Positions 1 through 64,000 of a stretch of DNA of 64,000 nucleotides are shown piece after piece. This DNA comes from Balamuthia mandrillaris. Lineage: Eukaryota. The position numbers and the translations under genes are program-made. The notes beneath the pieces are model-generated. The model was not told where the DNA came from. It worked only from the letters and a program-made list of their open reading frames with translations, and did no database searches. Positions within the stretch are counted from its first letter, which is position 1, and the number at the start of each line of letters is the position of its first letter. The stretch lies in the NCBI GenBank assembly GCA_031835245.2, contig JAVKOQ020000111.1, positions 1-64,000 of the forward strand, in the 5' to 3' direction.

Positions 1-12865: not shown

Positions 12866-14573
12866 GTCGCTCAATCAATTGATCGTTCTCTTTTCTTTTC
12901 GAAAGTTATTGAAGCGCGTAACCTTGATATTGACTCCACTTCTTGGTTTGGAATTCGTACGTCCTTGCTCATGTGTTTTTTCTTCCTCCCTTCTTCTTTC
13001 TTCTTCTTTCTTCTTTATGCTTTCTTCTTCTTTCTTCTTTCTTCTTTCTTCCTTCCGTCTTTTCCATTCACATATAATATTAACAAAATAAAACATAAAG
13101 GACCCTATATCTCTCCTTATTGCCATCTCCAATTGGAAGGAACGCCGCAAGAATATCGAACAGACTTTGGGCACGAATGCAACCCCGTTTGGAACGACTC
13201 GCTCACTTTCTCTTGGCAACCTCCCTCTCTTTCGCCTCCTTCTTCCAACAACAACACTTCACAACAGGCAACAAAACCGCAAAACAACTCTCAAGCCACG
13301 AACGAAAAAGAAGGGGATGGAAAGAAGCAACAACAGCCTCAACGACGACTATTTATCTCGATAAGAAACAAAGGCTACCGATTGGGCAAAGAATCGTTGG
13401 TTGGTTCTTGCGCTATTCACGTGGATGCTCTTCCAGATTCAACTCCTCCAATGGACTTTTGGGTTCCTCTCGTGAGAGTGAACAATAACAACAAGGAAGA
13501 GCCGAGCGGAGAACTGCATTTGATGTTGCACAAGACGAGAAAGGAAAGCCGAGGGATGCTCGCGTTCTTTGGGCGTCCTTTGAGCTCTATACCGTTGAGA
13601 ATGGGACCAGGTGATATCATTTTGATCAATAACAGTGAGTTCATTCGACATGCCATTAAAATTGCAACGAATAGTGAGGTAAGATGTCATGTCTTCTCTC
13701 TATGTATCTCCTTCCTGCTCTCCTACTTCCCTGCTCTCCTAGCTAGCTCTAACAAAACTCTGAACAATAAAGTGGGATCACATTGCAATGGTTGTCAAAG
13801 TGGAAGGACAAAAGAAGCTCTTCTTCATGGAGGCCACCAACTTCGGTGTTGACATTTATCGTTTAGATCGACGGTTGGACTTTTACCGAGAGAGTGCCAA
13901 GTTGGGTGTTCGTCGTTTGCAGCTGCAACGCACTCGTGACATGGTTGAGGAGTTGGAGAGGTTCGTGGAAGAGGCGATTGGAAAACCTTATGCCCCCTTC
14001 AGCGATCTTTTGAAAGCTTACAGCAACATGAACAGCCCGCCACCTCCAACGGCAAATTATTCTTCCTCTGAACTTCCGGCGCTTTCTCTTCCGCCTTCTT
14101 CATTGTCAACGAAAGAGGAGGACTGTACTTCACATCAGCCAGAAAAACAACAAGAAGAACAGAAGGAGAAAGAGACAATAAGGAAATATGACTATCAAAG
14201 CTTCTTTTGTTCTTCGCTTATCGCAGAGGCATATAAACGTATGGGTCTTCTCTCGGACAAGTACCCCTCCGACCTCTATCTTCCCGTGGATTTTGCGCCT
14301 CTGCCAGACGAAGTCAATTCCAAAACGACCGACTCGCTGCCTCCTCCTTCTTATTCTTCGCATTCGCCTCTTCCTTCGCGGAAACGACTTGCGCCTTCGC
14401 CCTCTCCTTCTGCTCCCTCCTTTCGAACGGCAACCTCTGCTTCCTCCCCGGACATCTTCTTGCCGGGTTCCATGATAACGGTGGAACCTAAAGTGCAGCT
14501 GCTCAAAGGCACGCTGAGCTCCGTCCTCGTTATCCCCCAGAAAGTCATCACCAACAACAACAACAACCCATAA
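12255..14573 (+). CDS. C2 domain plus permuted papain-like NlpC/P60 (YiiX/YebB-type) amidase domain protein, multi-exon
   Basis: C2: SPYCHLQL...NPVWNDSLTF...SLVGSCAIHV...GELHLML; peptidase: PGDIIL...IKIATNSE/WDHIAMVV...FMEAT...IGKPY...FFCSSLIAEAYKRMGLL (His before Cys). Confidence 0.8.
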
Positions 14574-14811
14574 AGCATTCATTTCTAATAGGGCACTATT
14601 ATTCAAGTTTTTTTATTCGACAAAAATTATTCCATCTAGGATTACCATGTAAGGATCAATATTCCATTTCGTCTAATTTAATAAACATTTAGCCTCGTAT
14701 CCTAACAGATCAATATTGCCCGATCTGTTGCACAGCAACCAAATAAACCTCAGCCAAAAAGTGTCCGCCCATCCAGCAGGGATTATCCCTTCACCTCGCT
14801 CCGCTTCCCTC

Positions 14812-14835
14812 CCATTGGCCCGCCCTTTATATAGA
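14812..14835 (+). promoter_or_regulatory. Putative core promoter of the severin/gelsolin gene (reverse CCAAT, GC box, TATA)
   Basis: ccattggcccgccctttatatag lies ~190 bp upstream of the ATG at 15025. Confidence 0.45.
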
Positions 14836-15024
14836 GTCCGCAATAATCTCCATTTCATCGACTGCAGTGGTATCCCACCGCAACCACCAAAATCGCTTGT
14901 TCCTTTTATTTCTCTTCTCTTCTTCTTTTTCTCTCTTCTTCTTCTTCTTTTGTCGTTCGTTTTTTCAACAACAAACAACAAACAGACTCGTTCTCGCCTC
15001 TTTGACACACACCCACAACAACAA

Positions 15025-15647
15025 ATGCAGAAGGCCAAAGTGTTCACCATTGCCGGCAGCAACATCGAGAACCTCGGCACCGAGCTCGAGAGGAAGTGCA
15101 AGGAGACCTCTGCTGCTTGCGAAGAACAGGTTCGTTGCGGGATTTGATTTGATTTTGGTTTGATTTTTCTTGGCTAATACTTTTGGGTGGGTGGTTTCTT
15201 TATTTTTTTTAAAAAAAAAATAGTGGAGCAAGACTGGCAAAGAGACAGGTCTGTTGATCTGGCGCATTGAGCAGTTCAAGGTTTGTTTGTTTGTTGGTTG
15301 GCTTTCTGTTGTGTGTGTGTGATTTGCCTTTGTCCACTTTTTTTTTTCCATTGCAATCAACAAAAAGGGGGGGGGGAAGAAAAACTTATACGATGTTCAA
15401 CCAAAAAATCCAAAATGAAAATAGGTGGTGCCTTGGCCCAAGGAGGAGTATGGCAAGTTCTTCACCGGCGACTCTTACATCGTGTTGAACGTACGTGTTT
15501 TGTTTCATCTTTCTCTGTCCGTCTTTGTTTTTTTCTCACGCGCGCTCTCTTTCGTTTGCTGTGCAGACTCACGGCCAAGCCCCCCAATACGCCTATGACG
15601 TCCACTTTTGGCTCGGCGAGAACACCTCCATCGTTCGTACTCTCTCG

Positions 15648-15694
<47 letters not shown>

Positions 15695-16790
15695 GCTCTC
15701 TAACCAAATAAATGAACTAGGACGAGGCCGGCACAGCTGCCTACAAGACCGTCGAGCTGGACACCTACCTCAAGGACGTGCCCATCCAGCATCGCGAGGT
15801 GCAGGGCCACGAGTCCGAGCTCTTCCTCAGCTACTTCCCCAACGGCGTTCGCCTGTTGGAGGGCGGCGTGGAGAGCGGCTTCAGGCACGTGGAGCCCACC
15901 GAGTACAAGCCCCGTTTGTTGCACGTGAAGGGCACCATCAACAACGTGCGCGTCTCGCAGGTTCCTTTGACCAGGGACTCGCTCAACTCTGGAGACGTGT
16001 TTGTGCTTGGTTTGTTTGCTTCTCTTTCTTTGGTTTTGTTCTTGGTTTTTTCTTTGCTTACACTAGCCTTTTGTTTAGATGCTGGATTGAAGATCTATCA
16101 GTTCAACGGCTCCAAGGCCGGTGGCGGTGAGAAGGTCCATGCTGCTCGCCTCTCCAGGGCTTTGGATGTACGTCTCTCTCGCTCTATCTCTCTTCTCTCT
16201 CTCTCTCTCTCTCTCTTCTCTCATGACTAAACAATTGGAAACCAACTCATAAAAACCCAGGATGAGCGTGGTGGCAAGCCTCAGGTCATTGTCATTGAGG
16301 AAGGTAGCGGCGGCTCTGATGCCGATGAGTTCTGGCAGCTGCTCGGCGGCAAGGGTCCCATCAAGTCCGCTGAGGAGGGTGGCTCTGACCGCGATCACGG
16401 CGCCACCTCTGCTGCCAAGAGGCTCTTGCGGTTTGTCGTTCTTCTTTTTTTCCTTTCTTCTGTCGAAAGCAAACAAACTGACCTCCAAAACATCTTACCC
16501 CTCTCCAACTTCATAGCTTGAGCGACGCTTCTGGCTCTTTGGAGTTCAGCGAGGTTGCCAGCGGCCAAATCCCCAAGAGCGCCCTCAAGAGCGAGGACGT
16601 CTTTGTCTTTGACGTCGGACAGGAGGTCTTTGTTTGGGTGGGCAGGGGCGCCAGCACCGCCGAAAGGAGGAACGGCCTCGGCTACGCCACCTCTTACTTG
16701 GAGAAGTACAACCGCCCCGTGTGGTTGCCCTTGACTCTCATCTACGAAGGCGGTGAGAACGAGGTCTTCAACAGCAGCTTTGATTCTTAA
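15025..16790 (+). CDS. Severin/fragmin-like three-domain gelsolin-family actin-severing protein
   Basis: [95 protein letters not shown]. Confidence 0.95.
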
Positions 16791-16912
16791 ATGAACACAA
16801 ATGGAGGGAGGAACGAAAAAGTGCCTCCCTTTTATTCTTCATTCATGTTTCCATAGAAAAAAATAATACATCGTTGTGCACAAAGAACTCTTCTTCTCTT
16901 GGTCGTTCGCTT

Positions 16913-16963
<51 letters not shown>

Positions 16964-17110
16964 GCCCTTCTTCGTTGTTTCTGTCGGCAAAAATTAGTTT
17001 TTTATGAATTCCGATTGGCGAAATAACCAACACACAAAATTTCTTGCAATTTTTTGAAATATGATTGGATATTGTCGACAGAATTACAAACAGACATAAT
17101 AACAACGGAA

Positions 17111-18709
17111 ATGCACCTAAGAACAAGCAACGCAGCAGAAGAAAGACAAGAACAAGGATGGGAAGAAACAGCGGTGCAGAACTTCAAACGCTTTCTCGGG
17201 ATGAAGACCATCAGTCACGACGGACCCACCAACGGGGCCTACCAAGAGGCCGCTCTCTTTCTCTCCGATTTATGTCGAGAATTGGTCCCCCTTTTCGCTT
17301 CGGCTTCTCCGCCAAAGGATGATTTTGGCAGCGTCCGGGTGTTGGATCCGCTGAGCAAGGGCAAGCCCATCGTGTTGGCCACGTTCAAAGGCAGAGACGA
17401 GAGCCTTCCATCGGTGTTGTTGAACGGACACTACGACGTGGTGGCCGCCATGGACGAGAAATGGGACACCGACCCTTTTGAGCCGTTCGAGAATGAACGG
17501 GGGGACATTTTTGCTCGTGGCACTCAAGACATGAAATGTGTTTGCATCCAGTATTTAGAGGCTCTTCGTTTGTTCCTCTCAGAGAGGCGAAAGCAACAGC
17601 CGCAGCAGCAACAAGAAGAAGAAGAAAGTCGCCCATTCCTTCGGACCATTCACGTGAGCTTTGTTCCGGACGAAGAAATCGGAGGAAAGGAGGGAATGGC
17701 CCTGTTGGTACAGAACGAGAAGCTGATGAAGGAGCTGAACATAGGGGTGGCCTTGGATGAAGGCTTGGCCAGTCCCAACGATGATTTTACCGTGTTCTAC
17801 GGAGAGAGAGCCACGTGGTGGTGTCGTATTCGTGCAACTGGTCCTACCGGTTTGCTTTCTTTCTTTCTTTCTTTCTTTCTTGTCGTTTCTTTCTTTCTTT
17901 CTTCTTCGTGTTCATTGTATTTGACAAATAGGACATGGTAGCAGGCTTGTCAAGAACACGGCTATGGAGAAGCTCATTCGTGTTGTTCAGCACTTTCTTG
18001 ACTATCGTGCAGAACAAGAAGCTCGTTTGGATGGTCATGGGTAAGTCCTTTCCCTTTCTCTGTTCTTGCTGTCTTCGTTCGTTATTCTTTATCCTTAACT
18101 AGATCTTTCTTATGTTATATAAACAAAAGATGTCAGCACGCAGTAGCGAAGAAAGAAAAGCTAGGAGATGTGGCAACCATCAACTTGACCATGCTTAGAG
18201 GCGGAGTGACCACCGATGGTGGCAAAACCTATGCCTACAACGTGATTCCCTCCGAAGCAGAAGCTGGATTCGACATCCGCATTCCCCCTACTATTCCTCT
18301 TCCCGAGTTTGAGGCCATGATTCAAGGCTGGATTGCTTCTTCTCTTTCTTCTTCTTCTCCCTCTTCGAACAAAAAAGAAGATGAAGGAAGCATAACGTAC
18401 GAGTTTGCTCAAAAAGCAGAACGACACAGCATTACAAGCATCGACCCAGAGGAGAATCCATGGTGGAAGACCTTTCACTCCTTCCTCGAGGAAGAGGCCA
18501 AACTCAAAGTGGTTCCAGAGATCTTTCCGGCAGGAACGGACAGCAGGTATTTGCGATGGGCCGACATTCCTTCTTTTGGCTTTTCGCCTATCAACAACAC
18601 CCCTATCCTGTTGCACGACCACAACGAGTTTCTCAACAGAAAGACTTTTGTGAGGGGCGTGGAGATTTATGCTGGCCTTATTGCTGCCTTGGCCAATCAA
18701 CCACAATAA
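17111..18709 (+). CDS. ACY1: Aminoacylase-1 (M20A N-acyl-L-amino acid amidohydrolase)
   Basis: LLNGHYDVV, IFARGTQDMKCVCIQYLEA, FVPDEEIGG, ALDEGLASP, IFPAGTDSRYLR, LLHDHNEFL; two introns. Confidence 0.93.
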
Positions 18710-18942
18710 CGAATAAAGAAAGCAACAGAACGAGAGAAGAGAGGATGGAGAGAAGGGGGAAAAAAAAAACAAGAGGGAAGCAATGTGATGTTAGCGTCAA
18801 GCGCCGCAAAGCCAGGTCCTCCGGTGTTGGTCGCCCAACAGCTCGAAAGATGTGGCTGAGGTGTGTTCTCCGTGTGTGAAATCGAAGTAGATTTGCTGCC
18901 TCTCTTACGCCTCCTCCCCATCCCCAAGGTAAACGAAGTAAA

Positions 18943-19028
18943 TTCAATTATCAGTTGAACGCCTTAACCACTCGGCCACCCCGCCGTTTGTAGTGTAGTG
19001 GCGGGGGTGGGATTCGAACCCACGATGA
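18943..19028 (-). tRNA. Circularly permuted tRNA-like gene, anticodon GAT (Ile): 3' half 19028-18999, 13-nt spacer, 5' half 18985-18943
   Basis: Minus strand reads TCATC-GTGGG-TTCGAAT-CCCAC-CCCCGCC-A / ctacactacaaac / GGCGGGG-TG-GCCG-AGTGGTTA-AGGC-G-TTCAA-CTGATAA-TTGAA; swapped halves give a complete 73-nt cloverleaf with a 7/7 acceptor stem. Confidence 0.75.
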
Positions 19029-19263
19029 AGTTTGAAGGGGAAGGGAGGAAGCTGGGGGCGTAGACGACGCTTTGAACGTGGCATCATCCTAAACTTGCTT
19101 CACTCTCATGAAAAGCAACACCCGTTCACCGAAATAAATACGTGTGCTTTCTGCAGCGGTTTGCATTGTGGGAGCAAGAACAATGTGCATACAGGGGGAG
19201 GAGGGGCTGGCCGGGGTACCCGTTCTCTGAACACAATTATAGGAGGTGCTGTAAAAGGAGGCG

Positions 19264-20691
19264 TTAAATCGATGCCCATGTATCATAAGGACACCCATGC
19301 TTCTGCAACCACTTCAAAGCTTGCGGTTGGTCGTGCCAGACCGCAGCGGAACAAGCGTTTTCGTCCCAAGGACAGCCCTGATCTCTGAGCCATTCCATTA
19401 TCTCGATATGACCCCCGCTAGCAGCACTCGCAAAAGCGTGCACGTCCCAAGGACAGCCATTCTCTCTGGCCCACATGAGCGCTTGTAGGTTTCCCGCTTG
19501 AGCAGCCCAGGAACAGGTGCTCTCATCCCAAGGGCACCCATTCTCTCTGGCCCATTGTAGTACTTTCAAATCTCCGGTCCTTGCAGCCGATGCGCAAGTG
19601 CTCTCATCCCAAGGGCATCCGTTGGCTCTTGCCCACTGTAACACCTCCAATCGTCCACTGCCGGCAGCGTTTTTGCAAGTAAGAACATCCCAGGGGCAAC
19701 CATTTGCATGAGCCCATTGTAGCATTTCCAAATGACCTTGAGCGGCGGCCTCTCCACAAACAAGCTCATTCCAGGGACAGCCGTGCGCTCGCAACCACCG
19801 CAACATGTCCAGCTGACCCTCGACAGCAGCAGAGAGACTCGTCTCCTCGTCCCAGGGATAGCCATGCTCATGCAACCATTGCATAATTGGCAGGTTTGTT
19901 ACCGTGTCAACGCAAACCCACCTGCGAAAAGGGCAGTTGTGCTTGTGTAGATATTCTAGCACATCTATGTGCCCTCCCACAACGGCAGAAGAGAAGCATT
20001 GCTCGTCCAAGGTACAACCCTGCTGGTGAAGCCATTGCAGGACCTCCGAGTGTCCATTTACTGCAGCCCAGGCGCATGTGAGCTGGTTTACGGGGCAACG
20101 TTGCTTGTGCAACCACTTCAACACCTCTAACTGCCCAAACTCTGCAGCGCTATTGGTAGTTTGAGCGTCCAAAGGGAAACCTCGCTCCTTGTGCAGCCAC
20201 TTGACCACCTCCAAGTGACCCCTTCCAGCAGCCGCCGCCACAATAGAGTGGTTCTTCGTGCCAGTCCAACTAAAATCCAAGAGGCTCGCTCGTCCGGATG
20301 GAGCCAGGGCCCGCTTCAGGACCTCCAACTGTCCGTGACGCGCTGCTTCGAGGCATATTTCTTCGTCCCAAGAGAACTGGCCTTGCTCTTGGATCCACAG
20401 GAGACCCTCGATGTTGCCGTTACAAGCAGTTGCTGAGTAGGCTAGTCGTAAGGGGCAACCGTTGGCCACGCACCACTGAAGCAAGGACAAGGAAGCGCTG
20501 CAGGTCGTCATGGCCGCCAGCTTGTGTCGCTGCGAAGCAGGCAAGCACGTAAACCACCGTTTGCAGGTTTGAGCTGCAACCGCTGCGGCACCCTTTGGAA
20601 GCAGCGCCAGCGTGTAGGCTATCAGTTCAGGCGGAAGAAGCTCTTCGACCCAACAGCGCTCCTCTTCCGTTGGTCTTCCCTGCGGCGGCAT
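19264..20691 (-). CDS. Intronless F-box plus ankyrin-repeat protein of the GCPWDE-repeat type
   Basis: N-terminal LLPPELIAYTLALL...AAQTCKRW F-box; more than 10 repeats of CxxAAxxGxLEVLQWARxNGCPWD. Confidence 0.9.
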   Translation of the reverse strand: MPPQGRPTEEERCWVEELLPPELIAYTLALLPKGAAAVAAQTCKRWFTCLPASQRHKLAAMTTCSASLSLLQWCVANGCPLRLAYSATACNGNIEGLLWIQEQGQFSWDEEICLEAARHGQLEVLKRALAPSGRASLLDFSWTGTKNHSIVAAAAGRGHLEVVKWLHKERGFPLDAQTTNSAAEFGQLEVLKWLHKQRCPVNQLTCAWAAVNGHSEVLQWLHQQGCTLDEQCFSSAVVGGHIDVLEYLHKHNCPFRRWVCVDTVTNLPIMQWLHEHGYPWDEETSLSAAVEGQLDMLRWLRAHGCPWNELVCGEAAAQGHLEMLQWAHANGCPWDVLTCKNAAGSGRLEVLQWARANGCPWDESTCASAARTGDLKVLQWARENGCPWDESTCSWAAQAGNLQALMWARENGCPWDVHAFASAASGGHIEIMEWLRDQGCPWDENACSAAVWHDQPQALKWLQKHGCPYDTWASI

Positions 20692-20836
20692 GGTTCTGTC
20701 GGCAATTCTTTACTGTCGTTGGCTTTAGAGGCCAAGGGCTTCGTTTCTCCGTTCGTCTTCTTGCAAGATTCTTTCTTGGAACGAATTATTATTGTTAGTG
20801 TAACGCTCCTCCTTTTATATCCGAAAAAGACACGTT

Positions 20837-22349
20837 TTACAATCGTTGGATCATGCCTTCAAAAATGGCAGCAACAAAAGGGGCAGAAGCACGGGCTACC
20901 CGCAAGCACTCCTCAATGGTTGGATCCTCGGACACGTTCCAGACGCACATGTCCGTGATCACTCCCAAGCCAAACACTCTCATCCTTCTTCCATAAGGCC
21001 TGCTCTCTCCTTGCTCGCCCTCCTCTTCTTCTGCCGTTTCATCTTTCTCTTCTCTTCCATGAAGAGCAGCAATGACCTCAGGAACGGTGCTCATGCCATA
21101 AACGTCAGCTCCTATCATGCTTAGGTACCTGAGTTCCGCTCGTGTGGCCCCGGCTGGACCGACCATTGCGGCATAGACTCCTTTTCGAACAACCACCTTC
21201 TTCTCCTTTTTCTCTTTCTCTTGTTCTTCTTCCCTTTCCTCTTTCATTTTCGTCTTTTCGTATTGCTTTTGTTCTCTTTCTTCAGTTCCATTTTTCTCAT
21301 CTTCTCCTTCTTCGTTTATCTTTGTGATGACGTCGATAGCCAGAGAGAGCAGTTGTGGATCGTAAGGATCTTTCATGTGAGGCCAACGAACGCCCAAGCG
21401 CTCGTCGTTGGCGCCGATGAGAGGGCTGGTGTAGGTCAAGTTGATGTGGTTCGTGAGGAAGACAATGTCGCCGGCTTTGTAACTTGGGTTGATGCCTCCA
21501 CAAGCATTCGATAGGAGTAAGATTCTTACTCCCAATGCTTTTTGTTAGTGTTTGTTGTTGAGATTAGAAACGAAAGAATGCAAGAAAGAAACGCAACAGA
21601 AAGAAGAAGAAGAAGAAGAAGAAGAAGAAGAAGAAGAAGAAAGAATGTGAGAATAAAAAATAGACACCTTTGAGGACACGGATGGGGAAAGTAATATCTC
21701 GAGCGGAGTATCCTTCGTAAAGGTGTAAGCGGCCTTGCATGACCACCACCTGTTTGCCTTCCACTTCTCCTATTCACGTTCTGTTTTTGTTAATCATTCG
21801 CTTATCTCTCTCCCTTCGTTCATTCTTTTCTTTTCTGCTACCAGGTGAACAACAAACCAAAGATAAGCTGTCCGGCATGAGACTTGGCAGTGGTAGCAGG
21901 AAAGTAAGGTATGTCTTTGTACGGAATGGCGCTAGGACGCCGTACCAAGTCCACAAAGGCAGACCCCAGACCGCTCCCAAGGACTACTCCAATGCGAGGC
22001 TCCGGTTTCTCTTCTTTAAGAGTGTCTCTAATGTAGCTTACAGCAGAAGTGATCTGATCAAAGAGGGGCGAATGTTCCTCTGCTAAGATAAACGTGAGAA
22101 GAAAAACAATAAGAAAAACAGCAACAAGAAGAAGAACAACAAGAAGAAGGAGAAGAGGGAAAGCGGACCTTTTGCTCGATGCAGTATGCGAAGCCGGTCG
22201 CCGATAGGCCCAACTCCGATCTCTTTCAAGAGCTCATGGTTCAGGTCGCGTAGTACGCACCTGTCGACTCTGTGTTCCGCGAACATCGAGGCATACTGCG
22301 TCGCGCTCACCGCATCGATACCTGCCGCCTCGAACCAAGCCCCATTCAT
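20837..22349 (-). CDS. Purine nucleoside phosphorylase (trimeric NP-I family) with an N-terminal SAM-like domain
   Basis: IGVVLGSGLG, IPYFPATTAKSHAGQLIFG, MQGRLHLYEGY, LLLSNACGGIN, IGADVYGMSTVPEV; SAM exon spliced in frame via GT-AG intron 22168-22083. Confidence 0.88.
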
Positions 22350-23165
22350 CTCTCCTTTTTTTTTTCTTCTATGGACGGTGTAACTCTCTCTCCTATCCCG
22401 AGAGAGGAGAAGAGATAGTGTCGACACGAAAGTCGACAAAATAACTGATCTGATAAGCGATTATACTCTGATTTGCGATTCGACCGACCGACAGATCGTT
22501 GATTGCGATTATGGGAGAGGAAAAGTTCGCAGAGTGTTCGAGGGGCCATAACTTATAGATAGGGAAATGGTTTGGTCACACTTCCCCTCTTCTTTTGTCT
22601 TACAAAACAAAAGTACGGAAAATCTCTGGGAGGACCACTGCGCTGTTGCTTGGTGCTGCTTGCTGCTTGCTGCTGCTTGCACACAAAGCGAGTAGTGGGT
22701 GGTGGTGGCACTCACAGCAAACCGCCTTTTTTTACGTGTGGGTTTCCTCCTCGTTTCCTTTTCCAAAAGGAATGGCGTTGCGGCAGAGGGAACGTTTAAA
22801 AACCCAGGTTGTTTTTTGTTGCTTTCCTTCTGCCGAAACGGACCTTGATAAACGCACTTGGCAAGTTACACAAGTGTGAACAGATACGGGTCCTACATTT
22901 CTCTTTTCTCTTTTCTCTTCTCTCTTAGTCTATTACCTTTGTTTTTGTTCTCGCTTCCTCTCTTCCTCTCTTCCTCTCTCTCTCTCTCTCTGTCTCTCTC
23001 TGTCTTTGTCTATTCTGTGGTTACTCTCCTTTCTTCTCTTGCCTCTATTCTCTTTGAGTCCTCTCCCTCTCGTACAAGTGACGAAGTGAAGAAGTCACCA
23101 ACTGTGAATGTGTGGTCTTCAAGCACGCCCTGTTTCGGCCTTCCTCCACAATTGTTGGCATCTTC

Positions 23166-23202
<37 letters not shown>

Positions 23203-23660
23203 CTCCACTCCTCTCTCTCTCTCTCTCTTGGAGTTCGTCGAGGGACGGTGGTTTCTTGCTTCCACAACCGCCGTTTGATACCAACTTCTCCTAAAGCAAT
23301 AACTTACAAATAACGCGCGGTTGGCAGGGGAGGAATCTGTGTTCCTTCCCTACCGTACCAAGCGGCTCCGTGAACTGAAATCAGCACCGAACGAACATAG
23401 CTTTGTTCTTTGGAAAACTCATTTCACACATTCCCTTCTCCTCCTCTCCTCTGCTATTCCTTTCTCACACACAAACAAAGCAAAGATTGATTAGAACGAG
23501 AGAGCTTGGTTCAAATAATAAGTAAGAACATCACAAATATATATTTTTTTTGAGGAGTGACGAGACAGCAACGTAGCTAAAGGCCTCCAGCACGTAGGTG
23601 AGCGTTGAAACAACAGTTTGGTGGGTGGGGAGAGAAAAAATGTCCGGCTCTTCTTCACTG

Positions 23661-23855
23661 TTAGATCCTCGAGTCGAAAGCGTTCCGCCAAGTGCCAGTG
23701 AGAAAGTCGGTCCACGATTTGTCCTGCTTCATGCTCCTCAAGCCCAGTAAAACGATGAGAGGGATGTAGCCGTAGTAGATGCACCACTTGCCGTAGTACG
23801 TGCCGAGCTCTCTCAGTTCGTTCAGCTTCTCCACGATCTCCTCTTGTGAGTTCAT
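23661..23855 (-). CDS. TOM7: Mitochondrial import receptor subunit Tom7-like
   Basis: 64-aa single-TM protein; KWCIYYGYIPLIVLLGL resembles the Tom7 motif (H/Y)YG(F/W)IPL(V/I)LYLG. Confidence 0.7.
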   Translation of the reverse strand: MNSQEEIVEKLNELRELGTYYGKWCIYYGYIPLIVLLGLRSMKQDKSWTDFLTGTWRNAFDSRI

Positions 23856-23991
23856 CTTGTTTCTTTCTTCTTTCCTCGAATTGTGATAACTTTTGTCGAT
23901 TTTTTCGACAAAATGTGGATGGAATTATTGTCGACGCTAACACAATGGGAGATATTATTTGTCGACTATCGATTATTGTAATAAAATTCGT

Positions 23992-25443
23992 TTATTGTTG
24001 CCGACAAGATTGCGTGAACCCTTCTCTTTCTTTTCGCAGTGCTTCCCTCCCTGGGTTTGTTGATGGAGGAGAGAGAGAGAGAGAGAGCATAAGAGAAAAG
24101 AATGGTGATAAGCTAAAGCAAAAAAAAAAAAACATACGTTGAAGCCATGACTTGAATTCTTTGTGAGCCTTTGTGTTGCCACACAAGTCACATTCCATTT
24201 TCTGAAACATTACAAGTTGGTATTGAAAGCCCTTTCATAGATGACAGAATAAGTGTAGGAGGAGGAGGAGGAGGAGGAGGAGGAGGAGGAGAAGAAGAAG
24301 AAGAAGAAGAAGAAGAACAAGAAGAATTGCAAAAACAATAAACAGTGAGGAGGAGAAGAAGAAGAAGAAGAAGAAGAAGAAGAAGAAGAAGAAGAAGAAG
24401 AAGAAGAAGAAGAAGAAGAAGAAGAAGAAGAAGAAGAAGAAGAAGAAGGACAAGAACAAGAAGAACAAAAAGAACAAGAAAGAATCAAGTGAGTTAAAGT
24501 GGAAACGAAAGAATGAACAAGTAAAGAAGTAAGGCTTACTGGATTTGGGTTTACAAACGGCCGTACCGCTCTCACATGCTTGAGAGCACAGTCCAGTTTT
24601 ATCTGCCTTGCATACATCAAATAGGCAACCACCACCGATGCACTTCTGGATACACCTGCCATACTATCAAAGTTTTAACAAGGCATGTGTGAGCAAAGAG
24701 AGAGGAAAGCAAATGCACGGCCTACAATCAAAGTAAAAAAGAAACAAGGTTACCAACCAATGTACAAACACAGCACCGCCGTTGAGTAACGCAGACTCTA
24801 TAAACTCAATGCACTCTGGAAAATGAGAGACCACATCTTCAGACGGAGCGTCCATGATGGTCACTCTATGATACACAAAATCCTTTTTTTCAAAAATGGT
24901 TGGTGTGTTGTTGAAACGCCTTGGCACAAAACAAAAACAAAACCCATAACGTTTTGTTACCTCTGGAAACCAAAACTTGGCGTTTTTGCAGACACACAGA
25001 ACGTGGGTGATCCCCCGTTGCTTCAACTCGTCCTTTTTGCAGGCGGAGGAGTAGTCACCGAGCCATAGGCCAGGCACGACCTCGTTCGCCTCAAAGGGGA
25101 GCTTGTTGAAGAAAGTTGGCCGTCGCTCCTGCGACGGTTGGGCTGCCTCTTCTCGCCGTTCATCGTCGTTGTGCCGGTCCGTACGCTCCGTGTCCTCCGC
25201 TTCCTCAGTTCGTGATCCAGTATCAGCACGACATGCGGCCACTCCAGAGGTTCGTTCCGCCTCGTCCGGCCGCCCCGTGAGTTCCATGCTCCTTGAGCAG
25301 GAGGTAACGCTTCCCGTTCCCTGGGGTTGTCTTCCTTTGCTTTGCGGGAATACGATGCACTGAAAAACCATTGGCCGTTTGATTTCTCCCAATCGTGCCA
25401 CGTCGACAAGATCACAACGCACTCCCGGAGTTTCCTCTTCCAA
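23992..25443 (-). CDS. Dual-specificity protein phosphatase, multi-exon
   Basis: EVVPGLWLGD, GITHVLCV, spliced VFVHCMAGVSRSASVVVAYLM, VRAVRPFVNPNP/GFQYQL. Confidence 0.92.
24257..24450 (+). repeat. (GGA)n/(GAA)n microsatellites in a phosphatase intron
   Basis: Long tandem trinucleotide runs. Confidence 0.9.
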
Positions 25444-25699
25444 TGAAAACTTCGCACATCACCTCGGATTTTCCTTTTTCAGCAGTAAGTCTACAAATAT
25501 TTCTTTCGTTTCATGATTTGATTTTTGCTTTGCTTATTTCGGACGTTTCTTCTTTGCTTTTTCTTTCTTCTTCTTTGTTTTTTTTGCCACGTAAAAAAAA
25601 AAGTTTTCGTTGTTCGCTCACTCACTCACTCACTCAACCCACTACTTTTTTGGGATTGTACGTTTCGAACAGCACGCACGCACGCACGTTCGAAAAAAG

Positions 25700-27291
25700 A
25701 TGATCAAGAGCTTTGCAGTGTTTCTGTGTTTGTTGGTAGCTTGCGCGCAAGCCAGCTACGTGTTGGACCTCACCAAGGACAACTTTCAGCAAACCTTGGA
25801 TGAGAATGACTTTGTGTTGGTAGAGTTCTTTGCCCCTTGGTGCGGCCACTGCAAGGCCCTCGCCCCCGAGTACGAGGCCGCCGCCCAGCTGCTCAAGGAT
25901 ACCCCCAACGTCAAGCTCGCCAAGGTGGACTGCACTGTGGAGGAGGACCTCGCTCGCGAGCACGAGATTCGAGGCTTCCCCACCGTCCGTCTCTACCGCC
26001 GTGGCAGCACTGCCGACCCCATCGAGTACAACGCCGCCAGGGAGGCCAACGCCATCGTGGCCTGGCTCAACAAGAAGGCCGGCCCCGCCGCTACCTCTTT
26101 GGCCAACGAGGAGGAGGCCCAGAACTTTGTGACTGAGAAGAAGACCTGCGTTGTTGGCTACTTTGACAACAAGGACAACGAGGAGTACAAGCGCTTCTTG
26201 GAGGTGGCCAACTCATTCGATGACTTTCTCTTTGGAGAGGTCGTTGGTGTGGAGGGCAAGAAGAACGGAGAGGTCGTGCTCCACAGAGAGTTTGATGAGC
26301 CCTTGACCTTCACCACTGCCGAACTCGCCCAGCAACTTCCCATTCATGGCTACCCTTACATTGTTGAGGTTTGTTTTTTTCCTTCACTCTCCTCTTCACC
26401 ACAAACAATGCATGACCTTCCTCTTTTTTTTTCATTGAAACTAAAAGGTGAGGGAGGGCTACCAAAGACACGCTGAGCGTGGCGCCGTCATCGGTCTGCT
26501 GGTCATCGACGAGAACGTGGAGGGTCAGGTGGAGAGCACCATCCAGGCCTTCACTCCTCTTGCCAAGAGCCTTGCTGACAAGGTCGGACTTGTCTACGTA
26601 CCCTCCCGCTTCCACGAGCAGGTTCGCACTGCTATGGGCGCCTCCGACAAGGTTCCTACCTTTGTCCTCAATGACATCAACAAGAACAAGAACTATCCCC
26701 TGCCCGTTGAGCAGGAGTTCACCCCTGCCGCCGTGGAGGAGCACATCACCGCTGCCTTGGAGGGCCGCCTCGCCCCGTTCTTCAAGTCTGAGCCTGTTCC
26801 CGAGAGCAACGATGGGCCTGTCACCGTTGTCGTTGGCCTCAACTTTGAGGAGATCGTATTGGACCCCTCCAAGGACGTCCTTGTCGAGTTTTACGCCCCC
26901 TGGTGCGGCCACTGCAAGCACCTCGCCCCCGTTTGGGAGGAGCTGGGAGAGGCCTTCAAGGACAACGACAAGGTGGTGATTGCCAAGATTGATGCCACCG
27001 CCAATGACAACCCTGTGGTTCAGATCGAGGGCTTCCCTACCATCTTCCTTTTCCCCGCCACTGCCGAGCCCAACTCTCACATTAAGTATCAAGGCGGACG
27101 CTCTTTGGAGGACTTCAAGGCTTGGCTTCAGGAGAACGCCTTGTAAGTAGAATGTTCTTTTGCTTACATGTTTCTCTCTCGTCTTTCTTTTGTGTGATGG
27201 TAATACTTACTTTTGTTCTTTCTCTTCAAATAGTACTTTGAAGGGCGAACAGAAGGAGGATCAGCCTGCTGAGCACAAGGATGAATTGTAA
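25700..27291 (+). CDS. PDI: Protein disulfide isomerase (a-b-b'-a'), C-terminal KDEL
   Basis: Signal peptide; two APWCGHCK active sites; last exon ends AEHKDEL*; two introns. Confidence 0.96.
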
Positions 27292-28130
27292 GAGAATGCG
27301 TGGAAAAAGAAGAAGAAAGAAAAAAAAAAGGCAACACACAAAACATCTCCTTTTTTTTTATTTATGCAATTTTATTTTTTTGTTTTGTTGAAAAAACAAA
27401 AACGAAAACACTTTTCAAGAAAGAAACCATGCGCATTACCAAAACGCAAGGGAGCGGCGATCGGCCAAGTGTTAATTATTTTTTTTTTCGCTCAACAGTT
27501 ATTCTGTGGCAGGAAACGATGACCAAAAGATGAGGGGGCATTGCCTGGAAACTAAATTTGGGAGTGTTTATCCTAAAATCTTACGTTTTTTTTTTCCTTC
27601 CGGAAGGTCCTGGTATGGAAAGCCAATCTGCCGCCCTACAATGAATAGATATGTTTTTCCAAAATTTGAAGTAAAAACCGAAAAAGCGAAAGTACCTGCG
27701 ATCGTAAACACGATGAAAAAGGAAAATAGAGTCCTACGCTACATTCCATACCCGGCCGTGTGGCACCTTGTAAGGGAAAATTGTGGGCAGCAAGGCCATC
27801 TGACGATCTCAGGGTACGCCCAAGGGTTTTTTTTTACTTGATGGCGTTCTCCACTTCTCCCAAGTAAACTCGGAAAATTGTCTTGTTCTTTTTTTTTTTT
27901 TTTTTTTGCAAGCTGGAGTAACCGGGACAAGGAGGAAGTGTTTGTTGTTTTTTTTTTTAAAAAAATATTTTTGTGTTCATGCCAGCTGCTGCTCTCACAC
28001 GACTGAGAAAGGAGCAAGCACAATAGCCACACGGTTCGGGCTTTGCCACACAAAAAATAAAAAAAAACCTGAACCACCGGGCTTTACCGGGAGCCCGTTA
28101 CAACCTTTGTGTGATCCTGAGAGAACATCC

Positions 28131-30066
28131 ATGAACAACACTCCCTCGAAGGAAGAACATGACCGAGAGGTATTGCAATGGTGCGGATATGATATCTGTC
28201 TCATCTATTCTATTCTATAAGAACCTCCTTTTGTTTCATCTTTCTCTGATTTCAACGAAATGCTCTCATCTTTTCTTTTTCTCACTTTTTCTTCCTTGTT
28301 TCATATCAAAACAAAAAAGGTTGAGCGAGAGCTATGAGGAACATCCAGGGGCCACCACTGAGAAGGCCGGAATGTTCCAGGAGTATCTTGATCTCTGTGA
28401 GGCCAGGAACCTGGGATCGCCCTACACTCCGCCAAACTTTGGAAGGCTGGTGCATGAGGCCTTTCCTTCCAGAAGGGCATGCCGCCGCAAGCAAAAAGGG
28501 CAGATCATCCACTGTTACACCAACGTGCGGAAGAAAGGAAGCAATCCTCGACCTATGCGAGGAAGCGGTCATCTTCCCGCCCCCGCGTCTTCTGAGATGC
28601 CTATATCAACTTTTTCTTCTACTTTCTCTTTTTACACAAGCAGCACTTTTGACGACGCTTCTCGTCAACGAGATGCGACGGATCGAGGTTCCGCTTCTTC
28701 AACTTTTTCTTCTTCTTTCTCCTCTTCTTCCTCGTCATCGTCGTCGTCGTTTTTGTCTGCCCCGAAAAAAAGAAAGAAAAGGGGGAACCACGCTAACGAC
28801 GAAGAAGGCGAACCCGAAGGAGAAGAGGAGATAGAAGAGGATCAAACCAGATCTGCTGAACCACACAGCGGAGTAATTCTGCGCCCTTTAACAACTTTTG
28901 GGATGATGGAAGGAAAAAGCCGGACTTTTGAAACAATAAAAGGAGCTGACCGCAGCTTCCCCCATCACCACTGTGGTCAAAAAGAAAGGAACGAAACTGT
29001 GCCTCTCTCCTCTTCTGCTTCTTCTGCTTCTTCCTCCTCCTCTTCTTCTTTTTCGGAGGAAGCCGGAGCTAAGAACTCCGGTAGGCACCCCTGCTATAGT
29101 GCCCCCAAAAGCTCATCTTCCTCTTGTTCTTCCTCCTCATCTTCCACTCGTCCTGTTCCTGCCTCTTCCTCTGCTGCCGTTTATTCCGCATACAGAGAAA
29201 GTAAGGGGCTTCAAGGCCGCGGCAGCAGCAACACTGGCGGCACGGGGGCAAGACGCGCCACCCGAGGAAGAGGAGGCCGACGAAGTGCGAGACCTCGTTC
29301 GCAACCGCCTTCTTCTGCAAGCTCGTCTCCCTCTTCATTCTCTTCCTCCCCGGTCTCGTTTTCATTTTCTTCCTTTTCATCATTTCCTGCTTCTTCCTCT
29401 TCTTCCTTTTCTTCAACAAGCACTTCGCAGCTTCTTCCGTTCCATCCTACTCCCCCTCCCCCCTCGATGCCTCCTTTTTTTCTTGGGCATCATCCACTTC
29501 TCTCAACTCAACAAGAAGGACCACTGCCACCACCTTCACCCCCACATCAAAATCGCAACAGCCCCCACAACAGTAACAGCAGCAGAAGGAGAGGATCTTC
29601 TGCTTCTCCTCGAAGATCATCTTCCACACGAAAACGAAAACGAAAAGAAAAAGAAAAAGAAAAAGAAAAAGAAAAAGAAAAAGAAAAAGAAAAAGAAAAA
29701 GAAAAAGAAAAAGAAAAAGAAAAAGAAAAAGAAGAGGAAAACGATGTACCAGTAGACAAGGACAATGAGCAACGAAGACGAACACGCTCCACATCTCCTC
29801 CTTCTTCCTCACCATCAACAACAGGAGAACAAGAGGAGGATGAACAACTCGAAGAAGGAGAGGATGAGGAGCAGCACTACGCCTACACCACCCGCGACGC
29901 CATTTGCCAGTGGGGCAGACAACGGTTCCCCCGTACGGAGGAGATGAGCGTGGCCACCCACCATGCTCCTCCTCCCGAGTCTTCTTCCTCTTCCTTCTCC
30001 TCCTCTTCCTCCACCGGTAGCAACGCCTATAGCCTCTACGATGAGTTTCGGAATTATTTGTTTTGA
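28131..30066 (+). CDS. RFX-type winged-helix DNA-binding domain protein with a long Ser-rich/(KE)n disordered tail
   Basis: Spliced VLQW/LSESYEEHPGATTEKAGMFQEYLDLCEARNLGSPYTPPNFGRLVHEAFPSRRACRRKQKGQIIHCYTNVRKK aligns by eye to the RFX DBD consensus. Confidence 0.75.
29645..29733 (+). repeat. (AAAGAA)n coding hexamer repeat encoding poly-KE
   Basis: About 14 tandem units. Confidence 0.9.
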
Positions 30067-30256
30067 AAAAGAAAGAGAACAGGGATCATTAGTGCTATTT
30101 TGCTTGTGCTATTATATGAATAAAGAATGCAAAAAAAAAGTTGTGTTTTTTGTTTTGTTGTGTTGCTTTGTGTTAGGTTTGTGCAGTGCGTGATGGTTTT
30201 TTTTTTTAGCTTGCGTGGACGGAAGGAGAGACTTTGGACAGGCCCCCTGTTCTTTG

Positions 30257-31343
30257 TTAGAGCCGAGCGGCGACCATTGCGCGAAGAAGCTTTTGGTATT
30301 CCGCCCTGCATTGAATATCTATCAAGCAACTGAGTTAAGACAGCGAATAAAAAGAGGGAAACAGGAGAAAGAATCCAACCGGAACGACCAGGAATGAGAG
30401 AGGCGATCTCCACCCAGTTCCTCTTACCGATGCGTTGCACAAGCATTCTCAGTTGGTTATGCTCATCTGAAGTAATGGTAAGAAACATGTAAAGAATGAA
30501 CTAAAAGAAAGCTGCGCACCTTTGGTCCAAGGTCCCTTGTTGATATCTGGCCTGAGCACTCTTCTCCAATGTTGAGCTGGTTATGACGAACGAAGTGAGC
30601 AAGAAGTGAGTAACGAAAAAATGGACAGGGAAAGTCAAACAGCAGTTGCATGCTCGTACCGCAACTGGAAGCGGACTTGGTTCCGATTATCTTAGAGATT
30701 TGGACCCATCTGCGGTTCTGGGGGTACTTCTGGACGAGCTTCTTCAACTTCTTCTCTTCTTCCTGCAAAGTGTACATGGTAAGTTGCGTTAATTTGGTTC
30801 TTTAGCTGTAAAAGAAAAATGGCAGTCACCTCGGTCCATCTATTGGGTGGCCTCCTCAGTCTGTCCTTCGTGATGGCTTTCTTGACAGCAGTTGGCTTGT
30901 CCTTCTTCTTCACGTTCTTCTTGGGAGCAGACGCTTTCTTTTGCGGCTTAATTTTTTCTGTAGCAGGTGAAGACGACGTGCCAGAGATGAACTGGAGCAA
31001 CTGCTCTTCGATGCCCCAAACGCGACTAACCTCGAACATGTAGCTGAGACATCTTTCGGCATCCAAAACTTGAATGACCTGTTTCGTTCGAAATACAGAT
31101 GAGCTTCGGCCACCAAACCAAAGAGAAACCTACCCGTACCGCTTGCAACGCGATTGTCGGAGAGAGCTCTCCCTTATGCCACTGATGGAGCACCTGTAGA
31201 ATGGCCGACTCTTGCTCCTCTTTCTCCCTGGGTGCATCGGAGTCCTGGCCCACCCCGAGCTGCTCCAACATCTGCACCACGATCGGCAACGCCTCCTCGA
31301 ACCCCTCGTCTTCCTCCATGCGTTCCACCTTGGCCGGGTTCAT
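30257..31343 (-). CDS. Myb-domain transcription factor (two repeats), multi-exon
   Basis: NRWTE/EEEKKLKKLVQKYPQNRRWVQISKIIGTKSASSC...WRRVLRPDINKGPWTK/DEHNQLRMLVQRIGKRNWVEIASLIPGRS. Confidence 0.9.
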
Positions 31344-32129
31344 GTTCGTGTTGTCTTTACGTGTTTTCTAGTGTAAAAAAAAATGTAGCGAAATGAGTAG
31401 TGGCGAGGAAGGTGAAGAGATGGAAAAATGTAGCAAGCGAGTAGTGTGTACGCTTGGGAGAGAAAAAGAGAAAATGAAAAAAAAAAACGTAGCAGAGCGC
31501 TTCCTTTTAAATTCAAATAAAGTGTAGCAGCCATAGGACAGACCGCTGGAGAGCGAAGAGGCAAAAGCAACACCGGATAAACCAAAAAAAAAAACGTAGC
31601 AAGATTGTATGAAGGGTTTCTCCACCCCGTCAACCTCCCCCATAGAGAGGATATGGCGCAAAAAAAAAAAAAAGAAACGCAGTTTTGCGCGGGAAAAACT
31701 GGATGGTGGCGAAAGTAGAGCGAAAAGAGAGCGAAAACTCTGGGATGATCAGGCGCAAGCCTCCACCGGGATCCACTTTCGCTTTTATGGCCAAATGGGC
31801 GGAACGCAATCCCTGGTCTTCTCCTTTCCAATCTCCTTTTTTGGGGTTCCATGGCGCCACAGCTTACGGTTACAGTTGCAGCCCCCTACACCAGATCTCC
31901 AAGTTTTTTTTTTTTCGCAAAGCCGCTTTTTGCGCAAAACGTTGCAACCTCGTTAAGAAAAAAAAAACTTGCCAGCCAGACGGATGAACAGCAAACAAAA
32001 TACGCTTGATTGACAATGAAGAGCAGCGCAAAGAAGAAGGGGGACAAAGATGAAGCATTGCAACCGCGATCCTAATCCTTTCAGGGTCGTCGTTCTTCAT
32101 GTTCGCCCTCTACATCTTGCGTATCTCCA

Positions 32130-32969
32130 TCACCACACCTGCTCTGCCGCGCTCCTGTATTTTTTCTTTTCACTGCCGTACCCACGGCTGTCGGCATCAC
32201 TCTCGTCCTCACTGCTGCAGTCATCCTCTTCCTCACCGTCGACATCACTCTGGCTTTCATCCTCATCGAATTCACTTTTCCTCTGTGCCTGTTCCCGCAG
32301 GAACTCCGCCTTGGGCTGAGCGCATACCGTCCAACAAGAACTGTCCGGCGGAGCCACGCTCAGAGAAAGCAGGCCTCCCGCCGTGCTCTCCTCGATCTCC
32401 TCCCCGCGCATCTCCTTCTCGGTTAAGCCCCAAGGATTCTCTTGGAAAAACAGCTGACGAACGCGAGCAATGGCCTTCTGCTTGGAGGTGTGCTCACTGT
32501 CGACGTTGCGGTCACCGGGACCGTCGTAGCTGTGCCAGCCATCGTCAAGGTAGTCATCGCTACTCCACACCACGTACGTCAGTCGCGTTTCGTTCTTTTT
32601 CTCCGTCTCCTGCGCTCCTTTTTGGGTGAGTGCCCTTTTCTTCGCAGTTACTTCCACTTTTCCCTTTGTTGGTTTCCCTCCATCTTTGCTTGCTGTCTTT
32701 TCTGATGAGAGCGCTTTCTCCTTTGTCGTAGTTCGTTTTGCAGTGGAGACGCTCCTGTGGGTTGAGGCCGTGGCAGCTTTTGTAGGCTTTGCTGTAGTGG
32801 TTGGCCCCGCGGAAGGCTTATCCGGTTGCTGTTGGTGTTAGTGATTGGCCAGCCGGAAGATGAGCTCTTGCTTTCTTCCGCTCACACGAAGGCCAGCGGC
32901 GCGACACTTCTCCTTCAGCTGTACCACCGTCAGCTTTTGCAGCTGCTCCGCAATTTTCAACGTGTCCAT
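32130..32969 (-). pseudogene. SAP-domain protein interrupted by one in-frame TAA (32840-32838)
   Basis: LQKLTVVQLKEKCRAAGLRVSGRKQELIFRL is a SAP motif; the same frame continues past TAA as HQQQPDKP... into ORF 32657-32130. Confidence 0.65.
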
Positions 32970-33148
32970 GACCTTCTCTGTTTGCCGTGTGTAAGTGAAG
33001 ACTTGGGCAGCACTTTCTTTTGAATGAAAATGGCGGGAAAACAGGTTAAATTTTTCCAAGAAGCAATTGCAGAAAAAAAAAAGGCGGTTGGAGAACGAGA
33101 GAATAGCAATAATAAGGCAGAATCGTGTGATATCTGTTATTATAGTAT

Positions 33149-33952
<804 letters not shown>

Positions 33953-34080
33953 TCACTCGCTGAAAAAAATAAAAATAAATCAGAGAAGGGAGGTTTTTCC
34001 ATGTCGTCATGCACATTGTCCTCACCACGCTTGTTTGTGGAAAACAAGAACAGGTTTTATTTTCTTGTAACTCATCCTTA

Positions 34081-36646
34081 TCAACCCCGATGGTGCAGAT
34101 GGTGATAAGTTTGATGTTGCTGGTGTTGTTCCTCAGCAGCGAATGGAGCGAAGAGATTGTTTGTCATCTCTTGAAAAGCAACTTCCTCCTGTGACCTTGT
34201 ATGGAGGGACTGAGCTCGGCGTCGAGGGATCGTCGTTGAAGACTCGCCCAACGGTGAGGGGGGCATGCATGACGTGGCAGAAGCTGCAGCTGTGGCAGGT
34301 GCTGGATGCAACGACCCTGAGTCTAAGCTGTTGCTCCTCCCTCGTTCGTGCCGCATATCGGTCAGCAAGGAATCAGCAAAACTGGTTTTAAAAAAGATTA
34401 GAACAAGGTTAAAGAAAACACAACACAGTAAAAACAAAATGAAAGGTAGAAAAGAAAGCAAGAAAGATTGAAGAAGAACTAGAAGGAACCTGCGCTCTGT
34501 TTCGTTGAAACCAAGCTGATCGGCACTTCCATCATTGCTGCAAAACGAGTCCATTTCGGTGGTGTTGAGGTATTGGCTGAGCGTTTCCATATCAGAAACG
34601 GCGTGAGGATCAAAGTTAGAGGAAGAAACAGAAGAAGGAGCAGAGGTCTCTGTTGATCCCACCGTTGTTGGTGGCGAGCTGTAATGAGAATAGTGTGCAG
34701 AACCAGCAACTGAAGAAGGAGAAGAAGGTTGTTGTTGATAGGGATTACAAGCTGTATTAGGATGTGGTTGGGGTTGATGTTGTTGTTGGTACTGAAGATG
34801 AGGGTACGGATGAGGGGAATGACGGTGTTGTTGTTGAAGTTGATCCGGTGAATGAAAGTGATGTTGAAGTTGAGGATGAGGATAAGAAGGATGATGATAA
34901 GGAGGCGCCGCCATCATATCATCGCCAATGTTGTTATTAATAGATGGTGATGTTGTTGGTGTGGCAAAACGACTTTGCATTTGTCCAAGAAATTGGTGTG
35001 TGACAGCAGAGGTAGGACTATTCATGAATGGAGGGTGATGATTCGACCATCCGCGAGGGTCGCTGTTGCTTCTCCTTCTTGTGCCTAGTTCTTGACTCAC
35101 CAGATGAGTAAATGGTCTAAGTTTGCTTTGTCTCTCGTTACCATTGTTGAAAATATTGTTGATGCCATTGTTGTTGTTGTTACTGTTGCGATTTGTTTGT
35201 TGCTGAAGATGATCTGGTGTCATCAAATGAAATTCAGGTTGGGAAAGGGTACGTGGAGATTTCGCAAGAGCAGAGGAACGAGAGGTCCGAGGAGAACGAG
35301 AAGCCCGCGGAGAAGAGGATCTTGGAGAAAGGGTCAACACAGAAGAGCCAGTAGAAGAAGATGACGACGAAGAAATAGAATGTGGAGGATCGCCGATGGG
35401 AGGAGAATGAGGAGGAGGCGGAGAACGGTTTGAAGAAATGGTTGTTGAGGGAGAGGAAGGGCGTTGTGGTAATTGTTGCTGATCTACAAGATGAAGTTGA
35501 TTTTGCAGTTGATAAGGTAGATGATGATAGTAATGTTGTTGGTTTGCTACAAATTGAGGAGAAGAAATTTGGGAGTAAGCGGACTCGCTGGAAGAATACA
35601 TGGAAGGAGAAGGCATAGGGGATGACAATGGAGAGGAAGAAGGAGAGCCGGATGCAGTCGTCAACGGAGAAGATACTGGCGAGAATATTTGATTTGACAT
35701 AAACATCATAGCACTACTGGAGTCGTTGTAATGAAGAGGAACACCTCCTTGTCTTTCCAACAGGGTGTCGCTATCGCTGCTGCTTCTTTTTCTGTTTCGC
35801 AATTGCGCTTGTTGAAAGTTGTGAGCGAGAGAAGCTCCAAAAGGTGCGCCTGGAACATGAGTAACTCCGGAAGGGGAAGGAGAGGGAGAAGAAGACGAAC
35901 TAGGAGAGGCAGGAGAAGCAGGCAGAGGAAAGCGTGAAAGCGGTTGAGATCGACTTCGAGGAAGAGAAGAGGAAAAGGAAGCCATCGCCGAGGGAGGTAT
36001 TGAAGAAGCGGGAGAAGAAGAACCTGGTGACGACGGAATGTTTTGTTGATTATGTAGGGCGGCAGAATAAGCGGGAGAAGGAGACAGGTAAGTGGTGTTT
36101 GTGGAGGAGTCATGATGAGTGTGTTGTGGTGGAGCGCCCCAACTTTGGCTTCTTCTTCGAGTGGCACCAATGCCCTAAGCGTTTTCAAGGTAAAAAGAAT
36201 ATTTGTTTCAGTGAGAAGGAAAGGGAAAAACAACTTGCAGAAGGAAGAACAACAAGAAAAAGGAAAATAAAACAAAGAAAAGAGAGAAGAGAAAAAGTAA
36301 AGAATAAGTGCCTCTTCTTCAAAAATATTGGGTGACCGCCGAGAAAGAGCGTTACTTTCCATGGGCAGAATAGGAACAACTGAACTGGAATTTGATGCAG
36401 CCGACGCAGAAGAAGCAGAAGGATGTTTGCTCCTACTGTTGTTGTAATTGCTATGAACGTGATTGTTGTCGGTGTCTTCGCATTTAGTTTCCATTTCGTA
36501 ACATAAAACGGCTTCTATCCATGCAAACAAGAGACGGAACTGTTTGATAGTTGTAGCGTCGTTTAGGATCAATTCGGCCATCAGCTGAGAAAAGAAATGA
36601 GACCTGTTTGAAATTAGTTTTTTTTTTTTGTTAGGGTGAATGCCTC

Positions 36647-36690
<44 letters not shown>

Positions 36691-38667
36691 TTGTAAGATG
36701 AGTTGATGAAAACTGTTATAAACAAGACTGCTCTCTTGTTTAGTAAGTTGTCTATTTTTTCTCGCCGAATCGGAAGACGAAGTGGTTTGGGAAGACTTGG
36801 AATGGTTGGTATTGATGTTATTGTCGTAAGTAGCGCCATCATTTGACGAGAAAAAGCCGAAACAGGTATCAACGAGATCTTTCAACCACTTCGTCCAGTA
36901 GCTAATGTTTGCTGCGGTAGAAGGTTCCTCGCAACAAAGAAGTTTCGTTATCTCAGCTACCAGTTGATGAGGCAATAGGTAGAAGGGACGGGGCAACTGC
37001 GCTTTCTTTCTTCTATTCTTCCTGCTCTTTCGTGTTGTATTTTTTGTTGTCATTTTTCCATTTCCATTTCCATTCGAACCGGTTGCAACAGAACCTACTT
37101 CCATTCGTTCTGATTGTTGTTGTTGTTGCTGTTGTTGTTGCTTATCTCCTTCCTCTTCCAACTCTTCCTCCTCCTCCTCCTCCTCCTCCATTCTCCTTGA
37201 CTCTTCCTCATTCGTCATTGATGAGTTGATATTATTGTTCATGTATTCCGTGCCTTCCTCCATTCCTTCCGAAGATGGAGAAGACGATGAAGAGGAGATT
37301 AACGATGTTCCATTAATAACAAGTGAAGCGTTTCCTGTGTGAACACCCAAAAAAAGTTAAAGAACAACAAAGAGCAAAACAGGAGGAGAAATAGAACAGC
37401 AACAATACCAATTCCGCTAGAAAAATAAGGCATTTGCATGATTAAGAACTGTACATCTAGATTTTGCCAGTCTTGGAGCATTCTCATTGTGCAGTGAGGA
37501 GCTTGTTGGACCTCTCCGTGGTGGCCACGCTGCTGCGTGCTCATTATTTCGTGTTGTAACTTGGCGCCCAAATAGCTAATCATACCCCGTTTATGCAACT
37601 TTACACAAAACAATTTGACGGCTATTTAATGTGAGTTTGTTTTCGTTTCCATTTAGTGTTTGTTTCAACCATGAAAGATAGAGAAGCAAAGAAGAAGAGA
37701 GAAATCAGCATGAAGAAAGAATACCTGCGAGTCGAGCTTCGGCCAACTCTATTGGTACTGAAAAGCTACTTGCTTTATTGAGCCATACCGGGAGTAATCG
37801 GGAAATGTCGATGATGAGAGTGGATGTGGCCGTGGTTATAAATTGAAACGGATCACGAATGAGTAAGTTCAGTAGCTCCTGAAGAGGCAGATGAGACAAG
37901 GAGAAGTGAGAAAAGTAGTTCAGAGACAAAGGATAAAACGAGCAGTAGGAAAGAACCTTGTAAACCATGTTATCAATGTCGATTATCTGACTTATGACAG
38001 ACTCATTCTGAAAGAGGGTCAAGAAGCGGTTGGCGTTGGGCCAAAAGTCAAAGATGGCGTCGTGAATGGCGTCCAGCTGCAGGTTGGCAACGGCTTCAAA
38101 GATATTTTGGTAGTGCACTTGATACATTACAGAGAAACGAACGGCCTCCTCTCTCAACTGAGACGGGATACCTGTTATGTTCAGGCTAAAATCGGGGCAA
38201 GATGTATGTACGACGGAAGAAGCAGAGGAAGAAGAGGAAGAAGGAGATGAGGAGCGAGTTGCATGACTACTGTCAAGCATGTCAGTAGTAGCAGGAGAAG
38301 GAGAAGCGGTGGCAGAAGAAGCCGATGAGGAAGGAGGAGCGAGATCGGATAAAGTCGGCGGCGGTCTATCTCGAGTAATCTTTTCTACATTATAGGCAGG
38401 TGAAGAAGAAGAAAAGTAGGCCGAGGTTGAAGAAGAAGGAGTGGAGACCGGAGAAGGCGTCCCGTGTTGTTGGTGTTGGTAGTGCCGATGTTGTTGTTGA
38501 TGTGAATGAGACCAACCATGTTGCGACGGTGGCGCTACCCCTCCTTGCTGTGCTTCTGAGTGCAGGACAAATGGGTTGGTGGTAGTGGTAGTAGTGGTAG
38601 TAGTGGCGGTAGTCGTCGTGGTTGCCGTCGTCCCGAAATGGCCGCCGTAGGCTTCGTGATGCTCCAT
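34081..38667 (-). CDS. Protein with an RFX-type B/C/dimerisation region and long disordered tails, no visible DBD; multi-exon
   Basis: FSVMYQVHYQNIFEAVANLQLDAIHDAIFDFW, DNMVYK/ELLNLLIRDPFQFI, MLQDWQNLDV, LILQW/SHFFSQLMAELILNDATTIKQFRLLFAWIEAVLCY; exons linked by GT-AG introns. Confidence 0.7.
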
Positions 38668-39169
38668 TATTTTTCCCCCTCCTCCCCTCGATCTATTTTC
38701 TTTCCCCTCCCCTCTAATCTTTTGGGAGAGAAGATTGCACCACTATTGCAAAACAAATCGGATCAAAAAAAAAAAACGTAAAAAAAAAAAAAGGTAGCAA
38801 CAATCGACGAAATACAAAAAAACAACAACAAACCTTGCAGGCACTACTACTTGAAAGAGAGAGCAAACAGGAGGCGTTGGGCCAAAACCAAAAAAAAAAA
38901 AAAAAACAACAGAGAGAGAAGACAAAGACGTGAACAGAGGAGAAGGCGAGAGAACCAACAAGCACCGAAAAAAAAAAAATTGAATCGTTTGGGAGCCCCT
39001 TCGGCTCCTTCCTCTCTCTCTCTCTCTTCTCTTCTCTCTTCTCTTTTCGTTTTTTTTTGGGTTTTTTCTGCTGCAGATTTTCCTTTTTAGGGTGTCTTCA
39101 TAAAATAATATAATGGGAGGACTGGAGCAAGGACACGAGATCACGCTTGCCAAAAACCTGGATGGACAA

Positions 39170-40200
39170 GAGATAGGGCAACACGTAACGCACGCACAAG
39201 GAGTAAGTGATCCAAGGAGTAAGTGGGCAGCATAAAGCTCCGAGCTGACAATGGTGGTGGCAGTGTTGAGGGTTTTCGCTCACCGGGGTGGCGCCAGGCG
39301 TGGCCAAGTTGTTGGACACGTTGGCCCTCATCAGCTTCTTCCGCTTCTTGCGGATAAAGTAGGCGGCTGCTGCCGCTCCGAGACCAAGCCAGCGACACCC
39401 CCTAGCACACTGCCAGCGATAACTGTTGGGTGTTTCGGGTTGGATCGTATTAGAGTTGTTCAACAACAACAAAGAAAGAAGACCATACCGCCATCAGAAG
39501 TTCCGCCACCACTATCCGCTTGTTCCACGCAGGAGCAGGTGCTTTCTTGAAACACCAATCCACTCGTACCGGCTTCCTCCTCTTCCACCGTAGGACCTCC
39601 CTCTCCATCTGCTGGCACCACAGCACAAGCCTCTGCGCTCAATCCACACATACACATGCACTCTCCATCGCCATCGACTACTAGTTCTTATCCTCCTCTT
39701 TGCAGTTTTCGTCCATCAGAAAGAGTCGGGGTGCTTCTTCCAGTCAGCGTTGCCTCCCTTCTGTTGGCGCAAATCTCATCCGTCAGAGGGCAGGAGCACT
39801 CGCACTGCTGGTTGGCAACGGCATCAGGACCCAGCGTATGGCAATCTAAGCCACCCTCGCAACCACACTCTCCATTGGTTCCTCCTCCAGGCAGCATTGT
39901 TGCCGTTGTCCTTGGCGCAGATGTCATAAGTCAAGGGGCAGAAACAGCCGCAGACTGCAGGGTCGGTTCTGCATTTGGGTGCGACACGTAGCGTCAGTTA
40001 TCAGACATTCGCACTCGCAGCGGTTCGACTTCTTGCCCCAGTTGTTCTAGCAGCCAGACGTGTTTGAGGCTCTCTGTGGCGTGTTTTTGGTGGTTTTTGC
40101 GGTTGGAGTTTTGTTCCATGTTTTTCGTTCAACGAAACGAAACTCCCCACCATCTAAGGAGAGGCTTTCCTTTATCGGGCTCAGTCACCGCAAATCCTTC
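39170..40200 (-). pseudogene. Degenerate partial duplicate of the 3' end of the adjacent Cys-rich surface protein gene
   Basis: CGLSAEACA...FQESTCSCVEQADSGGG and AAAAYFIRKKRKK...LATP...ENP parallel 40430-40930; frameshifts upstream; no N-terminal part. Confidence 0.75.
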
Positions 40201-40426
40201 GTTCCTTGTCTCTCAATGTCGTTTATCAGAGTCGAGAGAAGGGAAGAGAATGATGACGAGAAGAGAGCTAAGAAGAGACGAGAGGGGTTGAGAGAACGAC
40301 AAAGGGAAAGAAACGAAAAGGACAAAGAGAAGAGAAGCTGCTTGAATAAATTATAAAGCAAAACAAATACAACAAACTAACTCATCAAGAAAAGAGACAA
40401 AGGGAAGAGAGAATAAAGCACCTGTC

Positions 40427-43400
40427 TTACTGGGCAGCATACAGCTCGGAGCTGACAATGGTGGTGGCCGGATTGAAGATTGGATTCTCGACCACTGCGT
40501 TTGAGGCAGGGGTGGCCAAAGAGCCGGCCACCACCTTGGACCTCATGGCCTTTCTCTTCTTGCGAACAAAGTAGGAGACTGCAGCTGCGCCCAAGCCAAG
40601 CGCCGCCACACCAGCAATGCTGCCTAACACACCACCGACGATTTCTTTTGTACCAAGTTAAAAAAATGTGAGGTAAGGAAGGTGTTGGAAAGAACAGAAG
40701 CAAAAAAGGGGCAGGACAGACACGGAAAGGAAAAGGGGATACGAGACGTACCACCGTCAGTTATGCCACCGCCGCCATCCGATTGTTCAATGCAAGAGCA
40801 GGTGCTCTCTTGGAATACGAATCCACTCGTACTAACTTCCTCCCTGTCAGAGTCCACCTCCTCTTCCTCCTCATCTGACGAAGTTACACCAAGCGCTGCG
40901 CAAGCTTCAGCACTCAAACCACACTTGCAACGGCACTCCGTTTCTTTATCCACCACAAAGTTCTCCTGCACTTCCTGGCAAACTTCATCTGTAAGCAGGA
41001 AGCAGTCGCAAGTGCAACTATCCGGATTCAGGCGATACCCTTCGGCGCAGCTCTCCTCCGTCAAGGTACACTGACACTCACAAGAGTCGGGTTGTTTCTT
41101 CCAGTTGGTGTTGTCTCCCTTGCTTTCCGCGCAGAGAGCGTCAGTCAGAGGGCATTCACATTCACACTCCCGGTTGAGGACGGCATCTGGACCTATCCTC
41201 GTTTGGCACTCCGCGGTGGTGAGTTCACATCCACACTCACACTTGTCAGAGACTTTGCCAAAATCAGGACCGTATTCCGTTTGGCACCATGCATCGTCGG
41301 GGATGGGGCAGGTGCACGAACACGAAGAGCTGCTGAAGATAGACTCGCTGCCAAAGCGCTCGTGGCAGAATGCCTCGTTTATAGAACACTCGCAGCCGCA
41401 GTTGCCGTTGGCTTTCTTCTTCCAATATGCGTTGTTGCCGTTGTCCTGAGCGCACTTGGCATCCGTCAAGGGGCACTCGCACTTGCAGGTGTTACTGTTG
41501 GCTTTAGCATACCCCCCACCGAGTCGTGTAACGCAGTCCGCATCCCTAAGCTTGCACTCGCAGGCACAAGCGCCTGATGCTGAAACCGGACCCATGTCAT
41601 TGTTGCTGTAGGTGGATTGGCACCATCCGCTTGTGAGAGGACATTTACAGGAGCAAGAAGCGGCGTCGAAGGTTGCTTCTGCTGTGTTGGCACTACCCTT
41701 ACAGATTGATTCAGTCAAAGTACATTGACAGCCACAGTCCCCATTGGTCTTCTTCTTCCACCATGTGTTGCCGCTTTTGTCCTCCGCGCACTTTGCATCC
41801 GTTAACGGGCAGTAACAGTTGCAGACTTCGGGCTTAGTGTCGGCCTTGGCATAAGGTCCTTTCAATTGAGTCTGACATTTCGCATCGTTGATCTTGCACT
41901 CGCAGGCACAGCTTGTATCGCTCTTGCCCCAGTTCGTGGTAAACTTATCCTTGCACCATTGACCTGAGGTGATGGGACAATCACAGCTACAGGAACCATC
42001 CGCCTTGAACATGGACTCCACTCCGTTGAGGTTACGACAATGCTGGTCCGTGAGGGTGCATCTACAGTCACAGCTGCCAGGGGTCTTCTCGTACCAAGGG
42101 CTCAGCTTCTGATTTACGCAGTCTTGGTTGGAACCTATCGGGCAGGAGCAGGAGCAACTGGTTGGGTTGAACACGGCGTTCGGTCCCAGTTGGCTTTGGC
42201 ACTGAGCGGTGGAGAGGCCGCACTCGCAGCCGCAGGAGCCGTCCTTCTTCTTGATGAAGTTGGGGTTGTTCCCGTTTTGTGTGGCACATGCTTGGTTATT
42301 ACTGAGTGGGCAGTAGCAGGAGCAGTCGTTCTTTTTGTTCAAAAAAACAATAAGTTTCTTCTTCGGTTTTCTCAAAGTGACAAACAGCCGAGCGAGGAAG
42401 AATTAAATGAACCAGCATGAGAGGCTCAAACAAAGAGAGGAAAAGTACCTGATTGAAATTAGGCAGGGCAGCAGTGCAGGAGGAGGCGTCCAATATACAT
42501 TGACAGAGGCAACTTCCACTGTTGACGACAGGCCGCTTACCCGATGGACACGTCACTCCCAAGCAAGGATCCCTCGGACCAGGACACTCTGGCGGGCTTA
42601 AGTGTATGTTGCCAGCCTGCAAGTGTACCGACTCGTCTGTTGTACAAAAGTTGTCGGTAAAAAAGTTTCTCTCTCGTGAGGGGCTGGTCCTCCACAAGTT
42701 CCTGTTGTACAGAGCGTCTATGCAACCAGAGAAGATGGTGATCCTGTTGTTGGAAGCAGCACCCGCGTTGCTGCATCCACTCGTTCCCAACTCGCACTTG
42801 TCCTTCAACAGGAGGAAGGTGCCGATGACCACAGGGTTCTTAGGACTGCAACATTTGCCATGGGAAGATTGATCCTTGCAGCCCCATTGTGAGACCAACG
42901 TCTCTCCCACCCACATGGCCTCTCGGCCGGAGCAGTCGTTGTCCGTGCTGCACATTCTGTTGTTGTTGCCGACGTAGTTGTCTGCATCCCTCACCATCAA
43001 CGCTTTGTTGCCGTTGAGGTTGTAGTCCGTGGCTTTGAGGTTGTAGTTGTACTTGAGAGGGAAGCCGTACGTTCCTTTGGTACATTCGTTCTGGACGGTG
43101 ACGAACATGGTCTCGTCTCGTTGGTCTGTGCAGCTCTCTGAGTTGAAGTGGTCCTCGATTTGGTACCATCCTGTCTGCTTCACTCCTGTTATCAACCTGC
43201 GTGACCAAAAGAATAATATGTACTTTACGATAAAGCAAAAACAAAAGGCAACCACCAGAAAGTGTTATATAACATAAACAAAATAACAAAAACATACGCT
43301 GTGCTGGGTTCCCCAGCCCTCCATGTTTCAAACTCTTTGCCCTGATAGGGTGTATAACTACCCGAGGTCCTATGAATTTTGAGTTGTGCATTGGTTATAA

Positions 43401-43634
43401 CCGGTGCTCCACAAGCAACCTTATTATAGTTTTGGAAAGATTGAGAGGTCAAAAACTTGTTTATACGGCCGTATAAAAGGAGCGGAGGGTTACCGCACAC
43501 TGGCCGGTGGTGTAAACTATTTCAGAGGGCTCTCGAGCCGCAGGCTCAGAGCCGATGGTTGCGGTAGTCGTCCAAAACAAACGCAACACCAACAAACTCA
43601 GGAGCAGGAGGGGCGGTCTTTGTGAGGATTTCAT
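40427..43634 (-). CDS. Large Cys-rich type I surface protein with tandem CxCxC repeats, TM helix and NPxF tail
   Basis: Signal-like N-terminus from ATG 43634; about 20 repeats such as CSCSCPI, CGCECGL, CDCRCTL; TM VVGGVLGSIAGVAALGLGAAAVSYFV-RKKRK; ENPIFNP. Confidence 0.85.
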
Positions 43635-43967
43635 AGCAGGACTTTGGTATGTTTAGCAAATACAGTTGAAAAAACAAAATAGAAAGTTCTGCTGACCTTT
43701 TTCAGGTTTCGCATCCTTATTGCCGCTGGTGAAACGACGCTTGGCCGAATTACCTCGTAAGGAGACCAAGTTTTCTCATAAACCTATTAGAATGCAATAT
43801 TGGCAGAGCATAATACGCTAACAATGACCTCGATTTCTTGCTTATACACTCAACCTGTTATTTAACAAAAACATATTAGGCTATCTTGACTGTAACGACA
43901 ACCTATTAGGAAAATCTCCGGTTAGTATCCAAACAAAAAAAAGAACGAAAGAAAAAGAAAGAAAGTA

Positions 43968-44606
43968 ATGGATAAAAGGGTGCAACAGTTTCACACCGAT
44001 GCGCTCAAAGGAAAGCACGCCAAGACACCAAAGGAAATAGCCACGCTGCGACGGTTTCTCTTCAAGAACCAAAACCACCGCTTTGGCGAGAACGAGAAGA
44101 CTCGTCTATTCAGCGCCGTTCAAACCTATTACAGCATGTATCAGTCCTCTTCTGCTCCTTCTGCGGCGGCAAAGAAAGAAGACAGCGGGGGTGAGAATCC
44201 TGTTGTAGGACTGTTGGAGGACGCACTGAAGATGCCCTTCACCGTGTTTAGCACCAAACACAAAAAGACCATGCTCAAATGGTACACCGAACTAACGGGA
44301 AAGCAATTGAGCATCGAGGATGATGAAGGAGAGTCAGTCCTCTCTTCTTCCTCTGCCGCTTCTTTCACAGAGGTAAAGTGGTACCTGTTGTTGAACATCG
44401 ACGAAGCTGCGGAGGACTTGCTGACGTTGATGGATGAGGAAGACGAAAGCGTGGTGCGGGAGAACCTGCGGTTGAGCTGTTGTGTTGACCAAGCAATGGG
44501 GGAGCGCATCCGAAGCGCCTTTCAGGAAGGCAAAGAAGTGGTTGTGTCCATCGGTCGAACAGCTTCTTCTGCAGACCGTCTTTTTGACTTTCGAATAGCT
44601 AAATAA
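43968..44606 (+). CDS. Intronless protein: uncharacterised helical N-terminal domain plus eIF5A C-terminal OB-fold-like domain
   Basis: YLLLNIDE..LLTLMDEEDESVVRENLRL...GERIRSAFQEGKEVVVSI resembles the eIF5A C-domain; no hypusine KTGKHG motif. Confidence 0.65.
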   Translation: MDKRVQQFHTDALKGKHAKTPKEIATLRRFLFKNQNHRFGENEKTRLFSAVQTYYSMYQSSSAPSAAAKKEDSGGENPVVGLLEDALKMPFTVFSTKHKKTMLKWYTELTGKQLSIEDDEGESVLSSSSAASFTEVKWYLLLNIDEAAEDLLTLMDEEDESVVRENLRLSCCVDQAMGERIRSAFQEGKEVVVSIGRTASSADRLFDFRIAK

Positions 44607-44687
44607 AAGTGATAACAGTAAAGAACGGAGGAGAAAGGAAAAAAAAAAGAATTGCAAGTAAAGAACCTTTAGTAGTGTTTTGCTTTG

Positions 44688-46081
<1,394 letters not shown>

Positions 46082-46565
46082 CTTCTCGTTTAAGAAGAGA
46101 TTCAAACAGTGTACACTTTTTTTTTTGTTAACCATTTTCCTTTCGACATGGATTTTTCCTAGAAAAAATTTTCCCCCCAAAAAAATGAAAATGTTCAAAG
46201 GACAGGAGCAAGGACAGGAGACAAGTGCAAAGACAGGAGAGCTCCGCATAAACCTCTGTCGCGTTTCTTATTGGTGACTGACTCACGCACGAGCCAACCG
46301 CCACGAGGTAGGAAATTGCAAGACAACAGGAATGAGGAGAAGTCGAAGTGACGCAACTTCATGCTTTATAAGCATTTTTTACTCTTTTTTTTTTTTGTTA
46401 ACACATTTCCAAACCAAACAAAACAACCGTTCTGCTTTTCTCTGCCCATAAAGCTGCGGATTACCTGCGACGCAGCTTTTCAAACATAACTCTGCCCCAA
46501 CAAAACCGAACTTCTGCACCTTCGCTCCTCTGTCCCGTTACTTCCCTGACAGCGACCCAACAACA

Positions 46566-47419
46566 ATGTCTGGCAAAAACCCTTTTGAGAAAATCGTAAA
46601 GATTGTGCTCATTCTCTCCATGGTACTTCACAACCTTCTTTTTCTCGGTGGTTACTGTTATTTTTTTCTTACATTCTTTTTCGGTGGTGGTTTTAGGTAT
46701 TCAACGTGATCGCCTTTTGTGGGTTGATAGTCTTTGCTGTTCTGGAGAAAGAGGCGTACCACGTCTATGGGAGCATGATGGTAGCTTGCTTCATTGGCGG
46801 CTTGTTGCAAGCCTTCTATTTCTACGCAGCCTCTTCTAGCTCTTTGTCAAAGCAAACTTGGGTCCGTGCATGCCCTCTTCTCTGTTTCTTCATGACATAC
46901 TAACATAATGCCCGATGTTAATTGTTTTTTTTTTTTTCTCAACAGGCGCTGGGTCTGATGATTACCACTATGGTCCTGTCTGTGGTTGGAGCAATCGTTT
47001 ACCTACTTTTCATGCTGGTCATAATGGACTTTATTGATAGCATAACGGATCATGAGAACCTCTTTGTGCGAATCCTGCTATCTGTGACGATGCCTCTTTG
47101 GGGAGTTGCCGTAGTGGTGCAGGTACAGTTAACCAGTCCCTCAGTACTATACCTTTCAAAAAAAAACCCGCATTCTCATTCTGTTGTGGTTCAAACAATC
47201 AGGTTGTGTTGTTGGTTCTTTGGGTGAAGCTGAGGCATTGCACCGCTGAAGGTGGATTCCAAGATGTCGAAGGTGGATCGTTGCAATGAGCGAGAAAAGA
47301 CTGCGACCGGTTTGTGTAAATATCTCTCTTTCCAACAAAATAAATCAAGTCGCAGTTCGAACGCAAAGCGCACCTGCATTTGCCATAAAGGAAATACTTC
47401 CTGAAGTAGAAGGGAATCG
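46566..47419 (+). CDS. Multi-pass membrane protein, apparently truncated at the transposon's left end
   Basis: ATG 46566; hydrophobic exons (VIAFCGLIVFAVL, ALGLMITTMVLSVVGAIVYLLF, ILLSVTMPLWGVAVVVQ) joined by GT-AG introns. Confidence 0.55.
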
Positions 47420-50400
47420 GGTAAACGTCCCACCCCACAACGCTAAAAGTCCCACCCCTTCGGTAAACGTCCCACCCCTCAGGTAATTTACCCACCCTAA
47501 TATGTATTTATAACAACCTATTATTTTTGTGCTATTTTGCCACCAAAGCGTGCGCTGGCCATTATTTTAGAGAGTGGAGAAAAGGGATCAGAAAAATCAA
47601 AAATTTATTTTTTAGGGGGCTTTTTTTTTCGTTTTGTTCTTTTGGCCAGTCTTTTCTTTGTCACGCTGGGCACCTTTTCTTCGTTCTGTTCTTTTTTTTG
47701 AGGAGAGAGGAGCTTCACGACCTGTGTTTTCTGGTACCGTGGGTTGGGCTTCAGTTGTCGTTTTGGAGAGAGAGGCTTCCTTTTGTCCACTCGGGGATCC
47801 TGGTAGTTCACCACGGGTGCGACGCCATAGATCTCTTCCGTTTTACAGTTCTTTTGCCATTGAGAGGTACGCTTTGCTTTGCACTCTTCAAAAATGACAA
47901 AAATCAACTTCAGAAAAAGAATCTGCTTGATACAAAAAGTGACAAACATACCACTTTGCGTTTTTGTTTTTTGATTTTGTTGTTTTTTTGGTGCAGCCGC
48001 CGCCACCGCCGCTGCCTTTTCTTTGTTGTTTCAGGTTTTGTTAAATTTGATTGAAAGGTACGTTCGGTTTCTGGTGTTTGTGTGAGGTGTTAGCTAAAAG
48101 TAGGAAAGGAGGGAGAGATTTTGTTTAAAAAAAAGAGATACTAACTTAATTCAAGCAATCATTCTTCTGTGAGTCGCAGGTTGGTTGCTACTTTCGGCCT
48201 CTTTGTTGTATTGCGCGGCCTCCCAGGTGATGACTTCCCTGTAGCATATGCGATTGCTTGTTCTGCTTCTTCCTTGCTAGAGTACTCGATTTTTGGCTCC
48301 ACTGGATGTTGATGCTTTGTTCCTTGATTTTTGTTTGCATTCAGTTTGTCTTTCTCCTTTTCCTTCTCCTCCTCCTCCTTCTCCTCCTTCTCCTCCTTCT
48401 CTTCTTTCTTATTGTTGTGTTCTTCTCCTTCAGAAGTTTCTTCCTCAAGATCTCCGCCGTCGTCCTCACCAAGTTCATCCATCGATGGCTCCTCCAACAG
48501 TAGCAGCGCCTGCTGTTCCTCGTCCTGTTCATCTCCCTCCTCTCCTTCCACATCTTCATCATCAAGGGTAACAGGCGCTACACGTTGCTCCAGGGAGTCA
48601 GTATCATCTGCTTCAACGATGTCATCTTCAACTATTCTTGCCACTTGTGAGGTGCTGCTGTTGGTGCGTCTTGTTTGTCTTTTCAGCCCAAGCTCTAAAA
48701 GGTTCTGATCTGAAAATGTTTTCTGTAGATGAGCAGCAAGTCCAAAAACGTGTTTGCACCTCCTACCATAATACCGAAAGTAAGGACAGGGGCATGAAGG
48801 CAATTCTATAGTCACGTCGTACTCATTCCATTTGAAAACGCCGTCAGCAAGCTCTACAAAATGTGCGTTCAATCCTTCTTCTACCTCTTTTTCCTCTCTG
48901 TCGTTGTTGTTGTCATCGTTTTTGCTGCCATTCTCTATTTCTTCTTTTTCTTTCTGTTTCTCACTCTGTTGGTGCTGTGCCAGCCGCAATCCCTCTTGAT
49001 ATCTCCTCCAAAGCCGGCAAACACCAAGGCTTGGGCGTTGCTGTAGTACATCGATGCGGTTGAGCTCCACATTGTAGCGGCGAAACACATTGTCTGCTAG
49101 CGTTAAGACCAAGTTGTGATCCCCTTTGGTGCCTTTGCAGTGGAAATCACGAAGAATGCTACGAAAGATCGTCTCTGTTGCATTGTTGGTATTCCACAAG
49201 CCCTCTCGGTACCCAGGACGATCAATGCTTTTCCACGTTGATGCCCATGGAGGAGAAAGCCAGTTCTTGTCAAAGTACTGCCAAAAACGGGTAATCCTCT
49301 TTTTTTGGCAATAGTTCTTCAACACTTTTGTTGCTTCTTCCTCTGCATCTTCTGTCATGGCATGTTGCAGTCTTTTTAACAAACCCAATACACATCCATC
49401 ATCCTTCCCTTGTTGTTTGGTATTATTGTTAGTTTCTACTTGTATGAGCAACAACGAGAGGGAGAGAGCAGATGCATGAAAGAGAGAGAACAAACCATAC
49501 TGCGCAACTTTTTTTCTCCACAGTTGTTGTGCATGAAAGTCACACAACACCACCTGAAAGCCAGCACTTGTCGCCCCGTTACGCTCCACCTTGTCTTTGT
49601 CGATCATTACGAAGGGTTGCCACGTAGGTTTTGGGGAGTAGATCGTTGTCGTCTGTGTCTCAAAAAAGTGACGAACAGACGAAAGGAAAAAGCGCACAAC
49701 TGCTGCTCGTTCCTTGCTAGCAACAGCGAAGGCAACAGGCCAGCTCCGTCCCAAGTCATCTTGCACCACCAGTGCCCAAACGGGGGGATGTGACTTGGAT
49801 AGCTTGTAGATGCTGTCCAGGCCGACTACATCCTTACCCCATCGCTGAAGCACAGTGACTGCATAAGGCGCGATCAGAAAAATCATCCATGGCCGACGGG
49901 CCGCCGTGCGATCAAGGATGTACGTTTCACGGCTCTCCAAAGGTGGGAAAAGGATAGTAGAAGCCAGTTCTGGCCGATTCAAGGCCTCTTGGAGGGCTTC
50001 TGCTCTGGTTTGCCCTTTCTTGCCGATTCGCAGTTTTTTCCTTCCGTTGTGGATTACAGTGGCAATCTCCTGCACAGTGGGTACATCCCGAGCATCCTTG
50101 ACCAGCTCACAAGCGCCCCCCAGCAACATTCGTTGCAGCTCGTGCGCCGTCATTGCTCCTCCTCACCCATTCATTCCGTCTTCTTTTGTTCCTTGCCCAT
50201 CCATCTGGCGGAGCCACTGCCGAAGCGCAGGTGTCATAGGCAAAGCGGAAGGCGCGCAAAACCCAGGTCCGTGGCTTTGGGCTTCCTTCTGGATGTAGAT
50301 GTAGGCAGTGTTTAGCTCATCTCTAAACACCACCCAACGGCTTTGTACTTCACAGTCCTTTAGTTTTTTGTTCTTCTTTCCTCTTGCAGGAGGAGCACAG

Positions 50401-51112
50401 GCAAAGCCGCCAGAGCAGTGAAGATTCTCGCTGAGTGCAACCTCAAGGACCCCATTCTTCACCTTCTTGACTTTAGGCGCCACCAACACTTTCACTCCTT
50501 CAAGGGTGGTCCGCGGATTACTAAGCCCCTTCACTCCTGTTCGCTTTGTAAGCCCACGAGTTGATCTCCATTGGACTCGATAAAAGGTCGGAGCATCCTC
50601 TCCACCATTGTACAACCGTGAAAGCTGCTGCAATGGAACCTTTCGTTCAAAAATCCACCCGTAAATCTCGGCAAATCTTTTTTTCTTCGCTTCCATAATG
50701 AGAAAAAAAAAAGGAAAAAACAAAAAGCCAAACAAACAAAAAAGGTGTGTGATGGTTGTGTGTAGCTGTTTCTAGTTGAAAGAAAAAAGTTAAAGAAGAA
50801 GACCTTGTTACAACCCAAGAAAAAGTAACGGTAACGTTATTGAAAAAAAAAGGCGGGAACAAAAAGAAAAGTATGGCGGGCAAGAATGGTGAGAGGAATA
50901 ACCGTTGACCAAGGATACAGCATGCTTTCAATTCCTGACAGTTTCTTTTACAACGGTTATTCCTCTCGCCAAGCAAAGAGAAACACAGTAGCAATGTAAC
51001 GATAGAGTTACTCATAATTCATGTCACCCTAATAGGTTGGGACTTTTACCTGAGGGGTGGAATTTTTATCGGTGGGGTGGGAAGTTTATGGTCGTGGGGT
51101 GGGATATCTACC
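47420..51112. mobile_element. Mutator-like (MULE) DNA transposon with ~85-bp imperfect TIRs
   Basis: Left GGTAAACGTCCCACCCCAC...CCACCCCTCAGGTAA matches the reverse complement of right TTACCTGAGGGGTGG...GTGGGGTGGGATATCTACC; encloses a MULE transposase. Confidence 0.85.
48159..50696 (-). pseudogene. MULE DDE transposase with SWIM zinc finger; in-frame TGA at 50165-50163
   Basis: GLDSIYK (D), FVMIDKD (D), LCDFH (CxxH), NTNNATE (E), SWIM CPCPYFRYYGRRCKH; ORFs 50735-50163 and 50153-48159 share one frame. Confidence 0.85.
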
Positions 51113-51356
51113 ATTTTTGGCAAGATTATTTGACGTGGATCATCCCGGTGGCCGCCTCCCTCATTTTTGTGGTGCTCGTCTTGGTGCTCGTGGCACTCTT
51201 GTTTTGGGGTTACCGCAAGCGCAAACAGCAAAAGGCTCGCTCTGTCGCACTGCGGCGAAAACTCACCGCCATCAACTCTGACCTTCACTAAAAACAAAAA
51301 ATATCTGTATAAAAACGCTCTTTTTCGTTTAGTTGCTGTGTCTGCTCTGTTTCTCT

Positions 51357-51415
<59 letters not shown>

Positions 51416-51577
51416 CCCTCTCCCCCCTCTCCCCCCTGCTTTTCTTGAGGAGGAAAAGTGAAAAAAAAAAGGGCGGGAAAAATCGCACCGCCGCGTCAGC
51501 AAGAGAAGACAGAAGAAAAGGGAGGGCAACACCAAGTACAGTACCAACGAAGTGACGAAAGCAGATTCATCAAGTTA

Positions 51578-51885
51578 TGGCTAGCGCGGTGGACAAGGTT
51601 TTGGAGGACCACCCCATCATCCTCTATTTTGTGGTCGCCATTGTTTTGATACATGTGATCGCACTCATATCCTTTTTCACGCAACGCAATCCAGATCCGA
51701 TTGTTTGTCATCTTTCTCGCTTTCGCTCTCTTTCTTTCTTGCTTCCTTTCTTGTCGTGTCTTTTGTTCCTTCACTCCAACTCACGCTTATTGGGTCTGGA
51801 GTATTGCAACAGAGCAACGGGCTAGGAACCGCCGGAAGTTGCAGTGAGCTACAAGTGAACGCGCGCCCCTTCCACTTCCTGTGAA
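51578..51885 (+). CDS. Small single-pass membrane protein (hypothetical)
   Basis: MASAVDKVLEDHPIILYFVVAIVLIHVIAL; 3' structure unresolved. Confidence 0.35.
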
Positions 51886-52064
51886 GGAGTTCCACGGCCT
51901 CGTTTTCATGAATGAACAGCAGCAAGGGCAAGCCATGCTAACCAAAAAAGAGTACAGCGTAAAGGGGCATAAAAAGGGGCTTCACACTTTGAAACAGCTT
52001 TTTATTTATGTACACCATCGTTATGCACTCGTTCGTTCTATGTCTTCTCTCTCATATTCTCTCG

Positions 52065-52614
52065 CTATGAAGAGGTAGCGCCACGCAACTCCACCAGGCC
52101 TTTCATCTGCTCCAGCGCAACGTTGCGCAGGTATAAGTGCTTGGAGAAGAAGGTCATGAGGTCTCGCCCCTCCACCTCGCTGTTTGGCATCTGATGTCCC
52201 TTTCCTGGATACTCTCTCCACACCAAGCCGTTCCATTCCTCTTCCTTCTCGCTCTTCGTTCCTTCTGCTCGTTGCTGTGGATAAAACGTGTTGCGCAACA
52301 GCCTCACTTTCTCTCTTGCTTTGGCGATGGGGTGCATTTCGTCATCTTTGCCGTGAGTGATCAGCATGGGCGACATCGGCACTTCTTTTCTCTCTGCTAT
52401 TCTGGCGGGGGAGGGGTAGTCCTCCACGTTGCGCCAGTGCAGCAGCTCCGGTTCCATGAGTTGTTCCTCCAAAAGGGAGTCGGAGATGGCCACCACCCCT
52501 CCCAATAGTCTACCCTTCTCCAGATGTCCGTGTTGTTGCTGGTTGGAATAGTGACACAATGCAAGGTTCACTGCCACCACTGCTCCCTGCATTATAACGA
52601 TAAGGACAAAAAAG

Positions 52615-52654
<40 letters not shown>

Positions 52655-53458
52655 CGAAAGAGAGCAGAGAACCTGTGAGAAGCCAAGCAAGAATATTCGA
52701 TTAAAGGGCCAACCGTATTTGTTGTGAAGAACTCGCAGCACCAGCGTTAACTCACAAACGCTATCCAGCAGTCCATTCCACCGCCTACGGTTAGCATCTT
52801 GCATTGGTTTTATCGCTTTTTGTGTGTTGGTGGTCGTTTTTGTGAGCGAGTTTGAGTTGAGTGTGTCTTCACGAGAAAAAGAAAAAAACAGCACGGGGGG
52901 ATACATACGCGTGCCATCATCCTCGAAGTAGGGGTACCAGGCATGGCCACAGTCAAGAGGAAGGGCCAGCGGGGCCGTGAGTGCCAGTGCACAGGTCTGC
53001 GGGAGGCTCATCGTTTCCGCCAGGCCAGCGAACTTGGTGTGGTCGTCCCCAAGGCCATGGAAGAGCAGCAACAGGTTTTCGTTCTGGCCGTCCTTGCTTG
53101 GCACCCACTGAAACTGTGGAAACACGTTCGGGAAGTCCTCTTTTCGTGGCACCTGCTTTCTCTTTTCTCGCCAGTAGTCCGCTGTGCAAAGCTGCGGCGG
53201 CACTGCATGCGCAGCCGCGGCGGAAGATGATGATGATGATTTGGTGGGGTCGATGACGTTTTTGGGAGGGGGCGGCGCCACGGGCGAGTCAGGCGGCTTG
53301 CATGAGGCTTTGTGCGCTGGCCACGCTTTCTTTTGGCACTCTTGGTCGCAGTACCAGGCCTGCTTGCACCTGCCACAGCGCAGCAGGCGCTGCGCAGGCG
53401 GGCTGGCGCAGCAGAAGGAACAGCTGTTGGCGGTGGCTCGCCCTGCCGCTCTCTCCAT
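52065..53458 (-). CDS. MYND zinc finger plus phospholipase/carboxylesterase (acyl-protein thioesterase-like alpha/beta hydrolase)
   Basis: CSFC...RCGRCKQAWYCDQECQKKAWPAHKASC; LLFHGLGD, spliced GFSQ/GA nucleophile, THGKDDE, GKGHQM. Confidence 0.88.
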
Positions 53459-53670
53459 CCCAAAATGGCCGAATATTTTTTTTTTGAATTCCGCAAATTT
53501 TTTGTATTATTAAAATATTCCAGGAAACCAATTTTTTTTGAATTTTAAAAACTTGCTGAAATAGAAAAAATAAAGAAGAAGAAGAAGAAGAAGCAGATTT
53601 TTTGTTCTTCTTCTTCTTCTTCTTCCTCTTGTTCCTCTTCTTTAAACACTTGCACCGAACCATCCACACA

Positions 53671-55457
53671 ATGTGCGAGTACGTGAAGGAGTTTGCTGGC
53701 ACAGAGGACGAGGGGTACGATGCCGCGGTGACAGCTTTGATAGACCACGTCAAACGGGACAGCGGCGAGTTTCAACCCTCTGAGCTGTATTCCCGGCTGG
53801 AGGACCGCAAGTTCGTGGACCAAAGCCAACGCCGCTCCCTCTTCAAGACCCTCGCCGACCCGGAGACCTTTCGCCTCTCTCAGCTCGTGGTGTCCGGCTG
53901 AACGCCGCCGACGGGCAGTTTTTCTACTTTCTGGTCAAGAACAACGTTACCCACATCAAGTATGGCCAAGGCGACTTCTTCTCAGCGCATGAGGACTACT
54001 TGAGCCTGACCACCAACATGCTGGAGGAGTACACGCTCTTGCTCTGTGCTGACGCCGACTGCGAGGGCGGAGAGACCATCTTCCACTTGAACAAGTTCTT
54101 CAAGCACGCCTCGCGCGCCTCCGTGACCCCCAAGCAAGCAGTTCTCTTCCGCAAGGACATAACCCATGAGGGTGCCCTTATCACTCGCGGTTACAAGGAG
54201 ATACTTACGTTCAACCTTTGGGCCACACGACGTGATCTTGGCGGCATCGTCGCCGTCACTTTCGAGGGTCACGAGGGCGTCTATGTCATGCCGAAAGCCA
54301 ACGTAATGAACCTGCCAAACAACAGCCTGGCTGGTCACATTCGGTTCAACGGGTTGGAGGAGCGGGCTATTGTCAACATCCACTTTGGTGGCGGGGAGGC
54401 CTCCGCCTCTTCTTCTTCTTGTCCTTCACCACTCACCTATGAGAGCTTCGAGATTGTTTACAGGGTCATCATGCGGATGTATGTGGATGTAGAGAAACTG
54501 GACTTGCAGCTGTTGGACTACTTCAACATCGAAGCAAAGAACGTGTTGTTGGACGTCAGCCCATCGCCTTCTGAGTTGGATGAGGATGCAGCAAAGCGGT
54601 GGTCTCCGTTGTATAAAGCCGAAGCCGCCAAATCGGCTATGCTCTCCCTGCAGGAGGACATCCTGCTGACTCCATCCCCCGAGGTCATGGAGTACATATG
54701 CCACACCTGCGTGGCCCCCAACCACCTGCCCTACCTTCCATTCCTCACCGTTTGGATTGAGGGCTTCTACAGCTACGGTGGAGGAATGGCTGACACGCCT
54801 GCCCTCAAGTTCTCCATGGAGCCCGTCTTTGCTGCTTTCAGCCAGGCCAACAACCTGTGGAAGTTCGTTCCGTTGGTGACCACGGGCACGCCCTTCTTCG
54901 ATTCAGCAGACACACCCTTTTGGAGTGTTTTCACGAACCACGGGAAGGAGCAAGTCCGCCAACAGTTGACACAGCCTAGACCAGTTCGATTGGTGGAGCA
55001 TTACTCGAAAACGGGTCCGGAAGAGGGCGGTGCCCTGGTTTTGGAGAGTGATGGGTGGCACTGGGAAGGACCCCGCGTTCATTACGGTTTGGAGGTGGCT
55101 TGCCCTGAGCTGACCACCAAGACCATCCTTGATCTCCTCCTGCTGCCCCCAACTGATCAGCACCTGCTGGAAGGCGTGCTTATGGGTGGGCTCTTTCCGG
55201 GCACCTCCTTCGAAGGCCCGCACTACAACCTGGACTGCGAGGGCAAGACCTACCTCACCGACACACACTTTGAGGCGGTGATCAACCACATCTCCAATGC
55301 TCGGTTCTTTGAGAAGCTTAAACAGAAGCTGGCCAAGAACGAGGTCTCCCTCAACTTTCCGCAACTGGGCCACTCTTTCGAACACAACTTTTGCAACGAG
55401 GATGTCTACGGACAGCTCTCGCTCTCCCTCATCTCTGGATTCGTTCGGATGGCCTAA
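53671..55457 (+). CDS. 2OG-Fe(II) oxygenase-domain protein, intronless, with a 1-nt frameshift near 53894
   Basis: RRSLFKTL..., then in another frame IKYGQGDFFSAHED (HxD), GGETIF, LFRKDITHEG (H), KEILTFNL. Confidence 0.7.
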
Positions 55458-55584
55458 CTCTCCTCGTAAAACACAGTTCCGGTATTTTATGAATTAATGT
55501 CGACGATAAGGTTAAATTTCAATGAAATCTCGCTCTAAAGGAGGAATTAACCTTTCTTCGTTTTCGGAGTTTTTGAAAATCTTA

Positions 55585-55632
55585 CGTGGGCCAATAGGGT
55601 GCGGCGACGTTGAAATACAGGATTGGTACACG
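55585..55632. promoter_or_regulatory. Two oppositely oriented ERSE-II-like elements upstream of BiP
   Basis: CGTGGGCCAAT (reverse complement ATTGG-C-CCACG, exact consensus) at 55585-55595; ATTGG-T-ACACG at 55622-55632. Confidence 0.6.
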
Positions 55633-55875
55633 TCTGCCCGGAGTTAACATACTTTTTTTGTTAATTATTTATAGGGTGACATCACAAACGGAAAAAAAAA
55701 AAGGACAAGGAAGAAAGTGAACAGGAAAGAAAGAAGGACAAGTCTAGCGGCCTTTACCTCTCTTTTTCTGTGTACTTTTTTATTTTAATTTTTCGTTATT
55801 TATTTATTCTTTTTTTTTTTTTGTTCGAATCCACACACCGCACAACACAACACACTTTTTTCACAACACAACAAC

Positions 55876-57882
55876 ATGAAAAGCCACTACGCGAAAGTAG
55901 CGGTCTTGGTACTGTTTTTGGGAGCGTTGGCGGTCTTCGCTCAGGAGACGGAAGAGGGGGAAGAACAGAAGGCCAGCGGAACCGTCATCGGTATTGACTT
56001 GGGTACCACCTACTCTTGTGTGGGTGTTTGGAAGAACGGACGAGTGGAAATCATTCCCAACGACCAAGGTAACCGTATCACACCCTCCTACGTGGCGTTC
56101 ACCGAGAATGGCGACCGTCTTGTCGGAGAGGCTGCCAAGAACCAGGCCACCCTCAACCCCGAGAACACCATCTTTGACGTCAAGCGTCTGATCGGAAGGA
56201 ACTTTGAGGACGCCTCTGTGCAGTCTGACATGAAGCTTCTCCCCTACAAGATTGTGAACAAGGGCGGCAAGCCTCACGTCTCCATTACCGTCAAGGGTGA
56301 GACCAAGGTCATGCCCCCTGAGGAGGTGTCTGCCATGATCCTCGCCAAGATGAAGGACGTTGCTGAGGCCTACCTCGGCAAGAAGGTGGCCGGTGCCGTT
56401 GTAACTGTTCCCGCCTATTTCAACGACGCTCAACGTCAGGCCACCAAGGACGCCGGCGCCATTGCTGGCTTGAAGGTGGAGCGTATCATCAACGAGCCTA
56501 CCGCCGCTGCCATTGCCTATGGCCTCAACGAGGACAAGAACAAGGAGAAGACCATCCTTGTGTTCGACTTGGGAGGTGGTACTTTTGACGTCTCCCTCTT
56601 GAGCATTGACGGAGGAGTGTTCGAGGTCATTGCTACCAACGGAGACACCCACTTGGGAGGAGAGGACTTTGATCAGAGGGTCATGGCCCACCTGCTCAAG
56701 CAGTTCAAGAAGAAGACTGGTCTGGACGCTGGCGGCGACAAGAGAGCCCTTCAGAAGCTCAGGCAGGAGGCTGAGAGAGCCAAGAGGACCCTCTCTACCG
56801 CCACCTCTGTCAACATTGAGATCGAGCCCTTCTTTGGCGGTGAGCCCCTTCAGGAGACCCTCACTCGCGCCCGTTTCGAGGACCTCAACTTGGACTTGTT
56901 CAAGAAGACCCTGAAGCCCGTGCAACAGGTCTTGGAGGACTCTGGACTTCAGAAGCACGAGATTGATGAGGTAGTACTTGTGGGTGGTTCCACTCGTATT
57001 CCTAAGGTTCAACAGCTCCTCAAGGACTTCTTCAACGGCAAGGAGCCCAGCCGCGGAGTTAACCCCGATGAGGCTGTCGCCTATGGCGCTGCCGTGCAAG
57101 GAGGCATCCTCAGCGGCGAGGAGGACACTGAAGCAATCGTTGTGTTGGACGTGACCCCTCTTAGCGTTGGTATTGAGACCGTTGGCGGAGTGATGACCAC
57201 CCTCGTGGAGCGTGGAACCCTCATCCCCACCAAGAAGAGCCAGACCTTCTCCACCTTCCAGGATAACCAGGACCGTGTCCTCATCCAAGTTTTCGAGGGT
57301 GAGCGTGCCATGACCAAAGACAACCACTTGTTGGGCAAGTTTGAGTTGGCTGGAATCCCTCCTGCTCCTCGTGGTGTGCCCCAGATCGAGGTCACTTTTG
57401 AGATTGACGTCAACTCTATCCTCCATGTGTCTGCCGTGGAGAAGGCCTCTGGCAAGGTTGAGTCCATCACCATCACCGCCGAGCAGGGCCGTCTCTCTGA
57501 GGAGGAGATCCAACGGCTAATCCGCGAGGCTGAGGAGGCCCGCGACGAGGACAAGAGGCTTAAGGACACCGTCACCGCCCGTAACAACTTGGAGAGCTAC
57601 GTCTACCAAGTGCGCAACACCATCAACGACGAGGAGAAGCTCGCCGGCAAGTTGGACGCCGACGACTTGGAGACCATCCAGACCGCCGTGAGCGAAGCCA
57701 TCGAGTGGTTGGATGATCACCTCCACGCCGACAAGGAGGACTACGAGGAGAAGCAGAAGGAAGTGGAGAATGTGATCAACCCCATCTTCACCAAGCTCTA
57801 CCAAGGAGCTGGTGGTGCTGGTGGTTTCCCTGGAGGCCCTGGCGGCTTTGCTGAGGATATGCCCAGCCATGACGAACTGTAA
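55876..57882 (+). CDS. BiP: ER Hsp70 chaperone BiP/GRP78, intronless
   Basis: Signal peptide, [28 protein letters not shown]-terminal HDEL. Confidence 0.98.
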
Positions 57883-58740
57883 ATTGTTTTTTTTCGACCC
57901 TTAAACTTCTTTCCTGTCTGCCTCTTCTTTCTTTTTCGTTCCCCGGTTCTGTTTTTGTTTTTTTAATTTATTGTGAAGAAAGATAAAGGACGCTTGACTT
58001 ATGAATGCCTCTCATCTCTCACCTCTTGTCTGAGTCTCACAGCTGGGGTTTTGAGGGCTTTTGTTTTCAAACAACAACCCCAACAGTTGATGATTGAAGT
58101 ATTGCTCCGTAGGATGCACTCCTCGATTACTTGCTGCATCACCTTATTGTTTGTCGCACGGACAGGTGGCCAATAGTTTGCAGAATGCTCATTGCCATAA
58201 GAGAAAACGCTCACCGAGGGGGGAAGAAGAAAAGCTGCCTAAACTAAAGGAGCAGTTTTTTTTTTCATCGCATGTTTTCCTGCTCCCTTCTTGTACACTT
58301 CAGTGCAACAGAGATTCAGCACTTCAATATGATCGTGTCGTCTTGAGAAACATTCATGACGACATGAATCAAGCCAGAGGGGGGGGGGCAACAGCTTTGG
58401 TGCGTGCGCGAGGAGAAGCGGAGAAAAAAAAGGGGAAAAGCGGCGGAAAAAAAGCAACCAGAAAAGAAAGAAGAGAAAGGCCTGCCGGCAGGAGAGCGGC
58501 AATAGATTGCCAAAAGCAGAAAACCACGGCCAAGGGGGGTGAGCTTGATGCTAGCACAGGAGCCACTATTTCATCTGTTGGAGAAGGGAGGAGTCGCTGA
58601 AATCATAGGAAGGACTAGCTCTCTGTAGTTATAGGCAATATTCATACGTTTTCACATATTTCATAGCTAGCTAGTGCGGTAACCCACTTGGTATTCGATT
58701 TCAGTGCTGTCTACTCTGTGGCAAAAAAGATAAATAAAGA

Positions 58741-59559
58741 ATGAGCCAAGGCCAAGGCCAAGGAAGAAAGAAGTTTCTCACCTCCGGTGCTCAGCTGTTC
58801 CAACCATGGACCACCCGTAACGGCATGACCGTCAAGCTTCGCTTCATGAAGGAGCTGGACATTGACGACATCATGATCATCCAAAGCGAGCGGTACCGAG
58901 TGGAGTACAGGGAGAGCAAGCAGGAGCTACGCGAGATGCTCGCCTTCTCCCCCAACTCCTGCTTCACCGTGGTCCAGATCCTGCCGCCCGCCACGCGAGG
59001 AAGCCGTCCTCAACGCACCCGCGCACGTCTGGCCCACCAACAAGAGCGCGTGCTGGGCTACACCGTGCTCTTTCCCTGGCGGCGTGACCTGGGCTTCCCT
59101 TGCAGCGAGGACGGCCTCGTGGCCTCCCTGGAGCAGAACGCGGAGGACGAGGACCAAGCGGAGGACAACGCGCTGAGGACCTCCATCAGGGAGGCAAACA
59201 ACAACAGACGGCGAGCCATGGCCACGGCCGAGGACCCCCTCCGCTTCTCCGACTGCGACGTTATGTTCCTCTACGACATGTGCTTGAGCCGCATTTGCAG
59301 GCGCACCGGCATAGGCCGTCGTTTGCACGCCCTTCACGTCTACGTTACCAGGGCCTTTGGCTTTCGGGAGATCCTCGCCATCGCCGTGCAGGGCTCCTTC
59401 GAAATGCGGCACCGCCACCTCGGCTGGCAGCTGCTCTCGGACGTGGCGCCAAAGGGATACGGCACGGAGGCCCGCCCCATGATATACCGCCTTAGCGACG
59501 AGGAGTTTCGTCCTGCCGTCAACCAACCCTACTATGAACGACAAAGGGCTGCTCTTTGA
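58741..59559 (+). CDS. GNAT-fold acetyltransferase-like protein, intronless
   Basis: LRFMKELDIDDIMIIQ, VLGYTVLFPW, FLYDMCLSRICRRTGIGRRL (motif A RxxGxG), LAIAVQGS. Confidence 0.7.
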   Translation: MSQGQGQGRKKFLTSGAQLFQPWTTRNGMTVKLRFMKELDIDDIMIIQSERYRVEYRESKQELREMLAFSPNSCFTVVQILPPATRGSRPQRTRARLAHQQERVLGYTVLFPWRRDLGFPCSEDGLVASLEQNAEDEDQAEDNALRTSIREANNNRRRAMATAEDPLRFSDCDVMFLYDMCLSRICRRTGIGRRLHALHVYVTRAFGFREILAIAVQGSFEMRHRHLGWQLLSDVAPKGYGTEARPMIYRLSDEEFRPAVNQPYYERQRAAL

Positions 59560-59754
59560 TCAGAGTTGCTTTTGTTTTTCTTCCTTCGCATTTTCTCTTC
59601 TTGTTCTTATCCTTTTTCTTCTTGTGTTCTTCCTCTGTGCTCCTTCACTTTCTCTTCTCTGTTGTTGATATACCTGTGATTGTGCGAATAATGTTTTTGT
59701 TTTTTGTACTTGGGTCTTTGTTTGTTGTCTCGCGTTTACATGCAGCGGCAATGG

Positions 59755-61510
59755 TTATGGACCATAACTTACGTCGTTATCCTCGAAGGGCTCCTCTGGT
59801 GTTCGTCTCTTTCGGGACGATGACACCGCAGAGGCGTTGTTTGTTGGCACGTCCCCTTCTTGTTGATGTTCTTCCTCTTGTTGGCTGTAAGAGCCGCTGG
59901 CTTGGTGTGCACTGATAGTATCCTCCGTTCTAACAGAACGAATGCCATCCGTGACTACCACAAACGGCACGGTCTTGGCCTGCATGGATGGACATTTGAG
60001 GAGATGAGCATGTCGATGGCCGTCCTGCCAGTACAGGATAATGCGGTTGGTGCAACTGTGGCCCCAACTCTCGCCCAAGGCTGGCACCAGCTGTCCTTTG
60101 TTGCCAGTAAGAGTGGACGCCGTTATCTTGGTTGTGACTTGATTGATAAGCACCACCTTTGTTTGATGTAGTTGTTAGTTAACATGGCACCATGATGGCA
60201 GTGGTGAAGGGCGACAAACGCACCGCGACTTTGTATTGTTCGGCAATGGCGGTCAGGCTTTGAGCCATGTTGTTCAACAAACGGGTTCGGAGGAGGTAGT
60301 CCTCAAAGTCGTGCCGAAAGTGGAACGCCACGCTATCTAGTACTATTAGCTTTACCTGTTGAAGAGTGTAAAAAGTTAGAATAAGGAGAAATCGAGAACA
60401 GGAGAGAGAGGTGAGTTACTTCAGGATGCGCATCAAGGAATGCTGGTAGAACGTTGCACAGGGCTAGTTGTTCGATGTAGTCATGGACTCTGTACAAATG
60501 AACATTGGAAAGGATTCTTTGCATGCTTAGCGCTTCTAAAGCCTGTTTTCGCTCTGCGTTCTCTTCCGCCAACGTTCCAAGCCAGCGCAACATGGCATCA
60601 GCCATCTGAACCAAACGCTCTATCACAAAACTACCCTCCGTATCTGGTACAAAGCAAGAGTGACAATGACATTATCTCACTGGACATAATTGAAGAGCGG
60701 GGAAAAGAAAGATAAAAAACCAATATAAACACAAGCGCCTCCAGGCCCGCCAAACTCTTTTGGTATCTGAACAGAGGCAGCCAATTGCATTCTTTAACAA
60801 AAATGGTATGGTAACAGAGAGTGAGTTAAAGAAATGGAGTCCCTCGTGAACGAAGGCTGGAAGATTATGTTACCCCATTTGAGTCTTGCCTATGCCTGGT
60901 ACACCGCCTATTTTTAAAGTTCATAGGAGAGGCAACTAACATTAGTATGCTTGGATGAAAGCTGCAACGAAACAAAGAGAAAGGAAGAAAGGAAGAAACG
61001 ACAAGAAAGAACCACATACAAAACTCTGTGAGTTGGGAAGTAGGGACGCCCTGCCCTAACATCAAGTCAATGTCCTCACAAAGGGTGAATATGGACTGCC
61101 GCTCAGCCTCATTGAGAAGCTCTAACGCCGTCTTGCCTTGACAGCGCGAGGAGGAGAACGATGAGGTAGAGCGAGCGGAACTTGGGGCAGACGTCGAGGC
61201 AGAAGAAGAAGAAGAAGCTGCTGGGGAGCCTGCCACACCTGCCGAGTTGTCCTTTATCGTACGCAGAATGCTCAGTGCATCCTCATTGCTTACTTTCAAC
61301 TCTAAGAAACAAACACAAACGAGAAAAAAAAGATCAGAAGAAAAGAAAATCAAAGTAGCAAACAACCAAAACAATCGAACCGGTGGCCAGGTCCAAAGGT
61401 CTGAGCCCATCAAAGTCGCTGACGGTGGTGAAACCCGCGGCAACGATCTTGTTCTTCAACGAAGGCGGAAAAGGGAAAGTGGTGATATCCCGTCCACCAG
61501 GAGTCAACAT
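59755..61510 (-). CDS. RAD51C: RAD51 paralog C, multi-exon
   Basis: TALELL...IFTLCEDIDLMLGQGVPTSQLTEFC/GVPGIGKTQM, SVQIPKEFGG, VYIDTEGSF, DSVAFHFRHDFED, VLINQVTT, VPALGESWGHSCTNR. Confidence 0.92.
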
Positions 61511-61886
61511 AAACGCGGCGCTACCCTTGCTATCTTTCTTCTTCAACTTTTGGTTGACTTCTTCCCGAGTTTTTTTAATTTCCACAAAAAATTTCCAGGA
61601 AAAATTTCAATCAAAACTTTAATGTAGCGATCAGGAATCGAACCCAAGGAACTTTAATAGATCGCAGATCGCAATTCATCCAAAAGATCGAATGAAAAAA
61701 TTGCAACGAACGCGAAGAAGAAGGAAAAATAGCAGAACCAAAGTATTAAACTCAAAAAAAGTAGTGGAAAGAAGAGGAAAAAAAAAAAACGTAACCCCTT
61801 GCTTTGCCCCTGCTACCTTTTTTTTTTAATACTTTTGAAACAACAAAGAAAACCACACCACAGCAAAACAACACAAACAAACAGAG

Positions 61887-62822
61887 ATGGAGGGGAGTAC
61901 TGCTCAGCCTGAACAACAACAACAACAACCACAGGAGGAACAGCAGCTGACGGAGGAGCAGCTGGCCTACCAGCAGAGGTTCGACAAAGCGGTGGACAAC
62001 CTGTTTGCCTTGGAGAAGGCGGAGGACTGGCAGTTCCTCAAGGAAAACAGAGGCGTCAAGATCAGCAAAAAAGTCGTCCCTGGGAGCCCTGTACGTTTGT
62101 TTTCGTTCCCCTTCAAGCCCTGCATTTTTTTTTGGCTAACGAATTCGTTGTTTATTTTTGTTTTTTTGGGAAAGGCTTCTCTGATGAGAGGCGAGAAGCT
62201 CATGGACTGTAGTGTGGAGGAGTTGAAGGCCATTCTCAGGGCTGTGGAAAGGCGGAAAGAATGGGATCCTCTCACTGCATCCTGCAAGAAGGTCAAGCAA
62301 GTCACTGACCTCTCTGCTATTGCCTACATTCAGTTTGTCACCAGTTGGCCTGGTTTGGCTTCTCCCCTCTTTTTCCTTTTCCTCGTTCTCTTCCTCTCGT
62401 CTTCTCTCTTCTCTCTCTCCCTCCCTCTCTCTCTCTCTCTCTCACTCTCTCGATGTAACGCTTTCTTATCTCGTCTTTCTCTCATTTCGAACATAGTATC
62501 CGTCCGTGATCTTTGCTACTATGCTTCATTCCGTACTTTGGAGGACGGAACCTTGGTCTTTGCCGCCTTCTCCGTGGAGGACAAGGCCTGCCCTCCCGTC
62601 TCCAGCAACGTGCGCGCTGACCTCTTGGCCAGCGGCTTCATCATCCGCCCATTGCAGGACCAAGAGGGCAAGTGTCATGTGACCTATCTCATCCAAGTGG
62701 ATCTCAAAGGCTGGTTGCCGGGGTGGATCACCAACCTAGTCGGCGAGGAGGCCCCCTTGGTCTTGGACCGAATCCAACTGACCATCGACCGTGATAGAGC
62801 TGGCATTCAAGTCTCCCAATAA
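61887..62822 (+). CDS. START-domain lipid-binding protein
   Basis: RKEWD, VSVRDLCY, VRADLLASGFIIRP, CHVTYLIQVDLKGWLPGWITN; two introns. Confidence 0.88.
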   Translation: MEGSTAQPEQQQQQPQEEQQLTEEQLAYQQRFDKAVDNLFALEKAEDWQFLKENRGVKISKKVVPGSPVRLFSFPFKPCIFFWLTNSLFIFVFLGKASLMRGEKLMDCSVEELKAILRAVERRKEWDPLTASCKKVKQVTDLSAIAYIQFVTSWPGLASPLFFLFLVLFLSSSLFSLSLPLSLSLSLSRCNAFLSRLSLISNIVSVRDLCYYASFRTLEDGTLVFAAFSVEDKACPPVSSNVRADLLASGFIIRPLQDQEGKCHVTYLIQVDLKGWLPGWITNLVGEEAPLVLDRIQLTIDRDRAGIQVSQ

Positions 62823-62830
62823 GCGACCTC

Positions 62831-62864
<34 letters not shown>

Positions 62865-63023
62865 TTCATTTGACCATAACCTTACCTAGAGCAAAGTTTT
62901 ATTTATTTATTCAAGTCCTCTCTCTCTCTCTCTCTCTCTCTCGCTCTCTCTTCTCCCACCTCTTTTGTTGTTAACTTTTATACAGGAAACAAAGTGAAAG
63001 ACAAAGCGAAGGGTGGATTTCTT

Positions 63024-64000
63024 TTACAACAAGCCCAACCGCCGGATGGCTTTAAACTGATCAGGTATCTCCATCAACGCTTCGATGGCGAACGACGCAT
63101 CAGCATGCTTCAACGGTGCATGCTTATTCCACTCCACAAACTGAAACTGAAAAAGATAGCAGAGCGAACGTGAGTATCATGTTTAAAACTAAACTAAATG
63201 AGATGAGAGGTAAACATACGTTATCGAAACGACGCGCAGGTAGTCCGTCATCCTTTTGGTTTTTGCCAAGCGTTAGCTCTTCGCGGAACAGAGGAAAAAA
63301 AACCGATACGTACAAACTCTTTCATGGTGTACCAAGGGCCATCGCCAACACCCACAACGATGATGGACAGGGGATGGTTGGTGGCTTCCACGATGGCATC
63401 CACAGTCTCTTTCTCTCTGGTGATCTCGCCATCGGCGATGATGACCAGAATGTGATAGCTTTTGTCCGCTTCCACAATCCGTATTGCTTCTTGAATCTGT
63501 GCAGAAGATTAGGAAGCAGAAAGAAGGATGGAGAAAGAAAGAAAGAAAGAAGAGGAGGAAGAAGAAGAGGAAGAAGAAGAGGAGGAATGAGAAATAACAA
63601 GCAGAGATGCTCATGAGGAAGAGGAGCGACGAACGATTGGAGCAAAGGAAGTGGGGCCACTGAGCAACACTCTGGGGGTGATTTCCTTGTACCGTGCCAA
63701 GGCTTCTTGGAAGCCACGGCAAGGACGCCCATCCGCAAAGAAACGAAACACGCCTTTATCCTTTGTCGTTACGTCTCCTATTCTGTTGGTTAACAAAAAG
63801 TGAAAAAAAAAAACACAAAGAAGACGAACCGAAGCCAAAGCAAGGAATAAGTCGGTCCTCATCAAAAGCTTCCAGAGTGCGACCTAGAATAGAGATGCAG
63901 CGCTCGTATGGGTTTGGCTCGGCCCCTGTCGTGTCATGCAGACTTCTCCCGTAAAAACTGTGTTTTCCATTCCACTCGTTGGACTTGGTGTAGTCGATCC
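63024..64000 (-). CDS. Copine/RGLG-type vWA domain protein, 3' part (5' end outside the window)
   Basis: [80 protein letters not shown]. Confidence 0.92.

What the first reader, a model, noticed from the sequence alone, without database searches (positions are those of the whole stretch)
18943..19028. Circularly permuted tRNA gene: 3' half encoded upstream of the 5' half, split at the variable loop
Seen on the minus strand: variable loop, T-arm and 3' acceptor strand (TCATC GTGGG TTCGAAT CCCAC CCCCGCC A), a 13-nt spacer, then positions 1-43 (GGCGGGG TG GCCG AGTGGTTA AGGC G TTCAA CTGATAA TTGAA). The acceptor (7/7), anticodon (5/5) and T (5/5) stems are all perfect, and the swapped halves total 73 nt. 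Known: permuted tRNAs are described in Cyanidioschyzon, prasinophytes, chlorarachniophytes and Thermofilum, with junctions in the D-loop, anticodon loop or T-arm, and they mature through a circular intermediate. I know of no amoebozoan case or of a junction near 43/44. Standard tRNA scanners would miss it.
Basis: partly seen in the sequence, partly recalled or inferred. Interest (0 to 1): 0.9.

Follow-up and report, generated by a model that had tools for sequence, protein, structure and literature searches.

The report
Back-to-front tRNA inside longer amoeba RNA
The genome of the amoeba Balamuthia carries a tRNA shape written back to front, which likely forms the tip of a roughly 340-base folded RNA made from a few related genes and probably acts as a tRNA mimic rather than being re-joined into an ordinary tRNA.

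Summary
On the minus strand a tRNA 3' half (19028-18999) precedes a 13-nt spacer and a 5' half (18985-18943). Swapped, they score as a 73-nt tRNA(GAT), and 0 of 200 shuffles give such a pattern. The window is Balamuthia mandrillaris.

The 'permuted tRNA-Ile matured by ligation' reading is weak. There is no full BHB motif, no terminator for about 175 nt, and the D arm is tRNA-Ser type (class II) with no variable arm. Instead the flanks pair into a long rod that enters at the variable-arm position. The unit 19100-18760 folds well (z -3.8) and ends in T10.

RNA-seq reads (one study, about 90 reads, apparently unstranded, not identical to the window) stop at 19097-19098 and show no joined form. 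They reveal at least two other sequence versions and a different anticodon loop. All 6 differences that fall in helices keep pairing on the minus strand.

Best reading (0.5): a small family of about 340-nt Pol III RNAs with an unligated, permuted tRNA-mimic domain, like bacterial YrlA or two-piece tmRNA. Its partner and function are untested.

The parts
18760..19100 (-). Predicted ~340-nt structured RNA (whole unit)
   Evidence: MFE -117.7, z -3.78, 0 of 100 shuffles as good; flank-only shuffles z -3.0, 1 of 200; read depth stops at 19097-19098; 3' end inferred from the T run, not observed
18999..19028 (-). tRNA 3' half: variable-loop remnant, T arm 19023-19007 (B box), 3' acceptor strand 19006-19000, discriminator A73 at 18999
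18986..18998 (-). 13-nt loop closing the acceptor stem; CCA not encoded
18943..18985 (-). tRNA 5' half: 5' acceptor strand 18985-18979, class II (Ser-type) D arm (A box), anticodon arm 18959-18943 with GAT at 18952-18950
19037..19052 (-). 5' strand of the inner 16-bp rod entering at the variable-arm position
   Evidence: pairs with 18925-18909, mean pair probability 0.96-0.98
18909..18925 (-). 3' strand of the inner rod
   Evidence: read difference at 18915 keeps the pair
19064..19100 (-). 5' strands of the outer/terminal helices (19100-19094, 19086-19082, 19078-19064)
   Evidence: pair with 18773-18767, 18790-18786, 18807-18795; probabilities 0.68-0.94
18810..18857 (-). Side hairpin; lies in the region replaced by other sequence in the paralogous reads
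   Evidence: probabilities 0.81-1.0; three read differences (18855, 18846, 18828) keep pairing
18934..18942 (-). Motif YUUACUUCG-type, copy 1, directly after the anticodon stem
   Evidence: one of only 2 matches in the window (shuffles mean 0.85, so the count alone is not significant)
18883..18891 (-). Motif copy 2; kept in both paralogous read groups, whose sequence diverges right after it
   Evidence: (table 7)
18760..18769 (-). T10 run, likely Pol III terminator
   Evidence: only run of 4 or more T in 18943-18701; the window's three ordinary tRNA genes have T runs within 10 nt of their ends
19132..19140 (-). AT-rich stretch about 35-40 nt upstream of the read boundary; candidate TATA element (untested)
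   Evidence: sequence only

Best explanation
The permuted tRNA halves likely form the cloverleaf tip of a roughly 340-nt non-coding RNA, probably made by RNA polymerase III from a small gene family, that would work as an unligated tRNA mimic rather than as a precursor of a normal tRNA. Shown: permuted order, intact tRNA consensus, Ser-type D arm, reads bounded at 19097-19098, other sequence versions among the reads. Predicted: the 5' and 3' flanks pair into a long rod attached where a class II variable arm would be, and transcription runs from about 19099 to the T10 at 18769, with the T-arm B box about 80 nt downstream of the start. Inferred from known tRNA processing: the 7-bp acceptor stem plus T arm is a substrate for RNase P (cut before 18985) and RNase Z (cut after 18999). 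That would remove the 13-nt loop, allow CCA addition and leave a two-piece RNA held by the acceptor stem and the rod, as in permuted tmRNA and M. smegmatis YrlA. The tRNA elbow would dock tRNA-recognising proteins and the rod with its repeated motif would bind a second partner. The anticodon would not be used for decoding. Likely origin: tandem duplication of a class II tRNA gene with loss of the outer halves.
For: Fold of 19100-18760: z -3.78, and z -3.0 with the tRNA core held fixed. Inner rod probability 0.96-0.98. Read depth is zero in all 5 bins from 19099 to 19160 in 4 of 4 runs, and 3 X14 reads run into adapter at 19097, where the predicted terminal helix begins. The only T run of 4 or more is the T10 at the other end of that helix. 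6 of 6 read differences at paired positions keep the pair on the minus strand, against 2 of 6 on the plus strand; chance about 0.03. Two groups of loose ends at 18893/18894 (X13 4+4 reads, X14 3+8) share the motif and then diverge, so other versions exist. 3 of 3 X14 reads aligned across the anticodon loop read CUUGAGA, not CUGAUAA, with the stem unchanged (my reading of its tables). The D region matches 7 of 8 Ser tRNAs at 19/19 and both Ile(AAT) tRNAs at only 10-11/19. The second-best Rfam hit is YrlA over 19025-18961, same topology (21.5 bits, E 0.061). X14 has depth 4-7 in every bin across D arm, spacer and T arm, and no joint is listed.
Against: RNA evidence is thin: 43, 46, 2 and 0 records laid. 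The three raw runs come from one study, only 3-5% of each was read, both mate directions occur, and only 2 of 91 reads are 99% or more identical to the window. The strand and the 3' end were not observed, since the stretch laid began at 18800. Depth at 18800-18910 could be the 3' UTR of the convergent aminoacylase gene. The plus strand folds as well (-119.9). End pairing is common: 26 of 178 T-run-ended 341-mers have it, and this unit is not among the 12 lowest energies. Read differences may be editing or alleles. Four or five of the Ser tRNAs were fetched by a pattern containing that D arm, so that comparison is partly circular. The YrlA score is far below its cut-off of 69. No relative was found outside the species, so there is no cross-species covariation. 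No A box fits at the 5' end. Cleavage, CCA addition and partners are untested.
Confidence: 0.5

Rival explanations
1. A true circularly permuted tRNA gene of a new junction type: leader and trailer are cut off at the variable loop, the ends are ligated to a circle, and RNase P/Z open it to give a 73-75-nt tRNA(GAU).
For: Perfect stems and consensus bases; swapped halves total 73 nt. The 13-nt spacer is within the 1-74 nt range of known genes, and class II tRNAs are often the permuted ones (PMC3978253 section 4). Paired flanks bring the two ends together. A relaxed hBH-like register exists for a 75-nt product.
Against: No h' helix, and a 4-bp central helix is expected by chance among the 352 registers tried (3 found). 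Most eukaryotic endonucleases cut at 37/38 by a ruler mechanism. The terminator is 175 nt away. The product would be a Ser-type body with no variable arm. GAU is described as prokaryotic apart from C. merolae. Balamuthia has 427-681 ordinary tRNA genes. The anticodon loop differs in the reads and no joint is listed.
Confidence: 0.15
2. A dead relic of a tandem tRNA duplication, lying between the 3' ends of two convergent genes and read through as UTR; the flanking structure is incidental.
For: Tandem duplication plus loss of outer halves is the standard origin model. Low read depth, strand unknown. The flank helices are partly C/T-rich versus G/A-rich tracts, common in this genome. No relative found elsewhere.
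Against: No decay in any stem or consensus base. Differences keep pairing 6 of 6. Several versions are present in RNA, and there is a sharp read boundary with zero depth towards the ankyrin gene. Flank z -3.0.
Confidence: 0.15
3. A tRNA-derived mobile element (SINE-like retroposon, or a MITE whose inverted ends are the paired flanks) that carries a permuted tRNA fragment.
For: More than one version exists. Inverted complementary flanks. A MULE transposase gene is in the window at 48159-50153.
Against: B box precedes A box. No second copy in 64 kb. No target-site duplication or A tail is visible on the minus strand. The versions share the core but differ in their 3' part, the reverse of what SINE families usually share (recalled). 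Reads point to few versions, not many.
Confidence: 0.1
4. The amoebozoan member of the TROVE-protein-bound RNAs (vault RNA with TEP1, or Y RNA with Ro60), with a tRNA-like effector domain as in YrlA.
For: Paired 5'/3' ends and a T-run end. Weak YrlA hit. The 8-mer UUACUUCG follows box A in human vtRNA1-1, 1-2 and 1-3 (PMC10087102 passages) and occurs here. Dictyostelium has a TEP1 orthologue (PMC13100048 passages). A divergent vault RNA exists in trypanosomes.
Against: Rfam's Vault and Y families gave no hit at E up to 10. The length exceeds the 80-220 nt given for Y RNAs. The box order differs from vault RNA. A vault-like bulged helix at motif 2 is unstable (+0.9 kcal/mol), and a partner arises by chance in about 10% of places. 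Presence of Ro60/TEP1 in Balamuthia was not established (no hit in one supplementary file each).
Confidence: 0.1

Closest known systems
Circularly permuted tRNA genes of C. merolae, prasinophytes, B. natans nucleomorph, T. pendens (types I-V; PMC3978253)
   Same: 3' half upstream of 5' half, short spacer closing the acceptor stem, B box before A box, no encoded CCA, AT-rich upstream stretch, class II ancestry.
   Different: Break at the variable region (listed junctions: 15/16, 20/21, 37/38, 50/51, 59/60). No full BHB. Terminator 175 nt away. Flanks form a long rod. Amoebozoan host. For contrast, 4 of 9 metagenome hits were type II tRNA-Ser(GCT) genes with a 15-nt spacer and a nearby T run, matching the M. 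pusilla row of the table.
YrlA bacterial Y RNA (Rfam RF02553; bioRxiv 10.1101/312249)
   Same: T arm, loop-closed acceptor stem, D arm in that order at the tip of a rod formed by paired 5' and 3' ends. The 7-bp acceptor form in M. smegmatis is cut by RNase P and gains CCA.
   Different: YrlA lacks the anticodon loop and its rod continues the anticodon stem. Here the anticodon arm is complete and the rod enters at the variable arm. About 340 nt versus at most about 220. Score 21.5 against cut-off 69. No Ro60 link shown.
Two-piece (permuted) tmRNA
   Same: Permuted gene whose acceptor-closing segment is excised and whose two pieces stay paired without ligation.
   Different: No G3:U70 Ala identity in the window copy, no tag reading frame or pseudoknots recognised (ARAGORN found no tmRNA), nuclear eukaryotic locus, anticodon arm retained.
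nev-tRNAs of nematodes (PMC3333845)
   Same: Class II body with A73 and an anticodon that is neither Leu nor Ser; nev-tRNAs are charged with leucine.
   Different: nev-tRNAs are colinear one-piece tRNAs with a 15-16-nt V arm whose tip LeuRS reads. Here there is no V-arm tip and the rod is separated from the core by 6-8-nt linkers.
Vault RNA
   Same: Paired ends, A/B box sequences, UUACUUCG 8-mer.
   Different: Box order reversed, three to four times longer than the human ones printed, no Rfam hit.

Membership tests
Circularly permuted tRNA gene | 3' half upstream of 5' half, halves rebuild a cloverleaf | tested here: met
Circularly permuted tRNA gene | BHB motif formed by leader and trailer at the junction | tested here: not met
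   best register H 4/4, h 3/4, h' 0/4, not at the proposed junction, chance-level; relaxed motifs are known, so not absolute
Circularly permuted tRNA gene | T-stretch terminator close downstream of the 5' half | tested here: not met
   first run of 4 or more T is about 175 nt away
Circularly permuted tRNA gene | Ligated junction / circular intermediate in RNA | tested here: inconclusive
   no joint among 91 reads, but depth over the core is 0-7 and short modified RNAs are lost
Circularly permuted tRNA gene | Mature aminoacylated tRNA | not testable with these tools
   needs Northern/charging assay
tRNA-Ile | Ile-type body as well as anticodon | tested here: not met
   D region 10-11/19 and T region 11-12/18 to two eukaryote-type Ile(AAT) genes versus 19/19 to most Ser genes
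YrlA / Y RNA | T arm - closed acceptor - D arm order at the tip of a terminal rod | tested here: met
YrlA / Y RNA | Rod continues the anticodon stem; anticodon loop absent | tested here: not met
   complete anticodon arm; rod enters at the variable region
YrlA / Y RNA | Rfam score at family cut-off | tested here: not met
   21.5 versus 69 bits
YrlA / Y RNA | Bound by Ro60; Ro60 gene present | not tested
   no genome held; supplement word searches empty
Vault RNA | Box A + UUACUUCG near the 5' end, box B near the 3' end; Rfam Vault match | tested here: not met
   order reversed; no hit at E up to 10
tRNA-derived SINE | A box before B box, target-site duplication, shared 3' tail, high copy number | tested here: inconclusive
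   first three not seen; copy number not measurable here
Telomerase RNA | Template for TTAGGG | tested here: not met
   telomere is TTAGGG; no CCCTAA or AACCC in the unit

The most novel reading that the evidence does not exclude
Balamuthia makes a family of two-piece, CCA-ended, chargeable class II tRNA-like RNAs whose variable arm has grown into a ~250-nt rod and whose anticodon varies between copies (GAU, UGA). This would be a nuclear eukaryotic counterpart of two-piece tmRNA/YrlA, possibly leucylated through A73 regardless of anticodon.
Probability: 0.15. Interest if true: 0.92.

Novelty: new variant of a known kind. Interest (0 to 1): 0.72.

Why it matters
If the best reading holds, eukaryotic nuclei contain a YrlA/two-piece-tmRNA-like class of tRNA mimics that tRNA scanners and Rfam cut-offs miss. 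Its break point (the variable arm, with the anticodon arm kept) is not among the junctions tabulated for permuted tRNAs. It would also be a living example of the proposed route from tandem tRNA duplication to permuted genes, stopped before ligation. The two are separable by one Northern blot and one tRNA-seq run.

Tried and rejected
No whole genome is held for this window, so copy number, intact parent tRNAs, tRNA-Ile complement and TROVE genes could not be searched. DNA of other strains was not examined.

Sequencing-run search: no RNA holder listed. 12 of 18 rows hold part of the stretch (8 at half the words or more; 4 studies; one organism label).

Relatives: viral contigs, 4 patterns, gave 1 locus, an ordinary Leu-Ser-His tandem array. 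Genome contigs, 2 patterns, gave 0. Metagenome contigs, 1 pattern, gave 9 loci: 5 tandem arrays with acceptor complementarity 2-3 of 7, and 4 true type II permuted tRNA-Ser(GCT); none of the variable-arm type. All were exact-match patterns, so diverged relatives are missed.

BHB enumeration: chance-level. Telomerase RNA: rejected. Vault-like bulged helix: unstable. Similarity between the element's 5' region and the tRNA-Cys upstream region: exact 11-mer shared, alignment ranks 2 of 2552 windows, BLAST E 0.68; a lead only. Bacterial promoter/terminator scan: 0 sites, not applicable. Short ATG ORFs over the unit, 47-139 aa, were not searched and are not thought to be genes. Earlier scan notes: 3 look-ups, nothing.

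Full report
Setting. The gene next to the finding is 100% identical over 84% of the query ORF to a Balamuthia mandrillaris protein. The element lies in a 555-nt gap between two convergent genes: an M20 aminoacylase ending at 18709 (+) and an ankyrin-repeat ORF ending at 19264 (-). The window also has three ordinary tRNA genes, two Gly(TCC) and one Cys(GCA), each followed within 10 nt by a T run.

Observation. Confirmed as written. The swapped halves give a 73-nt cloverleaf that ARAGORN names Ile(GAT); 39 of 49 shifted junctions are also accepted, so the junction is not defined by this test. A custom scan finds this as the only permuted pattern in the window and none in 200 shuffles.

The body is class II, not Ile. 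Among 31 distinct tRNAs from the window and fetched loci, positions 8-26 match 7 of 8 Ser genes at 19/19 (the eighth 18/19), the four Leu genes at 12-14/19 ungapped, and the two Ile(AAT) genes at 10-11/19. The T region matches all four Leu genes and one Ser gene at 18/18. This is partly circular, because the loci were fetched with a pattern holding these arms. The discriminator is A73, which is conserved in Leu and nev-tRNAs whereas Ser has G73 (PMC3333845, passages). So the break sits where a long variable arm belongs.

The flanks form a rod. 19052-19037 pairs with 18925-18909 at probability 0.96-0.98, and further helices join 19100-19064 to 18807-18767. The 341-nt unit has z -3.78 (0 of 100 shuffles) and z -3.0 (1 of 200) when only the flanks are shuffled. 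Against over-reading this: the plus strand folds equally well, 26 of 178 T-run-ended 341-mers show end pairing, and this one is not among the 12 most stable. The only run of 4 or more T after the 5' half is the T10 at 18769-18760.

No convincing splice signal. Known eukaryotic permuted tRNAs use a BHB motif, mostly at 37/38, with a nearby T stretch (PMC3978253: abstract, sections 4 part 1, 5, 8, 10 part 1 and passages). Of 352 registers tried, 3 have a 4-bp central helix, and none has both h and h'. The best (H 4, h 3, h' 0) would give 75 nt and needs the anticodon stem melted.

RNA reads (stretch 18800-19160; three raw runs of one study, 3-5% of each read, plus one contig set). 43, 46, 2 and 0 records were laid. 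Two reads are 99% or more identical, 54 are 95-99% and 35 are 90-95%, so they come from another strain, other copies or both; both mate directions occur. (a) Depth is zero from 19099 to 19160 in all runs, and 3 X14 reads run into adapter at 19097, matching the start of the terminal helix. (b) X14 has depth 4-7 in every bin across D arm, spacer and T arm; X13 has none at 18956-18994. (c) No joint passes the tool's threshold of 3 reads. This says little, since a mature tRNA would rarely be captured. (d) Two loose-end groups at 18893 and 18894 (8 reads in X13, 11 in X14) keep the UUACUUCG motif and then diverge from the window. They may be two alleles of one other locus. (e) 3 of 3 X14 reads aligned across the anticodon loop give CUUGAGA, and 3 more clip at 18947 with a consensus implying CUUGAGC (agreement 0.77). 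No read with the window's loop is listed. The 2+1 read split matches that of the divergent rod letters at 18920 and 18928, so I infer that this loop belongs to a paralog. (f) Of 11 substitutions, 6 fall in minus-strand helices and all keep pairing; the other 5 fall in loops (four at 18920-18928, one in the anticodon loop). On the plus strand 2 of 6 keep pairing; chance for 6 of 6 is about 0.03. Editing is not excluded. The 3' end was outside the stretch, and depth below 18910 may include the aminoacylase 3' UTR.

Known analogues. Rfam at cut-off sees only the 5' half. At relaxed threshold the next hit is YrlA, 19025-18961, 21.5 bits, E 0.061, cut-off 69. YrlA has T arm, closed acceptor and D arm at the tip of a terminal rod, lacks the anticodon loop, and in M. 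smegmatis, with a 7-bp acceptor, is cut by RNase P and gains CCA (10.1101/312249, parts 1-2 of 4). Permuted tmRNAs work unligated in two pieces, and RNase P and Z need only acceptor stem and T arm. The element therefore works like these in topology but fails membership of each. The UUACUUCG 8-mer also follows box A in human vault RNAs (PMC10087102 passages), but order, length and Rfam disagree, and a vault-like helix is unstable. Passages of PMC12547018, PMC13100048 and PMC7916137 show a TEP1 orthologue in Dictyostelium and a divergent vault RNA in trypanosomes; the primary trypanosome paper was not seen.

Relatives. Exact-pattern scans found none of this type: viral 1 locus from 4 patterns (a tandem array), prokaryote genomes 0 from 2, metagenomes 9 loci, of which 5 are tandem arrays and 4 are type II permuted tRNA-Ser(GCT). 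The last group is a positive control that the pattern finds real permuted genes.

Literature. Searches for permuted tRNA (40 of 74 listed), Balamuthia + tRNA (25 of 55), Ro60/Y RNA with amoebae (1 of 1, 4 of 4, 15 of 1308), tRNA-like/permuted/variable arm (3 of 4) and permuted + Amoebozoa terms (15 of 202) listed no paper describing this element or a nuclear permuted tRNA in Amoebozoa (listings only). Balamuthia annotations report 427-560 (PMC10471605 passages) and 681 tRNA genes (10.1101/2025.02.25.640156 passages). The preprint's supplements could not be seen and may list this locus among its 100 ncRNAs. One supplementary file each of PMC10471605 and PMC8569187 had no TROVE/Ro60/vault hit.

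Verdict. A real and unusual feature. Most likely (0.5) it is the permuted tRNA-mimic tip of a ~340-nt RNA from a small family, probably opened by RNase P/Z into two paired pieces and not ligated. A true ligated permuted tRNA (0.15), a relic (0.15), a mobile element (0.1) and a vault/Y RNA (0.1) remain possible. Shown: sequence, consensus, Ser-type arms, read boundary, variants. Predicted: rod and terminator. Inferred: polymerase, processing, partner and function.

Noticed in passing
window 12163-12179 and 19098-19114 (both minus): The exact 11-mer TTTTCATGAGA followed by GTGAA lies upstream of the tRNA-Cys gene and immediately upstream of the predicted RNA start; the only two exact matches in the window. 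The wider alignment ranks 2 of 2552 windows. Possible shared Pol III upstream element or remnant of a tRNA-targeting insertion.
   Followed up: partly
window 10333-10412 and 10728-10807: Two identical tRNA-Gly(TCC) genes in convergent orientation form a perfect 80-nt inverted repeat 315 nt apart.
   Followed up: no
L004, L006, L009, L010 (around 401-465): [quoted passage not shown]
   Followed up: partly
window 17054-18709: M20 aminoacylase gene whose public record is named 'adenylate cyclase', an apparent misannotation.
   Followed up: no
window 19264-20691: Single-ORF ankyrin-repeat gene (475 aa) of the repeat type I recall from large amoeba viruses; not tested.
   Followed up: no
window 48159-50153; inverted arms 47420-47502 and 51030-51112: MULE transposase/SWIM ORF flanked by an 83-nt inverted repeat (76% complementary): likely a complete Mutator-like element of about 3.7 kb.
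   Followed up: no
L001 and L007: Giant-virus contig with a tandem tRNA Leu(TAG)-Ser(GCT)-His array whose D and T arms match those of the element; ordinary array.
   Followed up: yes
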